Assembly: GCA_022703645.1 (NCBI GenBank)
Contig: JAKLDG010000001.1
Location: forward strand, 163,274-227,273
Origin: Patescibacteria group bacterium
GTDB taxonomy: Bacteria; Patescibacteriota; JACPGU01
Direction: 5' to 3'
Length of the DNA: 64,000 nucleotides
Part shown: positions 1-64,000 of the stretch, piece after piece
How the letters are laid out: each line of letters begins with the position of its first letter
How positions within the stretch are numbered: the first letter of the stretch is position 1
Translations under genes and position numbers: made by a program
The notes under the pieces: model-generated
What the model saw: the letters and a program-made list of their open reading frames with translations, nothing else
What the model was told of the DNA's origin: nothing
The model's database searches: none

Positions 1-1
1 A

Positions 2-541
2 GCTTTTTCAATATTTGCTTGGTACGATCTGAAAAAAACTCGGGCAGGATACAGGTACACTTTCACCAAAATTGGCTTGGCGAATATCGGGTTAAGTATT
101 CTACTGGGAACGGCATTTTTCTACTCAGGGATTGGTATGAAGATCGAAAATATTTTTGCAGACAATATGCCTTTTTATAGAGTAATTCATCCTGGGCGAG
201 GTATTACTGTTTGGGAAAATCCGGATAAAGGTCTGTTGGTTGGCGAGGTTACGGGATTTATTGATGACGAAGGATTTAATTTACGTGATCTGAAAAATCA
301 AGATTGGATAGTAAGCGCTCTGAATAGTGTTTGGCCAAGGGAGGTAAAAAGTAATATAGGAATGATTGTGAGAATAATTGGAAAGCAAACTGGAAAGGAT
401 ACTTTTCAAGCTATAGAAGTAAGACCTTGGATGGTGAATTGTGACAGAAATGGCGCGCCAGCTGTTCAACCTTGTAGATCGTTGGATCGCGAAAGAAAAC
501 CTTTTATACCTTTCCCATTAATACCGATGCCAGCTAAATAA
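2..541 (+). CDS. hypothetical protein, 5'-truncated by the window edge (the open frame continues to position 2 with no upstream stop)
   Basis: ORF 77..541 is in the same frame as an uninterrupted reading frame from base 2; no recognisable motif. Confidence 0.35.
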   Translation, partial: AFSIFAWYDLKKTRAGYRYTFTKIGLANIGLSILLGTAFFYSGIGMKIENIFADNMPFYRVIHPGRGITVWENPDKGLLVGEVTGFIDDEGFNLRDLKNQDWIVSALNSVWPREVKSNIGMIVRIIGKQTGKDTFQAIEVRPWMVNCDRNGAPAVQPCRSLDRERKPFIPFPLIPMPAK

Positions 542-807
542 GAATGAAAGAAAATATTTTTGGCAGCGTAATAATCTATAGGCAGCCTAAAATATTAGTA
601 ACGGAAATTTTTGCTGGTCGGTATTCGCCCTAATTCTGGTTTTTGAAGGGCAAGGAGGTGGCACTATTGCAAATATCATAAACATTCTATTTAAACAACC
701 TGGTCGAAAGTAATTGATATATATTATACAGAGCGTGTAAAAGCGCTCTGTATTGTTTTTTGATAATGTTGTATATTATTTTAGTATAAAAAACTAAATT
801 CATTTCT

Positions 808-1590
808 ATGACATTTTTACATGCAATCATTCTTGGTATCGTCGAAGGAATTACCGAATTTCTGCCGATTTCTTCGACGGGGCATCTTATTCTAACTTCA
901 AGACTGCTTGGTTTATCGCAAACAGACTTTTTGAAAACTTTTGAGGTTGCGATTCAAGTCGGTGCTATTTTTGCGGTTCTGGTTTTATATTGGAAAAAGT
1001 TCCTGTCAGTAAATATTTTGAAAAAAATCATCGTTGCTTTCATTCCGACCGGAATTATCGGTGTGATTTTTTATGCTTTAATAAAAAGGTTTCTTCTTGG
1101 CAATGAGACCGTGGTACTATATTCCCTAATCATCGTCGGCGCGCTGATGATTATTTTTGAATTAGTTTATCGCAAAAAAGAAAAAACCAATCCAGCCGTT
1201 ACGAAGGAGTTAGAAAAAATGACTTATAAACAGTGTTTTATCATCGGAGTCGCGCAATCATTCGCGATGTTTCCCGGCGTTTCACGTTCGGCTGCGACCA
1301 TACTTGGGGGTCTATCTCTGGGAATTGACCGCAAGACGATAACGGAATTTTCATTCATCCTCGCTGTTCCAACAATTATCGTTGCGACCGTTTTTGACCT
1401 GGCGAAAAGCTCCGTTACTTTTTCTTCAGGTGAGATGGTAAATTTTTTGGTAGGGCTAGTTGTTTCTTTCGTCGTTGCTATATTCGCAATCAAATTCCTA
1501 GTTGAATATATCCAGAAACATAGCTTTATCGCTTTTGGTATTTATCGAATTATAATTGCTTTGATATTTATTATAGTTCTTTTGAGATAA
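808..1590 (+). CDS. uppP: undecaprenyl-diphosphatase (UppP/BacA)
   Basis: N-terminal signature GxxEGxTEFLPISSTGHL and a polytopic membrane profile; ATG at 808. Confidence 0.85.
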   Translation: MTFLHAIILGIVEGITEFLPISSTGHLILTSRLLGLSQTDFLKTFEVAIQVGAIFAVLVLYWKKFLSVNILKKIIVAFIPTGIIGVIFYALIKRFLLGNETVVLYSLIIVGALMIIFELVYRKKEKTNPAVTKELEKMTYKQCFIIGVAQSFAMFPGVSRSAATILGGLSLGIDRKTITEFSFILAVPTIIVATVFDLAKSSVTFSSGEMVNFLVGLVVSFVVAIFAIKFLVEYIQKHSFIAFGIYRIIIALIFIIVLLR

Positions 1591-1594
1591 AAAA

Positions 1595-1617
1595 ATGGGC
1601 GAAAGCCCATTTTTTTA
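1595..1617. terminator. bidirectional rho-independent terminator (atgggc-gaaa-gcccat plus T-run) between the convergent uppP and cyclase genes
   Basis: perfect 6-bp stem, A-run upstream and T-run downstream. Confidence 0.6.
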
Positions 1618-1620
1618 TCT

Positions 1621-2865
1621 CTATCCCTCATAACTCTCAATCTCTATTTTTGATACCTCAATTTCAATTGGTTCAAATCCTTCGGGCTTAACTTTTTCAA
1701 AAACTTCTTTTGTGAGATAGATTTTGCCCATTTTACCAAAATCCTGTGACATTTTACTTGCAATATTTACCGGAGAGCCTGCGATATCGCGGCCACCTTT
1801 TGGCAGGTCGAAAACTGCTATTGGTCCAAAATCTATTCCCATTCGACATTTGATTTTTTCTTTTTCTAATTCAGCTCTAATTTCTTTCGCAAATTCAATA
1901 GCTTTTACATGATCGTCAAAAGTATATATTCCGAGGTTTCCTGCGGTTTTTATTTCCTTGCCCCCATGAGTTGCGAGCAGCTCAACGGCAAACTTTTTTG
2001 AAAGTGCCATGAGAGATAATTCATACAGTAATCCTATTTCAAGAGATGGATACTGCGATCTTTCGCGTTCCAATAACACCACGACTTTTTCTTTTAGATA
2101 TTTTTCATTCATTTTTTTAAGATGTTTCTCGTCGCAAGATTTTTGAAATACAATGAGGTCATCATAAAATTCTCTGGAATATGGAATAGGGTAGATTTCG
2201 TCTGTTTCAGTTGAGTGTTCTTTTATCGGGCCATTCGCAACTGAAAAAACTTTTTGTAATTTTCCGTCAAGATCCTGACGATGAGTAAGTTCGAAAGCAT
2301 CTTTATCTTCGAGTAGTTCAATTATTGATTCGGTAATCGCTATTTCTCCGCCCTCAGTATCATTCTCGGCAAATTCTTCGACGAAGTCGGCTTCAGCCCC
2401 ATACATACCACCACCTAGTTCATAGAACTCACCATAGTGCGCTCCGATTCCGATTTGAACCGTTCCCTCCTTAATTTTACTTTGGGCGAACAGCATTGCT
2501 TCAACGATCTTTTGTGGGGCGACAGTATCGGGATAAAACATTTGAGTATTATCCGCTGCCCAAATTCCAACCCCGCGTCCGCCAATATTTACTCCAGTTC
2601 CAAAAACAATTTCCTTGGGTGAATTTAATAGCGCCAAAACTTCAATCAGTTGTTTCTCGCGGCTCAATTTACTTAAGCCTGCTGAGTCAGAAGAAACGAC
2701 GGTTCCTTTGACCTTCGTTTTTTCTAATATCTTTTCCGCAGTTTCTTGAGCCTGATCGGATTCGTTCCATTCACGTATAATCTCAAACGGTATCTCGGTA
2801 ATAATATCCTGCGAAAGATCGAAAAGGGCAGGAGAGACGGGGTTAAGTTTTAATTTCGCTACCAT
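1621..2865 (-). CDS. class III nucleotidyl (adenylyl/guanylyl) cyclase-like protein with two tandem cyclase-homology domains
   Basis: C-terminal half has RMGIDFGPIAVFDLPKGG...GSPVNIASKM, matching the RIGIHxGxVvxGxxG...GDxVNxASRM cyclase signature; N-terminal half has GTVVSSDSAGLS (metal-binding Asp region) and IGIGAHYGEFYELGGGMYG; reads as a pseudo-heterodimeric arrangement. Confidence 0.55.
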   Translation of the reverse strand: MVAKLKLNPVSPALFDLSQDIITEIPFEIIREWNESDQAQETAEKILEKTKVKGTVVSSDSAGLSKLSREKQLIEVLALLNSPKEIVFGTGVNIGGRGVGIWAADNTQMFYPDTVAPQKIVEAMLFAQSKIKEGTVQIGIGAHYGEFYELGGGMYGAEADFVEEFAENDTEGGEIAITESIIELLEDKDAFELTHRQDLDGKLQKVFSVANGPIKEHSTETDEIYPIPYSREFYDDLIVFQKSCDEKHLKKMNEKYLKEKVVVLLERERSQYPSLEIGLLYELSLMALSKKFAVELLATHGGKEIKTAGNLGIYTFDDHVKAIEFAKEIRAELEKEKIKCRMGIDFGPIAVFDLPKGGRDIAGSPVNIASKMSQDFGKMGKIYLTKEVFEKVKPEGFEPIEIEVSKIEIESYEG

Positions 2866-2977
2866 AGCTGTTATTTTAATTTATAATATTTATGCGCATT
2901 ATACCAAAAATAAACTTATATATAAATCTTTTTATTGCAAAATAAAAAAATATATTATAGAATAGAGCAGTTGACGT

Positions 2978-3051
2978 GGGCGGTTAGCTCAGTTGGTTAG
3001 AGTATCTCGTTTACACCGAGAGGGTCAGAGGTTCGAATCCTCTACCGCCCA
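2978..3051 (+). tRNA. tRNA-Val (anticodon TAC)
   Basis: cloverleaf folded by hand: acceptor GGGCGGT/ACCGCCC, anticodon stem TCTCG/CGAGA with loop TTTACAC, T-loop TTCGAAT, 74 nt. Confidence 0.85.
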
Positions 3052-3060
3052 TTATCAAAA

Positions 3061-3082
3061 AACGCTTTAATAGCGTTTTTTT
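3061..3082 (+). terminator. rho-independent terminator after tRNA-Val (aacgct-ttaat-agcgtt plus T-run)
   Basis: hairpin followed by TTTTTTT. Confidence 0.6.
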
Positions 3083-3223
3083 AAATTAAAAACTATTTAC
3101 TTGCTATTTATTTATAATCTAGGTATACTTAGGAAGCAATTAAACAAGAAAACAAAAAAGCAAAAAATCAATAATAAGATATATTAAAAAGGAGACCTAT
3201 GCTTAATAGGCTGGGTAATTATT

Positions 3224-3979
3224 TTGAAAAATTTTAGAAACGATAAAAGATCAGGTGGCGGAAGAGATTTCGCCAAAAAAAGTTTCGGCAACCGCAGTTC
3301 AGGCGGACATGATTTTGGCGGGCGAGACAGAGGTGGTGACCGCGAGAGATCTCAGATGCATGACGCAGTCTGTGACGAATGCGGAAGAAAATGCCAAGTT
3401 CCATTTCGTCCTACAGGAGATAAACCGGTTTATTGCAGTGACTGTTTTGGCGAACGTGGCGGACGAGAAGAACGCGGAGGTAGACGTGAAGAAAGATCAT
3501 TTGGCGGAAATCGGGATAGAAATTCGGGCAATCGCGAAAGACAAATGTTTAGCGCGACTTGCTCCGAATGTGGTTCTCGTTGCGAAGTTCCTTTCCGTCC
3601 TACAGGAGAGAAACCGGTTTATTGTGATAACTGTTTTGAAAAACGCAAAGCAAGCGGCGGCGCAGGAGGACAAGACCGTGGTGGCAAAGGCGGCAGTGAT
3701 TTGAAAGAACAATTGAACGCTCTTCATAACAAACTAGATAAGATTTTGAGATTGCTTGGCGGAGAGGAAAAGCAAGAAAACAAGAAAGCAAAAAAACAGG
3801 ATGCATTAGATATTAAGGATATTGAATCGATGGTAAAAGAGGCGAAAGAAGTTGAGGTTATGGGTAAAAAAGTAGTTGAAAAGGAAAAACCTACTAAGGC
3901 AGAAAAAGGTAAAGCTGTGCGTCAGGCAAAGCCTGAAAAAAAGCCGGTAAAAAAACCAGCCAAGAAGAAGAGTAAGTAG
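3224..3979 (+). CDS. CxxC-x17-CxxC zinc-ribbon domain protein: R/G-rich N-terminal region, two zinc-ribbon repeats, Lys-rich C-terminal tail
   Basis: two copies of C-x2-C-x17-C-x2-C with conserved VPFRPTG(D/E)KPVYC; RGG/RDR repeats; KKPAKKKSK tail; the two ribbon units are near-identical at DNA level (internal tandem duplication). Confidence 0.6.
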   Translation: MKNFRNDKRSGGGRDFAKKSFGNRSSGGHDFGGRDRGGDRERSQMHDAVCDECGRKCQVPFRPTGDKPVYCSDCFGERGGREERGGRREERSFGGNRDRNSGNRERQMFSATCSECGSRCEVPFRPTGEKPVYCDNCFEKRKASGGAGGQDRGGKGGSDLKEQLNALHNKLDKILRLLGGEEKQENKKAKKQDALDIKDIESMVKEAKEVEVMGKKVVEKEKPTKAEKGKAVRQAKPEKKPVKKPAKKKSK

Positions 3980-4012
3980 TAAGTTGTAAGCATGTAAGTG
4001 ATAAGTATATAA

Positions 4013-4039
4013 GGGGAGTCTATCCAGACTCCCTTTTAT
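4013..4039 (+). terminator. rho-independent terminator (gggagtc-tatcca-gactccc plus T-run)
   Basis: 7-bp GC-rich stem followed by TTTTAT. Confidence 0.55.
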
Positions 4040-4166
4040 AGTTAATAATGATTATCAATAACGAATGAGTATCAATAAATAACCATTATCAATAAGAATG
4101 TTCTTAACTCACAAATCTTTTTATTGCTAAAAATATATTTTTTATGTTATTATTAATTCGCGACGT

Positions 4167-4238
4167 GCCGAGGTAGCTCAGTGGTAGAGCGAAGGACTGA
4201 AAATCCTTGCGTCAGCAGTTCAATTCTGCTCCTCGGCA
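4167..4238 (+). tRNA. tRNA-Phe (anticodon GAA)
   Basis: acceptor GCCGAGG/CCTCGGC, D-stem GCTC/GAGC, anticodon stem AAGGA/TCCTT with loop CTGAAAA, T-stem AGCAG/CTGCT, 72 nt. Confidence 0.85.
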
Positions 4239-4345
4239 TTTTTTTATTGCTTGATATTTATTTTTATGTTAAAATGTAAATGTAATATCAGTAAGACAAT
4301 GCAACAGATTTATCTTGGCGCTCTTACTGAAGGAGCGCATTTTTA

Positions 4346-4450
4346 ATATCCAATATCCAATACTCGAATATCCAATCAATAACCAATAAATTAATATCCA
4401 ATTGGGAATTGAAAATTGATTGAGAATTGGTCATTGAGCATTGAGTATTT
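4346..4450. repeat. AT-rich imperfect palindromic spacer element (caatt/aattg family)
   Basis: left arm of atatccaat-type units and right arm of attgagaattgg-type units around a central ccaattgg. Confidence 0.6.
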
Positions 4451-4494
4451 TAAACATACGTTTTTGGTTAAAACAATACATTAATAAAAAACAT

Positions 4495-5115
4495 ATGGAA
4501 AACACAAACACAAATTCAGATGAAGTCCGCGATCCTTCAAAAATCTATCTTCCGAAGTTCAATGAGTCCAAGATTTTTGGGTCAAAGAAAATCGGCAGTG
4601 AACCGGTTTCAATTCTCAAAGAAATTGGAATTAGTGCTGGCGAAACAGTTGTCGATTTTGGTTCAGGTTTTGGTTTTTTCGATGTGGAAGCTGCGAGAAT
4701 GGTGGGCGAAAATGGACGAGTTATTGCAGTTGATATTCGCAAAGAAGCGCTCGATGGAGTGAAACAAAAATCTTTTGCGTCGGGATTGCGCAATATCTTC
4801 GGAGTTTTGGCGGACCTGACACTTCCGCGGTCAACAACTTTGCCGGATGCAACCGTAGACACAGTGTTAATTATCAATCTGCTTTACATGATAGATGATA
4901 AAGCCGCAGTTTTGAAAGAAGCGTATCGAATTCTCAAGCCCGGTGGGAAAATGGTAATCATGGAATGGACTGAAAAAGGCGCGTTGGTAATGATTGAAAA
5001 AGAACATATTGTTGCGGCGAAAGATATCAAAGAATTAACCCGCAAACAGGGATTTAAAAAATTGAGATCATTTGAAGCAGGGCTTAGCCATGAGGTAAAT
5101 ATATTCGTTAAATAA
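4495..5115 (+). CDS. class I SAM-dependent methyltransferase
   Basis: motif I VVDFGSGFGFF and motif post-II LKPGGKMVIMEW; ATG at 4495 preferred over the TTG at 4441 given in the ORF track. Confidence 0.75.
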   Translation: MENTNTNSDEVRDPSKIYLPKFNESKIFGSKKIGSEPVSILKEIGISAGETVVDFGSGFGFFDVEAARMVGENGRVIAVDIRKEALDGVKQKSFASGLRNIFGVLADLTLPRSTTLPDATVDTVLIINLLYMIDDKAAVLKEAYRILKPGGKMVIMEWTEKGALVMIEKEHIVAAKDIKELTRKQGFKKLRSFEAGLSHEVNIFVK

Positions 5116-5212
5116 ATTCTCAATTTTCAATTCTCAATTCACATTAAATTTTCAATGATTCAATTATCAAACATTGGAAATTGTAAAATTGTAACATTGA
5201 TTAAAAATTATA
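5110..5212. repeat. AT-rich palindromic spacer element (caatt/aattg family)
   Basis: ctcaattttcaattctcaatt...caatgattcaatt | aaattgtaaaattgtaacattgatt. Confidence 0.6.
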
Positions 5213-5227
5213 ATTAAATTATTGGTT

Positions 5228-5635
5228 ATGACTATCGACAATATAAAGTTATTTTTCGCTCCAGCTTACCTATTTAACACCATGCCTGGCTATGATATGA
5301 AATTAGCTCAGCCATTCGTGGCTTTGTTTGGTATTATGGTGATTTTGGCGCTGGTTAGTTTTATTATGTCACGCAAGTTTCGAAAAAAACCGGTCAAACA
5401 TATCTGGATATTGGTTTATAACTGGTTTTCTTATGTCGGTTTGGTAGGCCTTTTCCTGCTTTTCTGCAGATATGAAGGTGTGGCTTATTTATCAATGAGA
5501 TTTTTATTATTTTTATGGCTTGTATTTTTTGTGCTTTGGGGTTTCTACATTCTTTGGTTTAGACTCAAACCTTATAAAAAAATTGTGAAAGAAGCAAAAG
5601 AAAAAGATAGAAAAGATAAATATTTAAGAAGGTAA
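5228..5635 (+). CDS. hypothetical small membrane protein (3-4 TM helices, basic C-terminus)
   Basis: hydrophobic segments; ATG at 5228. Confidence 0.4.
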   Translation: MTIDNIKLFFAPAYLFNTMPGYDMKLAQPFVALFGIMVILALVSFIMSRKFRKKPVKHIWILVYNWFSYVGLVGLFLLFCRYEGVAYLSMRFLLFLWLVFFVLWGFYILWFRLKPYKKIVKEAKEKDRKDKYLRR

Positions 5636-5792
5636 ATTAAATTAAAAATATTCAGAGTTAGATAATATTTTCTTAATATTTTAAAATATTTGAGGATTAA
5701 ATATTAAAAAAATATTACAAGATATTACAAATTTTACGTTTTATACGAAGTAGAAATATTTTGAAATACAATATTACTAAACAATATCAATA

Positions 5793-7121
5793 ATGACAAA
5801 CACAGTTAATCAAGAAGAAAATTCAGGCAAAGAAAATGGCAAAGACATTATCAAAGGCGGTCTCGTGCCGATGGAAAAGTTGCTAAAAGATGCGGCAACC
5901 ACTCTTAAAATTTATAAAGAAGGCGACGCAGTTCAAGCCAAAATCGAAAAGATTATGAAGAATAAGATTTTGGTTTCCATTGACGAACGCATGAATGGTA
6001 TAGTTGGTGGAAAAGAGCTCATGTTCGATCCGCAATTTGCAAAAGGTTTAAAACTTGGCGATACGATTACCGCTTATGTTGTTTATCCGGAAGATGACGA
6101 CGGAAATATTCTCTTATCACTTCGCAAAGCCGGCAGAGAAAACATTTGGGCAGGGCTTTACCAAAAATTCGAAGCAAAAGAATTGGTCAGCGTTGTGGTT
6201 ACGGATGCAAACAAAGGTGGGCTTATCATTGAACTTGGCGGAATCAAAGGATTTTTACCGGTTTCTCAGCTTTCCGCGGAACACTATCCGCGGGTTGAGG
6301 GAGCAAACAAAGATGAAATATTACTCAAATTGCAGCAAATGGTTGGTAAACCTATAGATCTTAAAATTTTATCAATTGATAAGGCAGGAAATAAATTAAT
6401 CTTCTCAGAACGCGAAGCAATCGGAAACCGCGATATTCCAGAGGGGCTTAAGATTGGCGATACAGTTACCGGCAAAGTTACAGGTATTGTTGATTTCGGC
6501 TTCTTTGTTGATGTGAACGGGGTAGAAGGGTTGGTTCACATCTCAGAAATTAGCTGGGCAAAGGTTGACGATATTTCAAAATTTGTCAAAGTCGGTGATG
6601 TGCTGAAACTTAAGATCATTGATATCGAAAACTCTCGTCTATCTCTGTCAATGAAGAGACTCGAAGAAGATCCATGGAAGAAAATGGTTCAAAACTTGAA
6701 AGTTGGCGATAAGATAAAAGGTACGATTAATAAGATTACTCAATTCGGAGCTTTTGTAAAAGTGAAAGTTGAAGATGGTGAGATCGACGCGCTTGTTCAT
6801 ATTTCAGAAATTTCCAGCAAGCACGTTTCTGACCCAAATGAAGTTTTGAAGACAGGCGAAACAAAAGAATTTAAGATTGTTACAATAGAACCTGATCAAC
6901 ACAGATTATCTTTGAGCCTCAAAGCATTGGAAGAGAAGAAAGAAAAGAAAGAAGAGAAGGAAAATAATGAAATTAAGGAAGAAATTGTGGATAAGAAATT
7001 AAAGAAGGAGAAGACGGAAGAAGCTAAGGAAGAAATTGAAGAAATTCAGGAGGAAATTAAAGAAGTGAAAGAAGAAAACGTAGAAGAGGAAAAGCCTGCG
7101 AAAAAGGCGAAGAAGAAATAA
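5793..7121 (+). CDS. rpsA: 30S ribosomal protein S1 with a Lys/Glu-rich C-terminal extension
   Basis: repeated S1 domains (e.g. GLVHISEISWAKVDDISKFVKVGDVLKLKIIDIE; ALVHISEISSKHVSDPNEVLKTGETKEFKIV). Confidence 0.85.
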   Translation: MTNTVNQEENSGKENGKDIIKGGLVPMEKLLKDAATTLKIYKEGDAVQAKIEKIMKNKILVSIDERMNGIVGGKELMFDPQFAKGLKLGDTITAYVVYPEDDDGNILLSLRKAGRENIWAGLYQKFEAKELVSVVVTDANKGGLIIELGGIKGFLPVSQLSAEHYPRVEGANKDEILLKLQQMVGKPIDLKILSIDKAGNKLIFSEREAIGNRDIPEGLKIGDTVTGKVTGIVDFGFFVDVNGVEGLVHISEISWAKVDDISKFVKVGDVLKLKIIDIENSRLSLSMKRLEEDPWKKMVQNLKVGDKIKGTINKITQFGAFVKVKVEDGEIDALVHISEISSKHVSDPNEVLKTGETKEFKIVTIEPDQHRLSLSLKALEEKKEKKEEKENNEIKEEIVDKKLKKEKTEEAKEEIEEIQEEIKEVKEENVEEEKPAKKAKKK

Positions 7122-7124
7122 ACT

Positions 7125-7412
7125 ATGATTACACCCGAAAGAACATGCGTTATTTGCAGAACAAAAAAACCGAAGAATGAACTTTTCCGTTTTGTGGTTG
7201 ATAAGGGAATCGTTAAGATAGATAAAGGGCAAAAGGAACAAAGCAGAGGTTTTTACATTTGTAGTAAAGAGTGTTGGGATAAATCAGTCAGCAAGAAAAG
7301 AAAGATTAGAATCGGATCGGATGCGAAACGCGCAGTTTCAGTGATTCTACCAGAGAAAACGTTCGAGGAGGTTGTGGAAGATGGGATAAAATTTTCTGCG
7401 ACAAACTTTTAA
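7125..7412 (+). CDS. ylxR: YlxR/DUF448 family RNA-binding protein
   Basis: N-terminal ERTCVICRTKKPKNELFRFV motif and GRGFYIC. Confidence 0.7.
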   Translation: MITPERTCVICRTKKPKNELFRFVVDKGIVKIDKGQKEQSRGFYICSKECWDKSVSKKRKIRIGSDAKRAVSVILPEKTFEEVVEDGIKFSATNF

Positions 7413-7446
7413 AAAAATAAATATTAAATTATGGAGGAATATTAAA

Positions 7447-8097
7447 ATGGACATCCGTTGGCTTGGTCATTCTTGTTTCGAGATAAAAAATAAAAGCATT
7501 TCTATTATTACGGATCCTTATAGTCCGGAGATCGGCTTGAAATTACCAAAATTGAAAGCTAATATTATTACTGTCAGCCACGATCATTATGACCACAATA
7601 ATATTGAGGCGATCGATAGCGCTTATGCTGATAAAAAACCATTTGTGATAGATGGCGATGGAGGATATGAGATTGAAGGAGTTCTTGTTGAAGGGATAAG
7701 AACTTTTCATGACGATAAGGGCGGAACGGAAAGAGGCCCCAACACTGTTTATGACATCAAAATAGATGGTATGACAGTTTGCCATCTCGGAGACCTTGGA
7801 GGGGATCTGACCGAAGAGCAAGTGGAAGAATTGGACGGCGTAGATATACTATTTGTTCCTGTTGGCGGCAAATATACTTTGGACGCAGAAGGAGCAGCAA
7901 AGGTGGTAAATAAAATCGAACCAAGAATTGTTATTCCAATGCATTATCAGATTGACGGATTGAAAATGGATATTGGCAATGCAGACAAATTTATTAAAGA
8001 AATAGGTTTGACTGCTGAAAATCTCGATTCATTGAAAATAGAGAAAAAAGATTTACCCGTGGAAGGAATGAGGCTAATTATTTTAAATAAAGCTTAA
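7447..8097 (+). CDS. MBL-fold metallo-hydrolase
   Basis: HxHxDH motif (SHDHYDH) and later conserved His/Asp residues. Confidence 0.75.
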   Translation: MDIRWLGHSCFEIKNKSISIITDPYSPEIGLKLPKLKANIITVSHDHYDHNNIEAIDSAYADKKPFVIDGDGGYEIEGVLVEGIRTFHDDKGGTERGPNTVYDIKIDGMTVCHLGDLGGDLTEEQVEELDGVDILFVPVGGKYTLDAEGAAKVVNKIEPRIVIPMHYQIDGLKMDIGNADKFIKEIGLTAENLDSLKIEKKDLPVEGMRLIILNKA

Positions 8098-8218
8098 ACG
8101 AAAAAATTTATACAAAAACATATAGTAGAATTTTTTCGTAAGAGGAGCAGTTGCGAAATGCTTGCAAGAAAAATTCGTAATTGAATTTTTATGAAGAGCA
8201 TATAGCGAACTGCGACGA

Positions 8219-8303
8219 GCCGCGGTGGCGGAACTGGCAGACGCGCAGGACTTAAAATCCTGTTCCCTAAACCGGAGTGCGGGTTCGACCCCCGCCCGCG
8301 GCA
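8219..8303 (+). tRNA. tRNA-Leu (anticodon TAA) with long variable arm
   Basis: acceptor GCCGCGG/CCGCGGC, D-arm TGGCGGAACTGGCAGACGCGC, anticodon stem CAGGA/TCCTG with loop CTTAAAA, T-arm GCGGGTTCGACCCCCGC, 85 nt. Confidence 0.8.
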
Positions 8304-8450
8304 TTTGTCTAGGCGACAGTAAGAAAGGTCATCTTCATTTTTTTGGAGATGATTTTTCTTTTGTGCGGGGGTCGAAGGGCGCGAGTAGAATGCGCCTATA
8401 AGAAGCATTCTGTGTGTAGCGCCCAGGCTCCGAGTCGGAGCGAGGAGGAT

Positions 8451-8479
8451 CCCCGCCCGCGGCATTTGTCTAGGCGACA
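8451..8479 (+). repeat. 29-bp exact direct repeat of the tRNA-Leu 3' end plus 15 bp of downstream flank (first copy 8290..8318): att-like duplication
   Basis: ccccgcccgcggcatttgtctaggcgaca occurs twice, 132 bp apart. Confidence 0.8.
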
Positions 8480-8636
8480 TATAAAAACAGCACACTTGTT
8501 TGAGGGTGTTGTTTTTATTTTATATGGGCTTTTTTTCTTTGCCCAAAATTTGCCAAAAATGAAATAAAAATCGCCATTTTTCGTATTAACAGTTATCGAG
8601 TTAATATATCTGTATATTATTTTTTAATTCAATAAA

Positions 8637-10583
8637 ATGCTAAAAAAACTTTCGAATTACCTGTGGCGGCACAAAATCGTCACTCTCATTATCATTGCCC
8701 TTGTAGCCGGCGGCGGATTTTATGCCTACGGTAAGATCACTGCAACTTCTGCGGCAAACAAATATGTGGTATCAACTGTTTCCAAAGGTACAGTTATTAG
8801 TACCATTGCTGGCAGCGGACAGGTTTCCACTTCAGATTCAATTGATATAAAACCAAAAGTGTCCGGTGACATTATTTCTATTGGTGCCAAAGCAAATCAG
8901 GAAGTGAAAAAAGACGATGTCATTGCGGTGCTCAATTCGAAAGATCAACAGAAAAACGTTCGCGACGCGCAAATAAGTCTCGAAAGCGCGCAACTTTCTC
9001 TGCAAAAACTTCAAGAAGCAACGAGCGCGACATCTCTTATGCAGGCTCAGAACTCCCTTCAAACAGCCAAAGACTCTCTTGAAAAACTGAAAATTACCCA
9101 GCAAACCAATCTCGAAAACGCGCAGGAAGCCAAAACAAACGCGGATACAAACCTCAAAAAAGCCTATGATGATGGGTTTAATTCAGTCGCGAATACATTT
9201 CTAGACCTTCCAAATATTATGGCTGGTTTGCAGGATATTCTCTATGGTTATACCTTTAGCAGCAATCAAACAAATCTTGATTACTATACTGATGCTGTAA
9301 AAAGTTATGATAGTGCGACTGATATATATAAAAATGATGCGGCTAATAAATACCAAAAAGCGCGAACCAGTTATGACAAAAACTTCTCTGATTATAAATC
9401 AGCCAGCCGTTATTCCGATACCACGACAATAGATTTATTAATTACCGAAAGCTATGAAACAACAAAAAGCATTGCAGACGCTATCAAAAGCGCTAATAAT
9501 TTCCTTCAGTTTTATGAAGATAAATTAACACAAAGGAATCTGAAGTGGTCTACTATTACTGATACGCAACTATCGAAACTTGGAAGCTATACTGGTACTA
9601 CAAATAGCCATCTGGGCAGCCTACTTAGCGCTACAAATACTATAAGCAATGACAAGCAGAATATAATAACGACTCAAAGAGACTTGGATTCAGTTATAAA
9701 AAACAACCCGCTTGATATTGCTTCCGCTGAACTTTCTATAAAAGAAAAAGAAGCTACATTAGCTGATTTACAATCTGGTCCCGATTCGCTCGATCTGCGA
9801 GCCCAACAGATAAGCATCCAGCAAAGACAAATCGCGCTTTCCGACGCGCAGGAAAAATTAGCGGATTATGTTGTAAGGTCTCCGGCTGATGGGATAATTG
9901 CCAGTGTTACCGGAAAAGTTGGTGATTCAGCTTCGACCGGAACAGCTATCGCATCATTAATTTCAAAACAAAAAATTGCAAATGTTTCACTCGGCGAAAC
10001 TGATATTACAAAAATCAAGATTGGACAAAAAGCTACTTTTACATTTGATGCAATAGATGGCTTGACCTTAACCGGTGAAGTGGCGGAAGTTGGAAGTGTC
10101 GGAGCAACGAGTAACGGTGTTGTGTCTTATACGGTAAAAATTGTTTTTAATACCGATGATGACAGGGTAAAATCCGGAATGAGTTTTTCGGTAAATATTA
10201 TTACCGATTCTAAAATAGATGTTATAACGGTTCCATCTTCTGCGGTAAAAGCAAACGCGAGCGGAAGCTATGTGGAAATGCCAGACGAGACTATTTCGGA
10301 TGACCAAGTTAGCGTAACGGCTGGAATTGTTCTAAAAAATAAAACAAAGCAACAGACTGTTGAAATCGGACTAAGCGATGGCACAAACACCGAAATTACT
10401 TCAGGACTTTTGGAAGGCGATAAGATTGTAACAAAGACCATAAAACCTTCAACAACAACTGCAAAATCATCAACAACCGGCAGTTTATCTTCAACGAGAT
10501 CTAGTGCTGGTAGTACGACAAAAAGCACTACACAGAGTCTGCTTGGCGGTACTGGCGCAATTGGTGGTCCCCCAAGAGACTAA
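8637..10583 (+). CDS. efflux transporter periplasmic adaptor (HlyD/MacA-like membrane fusion protein) with a Ser/Thr-rich C-terminal tail
   Basis: N-terminal TM, long coiled-coil region, VVRSPADGIIASVTGKVGD lipoyl-like motif; immediately upstream of MacB-like ATPase and permease. Confidence 0.7.
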   Translation: MLKKLSNYLWRHKIVTLIIIALVAGGGFYAYGKITATSAANKYVVSTVSKGTVISTIAGSGQVSTSDSIDIKPKVSGDIISIGAKANQEVKKDDVIAVLNSKDQQKNVRDAQISLESAQLSLQKLQEATSATSLMQAQNSLQTAKDSLEKLKITQQTNLENAQEAKTNADTNLKKAYDDGFNSVANTFLDLPNIMAGLQDILYGYTFSSNQTNLDYYTDAVKSYDSATDIYKNDAANKYQKARTSYDKNFSDYKSASRYSDTTTIDLLITESYETTKSIADAIKSANNFLQFYEDKLTQRNLKWSTITDTQLSKLGSYTGTTNSHLGSLLSATNTISNDKQNIITTQRDLDSVIKNNPLDIASAELSIKEKEATLADLQSGPDSLDLRAQQISIQQRQIALSDAQEKLADYVVRSPADGIIASVTGKVGDSASTGTAIASLISKQKIANVSLGETDITKIKIGQKATFTFDAIDGLTLTGEVAEVGSVGATSNGVVSYTVKIVFNTDDDRVKSGMSFSVNIITDSKIDVITVPSSAVKANASGSYVEMPDETISDDQVSVTAGIVLKNKTKQQTVEIGLSDGTNTEITSGLLEGDKIVTKTIKPSTTTAKSSTTGSLSSTRSSAGSTTKSTTQSLLGGTGAIGGPPRD

Positions 10584-10589
10584 ATCAAT

Positions 10590-10668
10590 TTAAAATACAC
10601 AATATTCAATACTTAATATCCAATCAATATCCAATTGGGTATTGGAAATTGGGAATTGGTTATTTTCT
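10590..10668. repeat. AT-rich palindromic spacer element (caatt/aattg family)
   Basis: atatccaatcaatatccaattgggtattggaaattgggaattgg. Confidence 0.6.
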
Positions 10669-10694
10669 GCGACATAAAATTTAGAAAAAATCAA

Positions 10695-11393
10695 ATGATT
10701 GAATGTCATAAGGTTAGTAAAACTTACACCAACGGTGATGTCAAAACCCATGCTTTGAAAAATGCAACTTTTAAAATTGAAGACGGTGAATTTGTTGCTA
10801 TCATGGGTCCATCCGGAAGCGGTAAATCAACTCTGATGAATATTCTTGGAGCTCTCGATACCGCAACCAGCGGGAAATACATCCTTGATGGACGTGATGT
10901 TTCGACTCTCTCTGATGATGAATTAGCGGATATCCGAAAAAATAAAATCGGATTCGTTTTTCAATCTTTTAATCTATTAAAACGCTCGACAGTTTTGCGC
11001 AATGTTATGCTGCCACTGGTTTACGCGGATGTTCAAAAAGAAAAAAGAGAAAAGAAAGCGAAAGAGTGTCTCAAAAAAGCCGGTTTAGAGGAAAACAAAT
11101 ATGGTAATTTATCGAATCAACTTTCGGGTGGGCAGATGCAAAGGGTTGCTGTTGCCAGAGCGCTGGTCAATGACCCAGCAATTATTCTCGCTGACGAACC
11201 AACGGGAAATCTCGATACCAAAACCGGTGAATTTATTATGAAAACGCTGCAGGAAATTAATGATAATCATGGGCACACTATTGTAATAATTACTCACGAA
11301 CAAGAAATCGCGGACTATACGGATAGGATAATATTCATCAGGGATGGCGAGATAGCGAGTGATAAGAAGATAAAGAGGAAGACAATAAGATAG
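10695..11393 (+). CDS. ABC transporter ATP-binding protein (MacB/LolD family)
   Basis: Walker [13 protein letters not shown] signature [15 protein letters not shown], Walker [12 protein letters not shown]; ATG at 10695. Confidence 0.85.
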
Positions 11394-11542
11394 AAATTAA
11401 AGGAAATCAAGAAATTAAAAAATGATATCCAATTTCTAATTTCAGCCTGAGTTACTGCGAAGGCGTAATTTCTAATTTCTTATACAGTAGAAATTAGTGA
11501 GGAAATTAAATATTGCAAATATTATAAATATTATAAATTAAC

Positions 11543-12763
11543 ATGCGATTATCCGATCTATCCGAAGAAGTATCATTTTCGCTAATTGCCAATAAATCAA
11601 GATCATTCCTGACCATTCTTGGTATTGTGATTGGTATTGCTTCAGTAATCGCGATGATCTCCATAGGCCAGGGATCACAAAGCGCAATAACCAATAGTAT
11701 TCAATCATTGGGGTCAAATCTGATTTCAGTAACTCCCGGATCTCAAAGAAATTTTGGTTTTGGAGCCAATCAGGGTAGGGGCTCTGCCCAAACACTGAAA
11801 AATTCTGACGCTACTGCTATTGCTGATCAAGTTGCTAACGTGAAATCGGTCGCGCCAGCGTATTCTACCCGTTATCAGGTAACACTCAAAGGAGCGAATA
11901 CGAACACGGCTGTATTGGGCACAACGCCTGAATATGCGGATATTAGAAATGTATCAATGGATAAAGGAAGTTTTTTTACGTCTGAAGATGTGAGCTCGAA
12001 AGCAAAAGTTGCGGTGCTTGGTCCAACTGTAGTGACAGACATATTTGGCGAGGATTATACGGACGATCCGACGGGAACTATTATAAAAATTAATAAGATA
12101 GAATTTACAATTATTGGCGTGGCAAAATCAAAAGGCGGAACCGGTTTTAATAATCAAGATGATATTGTCTATATTCCGCTCGACACCATGCAGAAATCTC
12201 TTTCAGGCACAAAATATCTTTCAAATATTAGTATTCAAGCCACAAAAGCTGATGCTATGACTCAAGTTCAGGAAGATATTACTGCTCTTCTAATTGAACT
12301 GCATAAAGTCACGACAGCCGATTTCTCTGTTCAGAATCAAAACGACTTGATGTCTACCGCTACATCCACTTCAAAGACGATGACGATATTACTGGCTTCA
12401 GTAGCGGCAATATCACTCATTGTTGGTGGGATTGGAATAATGAATATGATGTTGACTAATGTTACGGAGCGAACGCGCGAGATCGGGCTTCGCAAAGCGA
12501 TTGGCGCGAAAAGAAGAGATATTAATACCCAATTTTTGGCCGAGGCGGTAACACTGACTTTTCTCGGAGGAGTCATCGGGATAGTTCTTGGTGTGGCAGT
12601 ATCGTTAGTAATTAATTACTTTGGCTGGATGACTACCACAATCACGCCATACTCAATTTTCTTAGCATTTGGTGTTTCAGCTCTGATCGGTGTGGTATTT
12701 GGCTACTATCCGGCAAAAGGCGCCGCAGCTATGAATCCGATAGAAGCATTGAGATATGAATAA
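11543..12763 (+). CDS. ABC transporter permease (MacB/FtsX family with periplasmic domain)
   Basis: N-terminal TM, large periplasmic domain, C-terminal FtsX-like four-helix permease region. Confidence 0.8.
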   Translation: MRLSDLSEEVSFSLIANKSRSFLTILGIVIGIASVIAMISIGQGSQSAITNSIQSLGSNLISVTPGSQRNFGFGANQGRGSAQTLKNSDATAIADQVANVKSVAPAYSTRYQVTLKGANTNTAVLGTTPEYADIRNVSMDKGSFFTSEDVSSKAKVAVLGPTVVTDIFGEDYTDDPTGTIIKINKIEFTIIGVAKSKGGTGFNNQDDIVYIPLDTMQKSLSGTKYLSNISIQATKADAMTQVQEDITALLIELHKVTTADFSVQNQNDLMSTATSTSKTMTILLASVAAISLIVGGIGIMNMMLTNVTERTREIGLRKAIGAKRRDINTQFLAEAVTLTFLGGVIGIVLGVAVSLVINYFGWMTTTITPYSIFLAFGVSALIGVVFGYYPAKGAAAMNPIEALRYE

Positions 12764-12920
12764 AATTTTCAATTTTCAATTTTACAATTTCCAATCAATG
12801 TCTCAATGAAAGAATTTTCCAAAAAACACGTATTAATAAAGGTGAAAGAAAGAAATTGATGAAATTAAAAATTAAGAAATTATTTAAAAATTATAAAATT
12901 AAAAATTTTGGAGAAAATTT

Positions 12921-13352
12921 ATGAAGAACGTTTTAATCGCAGTAATTATTACAATAATAATTACTGGTGGTGGCGCTTTCTATGGCGGCATGCTATATGG
13001 CAAATCAAAAAGTTCATCTAACAAGTTTGCTCAAGCGGTCGGGCAATTTGGAGGTCCAAATGGAACAAGAAACGGCGCAAGAAACGGAGCAGGCGGCGGT
13101 TTTGTAAACGGTGAAGTTTTATCAAAAGACGATAAAAGTATAACTGTGAAATTACAAGATGGCGGTTCAAAAATAGTTTTGCTTTCGGCTTCTACAACGG
13201 TAGGAAAAACTACAGATGGTACCCTAACTGACTTAGAAGTTGGTAAGAACGTTATGGTTACCGGAACTACCAATACTGACGGATCTGTTACGGCTAAATC
13301 AATTCAAATCAGACCTGCGGGCGTTGTTCCGGTAGCAGCACCGGCTAAGTAA
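12921..13352 (+). CDS. hypothetical small secreted/membrane-anchored Gly-rich protein
   Basis: N-terminal TM, Gly/Asn-rich linker. Confidence 0.35.
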   Translation: MKNVLIAVIITIIITGGGAFYGGMLYGKSKSSSNKFAQAVGQFGGPNGTRNGARNGAGGGFVNGEVLSKDDKSITVKLQDGGSKIVLLSASTTVGKTTDGTLTDLEVGKNVMVTGTTNTDGSVTAKSIQIRPAGVVPVAAPAK

Positions 13353-13454
13353 AAATAAACATTGGTTAATATGACGAAAATGATCTTCCAAGTCGGGAGA
13401 TTATTTTTTTCTTCAAAACCCCATTGCGAATGATTCTATTTCGGCTATAATAGA

Positions 13455-13585
13455 AATATTAATAATTTTCAATTTTACAATTTCCAATTCTCAATAAATT
13501 TTCAATGATTCAATTCTCAATTGATAATTGAAAAATTGCGTCATTGATTGAAAATTGATAATTGGTAATTGAGAATTAGCTTGGA
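13455..13585. repeat. AT-rich palindromic spacer element (caatt/aattg family), about 130 nt hairpin
   Basis: aattttcaatgattcaattctcaattg and its reverse complement caattgagaattgaatcattgaaaatt-like right arm. Confidence 0.65.
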
Positions 13586-13591
13586 GGTTTT

Positions 13592-14530
13592 ATGAAGAAA
13601 GTTGTCTATTCTTTATTGGCGATGGTTATTTTATTAGGTTATTTTGCTTTTGCGCCAAAAGCTTCTGCTGCAGCTGCAAAGCCATTTGATTGGCAGCTAA
13701 TTACGCAATCGCCTTATCCGGCACAATTAGAGGCTGGGGCTATCGCTAATGTTTGGGTTGAAGTAAAAAATACAGGGACAGTTACTTGGTACCGCGATGG
13801 GATAAGCAATGTAGTTCGTCTTGGCTCTGGTTCAAAATACGGCAGTGCTTCTCAACAAAGAGATTATACCTCCGAATTTTTTATGCCAGAATCAACAATG
13901 TCGGGTGCAATAGGTTGGCTTTCCGCAAATAGACCGGTAAAAATCATGCATCCAGAGGTTCGTTCAGGATGGCATACTAGATTTCAATTTGATATCAAGG
14001 CGCCTGCAACTCCGGGCACATACAAAGCATATTTTACTCCTGTTGTAGAGGGTGTTGAGTGGATGAAAGACATTGGACTTTATTGGCAAATTACCGTTGT
14101 GGCACCTACAGCTTGTATTGAAGAAGGCGGAAGTCTTGGAGCGGTTGTTTTAGGAAATACAGTGGAATGCTGTGAGGGTCTTGTTGCGTATGTTCCGTTT
14201 CATATTTTAGGTAATCGGGGTACTTGCAAACGTCCCTTAACCCCAGAAGGTCAAGCGCCATCTATAGTTGGTCTCGTATTTTCACCAAGCGGTGATACTA
14301 GTATTCAATCTGGACAAACTACATACTACAGTGTTGGCGCGCTTTATGATAACTGGACAACTCAAGATGTGACAGGAATGTCGACTCTTAGCGTAGTATA
14401 TGATACGGGGTCAGGAGTCATCGATCCGGATGGCAGATTTATTGCCGGCAGTATTGGAACCTGTAAAATTCATGCATCATATAACGGAAAAACAGCTGAT
14501 TCAGGAACGATAACGATAACAGGACTGTAG
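13592..14530 (+). CDS. secreted protein with an N-terminal domain paralogous to the N-terminus of the 1149-aa surface protein and a C-terminal Big_2-like Ig domain
   Basis: signal peptide; shared motifs NVWVEVKNTGTVTW, GSASQQRDYTSEF and YKAYFTPVVEGVEWMKDIGLYWQITV with the 20899 ORF. Confidence 0.5.
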   Translation: MKKVVYSLLAMVILLGYFAFAPKASAAAAKPFDWQLITQSPYPAQLEAGAIANVWVEVKNTGTVTWYRDGISNVVRLGSGSKYGSASQQRDYTSEFFMPESTMSGAIGWLSANRPVKIMHPEVRSGWHTRFQFDIKAPATPGTYKAYFTPVVEGVEWMKDIGLYWQITVVAPTACIEEGGSLGAVVLGNTVECCEGLVAYVPFHILGNRGTCKRPLTPEGQAPSIVGLVFSPSGDTSIQSGQTTYYSVGALYDNWTTQDVTGMSTLSVVYDTGSGVIDPDGRFIAGSIGTCKIHASYNGKTADSGTITITGL

Positions 14531-14684
14531 GAGGGAAGAATAAAGAATATAGAATAACGAATTTAGAATAGAATCCGAAATTCCAGATTCCATATTCTAG
14601 ATTCTAAGATATTTTGAAAAAATAAATTTTTCAGTTATAATTAAAGTAATTTATACAAAGTAAAACATTTAGGAAAGGAGAACC

Positions 14685-15362
14685 ATGAAGCCAAGCAAAG
14701 ATATTTTAGGAGACCTAGACCTCGATAAAGACTGGATTCACACGGAAGTTTTGGGTCAAGGGAAGAAGAAGTCAAATTTTTTATCAAATCTGACTGTAAT
14801 TTGTGTTATCATTTGTACAGTTATTTTGATTTTTATTGGCTTCAAGGAATTATTTAATAAAAATGACCTTTCAAACCTGAATAATATGGATGTTGTTAAA
14901 CAAACTCAGCAAGCGCAAGAAGATCAGATCAAAGCTGCTGAAGAAGCAAAAAAAGCTGCTGATGCAGCTGCGGAATTAGCAAAAAAAGCTGCGGAAGCGG
15001 TCATGACATATACAGTAAAATCCGGGGACACTCTGGCTGGAATCGCGGCAGATTTCAAAGTTGATATGACAAAAATTGCTGAAGCCAATGGACTGAAATC
15101 TCCTTATGCTCTTGAAATAGGACAGCAGCTGAAGATTCCTGGAGTTCCGGCGGCGCCTACCCCTGCGGCTGATTCTGCCACTACCACCACAGCTCCTGCT
15201 GCGGATGGTTCAACTACTTATACCGTAAAATCAGGTGATACCTTGGCCCAAATTGGCGCGGATTTGGGGGTAGACTACAAAGCTATAATGACACTCAATG
15301 GTATTACCGATGCGAGCAAAATAGATGTTGGGCAAGTTCTGAAAATCCCTAAAAAACAATAG
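14685..15362 (+). CDS. LysM peptidoglycan-binding protein (N-terminal TM plus two LysM repeats)
   Basis: two YTVKSGDTLAxIAADxxVD...NGL...IGQxLKIP repeats. Confidence 0.75.
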   Translation: MKPSKDILGDLDLDKDWIHTEVLGQGKKKSNFLSNLTVICVIICTVILIFIGFKELFNKNDLSNLNNMDVVKQTQQAQEDQIKAAEEAKKAADAAAELAKKAAEAVMTYTVKSGDTLAGIAADFKVDMTKIAEANGLKSPYALEIGQQLKIPGVPAAPTPAADSATTTTAPAADGSTTYTVKSGDTLAQIGADLGVDYKAIMTLNGITDASKIDVGQVLKIPKKQ

Positions 15363-15470
15363 TTTTTAGGGATTTTAATGTCTAAATTATAAATTATAAT
15401 ATCTAAATTTGGATATCGAAATTTCATTAGAAATTATAATTTAGGTCACTTAGAAATTATGAGAGCAATA

Positions 15471-16136
15471 CTACATACCGTACGAATCGTCTCTTTCATT
15501 GCGTAACATTTGGTACAGTTCCAATATCATCTCTTCATTTTTTGCTATCGTATCACCCGAGTATGAAGGTATTTGTTTTGGTTGACTATTATAGTTTGAG
15601 TAAAAATCACCGCGATTGGCGTTTGCGCGCAGATTTTTTACTTGCGCTTCCAGGCTTCCAATCATAATCAGCGATTGTTCATATTTCGCTAATAGTTTTT
15701 CGTAAAGCAATTTATAATCAATAGCTCCCATATCATTCTGGCTCATGCGTAATATCTTTTGATATTTTTCCTCAGCCAATTGAGAAAGACTATCCATGTG
15801 TGGAGTATATTCTTTTGGTGATGTCTGTTTTTTTTGTCTGACTTGAAATTCTTGTTTTCTTGTTTTCTTATTTTTTTGATTAATTGATACTTTATGCGAT
15901 AGTTTTCCTCTAAGAGGTTTCTCAAGGATTTTTAATTTGTCTTTGTCTATCCTATACTCATAACCTTTGTCTCCTTTCACTAACTGCGCTTTCAGCCTGC
16001 CAGCCTTAATATAGCGTCTGATACTTTTCTCAGATACTTTGAGGGCAGTGGCAGCTTGAGATAGGGTAAGCTGGGTGGACATAGGAGTATTTGTACTATT
16101 GCTAACATTTTTGCACAATATTCTATATTTGTCCAT
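15471..16136 (-). CDS. helix-turn-helix (excisionase/MerR-like HTH_17) DNA-binding protein with a C-terminal coiled coil
   Basis: LTLSQAATALKVSEKSIRRYIKAGRLKA motif. Confidence 0.5.
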   Translation of the reverse strand: MDKYRILCKNVSNSTNTPMSTQLTLSQAATALKVSEKSIRRYIKAGRLKAQLVKGDKGYEYRIDKDKLKILEKPLRGKLSHKVSINQKNKKTRKQEFQVRQKKQTSPKEYTPHMDSLSQLAEEKYQKILRMSQNDMGAIDYKLLYEKLLAKYEQSLIMIGSLEAQVKNLRANANRGDFYSNYNSQPKQIPSYSGDTIAKNEEMILELYQMLRNERDDSYGM

Positions 16137-16349
16137 AACGATTTAGGCATACAATTTTTAATTTTTAATTTTTGAATTTTATAAATAAATTACAATGTTT
16201 AAATTTCTAAAATAAAATGATCATATTATTAATTAAAAATTATGATTTAAAGCATTATTTAAAAATTAGAAATTACAAAATTAAAAATTGTATCTTGACC
16301 TGATGTTATATATAATGTTATATTAGATGGGCAAGTAAATAATAAAACA

Positions 16350-16580
16350 ATGAAATCAATAAACATTAATGAGCTTCAGTCTAACATCTCAAAGATAGTT
16401 AAACTTGTGGAAAAAGGCGATGACTATGAAGTGATCCGCTACAGCAAACCTGTCGCGGTAGTTTTATCAAGCAAAAAATACGATAAGTTGCTTCAAGAGT
16501 TAATCGAGTTGAAGGGTTCATGCAGGCATTGCGTAGAAGAGTTTAAGAAAACAAAGTTGCAAAATATTAAAAAAATATGA
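16350..16580 (+). CDS. Phd/YefM-like antitoxin-fold protein (orphan; no toxin partner seen)
   Basis: ININELQSNISKIVKLVEKGDDYEVIRYSKPVAVVLSSKKYDKL matches the Phd/YefM N-terminal pattern. Confidence 0.45.
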   Translation: MKSININELQSNISKIVKLVEKGDDYEVIRYSKPVAVVLSSKKYDKLLQELIELKGSCRHCVEEFKKTKLQNIKKI

Positions 16581-16658
16581 AAAGAATATTAAGAAAATAA
16601 TATTTAATTAATATTTTAAAATATTTTATATATTTAGCTAATAATAATAAACAATTTT

Positions 16659-17870
16659 ATGGAAAACAAAACGACCCAATCTGGCCGTATCTATCTCGAT
16701 TGTTCCGCTACTACACCAACCGATCCGCGGGTTATGAAAAAAATGTGTGAATTTATGGAAAAGGATTTTGGCAATCCGTCATCAGTTCACGCTTTTGGAC
16801 GCGAGGCTCGGGGGAAAATCGAAGAAGCGCGCCGAAGTATCGCGGAATTTATCGGCTCAGACGATCCGATGGAAGTGATATTTACATCCGGCGGAACAGA
16901 ATCTGATAACATGGCAATTGTTGGAGTTGTTAAGGCAAGCAAGGTAAAAAAACCGCATATCATTACTTCTGTCATAGAACACAAAGCCGTTTTATCTACG
17001 ATTGAAGATTTGGAAAAAAGAGGTCTGGTTGAAGCTACATACCTGAAAGTTGACGGTTACGGGAAGGTGAATCTTGAAGATTTAAAAAAAGAAATTAAGT
17101 ATAATACGATATTAGTTTCAATTATGTATGTGAATAATGAGATTGGAACTGTCCAACCAATTCGTGAAATCGGCAAATATCTGGAAAAGCTAAATGACCA
17201 GAGAGAAAGAGGAGGCTTCCCAAAAGTATATTTTCATACAGATGCTGTACAGGCTTTTCAATATCTGAATGTAAATGTGAAACATCTGCATGTTGATTTG
17301 ATGTCGGTGTCTGGACATAAATTTTATGCGCCAAAGGGCATCGGGTTGCTTTTTATAAAAAAAGGAACTCATATTGAGAAAATTCAAATTGGTGGAGGAC
17401 AAGAATTTGGGAAGCGAGCCGGTACTGAAAATACGCCCGGGATTATCGCGTTATCGGCAGCGATTGATATATTAAAAAAAGAAGGCGAAAAAGACGGGGA
17501 AAGAATAGGGAAATTGAAAGATAAATTGGTAAAAGGTATTGAAAAAATCGAAAATGTAACTCTGACCGGTCATCCGAAAGACAGAATTCCATCTGTTGCA
17601 AGTTTTCTTTTTCATGGGATAGAAGGCGAAGCGATATTAATCAATCTTGATTTGGATGGAATCGCCGTATCTACCGGCAGCGCCTGCTCGTCCGGTTCGC
17701 TGGAAGCAAGCCATGTATTGCTCGCCTGTGGATATGATCACGAGCAAGCGCAGGGAAATATCCGTTTTTCACTTGGGCGCTTTACGCAGGAAAGTGATAT
17801 CAAGAAAGTATTGGAAGTTTTACCGGGAATTGTCGACAGGCTCAGGGAGATGTCGCCAATCGCTAATTAA
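16659..17870 (+). CDS. iscS: cysteine desulfurase IscS/NifS
   Basis: PLP-lysine motif SGHKFYAPKGIG and active-site Cys region STGSACSSGSLEASHVL. Confidence 0.9.
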   Translation: MENKTTQSGRIYLDCSATTPTDPRVMKKMCEFMEKDFGNPSSVHAFGREARGKIEEARRSIAEFIGSDDPMEVIFTSGGTESDNMAIVGVVKASKVKKPHIITSVIEHKAVLSTIEDLEKRGLVEATYLKVDGYGKVNLEDLKKEIKYNTILVSIMYVNNEIGTVQPIREIGKYLEKLNDQRERGGFPKVYFHTDAVQAFQYLNVNVKHLHVDLMSVSGHKFYAPKGIGLLFIKKGTHIEKIQIGGGQEFGKRAGTENTPGIIALSAAIDILKKEGEKDGERIGKLKDKLVKGIEKIENVTLTGHPKDRIPSVASFLFHGIEGEAILINLDLDGIAVSTGSACSSGSLEASHVLLACGYDHEQAQGNIRFSLGRFTQESDIKKVLEVLPGIVDRLREMSPIAN

Positions 17871-17917
17871 TATGCTAATTATTTGCCAATTATTACTAAT
17901 TAAATACAAAAATAAAA

Positions 17918-18313
17918 ATGAAACATTTTGTAGATGACTTAATTGAAGGTGACCTTAGTTATAAGATTATTGGATTATGTATGAAGGTGCATTCAGAATT
18001 AGGGAAATCTTATAAAGAGAAATACTATCAGAAAGCTTTAGAAATATCTTTTAAAAAAAATAGTATAAATTTTGTAAGAGAAATTAAGTTTGATTTAGGT
18101 TTTGAGGATGAAAAAATAGGCATGTCATATCTTGATTTTTTAGTTGAAAGTAAGATTGTAGTTGAATTAAAAGTAAAACCATTTATAAATAAAGTTGATA
18201 TAAAACAGGTACTTAGCTATCTAAAAACCACAGATATTAAACTAGGATTGATAATAAATTTTGGTAAAGATAGTTTGGAGTATAAAAGAATATTAAATTC
18301 AAATATAAAATAA
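17918..18313 (+). CDS. GxxExxY family protein (PD-(D/E)XK-like)
   Basis: family-typical layout; inserted between iscS and iscU. Confidence 0.75.
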   Translation: MKHFVDDLIEGDLSYKIIGLCMKVHSELGKSYKEKYYQKALEISFKKNSINFVREIKFDLGFEDEKIGMSYLDFLVESKIVVELKVKPFINKVDIKQVLSYLKTTDIKLGLIINFGKDSLEYKRILNSNIK

Positions 18314-18373
18314 TTGGCGAAAATTAGCGTTAATTCGCATATTAATTCGCGAAAAGAAATTAAGGAGAAAAAT

Positions 18374-18769
18374 ATGAACAACACAGACTATAACCCAAAA
18401 CTCATTGCGCATTTCCAAAACCCTCATAATGTTGGTGAGATAAAAGATGCTGACGGGGTGGGGCAAGTTGGAAACCCGATGTGCGGGGATACAATGAAAT
18501 TGACCATCAAGGTTGAGAGCCGATCCGATGGCAATGAATATATTACCGATGTCAAATTCAAAACATTTGGCTGCGCTTCAGCGATAGCTACTTCTTCAGT
18601 GGTCACAGATCTTGCAAAGGGAAAGACCCTGGAAGAAGCACTTCAAATCACCAAACAAGATGTTGCAGACGAAATTGGCGGATTGCCGGCAATCAAAATG
18701 CATTGCAGCAACCTCGCGGCAGATGCCCTGCAAGCTGCAATAGCAGACTACCGCAGTAAAAAGGGGTAA
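18374..18769 (+). CDS. iscU: Fe-S cluster assembly scaffold IscU/NifU
   Basis: GNPMCGD, KFKTFGCASAIA, HCS motifs; ATG at 18374. Confidence 0.85.
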   Translation: MNNTDYNPKLIAHFQNPHNVGEIKDADGVGQVGNPMCGDTMKLTIKVESRSDGNEYITDVKFKTFGCASAIATSSVVTDLAKGKTLEEALQITKQDVADEIGGLPAIKMHCSNLAADALQAAIADYRSKKG

Positions 18770-18890
18770 TTTTTCAATTTTCAAGTATCAATTTTCAATC
18801 AATTTCCAATTATTCAATATTCAATTGTGTATTGTGAAATTGTAACATTTATTGAGAATTGTAAATTGAGAATTGAGAATTTTATTATTA
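18770..18890. repeat. AT-rich palindromic spacer element (caatt/aattg family)
   Basis: ttttcaattttcaagtatcaattttcaatcaatttccaatt ... aattgtaaattgagaattgagaatt. Confidence 0.6.
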
Positions 18891-20179
18891 TGTCAAAAAA
18901 ATCTTTAAATAAAAAACCTAGAGTGGTAGTCGCGATGAGCGGAGGTGTCGACAGCTGCGTCGCTGCTTATTTATTGAAAAAGCAAGGATACGAAGTTATT
19001 GGAGTTTTTTTGAAATTCTGGACACCGCCGGTTTCTGTCTGTGGCACCTCGCGTGAAAATGCATGCTGTGATATGCGAGCGCTTTTGTTGGCCCGCCAAG
19101 TGGCTGGACAATTAGACATACCCTTTTATACTGTTAATGTGTCCAGTTATTTTAAAAAAGAGATAGTGGACAATTTTGTCCATGAATATGAGTCGGGTCG
19201 CACACCGAATCCTTGTGTCAGGTGTAATGAGAAGATAAAATTCGGAGTTCTTTGGAAAAAAGCGAGAGCGCTTGGAGCCGACTATCTCGCGACTGGACAC
19301 TATGTTAGGAAATGTCAAATGTCAAATATCAAATATCAAAAGAAATCAAAAATTAGTCATTTGTCATTTGAAATTGATTCGAAATTTGACATTTGTAATT
19401 TGACATTCAGTCTTATGCGCAGCAAAGACGTTAACAAGGACCAGGCCTATTTCTTAAGCGGTATTGATGCGAGAATAATCCCACACTTGCTGTTTCCTCT
19501 TGGCGATATGGTGAAAAAAGATGTCCGTGAGATTGCAAAAAAAGCCAAACTACCAGTTTATAATAAAAAAGATTCCACCGGAATCTGTTTTATACCTGAT
19601 GGCGATACTTCATCATTTCTTTCTCATTATTCAAATAAACTGAACAAATCAGGTAATATTGTGGATAAAAATGGGAATGTACTTGGAAAACATAAGGGTT
19701 TGATGGGATATACGGTTGGGGAAAAGATTGGAGGAGAAATTTTCAATTTTCAATTTTCAATTTTCAATCAATATTCAATACCCAATATTCAAGATCAAAA
19801 GGATAAAATAAAAAAAGACGTTCCTCGTTTATACGTAATAAGGATTGATGTTAAAAAAAATCGCTTAATCATCGGTGAAAACGAAGATTGTTTTACAGAT
19901 ACGCTGATTGCTGAAGATGTGAATATTATTGGTTCCGATCTTTTTACAAAGAAAACTATTTTAGCTCAAATCAGAGGCGGTCATAAACCCGAACGTTGTC
20001 ATATTGTAGGGGCGGGGATTTCCCCCGCCCGAATTAAAGGGCGACCGCAAGGGTCGCCCCTACGGGTTTCCAAATTAAATATTAAATTTCTCAAACCTGT
20101 TCGCGCTGTAACTCCGGGACAGACTGTGGCTTTTTATGATCTCAAAGGGAAACTTCTTGGCGGGGGAATAATCAAATAA
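18890..20179 (+). CDS. mnmA: tRNA 2-thiouridylase MnmA carrying three in-frame repeat insertions
   Basis: PP-loop VVVAMSGGVDSCV, NPCVRCN, C-terminal conserved region; ATG at 18890; about 60-70 extra residues from the insertions at 19311..19407, 19735..19795 and 20006..20063. Confidence 0.8.
   Translation: MSKKSLNKKPRVVVAMSGGVDSCVAAYLLKKQGYEVIGVFLKFWTPPVSVCGTSRENACCDMRALLLARQVAGQLDIPFYTVNVSSYFKKEIVDNFVHEYESGRTPNPCVRCNEKIKFGVLWKKARALGADYLATGHYVRKCQMSNIKYQKKSKISHLSFEIDSKFDICNLTFSLMRSKDVNKDQAYFLSGIDARIIPHLLFPLGDMVKKDVREIAKKAKLPVYNKKDSTGICFIPDGDTSSFLSHYSNKLNKSGNIVDKNGNVLGKHKGLMGYTVGEKIGGEIFNFQFSIFNQYSIPNIQDQKDKIKKDVPRLYVIRIDVKKNRLIIGENEDCFTDTLIAEDVNIIGSDLFTKKTILAQIRGGHKPERCHIVGAGISPARIKGRPQGSPLRVSKLNIKFLKPVRAVTPGQTVAFYDLKGKLLGGGIIK
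20006..20063. repeat. GC-rich GTAG-headed REP-like palindromic element (58 nt) inserted in frame in mnmA
   Basis: gtaggggcgggg...ccccgccc...gggcgacc-gcaa-gggtcgcccctac; outer GTAGGGGC/GCCCCTAC stem enclosing two internal hairpins. Confidence 0.6.
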
Positions 20180-20263
20180 TTATTGACTTTTTGTTGTATT
20201 ATTTTTTATTTCTATTATTTGAAAATTAATAATTTGCTTACGCAAGCCATAAAAAACGCTATT

Positions 20264-20291
20264 TGACATATCGTTTTTTTTGTATAGAATG
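20264..20291 (+). promoter_or_regulatory. sigma70-like promoter TTGACA-16-TAGAAT in the long leader upstream of the giant surface-protein gene
   Basis: near-consensus -35/-10 hexamers. Confidence 0.4.
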
Positions 20292-20365
20292 TTGTTAGTT
20301 TATCGATTTGGGATCAAACGCTCGCTATACTTTTACAGGTTTGTTCGCGTTTGAAAAAAAGCTGT

Positions 20366-20393
20366 TGACTATGTTTCAAGTAAATATATAATT
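20366..20393 (+). promoter_or_regulatory. sigma70-like promoter TTGACT-16-TATAAT, roughly 500 nt upstream of 20899
   Basis: consensus -10 and near-consensus -35 hexamers. Confidence 0.45.
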
Positions 20394-20898
20394 GAATAGT
20401 AAAGCAGATAAAAATCAATTTATGAAGAAGTAACAAATGCGGTTTTCATGATAGTTTTCGGTTGTTAATTAATTTGTTTGTTTACGGTTTTTTTTACATA
20501 TTTGCACATTAATAATTAGGGTAAATTCACATTCGACAGAAAATTAAAAGTTGTGGAAAAGTCTGAAATTTTTTAAAAAAAAATTTCATCCCGAGCTTGT
20601 CGAGGGATTATTTTTCCAACAGACTTTAAGTCATATTTAATTAATTTATTTTTGTTAGTCGAAACAAAAACAAAAGGTCGAAACCTCAATCGGTATAAAA
20701 ACTTTTTGGGGACTCTTGTTTCACGCGAGTCTTGCAGGGGCTTATCGCATAAGCCCGAAGACAGCAAAATAAATTCTTCTTGCTCGTGAGTAATCACAAG
20801 TTTGAAGAGAAAGTGTTAATAAAAATATAAAATAATATTAAAAAAGAAATCTTAACTCGCAACAATAATTTGCGATTAAGAAAAGGAGGACATACAAA

Positions 20899-23800
20899 AT
20901 GTCAAGAAAAATAGCAAAGGCTATATACTCTGTTGTCGCTCTTGCAATGGTTCTTGGAAGCGTTTTCGCTTTCTCTGCTCCAAAAGCATTAGCAGCTCCA
21001 GCGTATGATTACGCATTAGTAAATCAGTCAGCGTATCCTTCAACTTTGAATGCAGGCGATGTAACAAACGTCTGGATCGAAGTTAAGAATACAGGTACAG
21101 CTACATGGGGTAGCAACGTAAGATTGGGCGCAGGTTCAGCTTATGGATCAGCTGCTCAAGGACGCGACTATTCATCTGAATTCGCAAACAGCGATTGGCC
21201 ATCAGCTAATCGTGCTGCTGGTATGACAGATGGTACACGCGCAGTTGCAGGAATTATCCCAGGATGGAATGTAAGATTCCAATTCAATATCAAGGCTCCA
21301 TCTACAGCCGGTGTTTACAAAGCATATTTCACGCCAGTTGCCGACGGTGTAACTTGGATGAAAGATATCGGTATCTTCTGGCAGATCACAGTTGCTGGAA
21401 CTAGCGGCGGCGGAACAGTAACTCCACCACCAGTAGTTGCTGGCGCATTGAATGCTACAATTGATGGCTCAACACCAGCTGCTCAGTCTATCGTTGCTGA
21501 CGGCACAAATGGTGGTCAGGCATTAGCTTCATTGGCTGCTTTCAATTTCTCTGGTGCAGGCACTGTAACTCAAATTAAATTAAACAGAATTGGTGTTTCT
21601 TCAGACTCAAATCTTGATAACGTATATCTATATGATGGTATTTCTAAGATTGCTGAAATGAATTCAATCAGCAATGGAGTAATTACATTCTTGAACAGCA
21701 ATGGGCTATTTACCATTAATGGTACAAAGGTAATTACTGTTAAGGCTGATATCAATAAGGGAACAAGCGCTGGACAAACAATTGGTGTATCTATAACTAG
21801 CGCTGCAAGTATTACTTCAAATGCTACAAGCGTTGGTGGCACATTCCCAGCTTCTGGTAACTATATGACTGTAGCTACCGTAAGCAATCTTGGTAAATTG
21901 ACTGTAGCTGATGTTTCATCTTCAACCTCTGTTGATCCAGGCCAAACAGGATTTGAGGTTTGGAAGTTTAGTTTGACTTCTGCAAATCAGAATGTTTCAG
22001 TTAAATATATCAAATTGACTCAAGTTGGCAGTATTGCAACTGCTGACCTAACGAATATCAAACTATATGATGGCTCTACTCAACTTGGTTCAACTGTAGC
22101 TGCTTTGGGAACTGACAATACTGCTGTATTTGACCTAGCTTCTGCTCCACTAGTAATCAACTCTGGAAATATCAAGAATATTTCTGTTAAAGCTGATATC
22201 GTTGGTGGAACTAGCCGAAGCTTCCGCTTCACTATTCAAAGAAGTGCTGATGTTGTAGTAAGTGATAATAACTATAATGTTTCGCTAACTCCTATAGCAA
22301 GTATCACAGGTGTTGCGCAGACTGCTTGGGCAGTTGTTGGACAAGGTTCCCTAGGTTCAGCTGATGGAACTAGTACAACTATCAATACTGGAACATTAAC
22401 AGCTGCTGTAGCTTCTGATACACCATCAGGAAACATTGCTTTGTCTTCAACTGGAATAACATTAGGCAAATTCAATTTCACTGCTGCTGGAGAAGATGTT
22501 AAACTATCTTCTATAGTAGTAAATTTGACAGGTTCAACACTTACTAATGCAGCAAATATGTTGGGTCTTCAAAATGGTCAATTAGTAATGGACGGTTCAC
22601 AAATCGGTACAACGCAAACACTTGCAGATTCTGGTAACACAACATTCACCCTAAACTATACTGTACCAAAGGGAACTACCAAAACTCTACTTATCAAAGC
22701 TGACATAGTAGGGGTTTGTGATACTGTTGCTAATGTAGGATGTGGTGCTGCTTATGCGGTTGCTGCGACTGATACCATATTAGCAAATGTTGTTGCTGGT
22801 TCAGGTCAAGGACAAACTTCATTATCTACTATCAGCTATGGCGCTGCTAGTGGTAGATTATTAACTGTAGCTACGGGAGTTTTGACAATCGCAAAAAATG
22901 CTGCTTTAGCTGACGGTACTACTGCGAACCCAACTGCAGTAAAGGGAGCAACAAATGTTAAGATCGGTTCATTCGTTGTTACGGCTGGCGCTTCAGAGGG
23001 TGTAAGTATTTCTCAATTTGGTTTGAAATATGATGCTCTTGGTGCATTAGTTTCTGGTGCATTACAAAATCTAAGGTTGATGAATGGTTCAGCTCAAATT
23101 GGTTCTACTCAAGGAACATTGAGCGCAACCAATGGCACAACATACTATTTCAGCCCATCTTCATCTATCTCATTGGCTGCAGGTGGACAATTAGTTGTTG
23201 ATGTTTATGCTGATATATTGTCAAGTACAACTGCTAGTAACTATAAACAAGGAGATAATGTATATCCATTCTATCTCGACTCTGTAACAGCTACTGGTGC
23301 GGTAACTAATACAAATTCCGGGCTTACTGGTCAGACTGTTGCAAGTCAGAAATTAGTAATATCTGCTGCTGGTACGCTTACAATATCTCAAGACTCATCT
23401 ACTCCTCAAGCTCAGCAATTAGCTATGGGAGCAAGCAATGTAACATTAGCTGTCTTGAAATTCACTGCTTCTGCGGCAGAAGATGTTAATGTTAATAAGA
23501 TTATTCTTGAAGATGTAAGCGCTGTAAACGGTGCTGTAACGAATATAGGCTTATATGATGGAGCATCGTTGATTGGTACAACAGTATCTTCTTTTGGCAC
23601 CATCTCTGTTGCTGGATTTACTCCAAACTCTGGAGTAGTTGGTGGATCATTCTCAGGTATTGTTTGGAATCTTGGAAGCTATCTAACTGTTCCAAAAGGT
23701 TCATACAAAAATATCACCGTTAAAGCTAACGTAAATAGTTATCCAAATGTAGCATCTGCAAGTGTTACGACTATCAAGTTAAATGCTGGTGCTGTTTCCG

Positions 23801-24348
23801 GATATGGTGCAGGTTCTGGTGCTAGTATATCATCTGCTGGAGCTGGCGCTGGTCTTTCAATGACTATTTACAAGTCTTTATTGAATGTAGGCTTGGCTAG
23901 TGATTCTCCTGCTGGTACTCGTACAGTATCTGCTTCTGATACAGTTGCTAAGTTCACTATCACCAACCCAACCGTTGGAAATGATGCAACTCTTAAGAAA
24001 ATTACCTTGGCTATTGCTGGTACTGCTGTAGCTGCTACTACTGTCCACGTATATGACAGTACAAATATGTCTACTGAATTAACGGCTGGCGGTACAGCTT
24101 ATGCTGGTGCTACTAACCATTTAATTACATTTGATTCTGACCTGACTATTACAGGCGGATCATCAAAGACATTGGTAATTGTGTTAGACTCATCAGGATT
24201 TGCTACAGGTACTAAGAGCTTCACAGCTTCAATCGGTACAACAGCTACTGATGGTATAGCATGGTCTGATGGTGTTGCTGGTTCAGGAACACTGACTGCA
24301 AACCCTGCAAACAATCTACCTCTTAATGCTAATACTTTGACTTACTAA
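20899..24348 (+). CDS. giant secreted cell-surface protein (1149 aa), probably S-layer-like, with a conserved N-terminal domain shared with the 13592 ORF and Thr/Ser/Gly-rich Ig-like repeats
   Basis: strong RBS AAAAGGAGGA 8 nt upstream; signal peptide; biased (highly-expressed-like) codon usage; repeated beta-rich segments; long structured 5' leader. Confidence 0.65.
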   Translation: MSRKIAKAIYSVVALAMVLGSVFAFSAPKALAAPAYDYALVNQSAYPSTLNAGDVTNVWIEVKNTGTATWGSNVRLGAGSAYGSAAQGRDYSSEFANSDWPSANRAAGMTDGTRAVAGIIPGWNVRFQFNIKAPSTAGVYKAYFTPVADGVTWMKDIGIFWQITVAGTSGGGTVTPPPVVAGALNATIDGSTPAAQSIVADGTNGGQALASLAAFNFSGAGTVTQIKLNRIGVSSDSNLDNVYLYDGISKIAEMNSISNGVITFLNSNGLFTINGTKVITVKADINKGTSAGQTIGVSITSAASITSNATSVGGTFPASGNYMTVATVSNLGKLTVADVSSSTSVDPGQTGFEVWKFSLTSANQNVSVKYIKLTQVGSIATADLTNIKLYDGSTQLGSTVAALGTDNTAVFDLASAPLVINSGNIKNISVKADIVGGTSRSFRFTIQRSADVVVSDNNYNVSLTPIASITGVAQTAWAVVGQGSLGSADGTSTTINTGTLTAAVASDTPSGNIALSSTGITLGKFNFTAAGEDVKLSSIVVNLTGSTLTNAANMLGLQNGQLVMDGSQIGTTQTLADSGNTTFTLNYTVPKGTTKTLLIKADIVGVCDTVANVGCGAAYAVAATDTILANVVAGSGQGQTSLSTISYGAASGRLLTVATGVLTIAKNAALADGTTANPTAVKGATNVKIGSFVVTAGASEGVSISQFGLKYDALGALVSGALQNLRLMNGSAQIGSTQGTLSATNGTTYYFSPSSSISLAAGGQLVVDVYADILSSTTASNYKQGDNVYPFYLDSVTATGAVTNTNSGLTGQTVASQKLVISAAGTLTISQDSSTPQAQQLAMGASNVTLAVLKFTASAAEDVNVNKIILEDVSAVNGAVTNIGLYDGASLIGTTVSSFGTISVAGFTPNSGVVGGSFSGIVWNLGSYLTVPKGSYKNITVKANVNSYPNVASASVTTIKLNAGAVSGYGAGSGASISSAGAGAGLSMTIYKSLLNVGLASDSPAGTRTVSASDTVAKFTITNPTVGNDATLKKITLAIAGTAVAATTVHVYDSTNMSTELTAGGTAYAGATNHLITFDSDLTITGGSSKTLVIVLDSSGFATGTKSFTASIGTTATDGIAWSDGVAGSGTLTANPANNLPLNANTLTY

Positions 24349-24417
24349 TTTTAGTCAAGTCAAGGCAGGGTACAGAACTTCACGTTTACGGATAGCGTCA
24401 AAATCCGAAAAACAAAA

Positions 24418-24441
24418 CCCCCGGCGGATGCCGGGGGTTTT
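24418..24441 (+). terminator. rho-independent terminator (cccccggc-ggat-gccggggg plus TTTT)
   Basis: 8-bp GC stem plus T-run directly after the 1149-aa gene. Confidence 0.75.
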
Positions 24442-24473
24442 GTCGTGGGTAAATGGTATGATAAAATGTTATT

Positions 24474-25049
24474 ATGGAAAACGTACAATCATATAAACAA
24501 AAAAACAAAAAATCAAGAAAACAAATCCGACTCAATGATTACGATTATAGCGAACCAGGGGATTATTTCGTAACGATTTGTACGCAAGATAGAGGGTGTT
24601 TGTTTGGGAAGATTGTAGATGGAGAGATGGTTTTGAATGATTTAGGCGAGATTGTCGAAAATGAAATATCAAATATTCCAAAAAGATTTAAAAATTCAGA
24701 AATCGATATCCATTCCGTTATGCCAAATCACCTGCATTTAATAATTTCAATTTTATGTGATGATGATATTGTAGGGGCAACCCTTGCGGTTGCCTATAAT
24801 AACCGGGCAGGGGCAAGCCCTGCCCCTACAATAGGGGATATCGTCGGTTCGTTTAAATCATTATGTTTTAAAGAATATAAAAAATATGTTGAGAAAAATG
24901 ATTTAAATTTACAAACAAAATTTTGGCAGCGTAATTATTATGAAGAAATAATTAAGAATGAAAGACATTATAATGAGGTGTATAATTATATTTTATCCAA
25001 TCCTTCTAAATGGGAAGAGGATAGAAATAACCCAAATAATATAGTATAA
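24474..25049 (+). CDS. IS200/RAYT-like HUH Y1 transposase (REP-associated tyrosine transposase family)
   Basis: YFVTICTQDRG...FG N-terminal motif; HUH motif PNHLHLII; C-terminal WQRNYYEEIIKNERHYNEVYNYILSNPSKWEED (catalytic Tyr region typical of RAYT/TnpA_IS200-like proteins); carries an internal GC-rich palindrome. Confidence 0.65.
   Translation: MENVQSYKQKNKKSRKQIRLNDYDYSEPGDYFVTICTQDRGCLFGKIVDGEMVLNDLGEIVENEISNIPKRFKNSEIDIHSVMPNHLHLIISILCDDDIVGATLAVAYNNRAGASPAPTIGDIVGSFKSLCFKEYKKYVEKNDLNLQTKFWQRNYYEEIIKNERHYNEVYNYILSNPSKWEEDRNNPNNIV
24771..24829. repeat. GC-rich GTAG-headed REP-like palindromic element (59 nt) inserted in frame inside the RAYT-like gene
   Basis: gtaggggcaacccttgcggttgcc...gggcaggggcaagccctgcccctac; flanked by ttgtagggg/cccctacaa as in the mnmA copy. 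Confidence 0.6.
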
Positions 25050-25056
25050 TACTTCT

Positions 25057-25710
25057 ATGAAACTCAAAATCACTAAAGAAACCATACAATACATTTTTAT
25101 TTGCGTCGTTATTGGGCTTTTTGCTGCTGCTATTATTGGCATTATTATCTACTTTATTCACAATCAATTGGTTTGGAATGGTTTGAAAAAAGGTGATAAC
25201 ACGAAAGGCTATATCCAAGAGATTGATAAACTTGATAGTAAAAAAGATAAAACACCAACTGATCTAATTCAGATCGGGAATGATTACTATGCTTTGAAAT
25301 ATTATGATAAATCTATATCATATTATAAGAAAGCCTTAGAATTAGATAAAATTAATCCAGTTATATTTAGAAATATTGCAGTTTCTTTGAGGGATAAGGG
25401 AGATTACAAGGGTGCTGAAGATTGGTTTCTGCAGGCTCTTGGTAAAATAAACGCTCAGGCTAATAATTTTATTGAAATAGCGGACATGTATAAGTATTTT
25501 CCCGAAGATTATTATAAATATACCCAAGAAGGAATTTTATTGAAGGGGTTGGAAGCTTTACCAGGTGATTTCAACCTAACCTTGACTCTGGCGCGTTATT
25601 ACAGAGAGGCAAAAGACATCACTAAGGCAATAGAATATTACAATAAGGCGATTGAATTGCGCCCAGATCTGACGGATCTCAAAGATGAAATTCAGCAATT
25701 AAGTAAATAA
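25057..25710 (+). CDS. membrane-anchored tetratricopeptide repeat (TPR) protein
   Basis: N-terminal TM and several TPR-like repeats (YYKKALELDKINP, AIEYYNKAIELRPD). Confidence 0.7.
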   Translation: MKLKITKETIQYIFICVVIGLFAAAIIGIIIYFIHNQLVWNGLKKGDNTKGYIQEIDKLDSKKDKTPTDLIQIGNDYYALKYYDKSISYYKKALELDKINPVIFRNIAVSLRDKGDYKGAEDWFLQALGKINAQANNFIEIADMYKYFPEDYYKYTQEGILLKGLEALPGDFNLTLTLARYYREAKDITKAIEYYNKAIELRPDLTDLKDEIQQLSK

Positions 25711-25712
25711 AA

Positions 25713-25742
25713 AAATCCCCCAGCATCCGCTGGGGGATTTTA
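25713..25742. terminator. bidirectional rho-independent terminator (aatcccccagc-atcc-gctgggggatt) between convergent genes
   Basis: 11-bp stem with A-run upstream and T-run downstream. Confidence 0.75.
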
Positions 25743-25767
25743 ATTAAAGCTGTGAAACGCAGCAACA

Positions 25768-28089
25768 TCAGTAATTCAGAATCTGAATGTCTCTGCGCAT
25801 GGGATCTCCGACTACGATTTTCCGCAGTGTTGGATTAATCGCGAGCGATAGAGGATTGCGGAATTGCAGATCTCCGCCGCCGGGGCTGCCAACGCGCCAT
25901 TTTTGCTGGAAGCTTGTAGCGCCATATGCAATAATTTCCATTGTGCCGGCATCTGAATATACGACGAAATCATATCCGCTTATCTGGACGACTTTAATTG
26001 CCATCGGATATCCGGAATTACTGAGGTCTATATAGTCATTCGTGTTATAGCTGCCGCCTGTTGAAATCTTTGTCAAGCGATGACGTCCAGAATTAGCAAC
26101 CCAGAGATTTGATCCAGATGTATCCAGTGCTATACCGTTGATGTCCGAGAAATAGCCAGCGCCTACTCCTGTCCCGCCAATGGGGTTGTTGCAAGTATAT
26201 CCTGTGGAGTTATAGCTGCAAGGCACTATCTTTGACGTGCTATTATCTACGACATAAAGCATATTCGTGTTGCACGTCAAAGCGTTCGGTGTCGTCAGAT
26301 TGGCATTTGTAATCTTGTACAGATACGTGATGACGTTTCCATTTTCTTTGAAAACGAAGACCCCACCGTCTGCCGAAATCAGAAGCCCATTGTCCGATCC
26401 ACCGAATGAATTACCGCACCACGCTATTCCACTTATAGCGTTAATCGTAGCAGGAAGTCCAGTTACTCCGCCGGGTGTTAACCTTTGTCGTCTGACTTCA
26501 GAGTTGCTGGGTGCATAAACTACGAGCATATTCACACTGTCTGTCGGGTCCTTGCCAGTCGCAAAGATATTTGTCGAACCAATTGTTGAATAACCCATAC
26601 TTGGTACCGGTATGGAAAGCCCGAATGTCGGAGTATTGAATGTCACTCCGCCATCGTTGCCCGTTCCGCCGCCTCCGCCTGTTCCGCCTCCACCACCGCC
26701 ACCGCTTCCGCCGTCGCATGTCGGATCATATTCGATAGGTATTGCTACCTCGTCCGAATCGACATTGTGGGCGTTTCTGGTTTTGTAGTGGAAGGTGTAC
26801 GTGCCGGAATTTGTAAACGAGATGTTGTCGCTGAAATAGCGGTCAGCTGTCGAAGTGCTGTAAATCGGCTTAATCTGCGTGCCGTCTTTGATCAGCGCTT
26901 CATTCTCCTTGAACTTAATCGTCACAGTCGCGAAACCAGTGCAGGTATAGGAGTCCCAATAGGAAATATACGGTCTGGTCGGCGGAGTATTATTGAGGTT
27001 GAAAAGAACCCTCAAAACGTCGCCGGGCTGTCCGCCCAGCTTGGCGTAGAATTGAATAATCTTATCGCCGTTGGGTTGACCCGAGAAATCCACATTGGTA
27101 CTCCAGTAAGTAGTCGCTCCGGAGCTGAATGTCGCGATGCGCGTCTCGTCATTTGACCACGGCAGTTTCATCCAGATAGAATCAACGCCGCCGGGGGCAT
27201 AACCTTCGAAGACAAAAGAGGTAGCATAGGGTGACTTGGTGATCAAGACGTCGTATGTCGGATCCGAAGTGTTTTCCCACGCTGTGTCCGCATTCGATGA
27301 ATAGGTGATCAGCCACGGTTTTGAAACGTGCGCTGTGCCGACTTTCCAGACTTTGACGTCCTTGCACTCGGTATTTCCCGAAATACTTCCGCTTGTCGTG
27401 GATTTGATCGGTGTTACGCATACCCTGTAAGTTGCCGACGAACCTGAGATGCTCGCATTGGTGTACTGGTATCCCATATTTGTCTGACAGTCATAGGTTT
27501 GCGCGTAGCCGTTGCCCCATGAAACTGAACATAGCGATCCGAGATCTTCCGGCCGGCTAATTACTGTCGTGACGGTTACTACGTCTCCCGCGTTAGCTTC
27601 CGGAGGTGTCAGTTTTGTGTCTGAAATCTGCGGAGCGGATGGGATGACTGCTGTAGGCGCCTCCCTCACATATACCCGAATTGAGTTTGTGATCGGTTTG
27701 GAACCGTTGGTAGCTGTCACTGACAGGTTGTAATACGAGACTGAAGCGCTGTATTTATAGCGCACCTGAAACGTATTTACAGTTGCGTTGTCGCAAGTTG
27801 CATTGTTGACCGTGGAAGTTGAAGTGCCATCTCCCGGGTTCAAAACCAGCGTATTTGCATTCGCGCAGTACGCCATTACCGTGATGAGTGTTCCTTCGTC
27901 CACTGTCATTTCTGTTGCATTGGTTGGTGTCGGTGAGATTGCCCAACGTAATCCTGACAGATTATTTGTGTCGATTATGGTTCCGCCGCCTCCACCACCA
28001 TTGCAACCGGACATGGTGACGAGTATTGGCACCGCAAATATCAGCGCCAATGCGAGATAAATAAAGCGAAACTTTCGTGTCATTCTCAT
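25768..28089 (-). CDS. secreted lipoprotein-like NHL-repeat beta-propeller protein with Ig/PKD-like N-terminal domains and Gly-rich linkers; GC-rich relative to its surroundings
   Basis: start at 28089 chosen because it is preceded by RBS AAGGAGGT, giving signal peptide MRMTRKFRFIYLALALIFAVPILVTMSGC (lipobox-like); C-terminal NHL-type repeats (LWVANSGRHRLTKI; IVVGDPMRRDIQILNY); poly-Gly linker GGSGGGGGGGTGGGGG. Confidence 0.6.
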   Translation of the reverse strand: MRMTRKFRFIYLALALIFAVPILVTMSGCNGGGGGGTIIDTNNLSGLRWAISPTPTNATEMTVDEGTLITVMAYCANANTLVLNPGDGTSTSTVNNATCDNATVNTFQVRYKYSASVSYYNLSVTATNGSKPITNSIRVYVREAPTAVIPSAPQISDTKLTPPEANAGDVVTVTTVISRPEDLGSLCSVSWGNGYAQTYDCQTNMGYQYTNASISGSSATYRVCVTPIKSTTSGSISGNTECKDVKVWKVGTAHVSKPWLITYSSNADTAWENTSDPTYDVLITKSPYATSFVFEGYAPGGVDSIWMKLPWSNDETRIATFSSGATTYWSTNVDFSGQPNGDKIIQFYAKLGGQPGDVLRVLFNLNNTPPTRPYISYWDSYTCTGFATVTIKFKENEALIKDGTQIKPIYSTSTADRYFSDNISFTNSGTYTFHYKTRNAHNVDSDEVAIPIEYDPTCDGGSGGGGGGGTGGGGGTGNDGGVTFNTPTFGLSIPVPSMGYSTIGSTNIFATGKDPTDSVNMLVVYAPSNSEVRRQRLTPGGVTGLPATINAISGIAWCGNSFGGSDNGLLISADGGVFVFKENGNVITYLYKITNANLTTPNALTCNTNMLYVVDNSTSKIVPCSYNSTGYTCNNPIGGTGVGAGYFSDINGIALDTSGSNLWVANSGRHRLTKISTGGSYNTNDYIDLSNSGYPMAIKVVQISGYDFVVYSDAGTMEIIAYGATSFQQKWRVGSPGGGDLQFRNPLSLAINPTLRKIVVGDPMRRDIQILNY

Positions 28090-28453
28090 TACTGAATTAC
28101 CTCCTTCATGGGGTTTGATTGAAGGTTTAGTGCGCCGGAGCGCTCTATAACCATTTGACACGGTATTTATATAGACCCTTCTTCAGGGGTGCGCTAAGTT
28201 GAACAGAGAAATATTTGTTTTTATTTGTTTCTCTGTTATTAAGTTACAATAAGCGAAACAAGAGGAGTTTTTATGCCTCTATAATTATAATCCGCTTAGT
28301 TAACTCAAATTTAGCATAAAAACAGGATGTAGTCAAGGGTTTGTTGGCGAAATAAGCCAAATTTGGTAAATAAGAAAAAACAGCTTTAAAAATATAGATA
28401 AATATTAAAAAATATTATGTTAAAATATTAAAGAAATATTATTAATATAATAG

Positions 28454-28837
28454 ATGCAAGAAAAGAACTATGTTGCATTGAAAGATCTTATAATTTATCG
28501 TTTGTCGATAGACCTTTGTAATTATTGCTGGGATATTTACATTAGTTTTGACTGGGATACAAAGAAGATAGAAGGGCATCAATTTATCAGGTCAATAGAC
28601 TCAATTGGTGCTAATATCGCCGAAGGATATGGTAGATTCCATTTTCTAGATAGGATAAAATTCTATTATAACGCCAGAGGATCGTTACTCGAGTCAAAAC
28701 ATTGGGTTTTGTTACTAAAAAATAGAAATAAAATTAGTGTAGATGATTTTGATATTCTTATCAGCAAACTAAATAAATTAAATTATCAGTTAAACTTATA
28801 CATTGCTTCTTGTCACGAAACCAGAGACAATATTTAA
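28454..28837 (+). CDS. four-helix-bundle protein (23S rRNA intervening-sequence protein family)
   Basis: FIRSIDSIGANIAEGYGR ... ARGSLLESKHWV signature. Confidence 0.8.
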   Translation: MQEKNYVALKDLIIYRLSIDLCNYCWDIYISFDWDTKKIEGHQFIRSIDSIGANIAEGYGRFHFLDRIKFYYNARGSLLESKHWVLLLKNRNKISVDDFDILISKLNKLNYQLNLYIASCHETRDNI

Positions 28838-28940
28838 TATTTTATAATATTTTGAAATATTTTATTAATATTATCAACAAACTCTTTAATTTTTCGCGAC
28901 TTTCTGTTAAAATTTAACTATTAGAAATAACTAACCGTTT

Positions 28941-30716
28941 ATGACTTCTTCCGAGATTCGAAACAAATTCCTCCAGTTCTTCAAAGAGCGCGGTCACGCT
29001 ATTATCCCGTCTGCTTCAGTTATTCCTGAAAATGATCCGACGGTTTTATTCACAACTGCTGGAATGCATCCTCTCGTACCTTATCTGATGGGTGAGACTC
29101 ATCCTGAGGGCAAGCACTTGGTTAACGTTCAGAAATGTGTCAGAACTGACGATATTGTAGAAGTCGGTGACATAGCTCACAATACTTTTTTTGAAATGTT
29201 GGGTTACTGGTCATTGGGGGACTATTTCAAGAGAGAATCAATCCATTACACATTTGATTTTTATACGCAGGTTTTAGGTTTTGATAAAGACAAGGTTTCT
29301 GTTTCAGTCTTCAAGGGCGATGAAGATTCGCCTTTTGATGAAGAATCTTACAATGTCTGGAAAGATGAAATAGGTATACCGGCTGAGCGGATTCACCGCT
29401 ATGGGAAAAAAGAAAATTGGTGGGGTCCTGCTGGAGAAACAGGTCCTTGCGGTCCGGATACGGAAATGTTTATTGATACGGGAAAAGAAAAATGCCATGA
29501 AAACTGCGGCCCAAGCTGTGATTGCGGTAAATTTGTCGAGATCGGCAATAATGTTTTTATGCAGTACAATAAAACGAAAGAAGGCAAGTTTGTCGAATTG
29601 AAACAAAAAAATGTTGATGTCGGGCTTGGTTTGGAAAGATTGGCGATGTTTGTTCAGGGTAAAAATTCTGTTTACGAAACAGATCTTTTTGCGCCTATTA
29701 TCGCAAGAATTGAGGAATTGAGCACAACCAAGTATCAAGACGACAAAAAATCTTTCCGAGTTATCGCGGATCATATTCGCGCAGCAACCTTTATTCTGGG
29801 AGACCAAAACCCTGTTGTTCCCTCCAATACGCTTCAAGGTTATGTATTAAGACGCTTGATCCGCAGAGCTGTGCAATATGGCAGAAAAATTGGCGCGATT
29901 GAAGGAATGAGTGAGAGATTAGCCGAATTGGTTATAGAAATGTATGGAAGCGTGTATCCGGAATTAGAAGAGAATAAAGGCAGGATTTTGGATGAATTAA
30001 ATAAAGAAGAAGTAAAATTCGGAAAAACTTTGGAAAACGGTCTAAAAGAATTTAATCGGATTGTGGAGTCAAACGGGGGCTTAACGATAGAAGGTAAGGA
30101 TGCATTTCTCCTTTTCCAATCATATGGTTTTCCTTTAGAAATGACAGTAGAACTTGCAAACGAAAGAGAGATCAAGGTTGATTTGGAAGGTTTCAAAAAA
30201 GAATTTGAAAAACATCAAGAACTTTCGCGCACAGCTTCTGCTGGAATGTTCAAAGGCGGATTGGCTGATACGGGAGAGGAAACCACCAGGCTTCATACCG
30301 CCGCGCACTTATTGCTCGCATCGCTTCGTCAAATTCTTGGCGAAGAGCATGGACAGATAAACCAAAAAGGCAGCAATATTACTGCCGAAAGATTGAGATT
30401 TGATTTTAATTATCCAACCAAATTAACCGAAGAGCAGATAAAAAAAATTGAAGATAAAGTTAATGAAAAGATTGCGGAAGCGATACCGGTAGAGATGATG
30501 GAGCTGGATTATAATGAAGCGAAAAATATGGGGGCTGCCGGAGTTTTCGAAAACAAATACGGCAACCGAGTGAAGGTTTATAAGATCGATGATTTTTCCT
30601 TCGAAATCTGCGGGGGTCCTCACGTTGCCAATACCAGCGAGCTTGGACATTTTAAAATAGTGAAAGAAGAAAGCAGCAGTTCGGGAATACGACGGATTAA
30701 AGCGGTGGTGGAATAG
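28941..30716 (+). CDS. alaS: alanine--tRNA ligase, short form lacking the C-terminal C-Ala domain
   Basis: N-terminal class II catalytic motifs (DPTVLFTTAGM, CVRTDD, HNTFFEMLGYWSLGDYF), editing-domain HTAAHLL and CGGPHV; only 591 aa. Confidence 0.85.
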   Translation: MTSSEIRNKFLQFFKERGHAIIPSASVIPENDPTVLFTTAGMHPLVPYLMGETHPEGKHLVNVQKCVRTDDIVEVGDIAHNTFFEMLGYWSLGDYFKRESIHYTFDFYTQVLGFDKDKVSVSVFKGDEDSPFDEESYNVWKDEIGIPAERIHRYGKKENWWGPAGETGPCGPDTEMFIDTGKEKCHENCGPSCDCGKFVEIGNNVFMQYNKTKEGKFVELKQKNVDVGLGLERLAMFVQGKNSVYETDLFAPIIARIEELSTTKYQDDKKSFRVIADHIRAATFILGDQNPVVPSNTLQGYVLRRLIRRAVQYGRKIGAIEGMSERLAELVIEMYGSVYPELEENKGRILDELNKEEVKFGKTLENGLKEFNRIVESNGGLTIEGKDAFLLFQSYGFPLEMTVELANEREIKVDLEGFKKEFEKHQELSRTASAGMFKGGLADTGEETTRLHTAAHLLLASLRQILGEEHGQINQKGSNITAERLRFDFNYPTKLTEEQIKKIEDKVNEKIAEAIPVEMMELDYNEAKNMGAAGVFENKYGNRVKVYKIDDFSFEICGGPHVANTSELGHFKIVKEESSSSGIRRIKAVVE

Positions 30717-30788
30717 AAAAAACAGAATATAAATAAAATATTAAAAAAATATTTTCTTAATATTTTGAAATATTTTTAACTTAAGCAC

Positions 30789-31082
30789 ATGGACGAAAAC
30801 AAATTACCAGACAATATAGTACCATTTCCAATTCGCGACAAAACAGCTTTATTTCAACGAGTCAAAGCTGAAATTGCGATTATCAATGCTGATATCGCGG
30901 ATAGAAAGTTGCGGCTGAAAGATGAGGAAGATAGTTTGGCTTATGAAAAAGAAAAAAATCCAGACTATAACTTTTCCGGGCTTGAACCTCGGATTGAAAT
31001 GCAAAAAGAACAAATCGCAGCTTTGGAAAAAAAGCTAGCAGAAAAAATAGCTGAAAAAGAAGAACTTATGAATAAGGATTAA
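30789..31082 (+). CDS. hypothetical coiled-coil protein
   Basis: ORF with a heptad-like Lys/Glu-rich C-terminus; no recognisable motif. Confidence 0.35.
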   Translation: MDENKLPDNIVPFPIRDKTALFQRVKAEIAIINADIADRKLRLKDEEDSLAYEKEKNPDYNFSGLEPRIEMQKEQIAALEKKLAEKIAEKEELMNKD

Positions 31083-31213
31083 GAGAAATTAAAGAAGAAA
31101 TTGTTGAAATTAAAAATTTCTTAATTTCCTAATTTCTTTATTAAAATACACCCTTTAAATTTTATTACATTGAAGTTATAATAAAAGCACAACAAGAATA
31201 ATAAAAATTTCGA

Positions 31214-32479
31214 ATGTCATTCCTTGACCGTCTTTTTGGTTACAATGAGCTTGCTAATTATGCCATCGCGCTCGATGTTGGTACAGAGTTTGTGAAAGCT
31301 TTGGTTTTCAAAGTAGAAAATGGCAAGGCTACCGTGATTGGAGTAGGTCGCGAACGTCAGGCTCTCAAAGATATGCAAGGAGGCGCTGTTACTGATATTT
31401 CCGGAGTAATCAATAATTGTTCCAAAGCTCTGGATGCCGCCTGCACTATGGCAGGGGTTAATCCGGATAAAGTGATCATGGGTATTGCGGGAGAGTTGGT
31501 AAAAGGCAATACGACGAGCATAGTTTATGAACGCAAAAATGCAGCGAAGAAAATTGATGCCAAAGAGCTCAAAGATATAATGAAAAAAGTTCAAGAAAAA
31601 GCTTTTGGACAAATTCACAACCAAATTTCTTGGGAAACCGGGAAGGATAATATAGATATCAGATTGGTAAACGCAGCGATTGTTGATGTTCGTATAGACA
31701 GACATAGCGTTAGTAATCCGGTTGGTTTTACCGGTAAAACAATCCGCGTTGGAGTCTATAATGCTTTTGCGCCGATGATTTATCTTGGAGCGCTCGAAAC
31801 GGTTGCGGATAATATTGGCTTAAACCTCATTGGTATAGCGGCAGAACCTTATGCGGTGGCGAAATCTACAGGCACTGCAGCCGGACACGATTTCTCCGCG
31901 ATATTTATAGACGTCGGAGGTGGAACCAGCGATATTGCAGTGGTGCGCGCCGGCGGACTGGAGGGAACAAAAGTATTTGCAATTGGCGGCAGGGCTTTTA
32001 CAAAAAGAATTGCCAGAGAATTTGGAATTCCTTTTGAAAAGGCGGAAGAACTGAAAATCGCTTACAGCCATGGTAAATTAACTGAAATGGACGAGGAAAG
32101 AAAAGAAGAAAAGATTGCTAAAATTATGGAGGATGATATTAAAATTTGGATGGCGGGGGTTACGATGATCCTCAAGGAATATGGAGATATGGAGCTGCTT
32201 CCAAGTAAAATTCTTCTTTGTGGAGGCGGTTCGCTTCTTCCCGAAGTAAAACATGCTTTGGAAGGAAGCGATTGGTGGGCGGATCTGGCATTTTCCAAAA
32301 AGCCAAAAGTTGAATTCATGCGTCCCAAGGATCTGGATAACGTGATCGATCAAACCGGAAAGTTGAAAGATCCTTCAGACATTACCGCGATGGCGCTGGC
32401 AAATCTGGCGATAGATATGATGACTACAGGAGGAGGAGAGATGAACGAAATGTTGAAGAAGGCAGGGGACAAGAAATAA
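31214..32479 (+). CDS. ftsA: cell division protein FtsA-like actin-family ATPase
   Basis: phosphate-1 IALDVGTEFVKALV; adenosine motif FIDVGGGTSDIAVVRAGG...KVFAIGGRAFTKRIAREFGIPFEKAEELK closely parallels E. coli FtsA. Confidence 0.65.
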   Translation: MSFLDRLFGYNELANYAIALDVGTEFVKALVFKVENGKATVIGVGRERQALKDMQGGAVTDISGVINNCSKALDAACTMAGVNPDKVIMGIAGELVKGNTTSIVYERKNAAKKIDAKELKDIMKKVQEKAFGQIHNQISWETGKDNIDIRLVNAAIVDVRIDRHSVSNPVGFTGKTIRVGVYNAFAPMIYLGALETVADNIGLNLIGIAAEPYAVAKSTGTAAGHDFSAIFIDVGGGTSDIAVVRAGGLEGTKVFAIGGRAFTKRIAREFGIPFEKAEELKIAYSHGKLTEMDEERKEEKIAKIMEDDIKIWMAGVTMILKEYGDMELLPSKILLCGGGSLLPEVKHALEGSDWWADLAFSKKPKVEFMRPKDLDNVIDQTGKLKDPSDITAMALANLAIDMMTTGGGEMNEMLKKAGDKK

Positions 32480-32633
32480 TTTGAGCTTTTTTACAACGTA
32501 ATATTTTTCTAATATTTCAAAGCATTTAATAATTTAATAAATATTACGGAATATTAAAAGAATACTATGGTAGATATGATTTTTTAATTTAATATTTTAT
32601 TAATATTTTTATCAATATATAATAAACATAGAT

Positions 32634-34334
32634 ATGAACAAAGTCCTGTATCTTGAGCCGGATGAGGAGATAATCTCCGTTGTTGATCGGCTGAAGAGCG
32701 CCCGTGACAATAAAATAGCGTTAGTTGTACCTGCTGGAGCAGTGATTTTATCCAGCGCTATTAATTTACGTCTGCTTTATGAAGAATCTCATAAAATTGG
32801 TAAAAATGTTTCAATAGTTACCACAGATACCACGGGAGGAAATATTGCCAGCAAAGTTGGTTTTACTGTCTATGAAACACTTGGAGATGCCAGAGAGATG
32901 AAAGTCCGTGATATCGAAGAACAAGAAAGAGAATCGCCAGTGAAAAGAAGAAAAGTGCGTCATAAAGAGCTGGAAAAAATAGAAGCCGAAGAGGAAGGAG
33001 AGCTCGAAAGCGAAACACTAGGCTATACTGACATTGATGATGAGGAGGAAGAAGAATTTTTTGAACAAAAAGTAGCGCAGGATTCCGTTCCCGTCTATGA
33101 AGAAAAAAAGAAAGTAGATTCAAGGCTTAACTTTTATTCAAAAGGCATAAAAAATAATCCAAAATTCAAGCCATTATTAAATCCAAAAATAATTGTGGCA
33201 GGTATCGCAGTGATAATGGTATCTTTATTTCTGATGGTTTTTGTTTTTCCAAAAGCAACAGTATATCTTAATGTTTATTCTAGCGAACAAGAAGTTGCAG
33301 TAAGTTTCAATGTTTCTGCCGCTAAAACATCTGTAGAAATGGTAAATGGTAAAACTACTCTTCCTGGTAAATTGGAGACGGTAGAAAGAGATGTCTCTGT
33401 TTCAGCTGACGCTACCGGTCAGAAGAATATCGGGAATAAAGCCAAAGGTTCAGCAACAGTCTATAACCGTTCTGGAAAAGCTGTTGTGATCGCGAAGGGG
33501 ACAGAATTTTTGACATCAGATAATAAGCGTTATGTTTTAACGGATCAGATTATAATTCCGGGCGCGCAAGTTTCTGATTATGGTCAGCTGATACCAGGTG
33601 TGATCAATGCCAATCTGGAAGCCTCTGAAGGCGGGGTAGTATACAATATTAAAAGCGCTAAATTTTATATCCCGGCCTATGCTGATACTGTAGGAAATCT
33701 TGTTTACGCTCAGAGCGATTCTGGTTTTTCCGGAGGCGATGACAAAATGGCAAAAGTCGCAAGCAAAGAAGATATTGAGGGTGTGAAGAAAAAAGCTCAA
33801 GAGGAAGCAGCGAAACAGATCGATACCGAACTCGGCATGAAAGGTGAAAGAGTTTTTGTAAAAGGATTGTCCAAAACAGAAGTTGTAAGTGAAAATATTG
33901 ACAAAAAAGAGAATGATGAAGCGGAAAAAATTACTGATACCGTGAAATTAAAATTCACCTTTCTAACTTTTAGTAAAGCTGATTTTGACAAGGTATTTTC
34001 CGATATTGTGAAATTGGGGGTAGGAGACCAAAAACAGTTAATTGGTCAAGGTTATCGCGAAGTGAAATGGGAAGTTGCGAAATTTGATGATAAGAAAAAC
34101 GAAGCGGAAGTTACTGGCAAGGCGATAATTTTAAATTCAACCAAGATTAATGAGGACTTTTTGAAATCAAAGATTATTACGCTTAATATTCAGGAATTAC
34201 GCACTGTATTATCACAATATTCCGAAGTTGAGCTTGACCATGTTAGTTTCTTCCCTCCATTGATTTTGAGTTCTATTCCAAGCAATGAGAGGAATGTCAG
34301 GATAGTGATCAATTATGTTGAAAAAAGTAAGTAG
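32634..34334 (+). CDS. hypothetical membrane protein (acidic linker, single TM, large extracytoplasmic beta-rich region); possibly division-associated given the ftsA neighbour
   Basis: ORF; TM segment IIVAGIAVIMVSLFLMVFVF; no recognisable catalytic motif. Confidence 0.4.
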   Translation: MNKVLYLEPDEEIISVVDRLKSARDNKIALVVPAGAVILSSAINLRLLYEESHKIGKNVSIVTTDTTGGNIASKVGFTVYETLGDAREMKVRDIEEQERESPVKRRKVRHKELEKIEAEEEGELESETLGYTDIDDEEEEEFFEQKVAQDSVPVYEEKKKVDSRLNFYSKGIKNNPKFKPLLNPKIIVAGIAVIMVSLFLMVFVFPKATVYLNVYSSEQEVAVSFNVSAAKTSVEMVNGKTTLPGKLETVERDVSVSADATGQKNIGNKAKGSATVYNRSGKAVVIAKGTEFLTSDNKRYVLTDQIIIPGAQVSDYGQLIPGVINANLEASEGGVVYNIKSAKFYIPAYADTVGNLVYAQSDSGFSGGDDKMAKVASKEDIEGVKKKAQEEAAKQIDTELGMKGERVFVKGLSKTEVVSENIDKKENDEAEKITDTVKLKFTFLTFSKADFDKVFSDIVKLGVGDQKQLIGQGYREVKWEVAKFDDKKNEAEVTGKAIILNSTKINEDFLKSKIITLNIQELRTVLSQYSEVELDHVSFFPPLILSSIPSNERNVRIVINYVEKSK

Positions 34335-34485
34335 GTGGCTTGCAAATTTGTGTGATTAAAATGTATTCTCTCAAATATCTAATATCTAAATAATAATTTC
34401 TAATAAAAAGAATAAAAAGATAAATGACGGTACATTAGAAATTTGACATTTTATTAGACATTATAATTTATAATTTAGAAATTTT

Positions 34486-34905
34486 ATGCGATTATTGGGT
34501 ATTGACTATGGTACAAAAAGAATCGGAATCGCTATCAGCGATGATCTTGGCATGCTCGCGCATGAGTATGGGGTTTTGATCGATCAAAGTGATGAAAACG
34601 TCATTGAGGCTTTGCGCCAGATCATACTTCTCGAAGGAATTGAGAGAATTGTTTTGGGGTTGCCGCTGCATATGAGCGGTGAAGAAGGAGAAAAAACGCA
34701 GGAAGCGAGAGATTTTGGCGCGATGATTGAAAACTGTCTCGATATCGAGGTAGTTTTTGAAGACGAAAGATGGACAACAAAACTGGTTGATAAAACTCTA
34801 CGGGAGATGAAAATCAGCCAGAAGCAAGCCAGAGATAGGAAAGATATGCTAGCAGCGAAATATATACTTCAATCTTTTATGGATAGAGAGCGGAATACGG
34901 AATAA
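34486..34905 (+). CDS. ruvX: Holliday junction resolvase-like protein RuvX/YqgF
   Basis: MRLLGIDYGTKRIGIAISD N-terminal signature. Confidence 0.85.
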   Translation: MRLLGIDYGTKRIGIAISDDLGMLAHEYGVLIDQSDENVIEALRQIILLEGIERIVLGLPLHMSGEEGEKTQEARDFGAMIENCLDIEVVFEDERWTTKLVDKTLREMKISQKQARDRKDMLAAKYILQSFMDRERNTE

Positions 34906-34909
34906 AAAA

Positions 34910-34995
34910 TTTTCAATGGATCAATTATCCAAATTCAAGAATTGCAGAATTGTATCATTGATTGAAAATTGAGAACTGAAAATTGAAAATTTCTT
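34910..34995. repeat. AT-rich palindromic spacer element (caatt/aattg family)
   Basis: ttttcaatggatcaattatcc ... attgattgaaaattgagaactgaaaattgaaaatt. Confidence 0.6.
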
Positions 34996-35863
34996 AAAAT
35001 GTTGTTCCCATATCTATATGCTCGGCGTACTCTTTATCGCCATGTTTGCCATCATCCGGGTCTTTTATTGCGCGATCGCGGTATTCTATTACCAGTCTGT
35101 CTTTTTCTTCCAGAGGCAGATCCTTATTTTTGATATCCGGTCCGCCGACGCATCCGCCGACACAATTCAAAACGTCTATAAATCGATACGGAGAAATTCC
35201 CGCTTTCATCTCGTCAAAGATTTTAAGATAATTCGGAATTCCATCGACGATGCAGATTTCTTCCGGTTTAAAAAAATTTCTTACATGCGCAGTTTTTGCC
35301 AATCCTCCAGAAATAGGGTAAACCTTGGTATACTCTGTGATAAACGAATCGAAAGCATAATCACCATCCGGATAGCTGTCTTTTTTAATCCCCTTCTCTT
35401 CGAGCATCTCGCTTAATTCTTTAAAGGTGATTACAATATCAACTAATCCTGGAAAGCGCGGAGCTTCCAGCGCTCTTTTTGCCTGACAAGGAGAGACAAA
35501 AACCATTTTATAGTCAGGATGACGATCCCTGCAAATATTTATCATAGCATGCATCGGGGAAACAACCGGTATCAGATACTGTCTTAACTCAGGATATTTT
35601 TTCTCAATCACATTCACAATCATTGGACAGGGAGAAGCGATATAATATTTTTGATTTGGGTTTTCCTCAATGTACTTTTTGTACCAATAATTGACCATTC
35701 TGGCGCCAAATGTTAGCTCAGCAACTTTTTCAAATCCGAGTTCTTTTAACATTCCGACTATCTGCGGATGCGGAAAATCAATTGGAAAAGCGGGAGCCAG
35801 CAGCGCGTAAACCTTGGATTCAGAATTTAGCAGTTCTAAAAGTTTGTTTTGGTGTTCGTTCAT
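34994..35863 (-). CDS. [FeFe]-hydrogenase large-subunit C-terminal (H-cluster) domain-only protein (Nar1/HydS-like)
   Basis: KVYALLAPAFPIDF...GFEKVAELTFGA at the start of the H-domain; L1-like ASPCPMIV, L2-like VSPCQAKRALE, L3-like VLNCVGGCVGGP; the four [4Fe-4S]-ligating Cys are present but the proton-relay Cys of TSCCP is missing. Confidence 0.6.
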   Translation of the reverse strand: MNEHQNKLLELLNSESKVYALLAPAFPIDFPHPQIVGMLKELGFEKVAELTFGARMVNYWYKKYIEENPNQKYYIASPCPMIVNVIEKKYPELRQYLIPVVSPMHAMINICRDRHPDYKMVFVSPCQAKRALEAPRFPGLVDIVITFKELSEMLEEKGIKKDSYPDGDYAFDSFITEYTKVYPISGGLAKTAHVRNFFKPEEICIVDGIPNYLKIFDEMKAGISPYRFIDVLNCVGGCVGGPDIKNKDLPLEEKDRLVIEYRDRAIKDPDDGKHGDKEYAEHIDMGTTF

Positions 35864-35879
35864 TTTTTTAAATTTTATT

Positions 35880-36000
35880 AATTATTTTAATTCTCAATTC
35901 TCAATTAACAATTCTCAATAAATTTTCAATGAATCAATTACCAATAATTGCAAAATTGTGTCATTGATTGAAAATTGAAAAATGGAAATTGAAAATTATA
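35880..36000. repeat. AT-rich palindromic spacer element (caatt/aattg family)
   Basis: ttctcaattctcaattaacaattctcaataaattttcaatgaatcaatt ... aattgtgtcattgattgaaaattgaaaaatggaaattgaaaatt. Confidence 0.6.
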
Positions 36001-36100
36001 ATTCCATTATACACAAAATCATTTTAAAAAGAATATTTTTATGCTAAAATATGATCAGTTCGGACATTAAAAGTAGGAATAAAAAAAAGGGGGTTTTGGA

Positions 36101-36325
36101 GTGGCAAAAAAAGATGATACTTATCGCTGTTTGTCATTGAATGTTGCTGTGATTTTACGAAAAAACCCGGAATTGAGCGCGCAACAAGTTTTAAACCAGT
36201 TAAAAAAACGAGGCAAGAAAACAGAATTGAAAGATGTTAGAGCTCTCTGGAAAAGTTGGCACACAAAACCGCACAATGGCAGGAGAATTATCGAGTACCG
36301 GACAGGTAAGAAAGGCTCCAAATAG
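36101..36325 (+). CDS. hypothetical small basic protein
   Basis: ORF followed by a strong terminator. Confidence 0.3.
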   Translation: MAKKDDTYRCLSLNVAVILRKNPELSAQQVLNQLKKRGKKTELKDVRALWKSWHTKPHNGRRIIEYRTGKKGSK

Positions 36326-36346
36326 TTTTATTTTACTGTGATTCTC

Positions 36347-36371
36347 ACCCTCCCGAAAGGGGAGGGTTTTT
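36347..36371 (+). terminator. rho-independent terminator (accctccc-gaaag-gggagggt plus T-run)
   Basis: 8-bp GC stem plus TTTTT. Confidence 0.75.
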
Positions 36372-36411
36372 ATTTTTTGCCTAATAATTATTTTATGTTA
36401 TAATCGTCTTT

Positions 36412-37425
36412 ATGAAAACAAAAATTATTTTAATTGTTGTTATTATTTTGGCCATAAGTATATATGGTTATACTATATATAGTAAGAACGCGCTGGAGAA
36501 AGCCATTTCTATGCCAAATTCTGCTACGAAGACCTCGGTTACTTTTGAAATCAAACCCGGGGAAAGCATGAGCGCGGTCGCATCCAACCTTAAAAAGGCG
36601 ACTCTAATGGTCAATAACGATCCTTTTATTAAATATGCCAAGAAAAATGAATTAGATAAAAAAATTAAAGCGGGTGTTTATACTCTCAATACCGCGATGA
36701 GTCCAAAAGAGATACTCGAAGTTTTTGTTTCCGGTTCAAGATCTGAGGTGTGGATTACTATTCCGGAAGGCTGGCGAATTGATCAGATTGCTTCTTACCT
36801 TGAAAAACAAGGTCTTTTCAAAGCCAAAGAATTTGAAGACGAAGCTTATGTGAAAAATTTTAGTTCAACGCCGTTTTTAGCCGGATTGCCGGGTAAAACC
36901 ACGCTTGAAGGATACCTTTTTCCTGACACTTACAAAGTTTTTTCAGATGCGAAGCCCGCGGATGTTATTCAGGTTATGCTAGACAATTTTGGTAAAAAAG
37001 TAACCAAGGATATGATGGATTCTGCCAACAAACAAGGCTTTTCGCTTCATCAGTTTATTACTCTAACCTCAATAATCGAGAAAGAATCAGCTCATAGCGA
37101 AGATATTCGTAAAATTTCTTCTGTCTATCATAACAGATTGGCGCAAGATATGCCTTTTCAATCAGATGCGACAATCACTTACATCACGCGCCGTGCCGAT
37201 GCCAGACCATCTATCGATGAGACAAAAATCGATTCTCCATATAATACCTATTTAAACAAAGGGCTCCCTCCCGGACCTGTTGGTAACCCCGGTGTAGCTG
37301 CCATGGAAGCAACTCTCAACCCAGAAAAAACAGATTATCTTTTCTTTGTTTCACAAGGCAATCGCGCTTATTTTGCCAAAACCTATGAAGAACATTTGGA
37401 GAACATTGCGAAATACTTAGATTAG
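36412..37425 (+). CDS. mltG: endolytic murein transglycosylase MltG (YceG-like)
   Basis: N-terminal TM, YTLNTAMSPKEIL, LFPDTYK, LTSIIEKES, QSDATITY conserved blocks. Confidence 0.85.
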   Translation: MKTKIILIVVIILAISIYGYTIYSKNALEKAISMPNSATKTSVTFEIKPGESMSAVASNLKKATLMVNNDPFIKYAKKNELDKKIKAGVYTLNTAMSPKEILEVFVSGSRSEVWITIPEGWRIDQIASYLEKQGLFKAKEFEDEAYVKNFSSTPFLAGLPGKTTLEGYLFPDTYKVFSDAKPADVIQVMLDNFGKKVTKDMMDSANKQGFSLHQFITLTSIIEKESAHSEDIRKISSVYHNRLAQDMPFQSDATITYITRRADARPSIDETKIDSPYNTYLNKGLPPGPVGNPGVAAMEATLNPEKTDYLFFVSQGNRAYFAKTYEEHLENIAKYLD

Positions 37426-37502
37426 GATAAAATTTTTAATTTTTAATTTTTGAATTTTTAAATAAATTCTAATTTTTAAACAAAAAATAAATGATATATG
37501 AT

Positions 37503-37850
37503 CTAGAAGAAAGAGTTTCCCTATTCGGACAAAAAATAATTGTATTTTGTCGGCTTTTTGAGAAAAATGAGATAACAAGACCATTAATATCATAGTAAGT
37601 CAGATCAGCAACCAGCATAGGCGCAAACTATATGGAGGCTAATCAAGCAAGTTCAAAAAAAGATTTTAAAAATAAGATAAGAATTTGCCAGAAAGAAGCT
37701 AACGAAACAAAGCATTGGTTAAGAATGTTGTCTTACTCAACAGATAGTAATAAATATGGATGTCGGATTCTATGGAAATAGGCACATGAATTGACATTGA
37801 TATTTGCAAAAATTTCAAAAAGTTGTGATTCAGATAATTAATAATTTAGA
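37503..37850 (+). pseudogene. pseudogene of a four-helix-bundle (23S rRNA IVS) protein interrupted by in-frame stops
   Basis: manual translation gives DLEERVSLFGQKIIVFCRLFEKNEITRPLIS**VRSATSIGANYMEANQASSKKDFKNKIRICQKEANETKHWLRMLSYS...LWK*AHELTLIFAKI: family-typical SIGANY.EA...SKKDF.NKI.IC.KEA.ET..WLRM with TAG/TAA stops. Confidence 0.55.
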
Positions 37851-38206
37851 TTTAAAAAATTATTTAAAAATTAAAAATTATAAAATTAAAAATTCTATGT
37901 CAAATTTTAAATTTGACATAGAATTCATATCGTGCTATAAATTATACACAAAATCAATTATATTAAGTCATATCAATATCCCTTTTAATACAGAAGTATA
38001 ACAATGAGGGGTGTTTTCTTTTTTTCGATTTTTAAGGGTTTTCCGCAGAAAACTGTGGATAAGTATTAAGTAAAATTTTAAATCAAGAAAAAATTTATAC
38101 CAAATTTTATAGTAGAATTTTTTCTTAAAAGGAGAAATTTCACGAAAAGTGGAGAGAATAAAATCTAATGATTTTTTTCTCGAAAGTGAAAGTGAAATTT
38201 GGACGC

Positions 38207-38671
38207 ATGAGCAAAGAAGTTTATCTTACTAAAGAAAAATTAGAGCAGATACAAAAAGAATTAAAAGAACTTTTGGAAGTAAAAAGACCAGAGGTTATTG
38301 GCCGTATCAAGGATGCCAGGGCTCTTGGAGACCTATCTGAAAATGCGGAATATCATAGCGCTCGTGAAGAGCAGGGGTTTATCGAGGGAAGAATTGAAGA
38401 ACTGGAATATATGGTAAAAAATGCTTCAATCATTAGCGATGATGGTAAGAAAAAAGACCGTGTTGGACTCGGCGCAACAGTCGTTACATCGAGCGAAGGC
38501 GAAAAAGTTACTTTTAAAATCGTTGGTTCAGCAGAGGTGGATGTGGCAAATGGCAGAATATCAAACGAATCGCCAATCGGCAAAGCTATGATGAATAAGA
38601 AAGAAGGCGAGACGGTAGAGGTTGAGACTCCAGGCGGAAAGATGAAATATAAGATATTGAAGATAACATAG
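38207..38671 (+). CDS. greA: transcription elongation factor GreA
   Basis: coiled-coil N-terminal domain with DLSENAEYHSAREEQ, C-terminal FKBP-like domain; ATG at 38207. Confidence 0.85.
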   Translation: MSKEVYLTKEKLEQIQKELKELLEVKRPEVIGRIKDARALGDLSENAEYHSAREEQGFIEGRIEELEYMVKNASIISDDGKKKDRVGLGATVVTSSEGEKVTFKIVGSAEVDVANGRISNESPIGKAMMNKKEGETVEVETPGGKMKYKILKIT

Positions 38672-38702
38672 GGTGAAGGGTTTAGGGTATAGGGTATAGT
38701 AG

Positions 38703-38729
38703 GGGCGAGCCGTTGGCTCGCCCATTTTT
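38703..38729 (+). terminator. rho-independent terminator of greA (gggcgagcc-gtt-ggctcgccc plus T-run), preceded by GTAG like the REP-like elements
   Basis: 9-bp GC stem plus ATTTTT. Confidence 0.7.
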
Positions 38730-38936
38730 ACTTTTTCCTAACGAAAAATCCTTCCTGAAAAGGAAGGCTTTGGAGTTTCAAGCGGGGCCGGAACCCGCGG
38801 AGGTGAAGGTAAAGATGTTTTTCGCGCGCAATCTTTGGCGATTTTAGCAAAATGGATTAAAAGTTTTTCTCAAGGTAATTCTTTTTTAAAAGAACCACTC
38901 GAACGAGTACTTTGGCTAATTATAATTATAAAACTA

Positions 38937-38965
38937 TTGACTGATATTGATATATATGATAATAT
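38937..38965 (+). promoter_or_regulatory. sigma70-like promoter TTGACT-17-TAATAT upstream of the SPFH gene
   Basis: near-consensus hexamers about 125 nt upstream of the start codon. Confidence 0.4.
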
Positions 38966-39091
38966 ATAGAAAGTTTTTTTGTGCTATTAAAAAAATAGAA
39001 ATAAAAAGAATCTCAAGGAGGTGAGGGACTAACTTTGCCCGCAGTAAACCGGCGTGCGTGTCGGTAAAAAAATTCCGTTAAGGAGAAGAAA

Positions 39092-39932
39092 AATGCAAGG
39101 AATATCGATCTTTGGGACGGTTTTGGGGGTAATATTCGCTATTCTCTTTTTGGTCTCGCTGACGGGTATCCGGATGATTCAGGAATACCAGAAGGCGGTC
39201 ATCTTCCGTCTCGGACGGTGCGTCGGAGCGAAAGGACCGGGCCTTTTCTACATCATTCCCTTCATTGACCGGTGCGTCGTGGTTGATATGAGAGTGACGA
39301 AAATTCTAATCGAGAAGCAGGAAGTCCTTACGAAAGACAAGGTTTCGGCGAAGATCGATGCCGTAGAATTCCTAAGAGTGATAAAGCCTGAGGACAGTAT
39401 TATAAAAGTTGACAACTTCCTTGCTGCTGTTCACCAGCTCGCTCTTTCGGCGCTACGCGATGTTGTTGGACGTCACGATTTGAGTGATGTGCTTTCGGAT
39501 CGCGATACGATTAACAAAGAAATCCAGAAGCACGTCGAAAAGATGGCGCTTGAATGGGGGATTGAAATCAAAGGAATTGAGATTAAGGATGTTGAAATTC
39601 CCGATAATTTCAAGCGTGCCATGGCAGCCAAGGCCGAGGCGAAACAGGAAGCTGAGGCGAGAGAGATAAAAGCCAATGCGGAACTGACCGCCACCAAGGT
39701 TTTGTCCGAAGTCGCCGCTCTCATCAGGGATAATCCCTTCATTCTCGAGCTTCGCAAACTTCAGGCGTACGAGAAGATCGGAACTGAGCAGAATACCATG
39801 ATCATGGTGGATCTGAATAACAATTCAGGTTCAACGGGAAGCGGTTTGACTGCGCTTGCCGCGGCGCTTGCCGAGGTAAGATCAAAACTCGCGTCCGTTC
39901 AACCACCGGCTCCAAAAACCGCCGGCAAGTAA
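39092..39932 (+). CDS. SPFH/Band-7 (stomatin/slipin-like) membrane protein; GC-rich relative to surroundings
   Basis: N-terminal TM then QEYQKAVIFRLGR...GPGLFYIIPFIDR...DMRV typical of stomatin-like SPFH domain; Ala/Glu-rich coiled coil; ATG at 39092 with RBS AAGGAGAAG. Confidence 0.8.
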
Positions 39933-39960
39933 TTTTTCACATTTCATTCGTTAAATTTAA

Positions 39961-39990
39961 GTGGCCCCGACTTTGTCGGGGCCACTTTTC
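39961..39990 (+). terminator. rho-independent terminator (gtggccccgac-tttg-gtcggggccac plus TTTT)
   Basis: 11-bp perfect stem. Confidence 0.8.
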
Positions 39991-40029
39991 GTTATATTAA
40001 TATTTATTATTTCAAAATATTTTTTATGA

Positions 40030-42027
<1,998 letters not shown>

Positions 42028-42296
42028 TTTTCCACAATATTATAATAATTTTCTTAGTAATCATTCTTATTTATTAAAATATTACTTAATCTGTGGATAA
42101 AATAAAGCCATGCTATATGGTTTTTTTTGATTTGACACTATTCATAAAAAACAACATAATGTTATCGAGAAGTAAAGACTTTTGGTATTTTTATGTATAA
42201 ATGCAATCTTAATTTATTAATGTTTATAAAATAATAAAAAGGTCGGTAAAGTTATTTGGTTATTAAATAAAATATGATAATAGTAATTTATAAAAA

Positions 42297-44102
42297 ATGA
42301 GAAAAAATATTATAAGTAAAATAAAAAAAAATATGAAAGATAAACCAGCTTTAATGAAATTTGTTGGAGTACTTTTTTTGATTTTAGCAATTGTTGTTGC
42401 CGGTCTTTTATTAAAATCTAAAGCAACAGATGTTACTTCAAGCCTAACCATTGCAAATACTCCGCCGAATGCTTTAACGAACATAGGCGAGACCATTGCT
42501 TCTACTGACTTATCACCTACCAACGAGGGAGTGAGTGTAACTATTTCTGGTACTGCGACAGATGATAATGGCGACAGCTGGACTTTATTAGTATGTCAGA
42601 CTGCTGGTGTTGCTGGAACGAGTTGTGCTGGTACTGCATGGTGTACTTCCGGTACGGCGGCATCAGGAGCTTCAAATTCTTGTTCAATAACAACGACAGG
42701 GATAACCACAGAAGATAATCCTTGGTATGCATACGCATGCGATGTATCTGATTGTTCAGTTGTCAGCCAAGGCGATTTTTCAGGTGGTGATTCTGGTAAA
42801 AATTCTCCCTTTGTTGTAAACCATGCTCCAACTTTTACTGTTAATAATGATGGGCCAAAGGATCCTGGTTCTCTTTTAACATTTACGGCTTCAGTAACTG
42901 ATACTGATGTTTATACTTCACAAGATATGGTTACCTTAGATATTTGTAAAGAAGCAAGCTGGACAGAGATTGGCGGTTGTGGGGGTACAGGGGCGTGGTG
43001 TACTTCAGGTTCAAAAGACCCTACTGCTGGACCTGTAACATGTGACATTACTTTAGCAAGTGTTCTGCCTGACGGAAATTATGATTACTATGCGTATCTC
43101 AAAGATAGTCATAACTTTGCTTCTTCCAGCGCAGATCAGGGCGCCGCAAAAACATATACAGTCAATAACGTAGCTCCTTCTGTAAGTGGTATTTCGATAT
43201 TAAACTATGATAGTAACCCGGGAGTTTTAAGCCTAGACACATCTAAGGCTGGTACTACAACTCCAGGATATACCGTTCATTTTACTGTTACCGATAATAA
43301 TAGTTGCACTTTGAAAGCAGGGACGGGCGACGAAATTATAGCTGCTAACACCAAGGCGAATTTTAGGGAGTCAAGTAAAGCTCAGGGATCATGTTCTGCA
43401 GGTGGAGATGCAGATACAGATGATTGTTACCCGCAAATCACTTGTTCGCAAGATGGTGGTTCCTGTACAGGTATATCTGATCCAACCGCAACTTTCACTT
43501 GCACTTTTGCCCTTAATTATAATGCAAATCCAACTATTGGAGGACCATATGATGCTGATAATTGGATAGCAAGCGTAAAGGCAGTTGATAATGATAGCGC
43601 GGATTCTGGATTGGTAGATGGTTCAGGGTTGAATGGTTCGGAAAATGAATTAAATCAGTTTCTAGCCTTTGCTGTTAAACAATCTGGTGGATTAGTTGAT
43701 CTAACTCAAATAAATTATGGTACTATGTCACCCAATGCGGTTACTGCGGATGGCAGCTCACCAAATTCATGGGTAGTAGGACAGGGCAATACTGGTTTGG
43801 ACCAAAAACTAAATGGTACAGATATGACTTGTACTGTAGGTGGTTGTAGCGGACAAATAATTCCAGTTTCTTCACAAAAATATGGCAGCGCAGCTATTTT
43901 TGACTACAATGCTTCTACTGATATACTAAGTATCTTAGCTACACCTTATCAATATTGCGCTAAACCAACCTCTGCGGTGGGTAATCCAAATATCTCAACT
44001 TTCTGGAAGATAAAAGTTCCTTCTGGAAAACCCGTTGGAAATTATACCGGTACAGATACGATAGTTGGTGCAGTAAGTGACGGTACTACTCATGCATGGT
44101 AA
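42297..44102 (+). CDS. secreted/membrane-anchored Cys-rich repeat protein (hypothetical surface protein)
   Basis: N-terminal TM; repeated CAGTAWCTSG / GTGAWCTSGS modules. Confidence 0.5.
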   Translation: MRKNIISKIKKNMKDKPALMKFVGVLFLILAIVVAGLLLKSKATDVTSSLTIANTPPNALTNIGETIASTDLSPTNEGVSVTISGTATDDNGDSWTLLVCQTAGVAGTSCAGTAWCTSGTAASGASNSCSITTTGITTEDNPWYAYACDVSDCSVVSQGDFSGGDSGKNSPFVVNHAPTFTVNNDGPKDPGSLLTFTASVTDTDVYTSQDMVTLDICKEASWTEIGGCGGTGAWCTSGSKDPTAGPVTCDITLASVLPDGNYDYYAYLKDSHNFASSSADQGAAKTYTVNNVAPSVSGISILNYDSNPGVLSLDTSKAGTTTPGYTVHFTVTDNNSCTLKAGTGDEIIAANTKANFRESSKAQGSCSAGGDADTDDCYPQITCSQDGGSCTGISDPTATFTCTFALNYNANPTIGGPYDADNWIASVKAVDNDSADSGLVDGSGLNGSENELNQFLAFAVKQSGGLVDLTQINYGTMSPNAVTADGSSPNSWVVGQGNTGLDQKLNGTDMTCTVGGCSGQIIPVSSQKYGSAAIFDYNASTDILSILATPYQYCAKPTSAVGNPNISTFWKIKVPSGKPVGNYTGTDTIVGAVSDGTTHAW

Positions 44103-44145
44103 TCAATGACGATTAATTTATAAAAAATAAAATTAAAATAAAAAA

Positions 44146-45120
44146 ATGAAAAAAAATAAGATTAAATTGATTATCAAGGGCATATCTTTTGCATTATTTA
44201 TCTCAATAATATCATTTGCTTCTCTTGCAAAAGCCAGTTTTGGTATTACTCCGCCAAATATTATTAACGCCAATCTGCTAAGGGGCACGCAGTTTGACCA
44301 AAAAATTACTGTTGGTTCTGATAATATTTTATCGGGTTCAAAAGTAAAATTTGATATTAATGTTCCAGGAATAAATAATTGGGTCTCTATTGATAAAGGC
44401 GTAGAAGTTCCCTTTCCTTCCGGAAAAAATACCTTAGATGTCATTGTAAGTATTAAGATACCTATGGATGCTGAATATAGAGAATACAAAGGCGTTGTCA
44501 CAGCATCGATTATGCCGCCGGATATTGAAAGCGGAGTCGCTTTAACAGTAGGAGGAGAAATAAATGTTGACATTACAGTTACACCCGAAAAAATCAAAGA
44601 TTTTGTTGTGCGGTCTTATAATGTACCCGATATATCTGAAGGAGAAAACCTGAGATTAGCAATCGATATTCATAATAATGGGAATGTCGATATAGCTCCG
44701 AGCAAACTGACTTTGGATGTTTATGATTCGAATGATGAAGAAACATTGGTCTCATCTTTGGAAAGTACAAAAATAGAAAATACAGTTAAACCTTCTGAAG
44801 AGGGAAGGGTTATTGCTGAGGTTCCGACAAATACATTAAAGGCTGGTTCTTACTGGGCAAACCTAAAAATATTTAATGATTATAAACTAGTAAATGAGTT
44901 TAAAATAAGCATCGGTATATCAGAAAAAAAAGAAGCTGGATTAGCGGAGAGAGTTGATAATCTCGGAGGGCTTTTTTCAAAAATTGGTCTAGGTTGGATG
45001 GACAAGCAAACTATGTGTATGAGTATAGCCGTGGTTGTCTTGGCAGTTATTTATTTCATAATCCGTTCAATGAGAAAAAGAAAAGAGAAAAAAGCAAAAA
45101 AGACAAAAAATAAAAAATAA
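44146..45120 (+). CDS. hypothetical secreted protein with C-terminal TM anchor and basic tail (Ig-like beta-rich ectodomain)
   Basis: signal peptide, C-terminal TM plus RKRKEKKAKKTKNKK. Confidence 0.45.
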   Translation: MKKNKIKLIIKGISFALFISIISFASLAKASFGITPPNIINANLLRGTQFDQKITVGSDNILSGSKVKFDINVPGINNWVSIDKGVEVPFPSGKNTLDVIVSIKIPMDAEYREYKGVVTASIMPPDIESGVALTVGGEINVDITVTPEKIKDFVVRSYNVPDISEGENLRLAIDIHNNGNVDIAPSKLTLDVYDSNDEETLVSSLESTKIENTVKPSEEGRVIAEVPTNTLKAGSYWANLKIFNDYKLVNEFKISIGISEKKEAGLAERVDNLGGLFSKIGLGWMDKQTMCMSIAVVVLAVIYFIIRSMRKRKEKKAKKTKNKK

Positions 45121-45125
45121 TACAG

Positions 45126-45155
45126 AAGGCCTCCGGTTTACCGGAGGCCTTTTAA
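45126..45155. terminator. bidirectional terminator (aaggcctccgg-ttta-ccggaggcctt)
   Basis: 11-bp stem between convergent genes. Confidence 0.75.
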
Positions 45156-45158
45156 ATA

Positions 45159-45938
45159 TTAAATTTTATTGAATGTCCTCAAAATATATATCGCTATGTA
45201 GACATAGGATATTCCCAGCAGAGAATCAGTACGGTCAAAAAATCCACCATGCGTTCCCAGCACGCGGCTGGAATCTTTTACATCAGCAAGCCTTTTGATA
45301 AAAGATTCAGCCATATCCCCTATAGTTGCAAATCCAGAGCCGATAGGAATTACCACAAATAACCAAAATGGGCTCGGAATCAGTGTTTTTGGGACGTGGA
45401 AATATTGCATGACGAAATAGATGATAGCGCATCCCGCTAAAGCTAATGTGACACCTCCAAATACCAGAGCTTCCCAACTTTTTTTCGGGCTGATTTTCTC
45501 ATTGATTTTATGCAGATTTCCCTTCCATCTTGGAGCAATGAATTTGCCAAATATAGCTCCTCCCGCATCGGTGAGATAGCAATTTCCTGCAATGAAAATC
45601 GCCCACGGCCAGCCGGATCTTCCGATAATCATGGCGAGCAGAAGTAATGGTGCAAAAATAAAAGTTCCGCCAAATACGAGATTGCTTTTCCAATCGAAGA
45701 TTCTTTCAAATAGAATGTTTCTTGAATTGGATAAAGTCATGTTTTTGGCGATTTTTGGAGCCAGTAGGCGTACGTATTCATAAGTTGCGCCAGTTCCAAA
45801 GACGACTATCCATCCAATTACTGCTATCATTCGCAAATATATAACTGAAAAAATAACTCCAAGCCCCAACGCTAATCCAATTTTAAGTTTATTTACAAAA
45901 CTGTCTTTATCTTTCAGTTTTACAATTAATCGCGACAA
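45159..45938 (-). CDS. cdsA: phosphatidate cytidylyltransferase CdsA
   Basis: polytopic membrane protein with C-terminal HGGFFDRTDSL (CdsA signature GHGGxxDRxDS). Confidence 0.75.
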   Translation of the reverse strand: MSRLIVKLKDKDSFVNKLKIGLALGLGVIFSVIYLRMIAVIGWIVVFGTGATYEYVRLLAPKIAKNMTLSNSRNILFERIFDWKSNLVFGGTFIFAPLLLLAMIIGRSGWPWAIFIAGNCYLTDAGGAIFGKFIAPRWKGNLHKINEKISPKKSWEALVFGGVTLALAGCAIIYFVMQYFHVPKTLIPSPFWLFVVIPIGSGFATIGDMAESFIKRLADVKDSSRVLGTHGGFFDRTDSLLGISYVYIAIYILRTFNKI

Positions 45939-46072
45939 TTTTCTCTTCTCCTTTCAATTGTTTAGGTGCGCTATTCATGAATATTTTATCACAAAAACAT
46001 TGCATTTCAAAGAAATCAGATATAGAATAACAGTACTATATTATATTTTGATTTATTGATTAATTGATCCCT

Positions 46073-46354
46073 ATGATTTCCAAAGACGATATAAAATATT
46101 GCGCGAAACTGGCTCGCATCGATTTAACGAGCGAAGAAGAGGAAAGGTTTTACAATCAACTTTCATCTATTCTTGGATATTGTGAAAAATTAGATGAGTT
46201 AGATCTTGCGGGTGTTGAGCCAATATATCAGGTTACCGGACAAATTAACGTTTTTCGAGAAGATGTGATAACTAACACAGATATCCATGAAGATCTATTG
46301 CGCAATGCTCCAAGCAGGGAAGATGATTTTATTAAAGTTAAAAAAGTATTATAG
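46073..46354 (+). CDS. gatC: Asp/Glu-tRNA amidotransferase subunit C
   Basis: DDIKYCAKLARIDLTSEEEERF...LDELDLAGVEP GatC pattern; directly upstream of gatA; ATG at 46073. Confidence 0.8.
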   Translation: MISKDDIKYCAKLARIDLTSEEEERFYNQLSSILGYCEKLDELDLAGVEPIYQVTGQINVFREDVITNTDIHEDLLRNAPSREDDFIKVKKVL

Positions 46355-46356
46355 GA

Positions 46357-47829
46357 ATGGCTAATTTAAATAATCTTACAATTAGTAAAGCTTCTGAACT
46401 TCTTGAAAAAAAAGAAGTTAGTTCGGTTGAATTGACAAATTATTATCTTGAAAGGATTGAAAAGCTCAATCCAGAGCTGGGAGCATATTTAAGTACTGAG
46501 AAAGAATATGCGCTAAAAAAGGCTAGGGAAAGTGATGAGAGAATTAAATCTGGAAAAAGAATCGGAATTCTTGACGGGATTCCTTGTTCGGTAAAAGATG
46601 TTATTACTACAAAGGATATAGAGACAACCGCAGCCAGCAAAATTCTAGAAGGCTATATCGCCCCGTATAGCGCAACTGTTGTTCGCAAGATCGAGGAGCA
46701 GGGAGCAGTGATTCTTGGTAAAAATAATTGTGATGAGTTTGCGATGGGATCTTCTACTGAAAATTCAGCTTATATGTTAGCAAAAAATCCTTGGGATTTA
46801 TCCCGTGTGCCTGGTGGTTCTTCCGGCGGGTCAGCAGTAGCAGTTGCAGCCGATTTATGCGTATTTTCTTTTGGCACCGAGACAGGGGGATCAATCCGCC
46901 AGCCGGCGTCTCTTTGCTCTGTTGTGGGGCTGAAACCAACATATGGAAGAAATTCACGCTATGGTTCTATTGCTTACGGATCATCGCTCGATCAGATAGG
47001 GGTATTTGGGAAGTGTGTTGAGGACATTTCATCTGTAATGCATGTTATTGCGGGTAAAGATTCTTTAGATTCTACAACAGTAGAATATCCAATATTCAAT
47101 ATCCAATATCCAATCAATACTCAATATCCAATGAAAGATTTAAAAATCGGTATACCAAAGGAATATTTTGGCGAAGGATTGGATAGCGAAGTTGAGAAAA
47201 TCGTTCGTGATGCGATTGACAAATATAAAGAAATGGGAGCTGAAATCATTGATATTTCACTCCCAAACACTGAATATGCAACTCCTTGCTACTATTTATT
47301 ATCAATGGCAGAGGCCAGCAGTAATCTGGCTCGTTATGATGGTATTAAGTATGGTAAATCTGAAACTGACAACGCAAAAGACTTAATTGATGTTTATTTT
47401 AAAACGCGTGGTAAGTATTTTGGGGATGAACAAAAAAGAAAGTCAATTCTGGGAACATTTGAGCTATCAGCTGGATATTATGATGCCTATTACCGCAAAG
47501 CACAGAAAGCTAGATCTTTGGTAAAAAAAGATTTTGATGATGCATTTGAAAAAATCGACTGTATTATGTGTCCTGTTTCTCCTTTTCCAGCATTCAAAAT
47601 CGGAGAGAAGAAAGACGACCCGCTTTCAATGTATCTGGCGGATATTTTTACAATCTCAGCAAATCTTGCGGGAATTTGCGCTCTTTCTATACCAGCAGGA
47701 TTTACGCAAAATAATTTACCGGTTGGCTTACAGATCATGGGTCCAAGATTTGATGAGGATAAGATTCTTCAAATAGCCAAAGCATATGAAGAAATGACGC
47801 AGTGGCATACTATGTTTCCAAGCATCTGA
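46357..47829 (+). CDS. gatA: Asp/Glu-tRNA amidotransferase subunit A (amidase)
   Basis: amidase signature GGSSGGSAVAVAA, catalytic Ser/Lys context; contains in-frame AT-rich repeat insertion encoding YPIFNIQYPINTQYPM (47083..47132). Confidence 0.9.
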   Translation: MANLNNLTISKASELLEKKEVSSVELTNYYLERIEKLNPELGAYLSTEKEYALKKARESDERIKSGKRIGILDGIPCSVKDVITTKDIETTAASKILEGYIAPYSATVVRKIEEQGAVILGKNNCDEFAMGSSTENSAYMLAKNPWDLSRVPGGSSGGSAVAVAADLCVFSFGTETGGSIRQPASLCSVVGLKPTYGRNSRYGSIAYGSSLDQIGVFGKCVEDISSVMHVIAGKDSLDSTTVEYPIFNIQYPINTQYPMKDLKIGIPKEYFGEGLDSEVEKIVRDAIDKYKEMGAEIIDISLPNTEYATPCYYLLSMAEASSNLARYDGIKYGKSETDNAKDLIDVYFKTRGKYFGDEQKRKSILGTFELSAGYYDAYYRKAQKARSLVKKDFDDAFEKIDCIMCPVSPFPAFKIGEKKDDPLSMYLADIFTISANLAGICALSIPAGFTQNNLPVGLQIMGPRFDEDKILQIAKAYEEMTQWHTMFPSI

Positions 47830-47922
47830 TTTTTTGTGTTGCAGGACAAAAATTATGGGCATATAATATAGACAGAAGGTAGTTTTCTGTGGAAAAGCCT
47901 ATACTAAAATAAATAGAAAACT

Positions 47923-48300
47923 ATGGCATCAAAAAAGAAAACAGTTACAAAAACAAAAGTATCAACACGAACAGTTGTTTTGATTATAACAGGGTTGGTA
48001 GCTGTAGGCGGTTTGGCTTATGCGGTGTATATGGTAAATGGTAATTCGCGAGCTACTCAAGAATGTGTTAACAGCTGTCTTGGATATCAAGACACTGATC
48101 CGCAATACGTAGATATTTGTCAAAAGTCTTGCAGAACTGGCGAGGTGGTTATTTATGATGCTGCCCCTATTGAGAATTTGGATATAATAAATTCTGATTC
48201 TATCATAATCGATACAACTGTTGATGATTCACTTATTCCACTTGATGAAACGGTTGAACCAGTTATTGACGCGAGAGAAAATTCCGAAGTAGTTCAATAA
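47923..48300 (+). CDS. hypothetical membrane-anchored protein with a Cys-rich extracytoplasmic segment
   Basis: TM helix, C-x3-C...C-x3-C. Confidence 0.35.
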   Translation: MASKKKTVTKTKVSTRTVVLIITGLVAVGGLAYAVYMVNGNSRATQECVNSCLGYQDTDPQYVDICQKSCRTGEVVIYDAAPIENLDIINSDSIIIDTTVDDSLIPLDETVEPVIDARENSEVVQ

Positions 48301-48308
48301 AAGCAATA

Positions 48309-48716
48309 ATGGGATTTTTTGATATACTAAAATCTATTTTTACTCCTTCTGATTCCTTACGAATACGAGCTGGCTTAAACCAGAATGATCTTGTAGACAT
48401 CAAGAAAAAATGGGAGGAGATTGAGATGCTTATGAAGCTCGGGAAACCGAGCAGTTTTAAGTCTGCCATACTTGAGGCAGATAAATTGCTAGATCATGTA
48501 CTAAAACTTTACGGTTATTTAGGCAATAGCATGGGTGATAGAATGAAATCATTACCGCGAGATAGCTATTCAAGAGAATTTTTTGATGATATGTGGGGTG
48601 CTCACAAGCTTCGTAATGAAATGGCGCATAATATTATGTATGAAGTAATGGATTTTGAAGCAAGAAAAGCGATTGGACAATATAAAAATGTTCTACAAGT
48701 ATTGAGAGTATTGTAG
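48309..48716 (+). CDS. DUF4145/HEPN-like domain protein
   Basis: C-terminal WGAHKLRNEMAHN fits the HEPN R-x4-H motif in the DUF4145-like context (iRklgNkaaHe). Confidence 0.4.
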   Translation: MGFFDILKSIFTPSDSLRIRAGLNQNDLVDIKKKWEEIEMLMKLGKPSSFKSAILEADKLLDHVLKLYGYLGNSMGDRMKSLPRDSYSREFFDDMWGAHKLRNEMAHNIMYEVMDFEARKAIGQYKNVLQVLRVL

Positions 48717-48737
48717 CAAGATTAATTAAACGAATCT

Positions 48738-49550
48738 ATGATAGAAAAAGAACAGCCAATTGGTATTTTTGACTCTGGTATTGGTGGGTTAACGGTTTTA
48801 TCTGAAGTGGTAAAGCTGATGCCTGCGGAAAATATTATCTACCTTGCCGACAGTAAGAATATTCCATACGGATCAAAAAGTAAGGAAGAGATAAAAAAAA
48901 TATCCAGGGAAAATTCCGCTTTGCTCTACAAAAAAGGCGTCAAAGCGATTTTGGTCGCTTGCAATACAGCCACAAGTGTTGCGATTGAGGAACTAAGATC
49001 ATTTTTTGAGATGCCTATTATTGGTATGGAACCAGCTATCAAACCGGCAGTCGAAGCGAACGATAATAGGAGGGTTTTGGTAATGGCGACACCGGTAACT
49101 TTAAGAGGCGAAAAATTTAATGTTTTATTAAATGAAATTGATCTGGATAATTCCTGTATGATTTTGCCTGCGGATGATCTGGCTAGCATGATTGAAAAAC
49201 ATATTATCCGAAACTCTGATCATTTTGTTTATTCCCCTGAAATTGAGGAACACCTGAGAAAGTTTTTTTTGGGAGTTGATTTCTCCGCAGTTTCTTCAAT
49301 AGTTTTGGGGTGTACGCACTATGTGTTCCTATTGCCGTATCTGAAGAAAATCGTTCCTGATGGTATTTCAATAATCGATGGCAATCTTGGAACGGCAAAA
49401 AACCTATTTAATATCTTAAAACAATTAAATTTACTCAACGAAGATGGAAAAGGAAAAATAGAATATTATTCCACTGATGAGAGCATCACAAATATACGTG
49501 ATGTCTGTGAGGGGGTAATGGATAACTACATTGGTCAAAATCATCTTTAG
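48738..49550 (+). CDS. murI: glutamate racemase
   Basis: IGIFDSGIGGLTVL, VACNTATS, GCTHY motifs. Confidence 0.85.
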   Translation: MIEKEQPIGIFDSGIGGLTVLSEVVKLMPAENIIYLADSKNIPYGSKSKEEIKKISRENSALLYKKGVKAILVACNTATSVAIEELRSFFEMPIIGMEPAIKPAVEANDNRRVLVMATPVTLRGEKFNVLLNEIDLDNSCMILPADDLASMIEKHIIRNSDHFVYSPEIEEHLRKFFLGVDFSAVSSIVLGCTHYVFLLPYLKKIVPDGISIIDGNLGTAKNLFNILKQLNLLNEDGKGKIEYYSTDESITNIRDVCEGVMDNYIGQNHL

Positions 49551-49581
49551 TTTTTATCGGAAATAAGTTAGAATATATTCA

Positions 49582-51042
49582 ATGTCAAATAAATACGAAG
49601 TTATAATTGGTCTTGAAATACATGCCCAACTTGCAACGGCCAGCAAGATGTTTTGTGGTTGTAATAATAATGCGGAAGGAAAATCTCCGAATAGTGTGGC
49701 CTGTCCAGTTTGTATGGGTAATCCCGGCACTCTTCCAGTTATTAATAAAAAAGCTCTGGAATGGACATATCTTTTCGGCTTAGCGCTAAACTGCGAAGTT
49801 GCACCGCAATTTAATTTCGAAAGAAAACAATATTTCTATCCTGATCTGCCAAAAGCATATCAGATAACCAGCCAAACAACCCCACCATTGATAGGTGGGC
49901 ATCTTGAGATTGAGGTAGATGGCGAGAAGAAAAATTTTACTATTGAGCATATTCATCTTGAAGAAGATGCGGGTAAATTAATTCACTCCGGAGGCCATTC
50001 ATTGGTTGACTTGAACCGCGCTGGGACACCGCTGATGGAGATTGTAACCAATCCGGATTTTCGCTCTCCGCTGGAAGCCAAACTTTTTATGCAAGAATTG
50101 CAAAGGATTCTACGCTATCTTGGAATATCGAACGCTGATATGGAAAAAGGCCATTTGCGATGCGATGGAAATATTTCTTTGCGCGAATTCGGCGCCGAAA
50201 AATTCGGTAAAAAAGTTGAAATCAAAAATATAAATTCCTTTTCCTCACTTGAGCGCGCACTCGAATATGAAATAAAAAGACAAGGAGAACTGCTTGATTC
50301 TGGAAAGGGCGAGGAGATATTTCAAGAAACTCGCGGTTGGGATGACGCGAAAGGTAAAACTATCAGTCAGCGCGGCAAAGAAATGGCGCATGATTATAGA
50401 TATTTTCCGGAACCGGATCTCCCTCCTGTTGTACCGGCAGAAGCCTTTGATCTAGAAGGATTGAAAAAGCAAATACCGGAGTTGCCGTCAGGAAAGAGAA
50501 AAAGATATGTTGAAGATTTTGGTATCGGCAAAACCGAAGCGGATATCTTGGCAAGCAATATTGAATTAGCCAGGTTTTTTGAAGAAGCTGTTGGCGGACA
50601 GCAGGCTGATGTTGTTAAAAAAATAGCGAACTGGGTTTTGGGCGATCTATCCGGTTATCTGAATGATAAAGGGCTTGGAATTATGGAAATTAAACTGCCT
50701 CCATCGAATCTTCGCGATCTAGTCTTGCTAATTGAAAAAGGTGATATATCGGGTAAAATCGCGAAGGAAGTTTTTGTAAAAATGATTGAAGGGGGTAAAT
50801 CATCCGCTCAGATAATTGAAGAAGAGGGAATTAAACAAGTTTCCGATACTGGTGAGCTTGAAAAAATCGTTGGTGATTTGATTGCAGGTAATCAGGGTCA
50901 AGTTGAACAATATAGAAAAGATGTAGAGGCGAATGGCAATTCGCCTGTCTTGAATTGGTTTGTCGGTCAAGTAATGAAAGCTACTCGCGGTCAGGCAAAC
51001 CCATCTATTGTGATGGAAATTTTGAAGAAATTGTTGGGATAA
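49582..51042 (+). CDS. gatB: Asp/Glu-tRNA amidotransferase subunit B
   Basis: N-terminal YEVIIGLEIHAQL, Cys cluster, conserved C-terminal GatB/YqeY region. Confidence 0.9.
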   Translation: MSNKYEVIIGLEIHAQLATASKMFCGCNNNAEGKSPNSVACPVCMGNPGTLPVINKKALEWTYLFGLALNCEVAPQFNFERKQYFYPDLPKAYQITSQTTPPLIGGHLEIEVDGEKKNFTIEHIHLEEDAGKLIHSGGHSLVDLNRAGTPLMEIVTNPDFRSPLEAKLFMQELQRILRYLGISNADMEKGHLRCDGNISLREFGAEKFGKKVEIKNINSFSSLERALEYEIKRQGELLDSGKGEEIFQETRGWDDAKGKTISQRGKEMAHDYRYFPEPDLPPVVPAEAFDLEGLKKQIPELPSGKRKRYVEDFGIGKTEADILASNIELARFFEEAVGGQQADVVKKIANWVLGDLSGYLNDKGLGIMEIKLPPSNLRDLVLLIEKGDISGKIAKEVFVKMIEGGKSSAQIIEEEGIKQVSDTGELEKIVGDLIAGNQGQVEQYRKDVEANGNSPVLNWFVGQVMKATRGQANPSIVMEILKKLLG

Positions 51043-51229
51043 TGAGTTAATTTATTAGACCCGGTTAATCCTGGTCTTTTTGTTCTAATTTCATTTAAAA
51101 TTTTCAAACCCGCTCGAGTGGTGTTTTTTTGGCTTAGAATAGATAAATATTGCATATTTTGCAGATTTATTGTAGAATATCTTCATACCTTAAAAACCTG
51201 GGTAAAATCAGATACACGAGGTGTGTGAA

Positions 51230-52189
51230 ATGAAGAAACTGGTTATTATGCTTGTTTTGATAATCTCGACAGTATTTTACAGTAGCGCTTTGGCGGTAGT
51301 ACCTATGGCAGATAATCTCAAACTTACTTTTGTCGGGGACATATTGCTGGCGCGCCATCCGGGATACATCATGCGCGATACGGGTAACATCAATTATCCT
51401 TTTCAGTTTGTTACCGACGAGCTTTCCAAAGCCGACATCACATTCGGGAATATGGAAGGCGCTTTTACAGGAAATGTGGTGACGGGTAATGTTAGCAGCG
51501 GAAAAGGTAGATGGTTTTGCTTCCGTTCTCCAGCCAGTTTCGCGCCAGCGCTGAAAAACGCCGGTTTTGACATTGTGACTCTTGCCAATAACCATTCGAT
51601 GAATGGCGGAAAGCAGGGGATTGTCGATACCGTAAACACTCTTGATAAATTGAAAATCCGGCATGTCGGCGCAGGAGTAAATAAGGCGCAAGCTAACAAG
51701 TGTGAGATTATTGATTATAAAGGTTGGAAAGTCGGATTTCTGGGACGCGCTAGCATCGGAACAGAAGGGGGCGCGGGCGTCAATTCACCGGGCATCGGAG
51801 TCTTGAACAAAGAGATTTTTGACGCGGTGAAAGATTGCCAGACGAAAGCGGAGATTGTTGTCGCCACTTTTCATTGGGGGAATGAGAACCAGACAGTTCC
51901 AACTGCTATACAGAAAGACTATGCGCATCGATTAATCGATGCCGGAGTCGATATCGTCATCGGGCATCATCCGCATGTTTTGCAGCCGATCGAAATTTAC
52001 AAAGGGAAAACCATCGCCTACTCGCTCGGAAATTTCGTATTTGACAATCCAAAAAAGAGTTGGAAAACGACGATGATCTTAACAATCGAAATTGACTGTG
52101 AGTATAATCAGCACGTTACGAAGATTCCGGTAGAAATTCAAAAATTTCAGCCACGCATCATGGACAAACCAGTCGTGGTTTTGAAATAA
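51230..52189 (+). CDS. CapA/PGA_cap family metallophosphatase-like protein (capsule biosynthesis protein family)
   Basis: signal peptide; KLTFVGDILLAR, TFGNMEGAF, LANNHSMNGG, GHHPHVLQPIE motifs; GC-shifted region; ATG at 51230. Confidence 0.7.
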   Translation: MKKLVIMLVLIISTVFYSSALAVVPMADNLKLTFVGDILLARHPGYIMRDTGNINYPFQFVTDELSKADITFGNMEGAFTGNVVTGNVSSGKGRWFCFRSPASFAPALKNAGFDIVTLANNHSMNGGKQGIVDTVNTLDKLKIRHVGAGVNKAQANKCEIIDYKGWKVGFLGRASIGTEGGAGVNSPGIGVLNKEIFDAVKDCQTKAEIVVATFHWGNENQTVPTAIQKDYAHRLIDAGVDIVIGHHPHVLQPIEIYKGKTIAYSLGNFVFDNPKKSWKTTMILTIEIDCEYNQHVTKIPVEIQKFQPRIMDKPVVVLK

Positions 52190-52215
52190 TTTCAAATCTA
52201 AGGAGGATTTATACG

Positions 52216-52566
52216 ATGAATGTAAAAGCGGCTTTTGCAATATGGGATGCGGCAAGTAAACTCATGAAGGAATGTGGCAGGAAAAAAAAGTGCATTAAAT
52301 GCCAAAATATCGATGCAGTACTGCACGAAATTCTGGTCGGAGAGCCTCTTATAGACTACTTCGGATACCGTGAAAACGCGCAATTGGGGCTGATCAGTTT
52401 GAATGACAGGAAGTACAAGAATACGAAGACATGGGCAAAGGAAGTAGACAAACGACTTGCCATGATCAGGCGCGACAAGGCAGGAGAAGAACTGCCGGAA
52501 GAACTTGCGGATATCTTCGAAAGAATGCGGGAAAAGATGAACGCTCATCCTCCCGTCGAGGATTGA
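52216..52566 (+). CDS. hypothetical protein
   Basis: strong RBS AAGGAGGA 7 nt upstream; no recognisable motif. Confidence 0.4.
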   Translation: MNVKAAFAIWDAASKLMKECGRKKKCIKCQNIDAVLHEILVGEPLIDYFGYRENAQLGLISLNDRKYKNTKTWAKEVDKRLAMIRRDKAGEELPEELADIFERMREKMNAHPPVED

Positions 52567-52999
52567 TTCGATTTTCAATTTTTAAAATTCTAATGGAGTG
52601 GTTCATAATAATCGCTCCTTTTTTTATTTTTTACCTTTCGTGTTGTCATCCTCGAGCTCCTGCTCCGTACTCGGACAGGAAATCAAGGATCTACAAATGC
52701 ATTATGAGAGCCATTTAGAAGCACCACTTAACATTGCTAAAAGATCTTTAATATTCTCTTCGTCTTTTTTATTTATAAATCATGTAAAGACAAAATAGAG
52801 TTCGAGGATGACAAACGATAAAACTATTGACATTTTGGCTTAAATATGCTAAAATTTGTATATGTAGTAGGTACTTTAATATTTTAATAAACCCATCTTT
52901 TTGGGTTAATATATTCTTAAGTTTTTAAATTTTCATTTTAACTTTATAAACCCGACCGCTCTTGAGTAGTCGCGGAAAAACTTTCAAAGGAGATTTGAA

Positions 53000-53383
53000 A
53001 TGAAAATTACAACAAAAGGATTGGCAGTAATTGCAGTTTTGCTGGCGTTGATCGGATTGGCGCTGGTATTTGCGCCGAAGATCGACAAGTTTGTTGCAAA
53101 CAAAACGACTCACGCTACGATGGAAGTAAAGCGCCTTAAGGGGCCAACTGTAAAGAACGAGTTTACCTTGCCGGACGACGAACAATTCAAGTATCTCGAA
53201 GCAAATCAGGACAAAATTGCACGAGAGCTGGGTAAGTGTAAAAAGGTTGAGGACCGAGATATGAGAGGGTTTTGTCTGGGTAATTTATATAAAAAGTATC
53301 CCGGACTTTATGCCTCTCTCGTGATAGCAGAACCACTTGTCCCGGAGAAATACAGCGCGTTTTTTACATCAACTGAAAAATAA
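53000..53383 (+). CDS. hypothetical small secreted protein
   Basis: RBS AAAGGAGA; signal peptide; followed by a strong terminator. Confidence 0.4.
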   Translation: MKITTKGLAVIAVLLALIGLALVFAPKIDKFVANKTTHATMEVKRLKGPTVKNEFTLPDDEQFKYLEANQDKIARELGKCKKVEDRDMRGFCLGNLYKKYPGLYASLVIAEPLVPEKYSAFFTSTEK

Positions 53384-53394
53384 TTCAAATGCAT

Positions 53395-53432
53395 TCCCCC
53401 GACCGGTTTACCGGTCGGGGGATTTGTTTTTT
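53395..53432 (+). terminator. rho-independent terminator (tcccccgaccgg-ttta-ccggtcggggga plus T-run)
   Basis: 12-bp perfect stem. Confidence 0.8.
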
Positions 53433-53486
53433 GAAGCAAAAATATGCTATAATTCTTCTCAAGAACCTTACCAAGGAGAGAAAAAA

Positions 53487-54101
53487 ATGAATAGTGATTC
53501 GATTTATGGTATAGCGCTGATAATATCTCTTACCGGTTGTGTAATACATTCATGTCTAAAAGTGTTCTTGGATAAAAATAGGATTGAAAAAGAATCGGAA
53601 TTGGATCAGCTCAATGCTCTGTATATGAGTGAGCTTGCAGAACTTGGCAATAAAAAAGCGCAAGCTGAGAAAGAGAGAAAAAAAGCTACAGATCTTATTG
53701 CAGATTTTCAGAAATGCACCCGAGCAATAAAAGGCGAGAGAATAAACATTTATCGTGATGGTTACTTACTTTGCGATTTGACGGGTAGATTTGAATTCTT
53801 TAGCATTTTTCATATTCACAAAGGATCAAGGATAGTAATATCGAAAAAAGACCCTGTAATTCGACATGGTGTGTGTATGCACGAGTGTGTTTATGTCGAG
53901 GTTTGGCCAAAACACATTACGGAAGATTACTTTGAGAGCTATGCAATAAAACCAAAAGGATTAAAAAATAACATTAGATTTCACATTGCTGAAGAAGAGG
54001 TATTGAGATTAAAAATAGTCTCAATGATATTTCGTCAGACTAACAAAATTGGTAAACAAAAGTTAGATCAAATGATGGAAATTTCCAAAAGAGCGCCTTA
54101 G
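53487..54101 (+). CDS. hypothetical membrane-anchored protein
   Basis: ATG at 53487 after RBS AAGGAGAG; the ORF-track start at 53337 would span the upstream terminator; N-terminal TM. Confidence 0.4.
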   Translation: MNSDSIYGIALIISLTGCVIHSCLKVFLDKNRIEKESELDQLNALYMSELAELGNKKAQAEKERKKATDLIADFQKCTRAIKGERINIYRDGYLLCDLTGRFEFFSIFHIHKGSRIVISKKDPVIRHGVCMHECVYVEVWPKHITEDYFESYAIKPKGLKNNIRFHIAEEEVLRLKIVSMIFRQTNKIGKQKLDQMMEISKRAP

Positions 54102-54175
54102 CGCTCTTTTTTATGTTAAAATAGGAGGGTAAGAAAACAATGAAGCAAAAAATCAAAAAACAATTATAACTATTT

Positions 54176-55126
54176 ATGAAAAATATTTGGAAAGAACTAT
54201 CGAAAGATAAAAAACCTTTTGTTGCGTTAGCGCCTATGGCTGGTGTGACCGATTTTCCATTTCGGGAGATAATTGCGGAAATAGGAAAGCCTGATGTGAT
54301 GTTTACGGAATTCGTTTCTACAGAACATATCGCAAGGGTTTCTGAAACGCCTTTGGTTTTGAAATTTTCAAAAAAGCAGCGACCGATTATCGCGCAATTT
54401 TTTGGTTCAAAGCCGGAACAGTTTGAAAAATGCGCGCAATTAGCATTAAAATTAGGATTTGATGGGATAGATATCAATATGGGCTGCCCTGATCGCAAGG
54501 TTCTAAAACAAGGCGCGGGATCGGAACTTATAAAAAATTCAGAGTTAGCGGTCGAGATTATCCGCACGGTAAAAAAAGTTGTCGACGGTAAAATCCCTGT
54601 TTCGGTCAAAACGAGGATAGGATGGGACGAAAAAAATATTTCAAAATATTTGGAAATATTAAAAAATATTGTTGCCACGGAAAATATCAGTGCGATAACA
54701 ATTCATGGGAGAACTGCAAAACAAGGGTATTCTGGCAATGCAGACTGGGAGACTATCGGAAAATTTACAAAAGAATTGAAAAAAGTAAATAAAAATTTAA
54801 TCGTGATTGGGAATGGTGACATCAAAAATTTGGCGCAAGGAAAAATGTTAGTTGATAAATACGACCTTGATGGATTTATGATTGGTCGCCAAATTCTCAA
54901 AAATCCTTGGGTATTCAGTAGCGGCAGAAAATTTTCTGCCCCTACGATACGAAAAAGGTTAAAAATCGCCCTGAAGCATACGGAACTTTTTCAAAAATTC
55001 TATGGCGAGAAGGCTTCATTTGGCGCAATGAAAAAATACTATAAAGCATATCTATCCGGTTTTGAAATCAAAAAAGATTTGATGAATGCGAAGAATTTTG
55101 AAGAAGCGAAGAAGATTTTAAAATAA
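54176..55126 (+). CDS. dus: tRNA-dihydrouridine synthase (Dus family)
   Basis: LAPMAGVTDFPFREI, DINMGCPDRKV, TIHGRT motifs; carries an in-frame 28-nt REP-like insertion encoding GRKFSAP. Confidence 0.85.
   Translation: MKNIWKELSKDKKPFVALAPMAGVTDFPFREIIAEIGKPDVMFTEFVSTEHIARVSETPLVLKFSKKQRPIIAQFFGSKPEQFEKCAQLALKLGFDGIDINMGCPDRKVLKQGAGSELIKNSELAVEIIRTVKKVVDGKIPVSVKTRIGWDEKNISKYLEILKNIVATENISAITIHGRTAKQGYSGNADWETIGKFTKELKKVNKNLIVIGNGDIKNLAQGKMLVDKYDLDGFMIGRQILKNPWVFSSGRKFSAPTIRKRLKIALKHTELFQKFYGEKASFGAMKKYYKAYLSGFEIKKDLMNAKNFEEAKKILK
54917..54944. repeat. 28-nt GTAG-headed palindromic REP-like element inserted in frame in dus
   Basis: gtagcggcagaaaattttctgcccctac; 27/28 identical to the copy in prmC. 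Confidence 0.6.
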
Positions 55127-55127
55127 T

Positions 55128-55240
55128 TTTCAATTTTACAATTTCCAATTTTCAATCAATTTTTCAATGATTCAATTTTTGATATAATTGCAAAGCAATA
55201 CCTAAATTGGAAACTGAAAACTGAAAATTGAAAATTTCCC
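55128..55240. repeat. AT-rich palindromic spacer element (caatt/aattg family)
   Basis: ttttcaattttacaatttccaattttcaatcaatttttcaatgattcaatt ... aaattggaaactgaaaactgaaaattgaaaatt. Confidence 0.6.
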
Positions 55241-55388
55241 CAAAACACCCCTTGTCATCTTTTTTCAATTTAGTATGATATAGTTACAACATAAAAACAA
55301 AAATCCATTCGCGAAGATACCGGGACTAATTTTGGTTTAATAGTGTAGGTTCTTTGAGCTATTTGCGTTTGGTTTAGGGAGGGCACTT

Positions 55389-57017
55389 TTGTTTAAAAAA
55401 TACGAAATAAAATCTACATATTCGAACTCTTCCCGTATTGGAAAAACTGTACGAAATTGGGGCTACCTAGCTATTGTTTTTGTTTTTATAGTCCTGATTT
55501 GGTCTGGTTATTTTATATACCAAAACTATTACAAGACAGGGAAAATTAACTGGAATAGCAAAGTTTCCGGAAGTGTTTACTCTGGAGATGAGCCACTTTA
55601 TGGTGTATTGATAGAAGTTGATAAAGGTCTTTCCGTTACCAGTAATGAAAAAGGAACTTTCAATATTTCAAAAGTCAAATTTGGGAAAACAAAATTCACT
55701 TTTAGCCGAGATGGATATTTGCCACAAGTGAAAGAATTTTTTGTTTGGCAGAAAAATATGACTTTGGAAAAAATAAATCTAAAAAGAACAGGAGAGTTTG
55801 ATTCTTCGTATTCTGGGAAAGTGGTAAATGGTTTTAATAAAAAACCAATTGCCGGAGCCGTTATTACACTAGCTAGCGCAAACAGGATGAGTGACGAATC
55901 CGGGAACTTCCTTTTTTCTGAAATGCCAAAAGGTGATTTTACGATAAAAATTTCTGCCATTGGCTTTAATGATTTTGAAGAAAGTGTTTCGCTCGATTCG
56001 TTAGCAATACCAAATAAAGAATTTACCCTAACTCCCTATGGGAAAATAACTTTTACTTCGGCACGATCCGGTAAAAGAGATATATATTCTATTAGCTATG
56101 ATGGTAAAAACATTAAAGACCTGACACAAAAATACAAAGGCGATTGCTGGTATGCGAGCGCAACGGCCGATGGCAAGAAAATAGTTTTCTTTTCGAATAT
56201 GACTGGCGCCTATGATGAATGGGGACAAAAACAAAGCGATCTCTATGTTGCCGATAACTTTGGTGATAGTGTAAGAAAAATCAATAAGAATGATATTATT
56301 CCTGAAGAAAAATACGTGATCAGCGCTGATGGTAATTCGGTTGCTTTTTTCGCAAAACAAATAGGATCGGACAAAAGAGAGATATTTCTTAGCGACTTGG
56401 CAAAAGGATCAAAGTGGATTCAACTAACTGATAATGATTTTACGGAAAGCGACATGGCTATATCTCCCGATGGGAAAATAGTAGCTTATGAAATTATTAA
56501 TAATGAAAAGAGAGAGATTGTACTGATAAATACTGAAAATCTTGATTCGAATGCTATCTCTTCTGATTCAAGCAGAGTAAACTTCATGGCTTTTTTGAAT
56601 GATGGCAAAAAATTGCTCTACTCCCGAGATTCAATTGATTTTGGATCACGCGTTTTTATTTATGATTTAGAAAAGAAGAAAGAAGAGGAGGTTTTTAAAA
56701 CATATTCTGATATCAGTAATCTTGCCCTGAACCCAGATAATTCAAAGATAGTATTTACTTCCAGGAGAGATGGCAAAAATGCCATTTATACTTTTGAAAT
56801 CGATGGAATGCATGAGGTTCAAATTTCCGATGTTGATGAAGAATACGGCAATATGATGTGGCCGATAGAAGGAATTCTGGTTTTCACGGTTACGAGCGGA
56901 GATGTTAATAAACTCAATGCAATGAATCTGTCAAATAGAAAAATGAGCGAGATAGAGGACGTGGGTGATGATGCTATTAGCTGGATAAACGAGGGTTTTG
57001 ACAAGAAAGGTGATTAA
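55389..57017 (+). CDS. secreted protein with N-terminal carboxypeptidase-regulatory-like beta-sandwich domains and a C-terminal PD40/TolB-like beta-propeller
   Basis: TM/signal; repeated PD40-like blocks (YSISYDGKNIKDLTQ; ISADGNSVAFFAK; AISPDGKIVAYEI; ALNPDNSKIVFTS). Confidence 0.55.
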   Translation: MFKKYEIKSTYSNSSRIGKTVRNWGYLAIVFVFIVLIWSGYFIYQNYYKTGKINWNSKVSGSVYSGDEPLYGVLIEVDKGLSVTSNEKGTFNISKVKFGKTKFTFSRDGYLPQVKEFFVWQKNMTLEKINLKRTGEFDSSYSGKVVNGFNKKPIAGAVITLASANRMSDESGNFLFSEMPKGDFTIKISAIGFNDFEESVSLDSLAIPNKEFTLTPYGKITFTSARSGKRDIYSISYDGKNIKDLTQKYKGDCWYASATADGKKIVFFSNMTGAYDEWGQKQSDLYVADNFGDSVRKINKNDIIPEEKYVISADGNSVAFFAKQIGSDKREIFLSDLAKGSKWIQLTDNDFTESDMAISPDGKIVAYEIINNEKREIVLINTENLDSNAISSDSSRVNFMAFLNDGKKLLYSRDSIDFGSRVFIYDLEKKKEEEVFKTYSDISNLALNPDNSKIVFTSRRDGKNAIYTFEIDGMHEVQISDVDEEYGNMMWPIEGILVFTVTSGDVNKLNAMNLSNRKMSEIEDVGDDAISWINEGFDKKGD

Positions 57018-57095
57018 AGATTATAATGAGGGGTAGTTATAAAGTAGAAAGTTATAAAGTTAGATATAATGAAATATTATAAATAAATATAAAAA

Positions 57096-57491
57096 ATGGA
57101 AAACAACACAGATGTATTAATTGTAATTCTATCAACTGGTTTTGTTATATTAATCATTTTTGTTTGTGTGGCGCTCGGCGCGATGATAAAAATAATGCTG
57201 GATATAAAAAAGATTACTGAAATAGCCAAAAAAGAGGCTGATGCAATCTCGCAAGTGGTTGATGTGGTCGGGAATAAAGCAAAGAGCTTTGTGACAAATT
57301 CGTTTATTATCGATAAGATTGTACCTGCAATAATGGGTATAATCGCTGCCGGAATGAGCGCCAAGGCTGGATCGGATTTTTACAAAAAAACAAATAAGCA
57401 AGAAAGCAACGGATCAAGAAAACAAGAAAGCAAAAAAACAAAGAAGCAGGGTAAAAGATCGGATATATTTAGTGATGATGAAATAGATTAA
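57096..57491 (+). CDS. hypothetical membrane protein
   Basis: ORF with two TM segments and a basic tail. Confidence 0.3.
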   Translation: MENNTDVLIVILSTGFVILIIFVCVALGAMIKIMLDIKKITEIAKKEADAISQVVDVVGNKAKSFVTNSFIIDKIVPAIMGIIAAGMSAKAGSDFYKKTNKQESNGSRKQESKKTKKQGKRSDIFSDDEID

Positions 57492-57582
57492 ATCGCCAAT
57501 TGTTTCGAATTATGACGAATTTTCGCGAATTGAAATATAAATCATTAAGAATACGTATAAATATAAATAAACAAAAACAAAA

Positions 57583-57972
57583 ATGAGTAAATTTAAAAAC
57601 TTTTTAAAAGGTGTAGTTTTGGGTAGCATTATTGGCACTGCGATTGGAATTTTTGAATCCCCAAAAAAGGGTTCTGAAATGCAGAAAGATGCCAAAGAAT
57701 TCGCTGGTAAAATGATAAAAGAAGGCAAGAGAATTGAGAAAGAATGGAAGCCAAAAGTGAAAAAGGCGCAAAAAGCTATAAAGAAAAAAGGGAAGCAAAT
57801 TGCGAGAGAAGCAAAACCGGTTTTGAAAAAAATCAATAAAGCGGCGAATCCAACACTGAAAAAAGTGGAAAAGCTGGCAAAAAGCAGGGGAATTAATATT
57901 GATATTACACCGGAGAAAAAGAAATCAATAAAGAAAAAGAGCAAAAAAATAACAGCGAAAAAGAAGAAATAA
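57583..57972 (+). CDS. hypothetical Lys-rich membrane-anchored protein
   Basis: ORF, N-terminal TM, KK-rich repeats. Confidence 0.3.
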   Translation: MSKFKNFLKGVVLGSIIGTAIGIFESPKKGSEMQKDAKEFAGKMIKEGKRIEKEWKPKVKKAQKAIKKKGKQIAREAKPVLKKINKAANPTLKKVEKLAKSRGINIDITPEKKKSIKKKSKKITAKKKK

Positions 57973-58056
57973 ATTTAGGAAAAAGAATCTAGAATCTAGA
58001 ATTTGGAATTTTGAATAATAATTCTGAATCAAATCTAGATTCTAAATTAAATTTAT

Positions 58057-58353
58057 ATGTTAAAAAAAACCAAAACAAAAAAATCAGGTGAACTTGTATT
58101 AAAAAAGAACCCACAAGCCTTGGTTAGCGTGATAGCTCCGGAAGAATTACTCGATTATATCCGCCTTGCATCGAGTCCCTGGAAAACCTTTCTTTTCAAT
58201 TTTTTACGCGGAACGGCTCAAGGTGTCGGATTAATACTTGGTACGGCAATAGTTCTGGCAATCGTTTTCAAAATTGCAGATCAGTTTGTTACTTATCCAG
58301 TAATAGGTGAATGGCTGCAGAGGATAGGTGAAAACATGGCTTTAAAAAAATAA
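58057..58353 (+). CDS. hypothetical small membrane protein
   Basis: ORF with a C-terminal TM. Confidence 0.3.
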   Translation: MLKKTKTKKSGELVLKKNPQALVSVIAPEELLDYIRLASSPWKTFLFNFLRGTAQGVGLILGTAIVLAIVFKIADQFVTYPVIGEWLQRIGENMALKK

Positions 58354-58392
58354 TAAAAAAATTTAATTATTAATATATTAGGAGGTTAAAAA

Positions 58393-59565
58393 ATGGCAGT
58401 TGATGAAAAAAATGAATTAGAACAGATTTTTCAAAACAAAAAAGAAAGAAAAGGAAATTATGTCGGCTTGATAATTATTTTTACGATTATCGCTATTTTG
58501 GCCGGTATAGTTTCTTCTTATGGTTTTGTGACATATTACATGAGTAAAAATGTTGGAACGCCTGGCGCCGCGCCAAAAGTTACTGAAAAATATACCGTTG
58601 AAGAGAGTTCCGGAGTGGTTGATTCTGTTAAAAAAGTTTCTCCTTCCGTCGTTAGTATTACAACAACTTCAAAAGCGATTAGTTTTTGGGGTCAGACCGT
58701 AGAGCAGAAAGGCGGCGGAACGGGATTTATTATTACAAATGATGGTTTGATTCTAACTAATAAGCATGTTGTAAATGGAGCTACTGATGTTACTGTTATC
58801 ACAAATGATGGGAAAGATTATCAAGGAAAAGTTGTCGCGCTTGATCCGCTGTTTGACTTTGCGCTTGTGAAAATAGAAGCGAAAGGATTGCCAATCGTCG
58901 AGTTAGGCGATAGTAGTATGCTTGAAGCCGGTCAGAGAGTAATTGCAATCGGGAACGCTCTTGGGGAATATGACAACAGCGTTACTGTCGGAGTTATTTC
59001 TGGCATTGCGCGCGCTATTACGGCAAGTGATGGATCAGGCAGCTCTTCACGTCTCGAAGGTCTCATCCAGACAGATGCGCCAATTAACCCAGGAAATTCC
59101 GGTGGGCCTCTCGTAAATATTCAAGGTCAGGTGGTGGGAATAAATACTGCGATTGATTCAACAGCAAATTCTATCGGTTTTGCGCTTCCAATCAATAGCG
59201 CAAAAATTGCGATAGATTCTTATATCAAAAAAGGTAAAATAGTTCGTCCATTTATCGGAGTTCGTTATATTAATATTACACGTGAGTTTGCCGCTGCCAA
59301 TGACATATCGGTTACTGCGGGAGCCCTAATCCTTGCGGGGCAGACTACCGGCGAGACAGTTGCAATAGTCCCTGGTGGACCAGCCGATAAGGCGGGAATG
59401 CAAGTAAATGATATTATCATTTCTGTAAATGATGAGAAAATTACAGAAAATAAAGGACTGATTTCCGCGCTTTCTTCCTATGAGCCGGGTACGGTGGTAG
59501 AGGTTAAATACCTCAGAAAAGGGGAAGAAAAAACGACAAAGGTGACATTGGGAGAGATGAAATAA
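58393..59565 (+). CDS. htrA: HtrA/DegP-family trypsin-like serine protease with PDZ domain
   Basis: catalytic triad context (TNKHVV, DFALVK, GNSGGPL) and C-terminal PDZ; RBS AGGAGG. Confidence 0.85.
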   Translation: MAVDEKNELEQIFQNKKERKGNYVGLIIIFTIIAILAGIVSSYGFVTYYMSKNVGTPGAAPKVTEKYTVEESSGVVDSVKKVSPSVVSITTTSKAISFWGQTVEQKGGGTGFIITNDGLILTNKHVVNGATDVTVITNDGKDYQGKVVALDPLFDFALVKIEAKGLPIVELGDSSMLEAGQRVIAIGNALGEYDNSVTVGVISGIARAITASDGSGSSSRLEGLIQTDAPINPGNSGGPLVNIQGQVVGINTAIDSTANSIGFALPINSAKIAIDSYIKKGKIVRPFIGVRYINITREFAAANDISVTAGALILAGQTTGETVAIVPGGPADKAGMQVNDIIISVNDEKITENKGLISALSSYEPGTVVEVKYLRKGEEKTTKVTLGEMK

Positions 59566-59622
59566 AAGATAATATAAAACCGCTTGGCAACGCCAAGCGG
59601 TTTTTGGTTTATTGGGTTAGTT

Positions 59623-60099
59623 CTAATTCTTGCATACCCTGAGGAATCCGAGAATTTTCTTTCCGAAAATATTTCGTATTTCCTCCACGGATTTTTCGAG
59701 CAAATATTCGATATCACTGATTGATTCAATTTCCTTTACGCCGATAAGCATAATCCATCCGTGCGATGCGGTCGCGACTTCTGCCGGGTGGTCAAGAGTA
59801 GCAGGACCAAGCGCAGTACCCACCTTTTTGGTGGTTCTATAGAAAATCAGGTCTTCCATTCCGTCATTTAGAAACGGTTTTACTTCCTTCAAGAAATAAG
59901 GAAGAGCAACGAGGTCGACTTCGAGCTTGAACATGAGCGCCGATTTGGTTTGGTTATGAATCATACGGTTAGTGATAGCACATTCAAGTATTCCAGGTGG
60001 ATAATTAATGAACTTCATCAGAATTTTCTGAAATTCTTTGCGGTCTTTCTTGTAAATCTTGATCAAAATATCCACTTTGGTATCGCTGTTAATGTTCAT
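59623..60099 (-). CDS. hypothetical protein
   Basis: ORF only. Confidence 0.3.
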   Translation of the reverse strand: MNINSDTKVDILIKIYKKDRKEFQKILMKFINYPPGILECAITNRMIHNQTKSALMFKLEVDLVALPYFLKEVKPFLNDGMEDLIFYRTTKKVGTALGPATLDHPAEVATASHGWIMLIGVKEIESISDIEYLLEKSVEEIRNIFGKKILGFLRVCKN

Positions 60100-60146
60100 T
60101 ATTTCCGCTCCTTTACTTGTTTTTTCTTATTTTAACATAGAAAAAA

Positions 60147-61001
60147 TTAAATTTCAACGATAACGACGCGGTCTTTTTTTGCGAGGTCTTTTTTTATATC
60201 AACCACAGCATTTGGGAAAAACTTTTTTGCGATCTTGATGATTTTATTTTTTTGGCTCGGATTGATCTCGAGAAACAAAGAGAGACTATCCCATTTTCTT
60301 TCTTTTATCTGGCTAAATAGTTTCTCGTAGATTTCCAAGCCTTCTTTGCCGCCGTAGAGCGCCAGACGAGGCTCTTTGGTAATGCTTGGCTCTTGCAACT
60401 CATCATGCGTGAGATAAGGCAAATTAGCGACGATGATATCAGGTTTAGATTTGATGTTTTGTAATAGATCTGATTTTTTGAATCGGATATTGGATATTGG
60501 GTATTGGGTATTTCGAAGGTTGTATCTAGCAACCTTCAGCGCTTTCTCTGAAATGTCTACCGCTGTTATTTTCGTTTTTGGCAAGTATTTTGCGAGAGTT
60601 AAAGCTATACAACCCGAACCGGTACCGATTTCAAGGATTCTGGTAGGGGCAGAAAATTTTCTGCCCCTACAATAGTTGATAACGTTTTCAACGATCAACT
60701 CGGTTTCAGGACGGGGAACGAGAACATCCTCATTTACATAAAAATCAATCCCATAGAACTCTTTTTTACCTACAATGTACGCGATAGGGTAGTTTTTTTT
60801 GCGTTTGGAAATCAATTTTTTGTATTTATTGAATTGGGCATTGGTCATTGGGTATTGGGTATTTGAAATTAGTTTTTCTAAATTACACCCCAATAAAAAA
60901 CTAATAAGTATTTCCGCATCTAACCTGGCAGAAGGGATACTTGACATTCTTAATTCATTTGTTCCATACTTTAGCGCTTTATCTACGGAAATAATTGACA
61001 T
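60147..61001 (-). CDS. prmC: release factor glutamine N5-methyltransferase PrmC/HemK with in-frame repeat insertions
   Basis: motif I ILEIGTGSGCIALTLA, VLVPRPETE, catalytic IVANLPYL (NPPY-like); peptide repeats QYPMTNAQF / QYPISNIRF come from AT-rich repeat copies; CRGRKFSAPT comes from the 28-nt REP-like element. Confidence 0.8.
   Translation of the reverse strand: MSIISVDKALKYGTNELRMSSIPSARLDAEILISFLLGCNLEKLISNTQYPMTNAQFNKYKKLISKRKKNYPIAYIVGKKEFYGIDFYVNEDVLVPRPETELIVENVINYCRGRKFSAPTRILEIGTGSGCIALTLAKYLPKTKITAVDISEKALKVARYNLRNTQYPISNIRFKKSDLLQNIKSKPDIIVANLPYLTHDELQEPSITKEPRLALYGGKEGLEIYEKLFSQIKERKWDSLSLFLEINPSQKNKIIKIAKKFFPNAVVDIKKDLAKKDRVVIVEI
60643..60670. repeat. 28-nt perfect palindrome GTAGGGGCAGAAAATTTTCTGCCCCTAC (REP-like) inserted in frame in prmC
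   Basis: 14+14 self-complementary; near-identical to 54917..54944. Confidence 0.65.
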
Positions 61002-61135
61002 ATATTTTGATTGATAGTATAATTAATAGCTGTATTACGTAAATAGTTAAATATTACGAAAATATTATAGAATATTTCAGAATATAAAGTTATTCATATT
61101 TTACAATATTTTATTAATATTTCTAAATATATTTT

Positions 61136-61660
61136 ATGAAAAGCTATCGTTGTACAATTTGTGGTGAAATCAGTTTATCTGAATCAGTTCCGGCAAACTG
61201 TCCTTTTTGCGGTGTGGCAGAAAGATACATTTTCATCAGTGATAAAGTAGATGGTGACGGTATATTCAAAAATAGGTCATTATCTGAAGAGTCACGAATG
61301 AATCTGATTCAAGCCCTTAATATGGAAACTCATAACGCTTCATTCTATAAATGCGCTTCAGAAAAAAGTGAGAGCGAAGAAGTCAGGGCGTTATTCAAAA
61401 GATTGGCAAAAAACGAGAGAGAGCACGCCGATATAATCCGCAAGCACCTGGAGCTTGATAGTATCGATTTTCTCGAAGAGGAATGCAGTATCGATGATAT
61501 CGAAAATATCGAACAAGCAATAATTGCAACAAAAGAGACGATGAGTTTTTATAAAGGAGCCTCTATTGATTCAAAAGAGTCAAAAATAAGTATTCTTTTT
61601 AACGCACTAGCAGAGGTTGAAGAAGGATATCTAAAAGTTCTGGTGCAGGCAAAAAAGTAA
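61136..61660 (+). CDS. rubredoxin-like zinc-ribbon plus ferritin-like (rubrerythrin-related) domain protein
   Basis: N-terminal CTICG...CPFCG; helical domain with E..H motifs (NEREHADIIRKHL). Confidence 0.4.
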   Translation: MKSYRCTICGEISLSESVPANCPFCGVAERYIFISDKVDGDGIFKNRSLSEESRMNLIQALNMETHNASFYKCASEKSESEEVRALFKRLAKNEREHADIIRKHLELDSIDFLEEECSIDDIENIEQAIIATKETMSFYKGASIDSKESKISILFNALAEVEEGYLKVLVQAKK

Positions 61661-61661
61661 A

Positions 61662-61690
61662 ATGGCCCTCCGATTTGGAGGGTCATTTTG
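61662..61690. terminator. bidirectional terminator (atggccctcc-gattt-ggagggtcat)
   Basis: 9-bp stem (one G-U pair) plus TTTT between convergent genes. Confidence 0.7.
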
Positions 61691-61706
61691 GTATTGATGT
61701 AAAGTC

Positions 61707-62159
61707 TCAAGCGCATTCAAAACTCGGTGTTTCTGCCTTGATTACGACTTTCTTGTGGTCGCTTTCTTCTAGCGTCAGAAAACCTTTTTTGTAAAGTTGG
61801 AAGAGGGCATCTTTTACCAACTCTTTATCGGTGAATTCAAGCGACATTTTTTTGAGCGACACAATAATATCATCAACTTCATATCCTTGAATCGTAGTAA
61901 ACGGCTCGATATTGTCGGTGTAGAATCCGATGATTTCCAGAATTTCTGATTCAATGTAAAACGCGAGTACCTCAATCTCTTGCGCAACTTCCTCAATAGT
62001 TGCCCTAAAGAAGTGTTCTTCTAATATCTTAACTATCACCTGAAGCGCTTGTGGTCTCTGGTCGCATGGCGGAATGCGAATAGCGCCTTTCTTAATTAAA
62101 TCAATCATCTTATACTCCAGCAGTTGCAGACGTTCTTCTTTTGTTAATCTTTTGTACAA
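61707..62159 (-). CDS. hypothetical protein
   Basis: ORF only. Confidence 0.3.
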   Translation of the reverse strand: MYKRLTKEERLQLLEYKMIDLIKKGAIRIPPCDQRPQALQVIVKILEEHFFRATIEEVAQEIEVLAFYIESEILEIIGFYTDNIEPFTTIQGYEVDDIIVSLKKMSLEFTDKELVKDALFQLYKKGFLTLEESDHKKVVIKAETPSFECA

Positions 62160-62321
62160 AGCGCCATCACCTCCTTATGAAAATTATATCAAGAAAAAAG
62201 CGCTTTGTAAAGCCAGTAATTATTTTGATAATTTAACAATATAACAATTTGACAATGTGTGTTAAAATATTTAGAGAGCTTTAAACTTTTTATAAATAAA
62301 ATAATTAGGAAAGGATTTTTT

Positions 62322-63026
62322 ATGCCAAAATTAGTATTTGATATTGAAACGGTTGGGCAGGATTGGGAAAGTATTGATGAGCTAACTCGTGAAAATCTTA
62401 CAAGATGGCTCAAAAAAGAGAACTTGAGTGATGATGATCTGAATTTCAAAGTTGACAATATAAAAGAAGAAACGGGGTTATCGCCATTAACCGGAGAGAT
62501 AGTTTCTATCGCGATCTATGATGTAGAACGCGAAGCTGGCGCAGTTTATTTTCAATCTCCGGAAGGGGATTTGATAACACAAGAGGATGGAAATATTAAA
62601 TATCAATCGATGACCGAAAAGGAAATGCTCGAAACTTTCTGGAATATCGCTCAGAAATACAGTGAATTTATCACATTTAACGGTAGAGGGTTTGACGCTC
62701 CATTTATGATGATTCGCTCCGCAATCAATGAAGTAGTGCCGTCAGTAGATCTGATGGAGGGAAGATATATCTATCAGCAAAGAGGAGTAAAACATATTGA
62801 TCTTTATGATCAGCTAACTTTTTATGGTGCCAGCTCAAAGAAAGGTTCACTGCACCTTTTCTGCCGCGCTTTTGGCATTCCAAGTCCAAAAACCGGAGGC
62901 GGTGGAGATGAAGTTAACCACTTATTTAAAGCAAAGAAATATATGGATATTGCGAGGTACAATATGGGAGATGTTATCGCAACGACAGAATTGTATAAAA
63001 GATGGGATAAGTACCTGAAATTTTAA
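62322..63026 (+). CDS. predicted RNase-H-fold 3'-5' exonuclease (PolB-exonuclease-like)
   Basis: LVFDIETVG (Asp/Glu of DEDD motif I) and FNGRGFDAPFM; ATG at 62322 after RBS AGGAAAGGA. Confidence 0.45.
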   Translation: MPKLVFDIETVGQDWESIDELTRENLTRWLKKENLSDDDLNFKVDNIKEETGLSPLTGEIVSIAIYDVEREAGAVYFQSPEGDLITQEDGNIKYQSMTEKEMLETFWNIAQKYSEFITFNGRGFDAPFMMIRSAINEVVPSVDLMEGRYIYQQRGVKHIDLYDQLTFYGASSKKGSLHLFCRAFGIPSPKTGGGGDEVNHLFKAKKYMDIARYNMGDVIATTELYKRWDKYLKF

Positions 63027-63280
63027 ATTTTTATTTTTTATGGTTTAGTTAGAATACGATGACATTTTTATTTGTGCGGCAGCCGCATCATTATTCGTTT
63101 AAGACAAACTACCTAATTCATAACGAGTTAGAAATTTTTTTATTTAAAGGCGCTAAGACCGGTGAAATCATTTTATCAAAAATAAGCCTTTAAAGTAATT
63201 TAGCATTGAAAAAATGCGGGAAATTTAATAGAATAGAATAATTCTAAAGTTCTTTAAAAAATGAAGGGGGGTATTTGTAG

Positions 63281-64000
63281 ATGAAGAGAAACGCAGTAAA
63301 AATGGTTCTGATTTTTGCAACCATTGTTTTTTTACCCAATAATATTTTCACCCAATCGGGAACAGCTGCTGGCACAGTAAAGCCGCTTTCAGCGCAAGCG
63401 AGAGATTTCATCCAAAAAGATTCAAAAATAGAAGCAGATATTTGGAAGCCATGTGTTGCATTAACCTTTGACGATGGGCCTCATAAGTATCTTACCCCAA
63501 GGCTGCTGGATATTCTGAAAAATAATGATGTGAAGGCGACTTTTTTTGTTGTGGGGAATAGGATGAAGGTTTATCCTGATATTGTGAAAAGGATTTACAA
63601 TGAAGGACACGAAGTCGGGGATCATACATGGGGTCATGCGTGGCTTACCCAAATAGGTATAGGAAAAGCTACCTGGCAAATCAAAAGTGCAAAGGATACT
63701 ATTTTTCAAACTACAGGTGTGAAACCAAAGTTATTCCGGCCTCCTTATGGCGCTACCAATAAATACATTGCAGATATCGTAGCGAAAATGGGAATGAGGC
63801 AAATTATCTGGAATGTTGATCCGTGCGATTGGCGTGATTACACACCTGAACGCACAGCAAATTACATCTTGAAAAACACTCATGATGGTGACATTATTTT
63901 AATGCATGATATTCATGCCAATACCATTAAAGCTGTTCCTGGTATTATATCTATGTTCAGAAAGAAAGGCTACGTGTTTGTGGCGGTGTCATCAATTCTG
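63281..64000 (+). CDS. polysaccharide deacetylase (NodB-homology/CE4), 3'-truncated by the window end
   Basis: signal peptide; TFDDGP motif 1, HEVGDHTWGH motif 2, RPPYG motif 3; absent from the ORF track because no stop lies within the window. Confidence 0.7.
   Translation, partial: MKRNAVKMVLIFATIVFLPNNIFTQSGTAAGTVKPLSAQARDFIQKDSKIEADIWKPCVALTFDDGPHKYLTPRLLDILKNNDVKATFFVVGNRMKVYPDIVKRIYNEGHEVGDHTWGHAWLTQIGIGKATWQIKSAKDTIFQTTGVKPKLFRPPYGATNKYIADIVAKMGMRQIIWNVDPCDWRDYTPERTANYILKNTHDGDIILMHDIHANTIKAVPGIISMFRKKGYVFVAVSSIL

Follow-up and report, generated by a model that had tools for sequence, protein, structure and literature searches.

The AT-rich hairpin at 13455-13585 raises the question of what the repeats of this kind are that recur throughout the 64-kb stretch of DNA analyzed here (the window), and of how they came to lie between, and in places inside, the genes of a Patescibacteria metagenome-assembled genome (MAG). 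The answer that we favor, at a probability of roughly 0.7, is that they are MITE-like remnants devoid of a gene, derived by deletion from a palindromic selfish element of the 23S rRNA intervening sequence (IVS) type. The full element would consist of a left array of 7-nt units, an IVP/S23p gene of about 120 codons (PF05635, TIGR02436), and a right array of reverse-complement units, with the ATG of the gene falling within the inner left arm and its TGA at the mirrored place on the right. Loss of the gene would join the arms at about CAATTG and leave an imperfect hairpin of 80 to 160 nt. The S23p/IVP gene encodes a four-helix-bundle protein and was first known from intervening sequences of 23S rRNA.

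A search of the window with the pattern (N3-4 CAAT)x3 or (ATTG N3-4)x3 found 23 CAAT/ATTG heptamer arrays, against a mean of 0.21 and a maximum of 3 in 100 dinucleotide-preserving shuffles. Sorted by period, the tandem arrays of the window numbered 34 at 7 nt, 1 at 6 nt, and 7 at 8 nt. All of the coordinates that an earlier reading, made from the letters alone (the sequence-only reading), had listed for the family do hold the repeats that it described, nine of them imperfect palindromes of 80 to 160 nt in spacers (Table 1). Its statement that they fill most intergenic spacers was too strong; of the 58 spacers of at least 30 nt, 9 or 10 contain the family, and strong 7-nt periodicity is seen in 14. 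The central CCAATTGG that it had called frequent occurs in only two of the nine copies, and CAATTG in four. For what it took to be a half-copy (12764-12815), a degenerate right arm was located at about 12853-12919, and 12764-12919 is therefore a whole element filling its spacer. A separate, GC-rich GTAGGGGC palindrome family is also present in the window.

Table 1. Repeat elements, gene-bearing elements, and in-gene arrays in the window (z, folding z score relative to shuffles)
Coordinates	Strand	Feature	Evidence
4346..4450	.	Gene-less element, TATCCAA/TTGGNNA subtype, in the spacer between tRNA-Phe and a UbiE-type methyltransferase gene	Weak hairpin, z -1.67
5116..5212 (copy 5110)	.	Gene-less element immediately 3' of a methyltransferase stop codon	Degenerate, z -0.93
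10590..10668	.	Gene-less element, TATCCAA subtype, in the spacer between YknX-type and ABC-ATPase genes of one operon	z -3.74
12764..12919	.	Whole element filling the MacB/DUF5666 spacer	Inverted repeat and fold
13455..13585	.	Flagged copy, gene-less palindrome, TTTTCAA/TTGAAAA type	Fold -32.9 kcal/mol, z -4.19, 0/200 shuffles as good
14536..14615	.	Sister palindrome, AGAATA/ATTCTA units	
16149..16293	.	Gene-less element, AATTTTT/AAAAATT units	z -3.86
18770..18889	.	Gene-less element filling the NifU/MnmA spacer	z -6.65
19310..19407	+	Complete in-frame palindrome in mnmA, other unit type (AAATGTC/GACATTT)	Inverted repeat, z -2.97
19738..19792	+	Left-arm array in mnmA: TTTTCAA x4, TCAA, further units	In frame; 50/57 identity to 18770 left arm
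28388..28875	+	Intact IVP gene (28454-28837) between inverted AATATT-type arrays, units of ~10-12 nt	PF05635 76 bits, TIGR02436 72 bits
34373..34484	.	Sister palindrome, AATATCT units	Inverted repeat, z -2.31
34906..34995	.	Gene-less element in the convergent spacer between RuvX and an Fe-hydrogenase-like gene	Degenerate, z -0.62
35880..36000	.	Gene-less element on the opposite side of the Fe-hydrogenase-like gene	z -2.50; aligns to L148 left end and L196 right end
37426..37898	+	Decayed gene-bearing element	TIGR02436 52.5 bits vs cutoff 24
47083..47132	+	Left-arm array in gatA, encodes EYPIFNIQYPINTQYPM: TATCCAA x4, TCAA, 2 more units	In frame
55125..55240	.	Gene-less element immediately 3' of the Dus stop codon	z -3.25; DNA matches in 39 metagenome loci
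57985..58050	.	Sister palindrome, GAATCTA/TAGATTC units	z -4.23, 0/200 shuffles as good; arms' best match is each other
60470..60525	-	Left-arm array in prmC, TACCCAA/TATCCAA units in the sense strand, encodes NTQYPISNIRF	In frame
60826..60872	-	Second left-arm array in prmC, encodes NTQYPMTNAQF	In frame

The copies form a true dispersed repeat family with modular arms, as had been proposed, and are not low-complexity sequence: they have nonperiodic stretches in common and a fixed layout in which three to five heptamers are followed by a 4-nt stutter and then by a core. A 23-nt sequence, TTTTCAATTTTACAATTTCCAAT, was recognized by eye in three copies. The number of units varies among copies, but the unit types of the two arms always match within one element, and the arms covary across 20 elements. 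In the element at 12764-12919, which has DNA matches in 27 metagenome loci, a TTTTCAA left arm is paired with a degenerate AAAAATT-type right arm. The window, like other Patescibacteria, contains many unrelated unit types. Folding of the copies as RNA, proposed earlier as a check, confirmed a hairpin in 8 of 12 elements, for each of which no more than 1 in 200 shuffles did equally well (z down to -6.7), and gave weak structures for the degenerate copies 4346, 5110, and 34906, which fold no better than shuffles (z of -0.6 to -1.7).

Such arrays could also arise in place, with no transfer between sites, if AT-rich microsatellites underwent replication slippage and hairpin-templated repair, and this would accommodate the varying unit numbers, the multiplicity of unit types, and the presence of different arrays by lineage in the same loop of gatA (see below). 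It is contradicted for the CAAT and AATTTTT types by the nonperiodic sequence and the fixed stutter and core layout that the copies have in common, by whole elements that are 80 to 83% identical in organisms without other DNA similarity, and by the homology between the core and the IVP gene ends. Slippage could hold for some of the minor unit types, but as an account of the family we regard it as highly unlikely.

The parent element, in which an IVP gene is nested between the two arms, was missed by the earlier reading. At 37426-37898, a left arm of (AATTTTT)n (37431-37461) and a right arm of (AAAAATT)n (37838-37894), complementary at 33/36, enclose a stop-interrupted IVP pseudogene at about 37495-37781 (MIYDLEER...), the C-terminal half of which lies at 37599-37778. 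The whole is 69% identical over 523 columns (E of 2e-49) to an intact element at 7396-7915 of the metagenome locus L185. The flanks of IVP genes were compared with those of control genes by a composition-neutral alignment score, which replaced RNA duplex energy; the duplex energy did not separate the two groups because GC-richer coding flanks dominate the energy. All seven complete IVP genes from the window and the CPR loci, the assignment of which to the IVP family was confirmed, have inverted-repeat flanks, with scores of 14.5 to 34 (20.5 for 28388-28875), whereas the flanks of 93 control genes had a mean score of 9.8 (standard deviation, 3.9; Mann-Whitney p = 1.3e-5).

The ends of the gene can be recognized in the short copies. 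The core TTTTCAATGAWTCAATT reads M-N/I-Q-L/F-S-N-N-YDLEERT in the metagenome loci L148, L156, and L169, and in L196 the IVP stop lies in the mirror sequence AATTGAATCATTGA. The element at 13455-13585 has, in order, left heptamers, a core with ATG (AAATTTTCAATGATTCAATT), a CAATTG center, a right core with TGA (TCATTGATTGAAAATTG), and right heptamers. Its left half matches the left arm and first codons of the L148 IVP element at 52/60, and its right half corresponds, at about 49/60, to the closing codons of the gene in L196 together with the stop and the right arm; the flagged short copies retain only the first ~5 and the last ~3 IVP codons. The element at 16149-16293 aligned to the two ends of 37426-37898 with scores of 49.5 and 48 (shuffle mean, 21.7; maximum, 31.5) and is, as judged from this similarity, a deletion derivative of an element like it. 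Both termini are thus those of a larger gene-bearing element, as in MITEs, for 16149-16293 and, by comparison with L148 and L196, for 13455-13585. No intact IVP gene of the TTTTCAA type is present in the ~79 kb that was read of this genome of at least 533 kb, and other metagenomes are therefore the only source from which a parent for the flagged subfamily is known. The similarity of the AATATT-type palindromes to the flanks of the intact IVP gene was not above shuffle level.

It might be argued that the copies are ordinary MITEs or REPIN-like sequences moved in trans by an insertion sequence transposase or by a RAYT/IS200-type HUH enzyme, with the IVP gene as an occasional passenger. They are indeed small, palindromic, multicopy, intergenic, and polymorphic for presence or absence, and the DNA inspected amounts to ~79 kb of at least 533 kb. 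A second small gene, that of a PD-(D/E)XK GxxExxY protein at 17918-18313, likewise lies between inverted repeats, and such palindromes can therefore carry different cargo. Yet the domain records for the called genes in the window and its flanks include no transposase or integrase, none of ten window proteins scanned directly against Pfam has a transposase domain, and no RAYT gene was found in the ~79 kb read of the genome of at least 533 kb; the association with a transposase for which the sequence-only reading suggested a search came out negative in the window and flanks, the only partner gene being IVP. The arms also lack the form of REP sequences (20- to 40-nt units with a GTAG head, in inverted pairs), and no target-site duplication is visible at five filled versus empty spacers, where divergence of the relatives prevents the junctions from being placed exactly. 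The start and stop of IVP are built into the arms across many genomes and phyla, which fits a coevolved unit better than a passenger. Mobilization in trans seems to us a poor explanation and quite improbable. IVP itself has no known recombinase identity, a mobility enzyme and a defined target were not found, and IVP had no matches among the PADLOC defense-system models.

The family had been called genome specific, which proved wrong: at least 32 copies with the same architecture occur in other metagenomes, and several are 80 to 83% identical over ~120 nt, as 13455-13585 is to L174, L109, L204, L151, and L118. The pattern scan of metagenomes listed 115 distinct matches, of which 83 are chance occurrences in AT-rich DNA and 32 pass a strict periodicity filter; the window's own genome is not among the matches listed. 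When 118 metagenome loci were compared with the window by blastn, the elements alone matched, in 13 intervals, so that the same elements are found in organisms that have no other DNA in common with the window. Relatives of the L169-type IVP number 4768, and the best 120 cluster representatives are 74 to 99% identical, while the housekeeping proteins GatA and MnmA are only 58 to 64% identical to their nearest relatives. The contigs bearing IVP relatives are in many cases shorter than 3 kb.

A scan of species-representative genomes found no close relatives (the best GatA match was 58% identical), and syntenic relatives, L090 and L091, were reached via MnmA homologs. Five orthologous spacers are 3 to 22 nt long in these relatives and 111 to 157 nt long in the window, and in one of the five filled spacers the ancestral 16 nt are kept beside the start codon. 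The spacer orthologous to 5116-5212 has 22 nt in L090, and that orthologous to 10590-10668 has 13 nt in L091; the counterpart of 18770-18889 has 8 nt in L090, whereas in L091 it is an element of 114 nt built from a different unit type. The copies therefore behave as inserted, MITE-like selfish DNA, as was originally suggested, given these short spacers and the copies in unrelated organisms that share nothing else. They occupy tiny spacers of compact operons, often immediately 3' of a stop codon. Public copies of this genome, whether at JGI, NCBI, or Logan, are all 100% identical to the window; no recent movement was seen, and these copies are therefore uninformative on that point.

The same facts could be read as those of host cis-acting parts of gene expression kept by selection, such as bidirectional terminators or attenuators, intercistronic stems that process or stabilize mRNA, or operator arrays bound by the IVP protein, rather than of selfish DNA. 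Consistent with this, the elements are nearly exclusively intergenic and often start right at a stop codon, most form long hairpins with covarying arms, and full-length copies are 80 to 83% conserved where the other DNA of the organisms fails to align. The orthologous operons of the relatives, however, function with spacers of 3 to 22 nt, and fragments of the elements lie inside genes. Neither promoter-like matches (62 versus 53.7 ± 6.9 in shuffles) nor terminator-like matches (15 versus 11.5 ± 3.5) are enriched, and no Rfam family matched at the gathering threshold or at E ≤ 0.01. GC-rich terminators of the ordinary kind are present elsewhere in the genome. The sense strand has no folding advantage over the antisense strand (more stable in only 7 of 23; p = 0.08) and several copies are degenerate and fold no better than shuffles; thus, nothing points to selection on the sense transcript. 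We consider a host function of this kind unlikely.

That units of the family occur in frame inside gatA, prmC, and mnmA was borne out, in the form of arm fragments at the positions first reported. The in-gene arrays (gatA, the two in prmC, and mnmA 19738-19792) align to intergenic left arms with scores of 20.5 to 39.5 (null mean, 10.2; 99th percentile, 17), and the 4-nt stutter TCAA is common to them; the gatA array alone scored 32.5 against the left arm of 4346. An invasion of coding sequences by simple insertion, as the sequence-only reading had it, fails for gatA and prmC, where length is hardly changed. The gatA array lies in a variable linker of 22 amino acids against an ortholog median of 20, and the prmC arrays add 2 (60470-60525) and 1 (60826-60872) amino acids relative to T. 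maritima HemK. Since these arrays are not net insertions, they are not readily explained by simple insertion plus deletion. The gatA site holds different 7- to 8-nt arrays in other Patescibacteria; the site is common, and its sequence is neither native nor conserved. In mnmA, the alignment places the insertion site of 19738-19792 in common with a CPR3-like clade, and the palindrome at 19310-19407 has relatives in L164 (86% over 59 nt) and L192. The first mnmA open reading frame begins inside an element, at 18827.

Rickettsia palindromic elements (RPE) are palindromic repeats that are tolerated in frame inside conserved genes. The likeness to RPE that had been suggested applies only to the mnmA palindrome at 19310-19407, which is whole, in frame, and a net insertion, and does not extend to the other copies: most in-gene copies are single arms, and in gatA and prmC loop sequence was replaced with a gain of only 1 to 2 amino acids. 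RPE have no sequence relationship to the elements described here.

Among known systems, the elements most invite comparison with the 23S rRNA IVS of Leptospira, Coxiella burnetii, and others, in which a PF05635/TIGR02436 gene lies in the loop of a terminal inverted-repeat stem. Here such a gene lies between repeats at 28388-28875, where it is intact, and at 37426-37898, as a pseudogene, and flank complementarity and hairpin folds indicate terminal repeats suited to a stem of ~20 to 28 bp or more. The Coxiella IVS has a 28-bp inverted-repeat stem that is cut by RNase III and two to three tandem heptamers immediately upstream of the S23p gene, the number of which differs among strains; the IVS has been under suspicion of being a mobile element since 1993 (PMC4990558). 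Tandem heptamers stand beside the gene start here too, and the Coxiella stem of ~28 bp corresponds to four heptamers. In contrast to the 23S IVS, the elements lie between or inside protein-coding genes and not in helix 25 or 45 of 23S rRNA (no rRNA is present in the window), most copies are gene-less, and their arms are longer arrays. By analogy with the RNase III cleavage demonstrated for the 23S rRNA IVS, the arms may pair in the transcript to form a cleavable stem of ~28 bp or more, which would explain the tolerance of insertions between cotranscribed genes.

In being short, palindromic, noncoding, multicopy, and intergenic, and in deriving from or depending on a larger gene-bearing element, the copies resemble MITEs and REPINs, families of which are, as here, homogeneous in sequence within a genome (PMC3116915). 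They differ from these in that the parent encodes a four-helix-bundle protein and not a DDE or HUH transposase, in that no target-site duplication was seen, and in that their arms are AT-rich 7-nt tandem arrays rather than a unique terminal inverted repeat or a GTAG-headed REP.

The dispersed tandem heptanucleotides also recall the short tandemly repeated repetitive sequences (STRR) of cyanobacteria, the unit sequences of which were reportedly given by Mazel et al. in 1990. STRR and the heptamer direct repeats of Beggiatoaceae, Bacteroidetes, and Microcystis are mostly intergenic, are of many unit types, and are occasionally in frame in genes, with their origin and spread unexplained (PMC4679880). 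Unlike STRR, the arrays described here belong to a Patescibacteria MAG and have TTTTCAA, TATCCAA, and other units, and they are paired and inverted, whereas STRR have been described as direct tandem repeats. On plasmids of Nostoc, Dolichospermum, Planktothrix, Gloeocapsa, and Euhalothece, heptamer arrays in inverted orientation bracket IVP genes, as in Nostoc punctiforme, where (AATTCGC)x4 and (GCGAATT)x4 surround the gene; no other array of period 7 occurs over 50 kb of that plasmid's sequence. Inverted short tandem arrays bracket ~13 of 16 sampled plasmid IVP genes of cyanobacterial, Chloroflexota, spirochete, and firmicute origin, and on a Dolichospermum plasmid ten arrays of the same unit are clustered in and around a helicase-IVP-methyltransferase operon. 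The literature consulted, mostly without subscription journals, described no link of IVP genes to heptamer arrays or to paired inverted arrays outside rRNA.

A broader and rather doubtful possibility is that IVP genes in inverted arrays constitute a pan-bacterial mobile class, that the heptamers of STRR, Beggiatoaceae, Bacteroidetes, and CPR are its arms and remnants, and that the element, perhaps via its Avd-like protein with a polymerase or reverse transcriptase, actively writes arm-type arrays into DNA in its vicinity, protein surface loops among them. The replacement of loops in gatA and prmC at nearly constant length, the lineage-specific arrays in the same gatA loop, and the ten clustered arrays on the Dolichospermum plasmid would all fit such writing. 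Avd, which assists diversity-generating retroelements, acts on a structured RNA together with a reverse transcriptase and is considered related to the four-helix-bundle proteins of the S23p/IVP family. The mode of action of IVP may be hinted at by this parallel; in the window itself, neither a reverse transcriptase nor a template or variable repeat was found.

Since the early 1990s, the small IVS protein has lacked a known function; short tandem heptamers, on record from cyanobacteria since 1990 and afterward from further phyla, have lacked a known origin and means of spread. If the favored reading is true, the protein gene and the heptamers belong to a single selfish element, the latter as its arms, and two old loose ends may merge; heptamer binding by the protein, removal from messages by RNase III, and the relation of gene copy number to repeat load would become testable. 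For the compact genomes of CPR bacteria, the filler of a sizeable share of the noncoding DNA would be identified, as would the agent that remodels loops of the essential enzymes GatA, MnmA, and PrmC and probably also of UvrC and RF1. The elements also have practical consequences, as they break assemblies, which the short contigs of many IVP relatives reflect, and can mislead gene callers into long false N-terminal extensions, such as that of mnmA.

The repeats of the window were assessed by their layout, and this layout identifies them as a family rather than simple sequence. In every interval that the sequence-only reading had assigned to it, a left run of NNNCAAT units faces a right run of ATTGNNN units. 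A regular-expression search of the window found 23 arrays of at least three units, against 0.21 in dinucleotide shuffles; by period, 34 arrays fell at 7 nt, 7 at 8 nt, and 1 at 6 nt. From left to right, each element consists of three to five heptamers, a 4-nt stutter (TCAA or TAAA), the core AAATTTTCAATGAWTCAATT, a center near CAATTG, the mirror core TCATTGATTGAAAATTG, and the right heptamers, and by eye 23 identical nonperiodic bases are common to three copies. Unit number varies between copies, and the two arms of an element covary by unit type. Most copies form long imperfect hairpins that are rarely matched by shuffles (three copies are degenerate). The first description was therefore correct as an observation, but "most spacers" was an overstatement, since the family occupies 9 to 10 of the 58 spacers of at least 30 nt (strong 7-nt periodicity in 14 of 58), and the central CCAATTGG occurs in only two of nine copies. 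The 79 kb of this genome covered by the analysis added three intergenic copies and further arrays at positions within the called uvrC and prfA.

Two syntenic relatives, L090 and L091, were reached via MnmA homologs, and they have minimal spacers where the window has elements: methyltransferase/orf135 (112 nt versus 22 nt in L090), NifU/MnmA (120 versus 8 nt in L090), orf135/S1 (157 versus 21 nt in L090, with the last 16 nt before the start codon conserved), YknX/ABC (111 versus 13 nt in L091), and ABC/MacB (149 versus 3 nt in L091). Presence and absence at orthologous sites show that the elements are inserted DNA; no target duplication was seen at the compared spacers. The elements of L091 follow this layout too, but are built of a different unit (CAAATTA) and occupy partly different spacers. 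A single TTTCAAT-type copy is present in L090, and a small GC-rich hairpin is nested at its center. GC-rich hairpins of ~17 to 45 nt are also nested mid-array or mid-palindrome at three gatA loci (L015, L024, and L020), and these, with that of L090, resemble the small dispersed repeats described inside Nostoc heptamer repeats.

The origin of the short elements is suggested by copies that carry a gene. At three metagenome loci (L148, L156, and L169), the core continues directly into a gene beginning M-N/I-Q-L/F-S-N-N-YDLEERT, with the ATG within the core, and at a fourth (L196) the gene ends within the mirror core (AAT TGA ATC ATT GA). The encoded product is a 23S-rRNA-intervening-sequence four-helix-bundle protein (IVP; PF05635, 56 to 85 bits; TIGR02436, 52 to 79 bits with a cutoff of 24), which also matches PDB 2RLD. 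The flanks were complementary for 7/7 complete IVP genes from the window and candidate phyla radiation (CPR) loci, well above 93 control genes (P = 1.3e-5). In alignment, the flagged element is accounted for by ~62 nt from the left end and ~60 nt from the right end of a gene-bearing element. The window itself holds a decayed gene-bearing element, which aligns to the intact element of L185 over 523 columns (E = 2e-49); a short palindrome aligns with each end of this decayed element, the ATG included. These alignments indicate that the short elements are gene-less derivatives of an IVP-bearing parent. The window has another IVP gene, which is intact and flanked by inverted AATATT-type arrays; a link between these arrays and the remaining AATATT palindromes of the window is statistically insecure. 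The proposal of selfish MITE-like DNA broadly stands, although it missed the gene-bearing parent. The recorded annotations of the window and its flanks include no transposase, integrase, or reverse transcriptase.

Nor are the elements genome specific, as had been claimed. A metagenome scan with the core pattern recovered, amid many chance matches, at least 32 same-layout copies from many projects (17 short palindromes, 3 copies with a gene, 11 with just the left arm, and 1 truncated by the end of its contig). The flagged element is 80 to 83% identical over ~120 nt to copies in L174, L109, L204, L151, and L118. When 118 fetched contigs were compared with the window by blastn, only elements matched, at 13 intervals, and the hosts are therefore different organisms sharing these elements alone. 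The window sequence itself recurs at 100% identity in GCA_035454225.1 (contig DAOTEO010000001.1, 533 kb), JGI 3300009776 and 3300025715, and a Logan assembly. Its source is a Patescibacteria (CPR) metagenome-assembled genome with CPR3-like nearest relatives; its GatA is at most 58% identical to that of any species representative, and its MnmA is 55 to 64% identical to the best homologs.

The left arms also align, down to the stutter, with arrays inside gatA, prmC, and mnmA, and the scores clearly exceed a coding-sequence null. Those of mnmA occupy three loop sites at which extra sequence varies across the CPR3-like clade, whose MnmA proteins have 372 to 509 aa versus the canonical 358 to 366 aa. 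The linker that holds the gatA array has an ordinary length (22 aa versus a median of 20), and the two prmC arrays add only 1 to 2 aa relative to Thermotoga maritima HemK. At the gatA position, nine other Patescibacteria have different 7- to 8-nt arrays or palindromes, and in two of the nine GC-rich inserts are nested in the array. These loops are therefore shared hot spots with fast turnover, and isolated single insertions do not account for them. Candidate routes are patch conversion, insertion balanced by deletion, and an active process that writes arrays. The longest mnmA open reading frame, used in one public gene call, starts at a GTG inside an element, and so elements create false N-terminal extensions.

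Coordinates of the features discussed (window numbering unless a locus is named)
Position	Strand	Feature	Details
4267-4340		Upstream of methyltransferase gene	TAATATCAGTAAGACA ... GCGCTCTTACTG; terminator-like GC hairpin 4318-4338
8304-8636		GC-rich spacer 3' of tRNA-Leu	333 nt; -115.6 kcal/mol; bounded by 15-nt direct repeat TTTGTCTAGGCGACA at 8304 and 8465
13455-13585		Flagged short element
16149-16293		Short palindrome matching decayed element
17918-18313		GxxExxY gene	Region 17871-18373
18827-18889		mnmA extension inside element	GTG at 18827; most likely real start ATG at 18890
20004-20090, 24767-24833, 54925-54950, 60643-60670, 38699-38725, 11775		GC-rich palindromes	GTAGGGGC...GCCCCTAC frame
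20180-20898		Noncoding segment upstream of 1,149-aa ORF	719 nt
25768-28089	-	773-aa gene	~50% GC
28454-28837		Intact IVP gene
37426-37898		Decayed gene-bearing element
L090 7880-8010		TTTCAAT-type copy with nested hairpin
L229 22262-28655		Ten arrays of Dolichospermum pAfl69	6.4 kb

Other features of the window were noted alongside. Nearly all genes lie on the plus strand, GC is ~37%, and GC skew is positive throughout. IscS and NifU, which are adjacent in L090 and L091, are separated in the window by the insertion of a PD-(D/E)XK "GxxExxY" gene (TIGR04256, 113 bits; PF13366). Inverted repeats of ~11-nt units (TCGCTAATTAATATGCTAATTA/complement) bracket this gene, and IVP is thus not the only kind of small gene housed in a palindrome of tandem units. 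The separate GC-rich palindromes look REP-like; they occur in frame inside mnmA (GAGISPARIKGRPQGSPLRV), orf191, dus, and prmC (CRGRKFSAPTR), and one lies 3' of greA, preceded by ATAGGGT heptamers. The 773-aa gene, with a glycine run and a GC content above the genome's 37%, has no recorded Pfam match and may be of foreign origin. The strongly structured tRNA-Leu spacer and the 719-nt segment have no Rfam match. In the corresponding position, L090 and L091 have spacers comparable in length to the 719-nt segment (660 and 553 nt) that contain recognizably similar stretches; the 719-nt segment may represent an unknown RNA or else a long leader. The sequence preceding the methyltransferase gene is clearly represented in L090 as well, and it may be a small RNA or a conserved leader.

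Beyond the CPR, a tblastn search of plasmids with a CPR IVP returned 31 records, of which 16 were Nostoc; the others include filamentous cyanobacteria, Bernardetia, Chlorohelix, Treponema, and Monoglobus. Inverted short tandem arrays hug the IVP gene in ~13 of 16 loci inspected: (AATTCGC)x4 ... (GCGAATT)x4 in N. punctiforme, (TAATTCG)x4 ... (TTACGAA)x4 in Dolichospermum, (AATTCAA)x4 ... (TTTTGAA)x4 in N. flagelliforme, and (ATTTTAG)x2 ... (CTAAAAT)x2 in Gloeocapsa; in Euhalothece, 14 TGGTCAC units run downstream. A 50-kb portion of the N. punctiforme plasmid has only two period-7 arrays, those flanking the IVP gene; a 50-kb portion of the Dolichospermum plasmid has 14, of which 10 have the IVP-arm unit. 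Those ten (AATTACG/TAATTCG) cluster in and around a helicase-IVP-methyltransferase operon. Several of them fall within genes annotated as intact (helicase-related, hypothetical, and DNA methyltransferase), which parallels the in-gene arrays of the window. The architecture of an IVP gene between arrays is general. The plasmid IVP genes (L212, L215, L216, L219, L221, L222, and L223) often lie between defense-operon genes: cas2/cas1 in two Nostocales, hsdS/hsdR in Monoglobus, drmD/pglX in Planktothrix, and helicase/methylase in Chlorohelix; in Pseudanabaena the gene adjoins cas1. IVP proteins had no PADLOC match.

The closest known relative of these elements is the intervening sequence (IVS) of 23S rRNA. 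The Coxiella IVS has the same ingredients, namely an S23p gene, an inverted-repeat stem of 28 bp that RNase III cuts, and two to three tandem heptamers, strain variable in number, before the start codon, and the IVS was long ago proposed to be a mobile element (PMC4990558). Unlike that IVS, the elements described here lie in mRNA spacers and gene loops, and the gene is mostly lost. The literature searched, with incomplete coverage, yielded no description of IVP genes between arrays outside rRNA or of gene-less derivatives. Sense strands showed no folding advantage over antisense strands, and some of the copies have decayed. By analogy with rRNA, the arms would pair in the transcript into a long stem that RNase III could cut, and such cutting would make insertion between cotranscribed genes tolerable.

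What the first reader, a model, noticed from the sequence alone, without database searches (positions are those of the whole stretch)
18890..20179. mnmA carries three independent in-frame repeat insertions yet keeps an intact reading frame
MnmA motifs (SGGVDS PP-loop, NPCVRCN) are intact, but the ORF is about 60-70 codons longer than usual. The extra segments coincide exactly with (a) a 97-nt gtcaaat/atttgac hairpin at 19311..19407, (b) a ttttcaatt-type left arm at 19735..19795, and (c) the 58-nt GTAG REP-like element at 20006..20063. Tolerating three separate palindromic insertions in one essential tRNA-modification enzyme implies either insertion into surface loops under purifying selection for frame, or post-transcriptional removal.
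Basis: seen in the sequence. Interest (0 to 1): 0.55.

Follow-up and report, generated by a model that had tools for sequence, protein, structure and literature searches.

The report
Three repeat insertions inside intact mnmA
A tRNA-modification gene (mnmA) of an ultrasmall Patescibacteria bacterium carries three pieces of repetitive "selfish" DNA inserted in frame into outer loops of the enzyme, a situation long known from Rickettsia and from REP elements but apparently not yet described for this phylum.

Summary
mnmA (18890-20179, 429 aa) is an intact ORF with all MnmA motifs. It is about 65-69 residues longer than insert-free homologues. An AlphaFold model gives a confident MnmA core (TM 0.86 to 2HMA/2DET), with low confidence only at the three blocks.

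Element (c) is a GTAG-tagged REP doublet. A RAYT-like Y1 transposase gene lies 4.3 kb downstream. Element (b) is the left arm of an AT-rich heptamer-repeat hairpin family with six intergenic copies in the window. Element (a) is a complete but degraded hairpin of the same style.

Translation is inferred. Intergenic copies are open in only 3 of 84 frames. Element (a) is open only in the frame used, and restoring its hairpin creates a TGA. No intron or RNA family matched.

Seven syntenic orthologues carry different, genome-specific elements in the same loops, so these loops are long-standing hot spots. prmC, gatA, dus and the RAYT gene in the window also carry such elements.

This is a new member of a known kind (Rickettsia RPEs, intragenic GTAG REPs), of moderate interest.

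The parts
18890..20179 (+). mnmA coding sequence (tRNA 2-thiouridine(34) synthase), 429 aa, intact
   Evidence: ORF list and sequence. Pfam PF03054/PF20259/PF20258. PDB MnmA hits at E 2e-61. AF2 mean pLDDT 88 and Foldseek TMt 0.86-0.87 to 2HMA/2DET. The source names it HRY60191.1 MnmA, Patescibacteria group bacterium.
19311..19407 (+). Insert (a): AT-rich hairpin whose arms are tandem heptamers (AAATGTC/AAATATC on the left, TTTGACA/TTTGTAA on the right). It encodes roughly aa 142-172 at the tip of a beta-hairpin in the catalytic domain.
   Evidence: Inverted repeat I2 and fold z -2.5. pLDDT 46-67 between strands E138-144 and E172-177. Open in 1 of 6 frames. Perfecting the hairpin gives a TGA. 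No other copy in the window.
19735..19795 (+). Insert (b): left arm only of the dispersed TTTTCAAT heptamer-hairpin family. It encodes about aa 283-302 in a loop between the central and C-terminal beta-barrels.
   Evidence: Alignment A4 with six intergenic copies, mean column identity 75%. D1 and I1. No fold, z +1.1. Open in all 3 sense frames and closed in all 3 antisense frames. pLDDT about 60.
20006..20063 (+). Insert (c): GTAG-tagged REP doublet, two inverted REPs each made of GTAG, an 8-bp GC stem and a 5-nt loop. It encodes VGAGISPARIKGRPQGSPLR at the tip of a beta-hairpin in the C-terminal domain.
   Evidence: Fold -40.2 kcal/mol, z -4.5. Census of GTAG elements. Doublets with the same position and phase in orthologues P0005 and P0007, 61 and 55 nt long. 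pLDDT 62-79 between E368-376 and E392-405.
18767..18889 (+). Intergenic full-length heptamer hairpin between nifU and mnmA. It is the closest relative of insert (b).
   Evidence: Fold -34.6 kcal/mol, z -5.7. 1-6 stops in every frame. Alignment A4.
24474..25049 (+). RAYT-like HUH/Y1 transposase gene, the candidate mobiliser of GTAG REPs. It carries a REP doublet of its own at 24771-24829.
   Evidence: NCBIfam NF047646 REP-associated tyrosine transposase, E 3e-14, or E 4e-18 with the doublet removed; both are below the curated cut-off. Best PDB hit is E. coli TnpA-REP 4ER8. HUH H86/H88 and Y172 are invariant in A3.
24771..24829 (+). REP doublet inside the RAYT-like ORF (peptide VGATLAVAYNNRAGASPAPT)
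   Evidence: The feature is conserved in homologues from other phyla.
38699..38723 (+). Single GTAG REP, the only intergenic copy in the window
54918..54945 (+). 28-nt palindromic GTAG REP inside the dus (tRNA-dihydrouridine synthase-like) ORF; peptide SGRKFSAPT
60643..60670 (-). The same 28-nt GTAG REP inside prmC; peptide CRGRKFSAPT
60481..60515 (-). Heptamer array inside prmC (peptide NTQYPISNIRF)
60833..60863 (-). Second heptamer array inside prmC (peptide NTQYPMTNAQF)
47083..47132 (+). Heptamer array inside gatA (peptide EYPIFNIQYPINTQYP)
16659..18769 (+). Operon context: cysteine desulfurase (16659-17870), PDDEXK_3 ORF (17918-18313) and NifU/IscU (18314-18769) upstream of mnmA. The arrangement is syntenic in all seven orthologue loci.

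Best explanation
mnmA here is a functional gene carrying three translated, in-frame insertions of repetitive palindromic DNA from at least two unrelated classes.

(c) is a GTAG-tagged REP doublet of the REP/REPIN type. It was most likely placed by a RAYT-family HUH/Y1 single-strand transposase, such as the one encoded 4.3 kb downstream. This step is inferred, not shown.

(a) and (b) come from the AT-rich hairpin elements, with arms built of tandem heptamers, that fill many intergenic spacers of this genome. How these elements move is unknown.

Only copies that land in permissive surface loops, one in each of the three MnmA domains, and that stay stop-free in frame survive. After insertion, selection for an open frame erodes the hairpin. 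In (a) a TGA-avoiding mismatch is seen. In (b) the stop-rich right arm is missing. The result is a normal MnmA core with three floppy peptide protrusions of about 20-30 residues.

The same loops carry different, genome-specific elements in orthologues. They therefore act as long-lived landing pads with rapid turnover rather than sites of three recent accidents.
For: Shown:
- The ORF and catalytic motifs are intact.
- The extra residues sit in three blocks that match the elements.
- The AF2 core is confident and only the three blocks have low pLDDT; (a) and (c) are at beta-hairpin tips. Foldseek gives TMt 0.86-0.87 to MnmA structures.
- (b) aligns with six intergenic family members, including their irregular spacing.
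- (c) shares the GTAG + GC stem-loop architecture with four other loci in the window. One of its REPs differs from the RAYT-internal REP only by a compensated pair: GTAGGGGCGACCCTTGCGGTCGCC against GTAGGGGCAACCCTTGCGGTTGCC.
- The RAYT-like gene has HUH and Tyr motifs.
- Intergenic AT-rich elements are open in only 3 of 84 frames, whereas (a) is open in exactly the frame used.
- Making the arms of (a) perfectly complementary creates an in-frame TGA.
- Seven syntenic orthologues have about 20 further inserts at the same four loops, all in frame and stop-free, built from other units: AAGAATC, AAATCTC, CCGAAT hairpins, GTAG doublets and a three-hairpin GC element.
- The sequence is identical over 7,290 nt in a JGI metagenome contig and an NCBI MAG. 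The same protein is recorded on contigs of several different lengths (244,728 to 867,473 nt) from JGI, NCBI and ENA.
- No Rfam family or intron matched, and no terminator-like site lies on the inserts.

Precedent: RPEs inserted in frame in Rickettsia genes (PMC10969869). Intragenic GTAG REP dimers encoding 20-30 aa (PMC3733652).
Against: - There are no RNA or protein data, so translation of the inserts is inferred from sequence only.
- The RAYT-like protein scores below NCBIfam's curated cut-off (65.6 against 80 bits) and is not flanked by REPs within 400 nt.
- Element lengths are not multiples of three (58 nt for (c)), so the simple picture of 'element in, frame kept' needs extra flanking changes.
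- No target-site duplications or terminal inverted repeats typical of MITEs were seen by eye for (a) or (b).
- (a) has no second copy in the 64 kb available.
- In prmC and gatA, similar arrays occupy loops with a net gain of only 1-3 residues. This fits replacement or in-situ generation better than plain insertion.
- Distance of the insert sites from the bound tRNA could not be measured.
Confidence: 0.8

Rival explanations
1. The heptamer stretches (a) and (b) arose in place, by replication slippage and fold-back template switching in AT-rich loop-coding DNA, or were copied in by gene conversion from intergenic elements. They did not arrive by transposition of a discrete element.
For: Each array has its own heptamer unit and is internally homogeneous. 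The window, P0003 and P0006 start the site-a array at the same codon and phase but with different units (AAATGTC against AAATCTC), as expected for concerted evolution of an old array. Arrays in gatA and prmC add only 1-3 residues compared with solved homologues. (a) has no other copy in the window. No target-site duplication or transposase is linked to these elements.
Against: (b) shares with six intergenic copies not only the heptamer but also the irregular, non-periodic tail (CAATCAAT..TTCAAT..), which slippage alone would not recreate. Within one genome the same unit appears at different loops: AAGAATC at sites a and b of P0005, and CCGAAT at sites b and c of P0009. This argues for copying between loci, although gene conversion would produce the same pattern.
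Confidence: 0.2
2. The inserts are adaptive, lineage-specific protein extensions, for example surfaces for a partner protein. They are selected as peptides, and the DNA repeats are secondary.
For: The same loops are extended in many Patescibacteria MnmAs: 31, 28 and 12 of 79 homologues at sites a, b and c. Heptamer DNA repeats translate into 7-residue peptide repeats. AF2 predicts short helices at 291-294 and 300-309.
Against: The inserted peptides are not conserved between orthologues, while the nucleic-acid architecture is. REP stems change by compensated pairs while the peptide changes freely. The same DNA families occur in non-coding spacers. pLDDT is low.
Confidence: 0.08
3. The inserts are removed after transcription, by intron-like or RNase-mediated excision and religation, or are skipped by the ribosome, so the protein has normal length.
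For: (a) and (c) form hairpins that bring their ends together.
Against: No group I/II intron or other Rfam family matched at E <= 1 beyond chance-level miRNA or sRNA hits. (b) has no structure at all. All inserts in eight orthologues are in frame and stop-free, which excision would not require. The stop-avoiding mismatch in (a) only makes sense if it is translated. From my own knowledge, no bacterial mechanism is known that splices such hairpins out of mRNA.
Confidence: 0.03
4. The gene is a pseudogene, or the inserts are assembly artefacts caused by repeats.
For: Repeats can mislead assemblers.
Against: The sequence is identical over 7,290 nt in a JGI metagenome contig and an NCBI MAG, and the same protein appears on several further large contigs. 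The ORF is intact with every invariant MnmA residue. The nifS-nifU-mnmA operon is conserved, with analogous inserts in seven orthologues from unrelated samples.
Confidence: 0.02

Closest known systems
Rickettsia palindromic elements (RPEs; Ogata et al. 2000, as summarised in PMC10969869)
   Same: Palindromic repeats are inserted in frame into many unrelated housekeeping genes of a reduced genome. They are compatible with the fold of the host protein, and several genes are hit more than once.
   Different: RPEs are about 100-150 bp families with a conserved encoded peptide, found in an alphaproteobacterium. There is no sequence similarity to the elements here. The elements here are shorter (58-97 nt) and belong to two other architectures.
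GTAG-tagged REPs, REP dimers/REPINs and their RAYT transposases (Nunvar 2010; Bertels & Rainey 2011, PMC3337134; Di Nocera et al. 2013, PMC3733652)
   Same: Element (c) has a GTAG head, a GC-rich stem-loop, and two units in inverted orientation with a short spacer. A RAYT-like HUH/Y1 gene is present in the genome. Di Nocera et al. already report intragenic GTAG REP dimers encoding 20-30 aa, sometimes twice in one ORF and at the same site in related species.
   Different: Here 4 of the 5 GTAG loci in the window are inside ORFs, which matches the 84% coding density, whereas classical REPs are mostly extragenic. The two REPs of the doublet have different stems. The RAYT-like gene is not flanked by REPs but contains a doublet. 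The phylum is Patescibacteria, for which I found no report.
Tandem heptanucleotide repeats of cyanobacteria (STRR) and the TAACTGA repeats of Beggiatoaceae (PMC4679880)
   Same: Short arrays of about 3-8 tandem 7-nt units are dispersed through the genome, mostly between genes.
   Different: Here the arrays come as two inverted arms forming a long AT-rich hairpin. The unit varies from copy to copy around a CAAT core. Arms also occur inside ORFs in the sense orientation.
MITEs that create in-frame fusions (ERIC, BOX, Correia, Anabaena MITEs; review PMC10969869)
   Same: Small non-autonomous palindromic elements can be read through as part of a host ORF.
   Different: No terminal inverted repeats with target-site duplication, and no cognate IS, were identified for (a) or (b).

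Membership tests
MnmA (tRNA 2-thiouridine(34) synthase) | PP-loop SGGxDS ATP-binding motif and N-type ATP-pyrophosphatase (HUP) domain | tested here: met
   SGGVDS at aa 17-22. PF03054 E 1e-70 over aa 11-236.
MnmA (tRNA 2-thiouridine(34) synthase) | Catalytic cysteines (E. coli C102 and C199 equivalents) | tested here: met
   C109 (and C112, a CxxC arrangement) and C233 are invariant columns in 79 homologues. E. coli numbering is taken from PMC5372745.
MnmA (tRNA 2-thiouridine(34) synthase) | Three-domain fold: catalytic domain, central barrel, C-terminal barrel | tested here: met
   AF2 mean pLDDT 88. Foldseek 2HMA/2DET/2DER/2DEU E 1e-32 to 1e-37, TMt 0.85-0.87. PF20259 and PF20258.
MnmA (tRNA 2-thiouridine(34) synthase) | Thiolation activity on tRNA U34 | not testable with these tools
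   Needs biochemistry or complementation.
REP / REPIN (element c) | Short imperfect palindrome tagged at one end by GTAG | tested here: met
   GTAG-GGGCGGGG-ATTTC-CCCCGCCC, and on the other strand GTAG-GGGCGACC-CTTGC-GGTCGCCC.
REP / REPIN (element c) | [quoted passage not shown] | tested here: inconclusive
   Inverted orientation and an 8-nt spacer are present. The ends GTAGGGGC/GCCCCTAC pair, but the two inner stems differ, so the fold is a three-way structure rather than one long hairpin.
REP / REPIN (element c) | Many copies per genome | tested here: inconclusive
   There are 5 loci (7 REP units) in 64 kb against 0.8 expected for the pattern. The rest of the genome was not available.
REP / REPIN (element c) | Predominantly extragenic location | tested here: not met
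   4 of 5 loci lie inside ORFs. The coding fraction is 0.84.
REP / REPIN (element c) | A RAYT gene with HUH and Tyr motifs in the same genome | tested here: met
   ORF 24474-25049: NF047646 E 4e-18 (below the cut-off of 80 bits), PDB 4ER8, H86/H88 and Y172 invariant. A second paralogue, P0151, is listed with the same 867,473-nt longest contig as the window's proteins.
REP / REPIN (element c) | RAYT gene flanked by its REPs (REPtron) | tested here: not met
   No GTAGGGGS or SCCCCTAC within 400 nt outside the ORF; only the internal doublet is present.
REP / REPIN (element c) | Cleavage or mobilisation of the REP by the RAYT | not testable with these tools
   Needs in vitro ssDNA cleavage or observation of new insertions.
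Rickettsia palindromic elements | Sequence membership in RPE-1 to RPE-10 families | not tested
   No RPE sequences were compared. The size (58-97 nt against roughly 100-150 bp) and the host differ. This is treated as an analogy only.
MITE (elements a, b) | Terminal inverted repeats plus target-site duplication | tested here: inconclusive
   (a) is palindromic throughout, but no flanking direct duplication was seen by eye. (b) has one arm only.
Self-splicing intron / other structured RNA | Match to a curated RNA family | tested here: not met
   Rfam at E <= 1 over 18500-20500 gave only chance-level miRNA or sRNA hits far below gathering scores. The whole window at gathering thresholds gave three tRNAs only.

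The most novel reading that the evidence does not exclude
The palindromes may be kept as nucleic-acid structures inside coding sequence, not merely tolerated.

At site c, three non-sister orthologues keep a perfect GTAG REP doublet. The stems differ only by compensated pairs, while the encoded peptide drifts.

The RAYT-like transposase clade of this genome carries a REP doublet inside its own ORF, at the same position in Patescibacteria, Bacteroidota, Deltaproteobacteria and Schekmanbacteria.

This would point to an 'intragenic REPtron', in which the transposase gene and its substrate are fused. The internal doublet could be the master copy or a self-regulatory site. Particular loops of housekeeping genes such as mnmA would then serve as heritable landing pads that are repeatedly re-seeded.
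Probability: 0.2. Interest if true: 0.7.

Novelty: new member of a known kind. Interest (0 to 1): 0.4.

Why it matters
The finding shows that the Rickettsia-style phenomenon of selfish palindromic DNA living inside housekeeping proteins also operates in Patescibacteria (CPR), another lineage with tiny genomes and a host-dependent lifestyle.

It has practical consequences:
- Lengths and 'lineage-specific insertions' of CPR proteins can be repeat-derived. They should not be read as functional domains.
- Gene callers extend N-termini into intergenic hairpins. Here mnmA is called as 450 aa in NCBI/ENA against 429 aa in JGI.
- Low-complexity peptides such as VGA..SP..PLR or QISNLKSQ in metagenomic proteins are translated repeats.

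It also gives a natural map of permissive loops in MnmA, one per domain.

The side observation that a widespread RAYT clade encodes a REP doublet within its own reading frame could bear on how REPs are seeded and maintained. That needs separate work.

Tried and rejected
- Scans of genome contigs and metagenome contigs with the MnmA protein returned only distant MnmAs at 30-41% identity. They gave no sister strains with or without the inserts, and both caps are now used.
- A sliding-window MFE scan of the window was dominated by GC content. It missed the AT-rich hairpins, although it did reveal the intragenic GTAG elements.
- The gapless inverted-repeat search found only some of the hairpins.
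- Rfam scans of the mnmA region, of three orthologue loci and of the whole window found no family for any element. ARAGORN found no tRNA-like gene in the three-hairpin element of P0004/P0007.
- The terminator scan found nothing on the inserts.
- Target-site duplications around (a), (b) and (c) were looked for by eye only, and none was seen. A recurring TATT just 5' of GTAG was noted but not evaluated statistically.
- Mapping the inserts against the tRNA in 2DER/2DEU was not possible, because neither model nor PDB coordinates are exposed to the script tool. Only secondary structure, pLDDT and domain assignment could be used.
- Literature searches combining Patescibacteria/CPR with palindromic in-frame repeats, or with RAYT/REPIN, found no paper on the subject.
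- Strain-level variation: all recorded copies of the protein are identical, so no polymorphism for the inserts could be assessed.
Full report
**What is there.** The ORF from ATG 18890 to the stop at 20177-20179 encodes 429 residues without interruption. It is an MnmA. Pfam finds the HUP catalytic domain (aa 11-236, E 1e-70), the central PRC-barrel (242-285) and the end of the C-terminal barrel (395-428). The best solved relatives are MnmA structures 9HLN, 2HMA and 2DER (E 2e-61 to 2e-54). The PP-loop SGGVDS, NPCVRCN and the second catalytic cysteine (C233) are present, and every invariant column of a 79-sequence alignment is kept. The gene follows a cysteine desulfurase and a NifU/IscU gene. 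The exact protein is recorded as HRY60191.1, 'MnmA, Patescibacteria group bacterium'. The window has 37.7% G+C.

**Checking the observation.** Insert-free homologues are 358-366 aa, and the window protein is 429 aa. In the 79-sequence alignment the window's surplus sits in three low-occupancy blocks, aa 150-169, 282-310 and 374-393, totalling 69 residues. HMMER alignments to solved structures break at 142/172, at 281, and resume at 394. These positions are those of the three DNA elements.
- (a) 19311-19407 is an inverted repeat with 41-nt arms, 76% complementary. It folds at -21.6 kcal/mol, z -2.5.
- (b) 19735-19795 is a run of AATTTTC heptamers with no partner arm and no fold (z +1.1).
- (c) 20006-20063 runs from GTAG to CTAC and folds into two GC hairpins closed by the paired ends, at -40.2 kcal/mol, z -4.5.

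Strict period-7 arrays number 11 in the window against none in shuffles. The GTAG pattern occurs 5 times against 0.8 expected. 'Coincide exactly' is slightly generous: the extra codons span 60 nt against a 58-nt element for (c), and 87 nt against 61 nt for (b).

**Not an artefact, not a pseudogene.** A JGI metagenome contig and an NCBI MAG contig are identical to the window over 7,290 nt around the gene. The same protein is recorded on further large contigs.

**Where the inserts sit in the protein.** An AlphaFold2 model built on 79 homologues has mean pLDDT 88 and pTM 0.86. The only stretches below about 70 are 141-170, 281-310 and 371-390.
- Insert (a) lies between strands E138-144 and E172-177, the tip of a beta-hairpin in the catalytic domain.
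- Insert (c) lies between E368-376 and E392-405, the tip of a hairpin in the C-terminal barrel.
- Insert (b) lies between the central and C-terminal barrels.

Foldseek matches 2HMA, 2DET, 2DER and 2DEU with TM 0.85-0.87 normalised to the target and 0.70-0.75 normalised to the query. The gap between the two scores reflects the extra residues. Domain limits of E. coli MnmA are taken from PMC5372745. I could not measure distances to the bound tRNA.

**What the elements are: (c).** It is a doublet of GTAG-tagged REPs: GTAG-GGGCGGGG-ATTTC-CCCCGCCC and, on the other strand, GTAG-GGGCGACC-CTTGC-GGTCGCCC. The window holds four more GTAG loci:
- a doublet at 24771-24829;
- a 28-nt palindrome at 54918-54945, in a dus-like ORF;
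- the same 28-nt palindrome at 60643-60670, in prmC;
- a single REP at 38699-38723, between genes.

Four of the five are inside ORFs, about what the 84% coding density predicts. The doublet at 24771-24829 lies inside an ORF (24474-25049) that is a RAYT-like HUH/Y1 transposase. It matches NCBIfam 'REP-associated tyrosine transposase' at E 3e-14, rising to 4e-18 as a single continuous match when the doublet is deleted, though below the curated cut-off. Its best PDB match is E. coli TnpA-REP, 4ER8. H86/H88 and Y172 are invariant among homologues. One REP of the mnmA doublet differs from the first REP in the RAYT gene only by one compensated base pair. GTAG REPs, REP doublets (REPINs) and RAYTs are an established system (PMC3337134). 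Intragenic GTAG REP dimers encoding 20-30 residues have been described in several bacteria (PMC3733652).

**What the elements are: (a) and (b).** Many intergenic spacers of the window hold AT-rich hairpins whose arms are tandem heptamers around a CAAT core. An example is 18767-18889, directly upstream of mnmA, which folds at -34.6 kcal/mol, z -5.7. Insert (b) aligns with the left arms of six such intergenic copies, including their irregular non-periodic tail, with mean column identity 75%. It is also 85% complementary to the right arm of the upstream hairpin. Insert (a) has both arms but its own unit (AAATGTC/AAATATC), and it has no second copy in the 64 kb. Similar single arms lie in gatA (47083-47132) and twice in prmC (60481-60515, 60833-60863). 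All five intragenic arrays have the CAAT orientation on the sense strand. prmC therefore carries three repeat-derived stretches as well, so mnmA is not unique in this genome.

**Are the inserts translated?** This is inferred, not shown. Fourteen intergenic AT-rich elements are open in only 3 of their 84 reading frames.
- Insert (a) is open in one frame of six, the one used.
- Insert (b) is open in all three sense frames and closed in all three antisense frames. Its missing right arm (ATTGAAA/ATTGAGA) would bring TGA codons.
- Insert (c) is open in two of six frames, including the one used.

Replacing the right arm of (a) by the exact complement of the left arm creates an in-frame TGA. The observed TTTGTAA in place of TTTGACA is the mismatch that avoids it. 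Rfam finds no intron or other family, and no terminator-like site falls on the inserts.

**Orthologues.** Seven relatives at 57-63% identity, all with the nifS-nifU-mnmA-large surface protein synteny, were read at the DNA level. The same loops, plus a fourth near residue 50, carry elements in them too, but the elements are genome-specific:
- AAGAATC hairpins at sites a and b of P0005;
- AAATCTC/AAATCCC arrays in P0003 and P0006;
- CCGAAT hairpins in P0007 (site a) and P0009 (sites b and c);
- an 82-nt three-hairpin GC element at site b of P0004 and P0007;
- GTAG doublets at site c of P0005 and P0007, and at the fourth site of P0009.

All are in frame and stop-free. The three site-c GTAG doublets are 58, 61 and 55 nt long, all 1 mod 3, with GTA as a codon and the final C starting an Arg codon. 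Their stems differ by compensated pairs while the peptides differ. In a neighbour-joining tree on 312 ungapped columns, without bootstrap, these three lineages are not each other's closest relatives. Either there were repeated gains at one spot, or one gain followed by several losses or replacements. The site-a array begins at the same codon and phase in the window, P0003 and P0006, which suggests an old insertion with concerted change of the unit. Across 79 homologues, extensions of 8 or more residues occur at sites a, b and c in 31, 28 and 12 sequences. Apart from the N-terminus and the fourth loop, such extensions are uncommon elsewhere.

**Mechanism.** The best-supported account is passenger DNA.
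1. Elements land in, or are copied into, coding DNA.
2. Only events in permissive outer loops that remain open in frame persist.
3. Selection then removes stops at the expense of the hairpin.
4. Loops that already hold an element stay tolerant and are re-used.

For (c), the RAYT-type single-strand transposase is the natural agent by analogy with E. coli TnpA-REP, but I did not test this. For (a) and (b), the mode of spread is open. In-place slippage or gene conversion remains a serious alternative. One reason is that arrays in gatA and prmC add only 1-3 residues relative to solved homologues.

**Comparison with what is known, and novelty.** In-frame palindromic repeats in housekeeping genes are the hallmark of Rickettsia RPEs (PMC10969869). 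Intragenic GTAG REPs are documented, including double hits in one gene and the same site in related species (PMC3733652). Tandem heptamers are known from cyanobacteria and Beggiatoaceae (PMC4679880). My searches found no paper treating this in Patescibacteria. I therefore rate the finding as a new member of a known kind, of moderate interest.

**Side observation.** The less ordinary point is that the REP doublet inside the RAYT-like ORF is conserved. In 27 of 29 aligned homologues, from at least four phyla, the peptide V-G-A-x-L-A-x-A ... A-P-T appears at the same place. In five homologues read as DNA, this peptide is encoded by a GC-rich GT(A/C)GGGGC...GCCCC(T/G)AC hairpin or doublet with compensated stem changes. 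I did not find this mentioned in the RAYT/HUH survey I checked.

Noticed in passing
window 24474-25049 (doublet at 24771-24829); loci L053, L054, L055, L056: The RAYT-like transposase carries a GTAG REP doublet inside its own ORF, between the HUH and Tyr motifs. The feature is conserved: 27 of 29 aligned homologues (Patescibacteria, Pedobacter, Deltaproteobacteria, Schekmanbacteria) show VGAxLAxA...APT at this place. In 5 homologues read as DNA it is a GC-rich hairpin or doublet with compensated stem changes. In four of the five there is no REP within 400 nt outside the gene. I found no mention of this in the papers checked.
   Followed up: partly
window 60147-61001 (-), prmC: prmC also contains three repeat-derived stretches: heptamer arrays at 60481-60515 and 60833-60863, and a 28-nt GTAG palindrome at 60643-60670. 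The net length change is only +1 to +3 residues against T. maritima HemK, so repeats seem able to overwrite loop-coding DNA without lengthening it.
   Followed up: partly
window 47083-47132 (gatA) and 54918-54945 (dus-like ORF 54176-55126): There is a heptamer array in a gatA linker, +2 residues against 4WJ3. The same 28-nt GTAG palindrome as in prmC lies in a dihydrouridine-synthase-like ORF, read in the same frame (GRKFSAPT).
   Followed up: partly
L004 and L009, mnmA site b (orthologues P0007 and P0004): An 82-nt GC-rich element with an outer stem and three hairpins (cctcaccc...gggtgagg) sits in frame in two orthologues. Hairpin 3 shows a compensated G-C to A-T change between them. There is no Rfam or tRNA match.
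   Followed up: partly
window 18827-18889: NCBI and ENA call mnmA as 450 aa from GTG 18827. That start would translate the right arm of the intergenic hairpin (MYCEIVTFIENCKLRIENFII). JGI and the homologues support ATG 18890 (429 aa).
   Followed up: yes
window 8219-8530: tRNA-Leu(taa) at 8219-8303 is followed about 160 nt downstream by a second copy of its 3' end plus the next 15 nt (CCCCGCCCGCGGCATTTGTCTAGGCGACA). This resembles the att duplication left by a small integrated element. The 133-aa minus-strand ORF 8094-8495 over this region is probably spurious.
   Followed up: no
window 17918-18313: A PDDEXK_3 (PF13366) ORF is wedged between the cysteine desulfurase and nifU genes. Among the syntenic loci it is present only here and in L004, which suggests a mobile or recently acquired gene inside the operon.
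   Followed up: no
window 20000-20006, 24765-24771, 24829-24835, 60670-60676; L055 1771-1777: The bases just outside the GTAG tag are often (C/G/A)(A/T)TATT. This occurs at mnmA, at both ends of the RAYT doublet, in the paralogue P0151 and at one end of the prmC element. It may be part of the element or a target preference. The numbers are too small to judge.
   Followed up: no
window 18890-20179, residues C109, C112, C233: The CxxC...C arrangement, rather than E. coli's DxxC...C, together with the adjacent nifS and nifU genes, suggests the iron-sulfur-cluster-dependent type of MnmA. This rests on my recollection of the literature and was not tested here.
   Followed up: no

Follow-up and report, generated by a model that had tools for sequence, protein, structure and literature searches.

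Among the described systems, those closest to the locus analysed here are the TnpA_REP proteins (RAYTs) of subclass 2.4 (Quentin et al. 2018, BMC Genomics 19:475; PMC6006769), which corresponds to RAYT group 4 (Bertels et al. 2017). [quoted passage not shown] Intragenic, in-frame GTAG REPs have also been described by Di Nocera et al. (2013, BMC Genomics 14:522; PMC3733652) and are most numerous in Opitutus terrae. Rickettsia palindromic elements (RPE) are likewise palindromic insertions that a reduced genome carries in frame in its housekeeping genes and tolerates in surface loops; among the RPE classes given in PMC3733652, RPE-1 are longer palindromic insertions and RPE-4 and RPE-6 carry a CGTC tag, for which no specific transposase gene is known according to the same paper. 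The window analysed here, a stretch of 64,000 nucleotides from the genome (38% GC, ~0.87 Mb) of a patescibacterium, probably contains a RAYT (TnpA_REP) that belongs to the published subclass 2.4/group 4 type and is accompanied by its cognate double-foot REPs with GTAG feet.

The RAYT gene occupies positions 24474..25049 on the + strand and encodes a Y1 HUH tyrosine transposase of 191 aa (NCBI HRY60193.1, annotated as 'transposase'), homologues of which are named RayT by JGI. The HUH region of the ORF reads MPNHLHLI, with the motif PNHLHLI at 24723..24743 (+; H86 at 24729-24731, H88 at 24735-24737), and the tyrosine region reads FWQRNYYE, with the motif WQRNYYE at 24924..24944 (+). Y155 (24936-24938) is presumably the nucleophile, an assignment that we make via the W-x-R-x-Y register of IS200/IS605 TnpA. 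In an alignment with 26 homologues, M83, P84, N85, H86 and H88 of the HUH region as well as W151, R153, Y155 and E157 of the tyrosine region are unchanged, and the tyrosine motif lines up with 'IWQPRFWEH' of the E. coli TnpA_REP (4er8). The best NCBIfam family is REP_Tyr_transpos (NF047646; E = 3.1e-14), with 53.1 bits, below the curated equivalog cut-off of 80; the same is the best family for five homologues of this protein, likewise under the cut-off (52.7-76.1 bits). The NCBIfam IS200 model scores 20 bits (E = 4.5e-4). Pfam Y1_Tnp (PF01797) scores 21.4 bits (E = 2.8e-4), under its gathering score of 23, and aligns only to the C-terminal half of the protein because the REP-coded loop splits the domain. 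The expectation that the protein would match the RAYT and Y1_Tnp profiles thus holds as regards the best family, which is that of the RAYTs, and not as regards the curated thresholds, under which both scores fall.

Because 4er8 is only a marginal match in a PDB sequence search (E = 0.09), a fold comparison was needed. The AF2 model (pLDDT 80, pTM 0.75; core pLDDT >90) shows the TnpA fold, a ferredoxin-like beta sheet accompanied by helices, and its HUH motif lies on the predicted strand E86-93. The top 30 Foldseek matches of this model in the PDB are all Y1 transposases (E <= 1.5e-4), with no other family ranked above them; the topmost are the ISDra2 and IS608 TnpA, and 4er8, a TnpA_REP with a bound REP hairpin, has the best TM-score (0.53) and the best rmsd (4.0 A, over 164 columns) among them. 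By family, fold and motifs, the ORF is confirmed as a RAYT-type single-domain HUH/Y1 nuclease, as originally predicted. A Y1_Tnp gene at the related locus L128 (6916-7575) belongs to another Y1 family, without the WQR motif, and was left out of the comparison.

Within the RAYT gene, a 59-nt double-foot REP consisting of a tail-to-tail hairpin pair (24771..24829, +) is located in frame and encodes V100-T119, VGATLAVAYNNRAGASPAPT, that is, residues between H88 and Y155; residues 98-114 form a low-confidence loop of the AF2 model (pLDDT <50). The second RAYT paralogue seen in this genome holds GTAGGGGCGGGTTTGAAACCCGCCCCTAC between the HUH and tyrosine motifs. The copy in the RAYT gene can hardly be taken for a recent insertion, given that such elements are nearly universal in the family: in 62 of the 70 metagenomic RAYT homologues, a double-foot element is located in frame after the HUH motif and before the tyrosine motif, and 97 of the 112 closest protein homologues that have recognisable motifs, a set drawn from several phyla, contain the peptide pair VGATLAVA/AGASPAPT. 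No GTAG hairpin was detected between the RAYT gene and the neighbouring genes. The neighbouring GC hairpins at 24417-24438 and 25716-25737 are T-run terminators, and therefore the classical REPtron layout is absent.

The other three double-foot elements of the window reside in housekeeping genes. The first of these genes, mnmA (tRNA 2-thiouridylase; 18890..20179, +; Pfam tRNA_Me_trans, E = 1.2e-70, and MnmA matches in the PDB), encodes a protein of 429 aa from the NCBI start (cluster member HRY60191.1) and contains a 58-nt double-foot REP pair in frame (20006..20063, +) that encodes VGAGISPARIKGRPQGSPL. In dus (tRNA-dihydrouridine synthase; 54176..55126, +; Pfam Dus, E = 7.2e-69; PDB 1vhn, E = 9e-39), a 28-nt double-foot REP with one stem mismatch (GTAGCGGC; 54918..54945, +) encodes SGRKFSAPT in frame, within the linker that follows the TIM barrel. 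A perfect 28-nt double-foot REP (60643..60670, -) encodes RGRKFSAPT, directly before the GTGSG SAM-binding motif, in prmC (release-factor glutamine methyltransferase; 60147..61001, -; Pfam PrmC_N and MTS; PDB HemK, E = 7e-30). All four predicted GTAG...CTAC palindromes are thus present, with the dus coordinates to be shifted by one base. Their position in coding sequences, in the manner of Rickettsia palindromic elements, was also predicted correctly: the host ORFs are identified by Pfam, all four palindromes lie within long ORFs, and none contains a stop codon.

The effect of these elements on the length of the host proteins is not uniform. The claim that they add peptides applies to the mnmA 58-mer, with a net gain of ~15-17 aa relative to REP-free MnmA orthologues, in which the turn is shorter by that much; in further MnmA orthologues, this turn holds a different insertion, REP-like or AT-rich. 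It does not apply to the 28-mers of prmC and dus, which do not make their loops appreciably longer. With single 28-mers, the loop amounts to 21-24 aa, compared with a median of 23 aa in REP-free orthologues (n = 111), and they look as if they overwrite ~9 codons instead of adding them. The loops of REP-free orthologues may be decayed REPs, for which the KKLQ/CTACAA remnants in the relative L130 are an example to consider.

In related Patescibacteria, the prmC codon position that is REP-occupied in the window holds other REPs (L126, L127, L128 and L129), and across five related genomes, this site contains five unrelated REP cores, with the left junction identical in four. At the orthologous codon position of dus, L128 has a different 28-mer and L126 has no REP. 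The prmC 52-mer and the dus 54-mer of L128 contain two hairpins that are almost the same in both elements but oppositely oriented, and the cores at orthologous sites each belong to a repeat family of their own genome. That relatives have different REPs at these codons of prmC and dus indicates that the sites are old hot spots, and the cores are different, not diverged copies of one core, which implies turnover at fixed intragenic sites after the lineages split.

Folding bears out the prediction of GTAG-footed REP-type hairpins in two classes, of 28 nt and ~58 nt. Each 28-mer, as single-stranded DNA, adopts a single hairpin of 12 bp (-12.6 kcal/mol, z = -8.0); the two 28-mers have folding z-scores of -8.0 and -5.0, and those of the other elements range from -3.7 to -7.1. 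The 58-mer and the 59-mer each form two separate, different hairpins, which are mutually complementary in the feet only; GTAG, at the 5' end, and CTAC, at the 3' end, stay unpaired. Among 19 28-mers from RAYT and host genes, GTAG and CTAC are invariant or nearly so, and 97.8% of the alignment cells are paired; double-sided changes are found in 43 cells, compared with 11.5 +/- 2.7 in shuffled sets (0 of 500 reach the observed value), and the variation falls at pairs 8-12, positions that were not used in the selection of the set. A scan of the window with Rfam detected three tRNAs only, with no curated RNA family over the hairpins.

The elements are also unexpected by number. The exact foot-plus-stem octamer GTAGGGGC occurs 9 times vs 0.49 expected, and none of 100 shuffles reaches 9; its occurrence at 11775, in a MacB-like gene, has only a 4-bp stem and was not counted as an element. 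A search for the 28-mer with up to 3 mismatches yields 2 matches vs 0.00 expected. We used these two statistics because the loose criterion (GTAG..CTAC, 8-nt arms, at most 1 mismatch) is not significant alone: the window has 4 such palindromes, and simulated sequences average 1.06 and reach 4. The 84.5 kb of this genome that were sampled contain five double-foot elements with 4 different cores (a density of ~1 per 15 kb) and one single-foot candidate. The latter, on the + strand at 38699..38725, consists of GTAG, a 9-bp GC stem and a T-run, lies in an intergenic position, 28 nt after the greA stop codon, and folds with -12.1 kcal/mol (z = -5.6); we regard it as a candidate canonical REP that may also serve as a terminator. 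The statement that every copy is intragenic accordingly stands for the double-foot copies of the window and has to be dropped for this single-foot hairpin. In the Patescibacteria loci examined, 11 of the 13 double-foot elements are intragenic when hits are tallied against ORFs and called genes. Three GTGG...CCAC double-foot matches were rejected, that at 39961..39985 as a T-run terminator after a Band7 gene and those at 12593 and 59997 as AT-rich chance matches.

The 28-mer is by no means confined to this genome. Among the matches listed, the identical sequence is found in Bacteroidota, Ignavibacteria, Methylococcaceae, Sphingomonadales and others. The exact dus/prmC 28-mer also occurs elsewhere within RAYT genes, where it reads VGAENFLPL; at least 12 of the ORFs that span it match a RAYT HMM. 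The core of this 28-mer (AGAAAATTTTCT core) is in neither of the two RAYTs seen in this genome, so that for this element the pairing with a cognate RAYT is putative. Among the cluster members of four window proteins, there are identical sequences only (those of MnmA, PrmC and RAYT are each on 2-4 contigs of the collection), and in the absence of variants no presence/absence polymorphism of the REPs is seen.

By analogy with the E. coli TnpA_REP and the IS200/IS605 TnpA, the RAYT would bind the REP hairpin extruded in single-stranded DNA and read the GTAG tetranucleotide at the hairpin foot. The strand would then be cut via a 5'-phosphotyrosine intermediate at Y155, with a metal held by H86 and H88, and could be rejoined elsewhere, so that the REPs would be non-autonomous passengers of the RAYT. 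We infer that this RAYT would mobilise these particular REPs by such cleavage chemistry and may be active at present. The persisting copies would be insertions that kept the reading frame and fell into tolerant surface loops and linkers of proteins of a compact genome, namely, a turn of the C-terminal barrel of MnmA, the interdomain linker of Dus, the loop before motif I of PrmC, and the loop between the HUH strand and the next helix of the RAYT. A variation on this scheme, in which the REPs are exchangeable cassettes at fixed intragenic sites of these Patescibacteria, through foot-to-foot replacement by the RAYT or REP-to-REP conversion, appears rather unlikely; if true, cassette replacement would be a new way to diversify the surface loops of essential enzymes. 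The presence of different REPs at identical codons without loop lengthening, if confirmed on whole genomes, would be relevant to the mechanism of REP dissemination by RAYTs.

The palindromes can also be read in ways that do not involve mobility. The RAYT segment VGATLAVA...RAGASPAPT could be a functional protein element, with the palindromy a by-product and the palindromes of the other genes unrelated, and the near invariance of the peptide pair in the 112 closest homologues, across several phyla, fits this possibility. It is nevertheless very unlikely: the distant RAYT homologues have quite different peptides at this loop, each encoded by a GTAG...CTAC palindrome; the number of element copies in the loop varies from 1 to 3 or more among homologues; and comparison of the Pedobacter copy, which folds as a single 24-bp stem, with that of the window reveals paired synonymous changes that keep the stems (GGCAACC/GGTTGCC -> GGCGACC/GGTCGCC). 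Furthermore, translation of the same elements follows one of two frames depending on the gene and gives VGAENFLPL or RGRKFSAPT, the RAYT segment is predicted to be disordered, and the in-frame REP segment of TnpA_REP is located away from the DNA-binding surface according to Quentin et al. (PMC6006769). Alternatively, the hairpins could be host regulatory structures, such as mRNA stabilisers, pause sites or terminators, that were selected in place and not mobilised by the RAYT. Some reports on REPs of other bacteria attribute to them effects on mRNA stability and termination, the greA-proximal element is terminator-like, and many copies of the 28-mer in other phyla are intergenic and often extend to longer palindromes with A-run and T-run flanks (among the matches listed). 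We consider this reading quite improbable because it leaves unaccounted for the invariant GTAG/CTAC feet, the near-universal presence of the elements in RAYTs and the identity of the 28-mer in unrelated genes and phyla; it is, moreover, compatible with cognate REPs of a RAYT, given that co-option after insertion is possible.

The opposite view, embodied in the original prediction, is that of a REP/RAYT variant that has been active recently, had not been described before and inserts specifically into coding sequence, a proposal that drew on the single base that distinguishes the two 28-mers and on the location of all four double-foot copies of the window in coding sequences. This now seems extremely unlikely. 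Double-foot in-frame REPs (PMC6006769) and intragenic GTAG REPs (PMC3733652) are already in print; the 28-mer being identical across phyla, near-identity within a genome does not date the copies; and the insertion sites are old, those in prmC and dus being occupied in relatives. With ~84% of the window coding, four of four copies are expected in coding sequences about half the time (0.84^4 = 0.50), and the many intergenic copies among the matches listed in other phyla also speak against targeting. It is possible, if doubtful, that the system is a fossil, with the RAYT inert or domesticated and the intragenic hairpins being old, vertically inherited relics, the removal of which would damage the host genes. 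Along these lines, REPs also occupy the prmC and dus sites of relatives in which PrmC has no more than 55-62% identity to that of the window; the copies in the 84.5 kb sampled are few and mutually different; the collection holds no variant of the checked proteins and hence no presence/absence difference; and RAYTs are treated as domesticated, mostly single-copy genes in PMC5581495. However, the cores at orthologous sites are different, each coming from the repeat family of its own genome, which implies turnover; both RAYT paralogues keep the catalytic residues intact; and the stems are near-perfect despite the 38% GC genome, in which mutation pressure should erode them. We favour, as the most probable reading, a RAYT with its cognate double-foot REPs.

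If so, the subclass 2.4 RAYT/REP system occurs also in an ultra-small CPR genome, where, with almost no intergenic space, the hairpins survive mainly as in-frame loops in essential genes for tRNA modification and translation. Recurrent peptides, among them VGAxxxxPL, RGxxxxAPT and GRKFSAPT, are translated REPs rather than conserved protein motifs and inflate the apparent homology of unrelated proteins, which affects annotation and protein alignment in practice. No relevant CPR-specific account of in-frame palindromes came up in a literature search, and the words 'Patescibacteria' and 'Parcubacteria' are absent from the text of PMC6006769.

The assignment to subclass 2.4 is based on published traits. 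The window RAYT and this subclass have in common a size of ~190 aa; the NHxH, WQ and YIxxNP motifs; a variable in-frame REP insertion that follows the HUH strand and precedes the next helix; double-foot REPs whose 5' foot is GT[AG]G and whose 3' foot is C[TC]AC; canonical REPs in which three G-C pairs form the base of the stem; and a distribution scattered over many phyla. In detail, the window RAYT has NHLH, WQ and YILSNP compared with NH[IFV]H, WQ and YIxNNP in subclass 2.4, and the motifs alone would also allow subclasses 2.6 and 2.7; homologues of the window RAYT show NHIH, NHVH and NHMH as well as YIxNNP. Unlike in the description of subclass 2.4, no REPs flank the gene.

The E. coli TnpA_REP (4er8; REP/BIME, subclass 2.2) and the window system share the HUH/Y1 fold, the GTAG foot, the GC-rich hairpin and the low copy number of the gene. 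The E. coli REPs, however, are extragenic and single-footed with a bulge in the stem, flank the gene and run to hundreds of copies, whereas those of the window are double-footed, few, intragenic and, in one case, embedded in the gene. The classical REP/BIME type, extragenic and with more than ~100 copies per genome, is not matched by the four double-foot copies of the window, which lie in coding sequences and have heterogeneous cores, nor are the 58- and 59-mers, with their two independent hairpins, REPINs, in which the arms pair into one long hairpin (Bertels & Rainey 2011). The IS200/IS605 TnpA has the same fold as the window RAYT and, by analogy, would resemble it in recognising a single-stranded DNA hairpin plus a tetranucleotide, but in IS200/IS605 two hairpin ends enclose the transposase gene, which moves together with them, whereas the window has dispersed short hairpins, one of which is inside the gene. 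The elements of the window, 28-59 nt long and GTAG-tagged, differ from RPE-1 in being shorter and from RPE-4 and RPE-6 in their tag. Like the elements of the window, the REPs of Di Nocera et al. are GTAG palindromes, single or in dimers, that lie in frame in genes of known function including those for tRNA modification, and in the recB gene of Xanthomonas, different REPs likewise occupy about the same orthologous site (PMC3733652); in the genomes of that study, REPs are mostly intergenic, in contrast to the predominantly intragenic double-foot elements of the Patescibacteria loci. The in-frame REP/RAYT arrangement was described in 2013 and 2018, and the window provides a new example of it, not a new kind of element.

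Four GC-rich palindromes with 5' GTAG and 3' CTAC feet (double-foot REPs) lie within ORFs of the window, as in the original prediction, and all are read through in frame without a stop: a 58-nt palindrome in the MnmA-type ORF (20006..20063), a 59-nt one within the RAYT ORF (24771..24829), a 28-nt one with one mismatch in the Dus-type ORF (54918..54945, predicted one base too low; the other three positions were exact) and a perfect 28-nt one in the PrmC-type ORF (60643..60670). The MnmA, Dus and PrmC hosts were identified with Pfam, and both 28-mers are translated in a shared register as GRKFSAPT. In the window (37.7% GC), the 28-mer at ≤3 mismatches has 2 matches vs 0.00 expected, and the octamer GTAGGGGC has 9 exact matches vs 0.49 expected, a number reached by 0/100 shuffles; a loose rule, GTAG..CTAC with 8-nt arms, gives 4 instances vs a mean of 1.06, which alone is not significant. 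Because ~84% of the window is coding, the presence of 4/4 copies in coding sequences (0.84^4 = 0.50) is unremarkable as a location statistic; the point of interest is that these copies keep the reading frame and that the host genes tolerate them.

As single-stranded DNA, the 28-mers fold into a single 12-bp hairpin (-12.6 kcal/mol, z = -8.0). The 58-mer and the 59-mer each form two separate hairpins with a free 5' GTAG and a free 3' CTAC, and each is therefore a tail-to-tail pair of single-foot REPs. The window and L001, a further locus of the same genome, together 84.5 kb, contain five double-foot elements, among which there are four different cores. Directly 3' of greA (38699..38725) is a single-foot GTAG hairpin with a T-run after it; no REPs flank the RAYT gene, the nearest GC hairpins being T-run terminators. 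Immediately 5' of a GTAG foot, 4/5 double-foot elements of this genome have (A/C)TATT (window 20001-20005, 24766-24770 and 60671-60675; L001 10272-10276), and in the first RAYT gene, that of the window, a TATT-type flank is present on both sides (TATT-GTAG...CTAC-AATA). This flank may be part of the element, a cleavage motif or a target motif.

The RAYT ORF (24474..25049, forward strand) encodes a 191-aa protein (...YFVTICTQ...MPNHLHLI...FWQRNYYEEIIKNE...YILSNPSKWEED), the exact sequence of which is present in a Patescibacteria MAG (867-kb contig) with the annotation "transposase"; many homologues carry the JGI name "REP element-mobilizing transposase RayT". In the profile search, the REP-associated tyrosine transposase ranks first among NCBIfam families (E = 3.1e-14), but the scores are under the cut-offs, at 53.1 bits vs the equivalog cut-off of 80 and, for Pfam Y1_Tnp, 21.4 bits vs the gathering score of 23. 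Five homologues behave in the same way, which is consistent with a subclass other than that of E. coli. Residues M83, P84, N85, H86, H88, W151, R153, Y155 and E157 are invariant among 26 aligned homologues. The best 30 Foldseek PDB matches of the AlphaFold2 model (mean pLDDT 80, pTM 0.75; core >90) are all Y1 transposases (ISDra2, IS608, IS200, Sulfolobus). Of these 30, the E. coli TnpA_REP bound to a REP hairpin (4er8) ranks first by both TM-score (0.53) and rmsd (4.0 Å); by sequence alone this match is marginal (E = 0.09), with the HUH and Tyr regions both aligned. The best-ranked family, the invariant HUH/Tyr residues and the Foldseek matches bear out the predicted RAYT-type assignment.

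In the homologue alignment (Patescibacteria, Deltaproteobacteria, Pedobacter, Schekmanbacteria and others), a segment, "VGATLAVA...RAGASPAPT", follows immediately on the HUH strand, with a repeat number that differs between homologues; one or both peptides are found in 97/112 closest homologues with recognisable motifs. Among 80 metagenomic loci taken with the family alignment, 70 have HUH and WQR motifs that share a reading frame; in 62 of these 70 the motifs are separated by an in-frame GT[AGC]G...C[TCG]AC element, the internal sequences being very diverse. An internal hairpin is a trait of this RAYT family. P0031, the second RAYT paralogue of the window genome (175 aa, 47% identical), has GTAGGGGCGGGTTTGAAACCCGCCCCTAC at the matching position, translated VGAGLKPAPT, and in the Pedobacter homologue the 24-bp stem is perfect, its feet are GTCG/CGAC, and its differences from the window copy are synonymous changes in pairs that keep the stem paired. 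Across 19 28-mers from RAYT and host genes, 97.8% of cells are paired, two-sided changes occur in 43 cells vs 11.5 +/- 2.7 in shuffles (0/500 as high), covariation falls in pairs 8-12, which had no part in sequence selection, and the GTAG and CTAC feet are invariant or nearly so. Given the diverse interiors, paired changes and constant feet, it is the hairpin with its feet that is conserved, not the peptide. In the AlphaFold2 model, the element-encoded residues 100-119 form a low-confidence loop (pLDDT <50 at 98-114) joining strand 86-93 and helix 120-141. In the region L001 9244-10528 (JGI Ga0116241_10000009), the P0031 gene follows a XerC/D-type tyrosine recombinase gene at a distance of 20 nt and adjoins a HaeIII-type restriction-modification pair; from a second assembly (L002), the restriction-modification genes 5' of the recombinase gene are missing.

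When genomes were scanned, at one per species, for the 18-nt core GGCAGAAAATTTTCTGCC, at least 120 loci were obtained. Among the matches listed, 5' GTAGG is present at 50/125 occurrences and 3' CCTAC at 48/125, and the identical full 28-mer occurs in Bacteroidota, Ignavibacteria, Kapaibacteria, Methylococcaceae, Sphingomonadales, Chitinispirillales and others. At least 12 ORFs spanning the 28-mer match a RAYT HMM, the translation there being VGAENFLPL; among the matches listed, further copies are in frame in other genes, and many are intergenic. From the look of the translations, we take the other in-frame hosts to include fmt-like, HlyD-like and ELP3-like genes (candidate names). Since the 28-mer is identical across phyla, the near-identity of the two window copies, originally read as recent mobilisation, gives no arrival date. 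Intergenic 28-mers in other phyla are often embedded in longer palindromes with outer arms varying by copy (L011, L024, L077, L106 and others; for example, CATACAC-REP-GTGTATG and AAAAAAC-REP-GTTTTTT); the REP seems to be seated in the loop of an earlier hairpin or else to create an inverted duplication on insertion.

Comparison of the host genes with orthologues shows long-standing insertion hot spots in loops and linkers of PrmC, Dus and MnmA. In PrmC orthologues 45-67% identical to that of the window, the loop from PRPETE...VExVI to ILEIGTGSG is highly variable, and several contain REP-type peptides. The DNA of syntenic loci has differing double-foot elements at one prmC codon: the window 28-mer, a 28-mer whose core is CACGTTGCAACGT and whose 5' foot is a degenerate GCAG (L127), a 52-nt pair (L128) and a 79-nt element (L126), all with a common left junction, T-G(T/C)AG; L129 has another 28-mer shifted by one base, and in L130 there is no such element. 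In dus, the window 28-mer and the unrelated L128 28-mer GTAGAGACGAACGGCCGTTCGTCTCTAC occupy exactly the same codons, at which L126 encodes SGKKNVSLKT from non-palindromic DNA; the aligned residues of T. maritima Dus are SGKYSEPS. The original expectation that the elements are insertions stands for mnmA, where the window protein is ~15-17 aa longer than REP-free orthologues with their short turn, other orthologues having other REP-like or AT-rich insertions in the same turn; it fails for the prmC 28-mers, with which the segment measures 21-24 aa, vs a median of 23 aa in REP-free orthologues (n=111) and 31-40 aa with REP pairs. By these comparisons, the mnmA element is a clear net insertion, unlike the single 28-mers.

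L128 (GCA_028718745.1) has two REP elements in PrmC and three in Dus (10001-10936, 15180-16193), one of the latter a single-foot REP, translated CRGAIHCAQ, equal in length to the native segment in the window Dus. The L126 Dus orthologue (15100-16300) is interrupted by an in-frame stop (..RPIIA*FFGCKPEQ..) and is called as a truncated gene of 231 aa; this reflects pseudogene formation or else a fault in the assembly. Compared with solved structures of MnmA, the window mnmA has two further in-frame AT-rich insertions (19316-19402 and about 19733-19820; peptides QMSNIKYQKKSKISHLSFEIDSKFDICNL and EIFNFQFSIFNQYSIPNIQDQKDKIKK), the first overlapping an inverted repeat built of AAATGTCAAAT-type units, with its arms at 19310-19334 and 19377-19401; at both spots, orthologues have differing low-complexity peptides of the 'QISNLKSQ / KIPNNKLQITNKSQ' type, which suggests that these genomes have a second class of in-frame repeat, one that is AT-rich. 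Elsewhere in the window, a 29-nt direct repeat, CCCCGCCCGCGGCATTTGTCTAGGCGACA (8290-8318 and 8451-8479, ~160 nt apart), spans with its first copy the tRNA-Leu(taa) 3' end and a further 15 nt, the other copy being downstream; ARAGORN and Rfam found only this one tRNA here, with no second at the repeat, which may be a scar of the att type or stem from duplication of part of the tRNA.

The window RAYT has the fold and catalytic motifs of a Y1 HUH enzyme, its hairpin substrates have a conserved foot, and one such hairpin is physically coupled to the RAYT gene throughout the family. By analogy with E. coli TnpA_REP and IS200/IS605 TnpA (structures including 4er8 and 2vjv), the enzyme would bind the hairpin in single-stranded DNA, read GTAG at its foot and cleave via a 5'-phosphotyrosine at Y155, with the metal held by H86/H88, and the cut strand would be rejoined elsewhere. 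Intact catalytic residues and near-perfect stems in an AT-rich genome argue for maintenance. Slow dynamics or none are suggested by the small number of copies, the heterogeneity of their cores, the age of the sites and the lack of polymorphism among the assemblies.

The original observation is confirmed and its interpretation partly supported, the proposal of an undescribed variant being unsupported. A Patescibacteria example was not found in PMC6006769, PMC3733652 or the literature searched; the two named papers also lack a nucleotide-level account of REP turnover at fixed codons. TnpA_REP subclass 2.4, equated with RAYT group 4 of Bertels et al. 2017, is characterized by the motifs NH[IFV]H / WQ / YIxNNP, a mean length of 194 aa, hosts from "Cyanobacteria Bacteroidetes and various phyla" and REPs both canonical long and "double foot", with 5' GT[AG]G and 3' C[TC]AC (Quentin et al. 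2018, PMC6006769). GTAG REPs within genes, including tRNA-modification genes, have been described as single or dimeric, the dimers encoding 20-30 aa, and in Xanthomonas recB genes roughly the same position is occupied by differing REPs (Di Nocera et al. 2013, PMC3733652). Every element of the original finding is therefore a known phenomenon.
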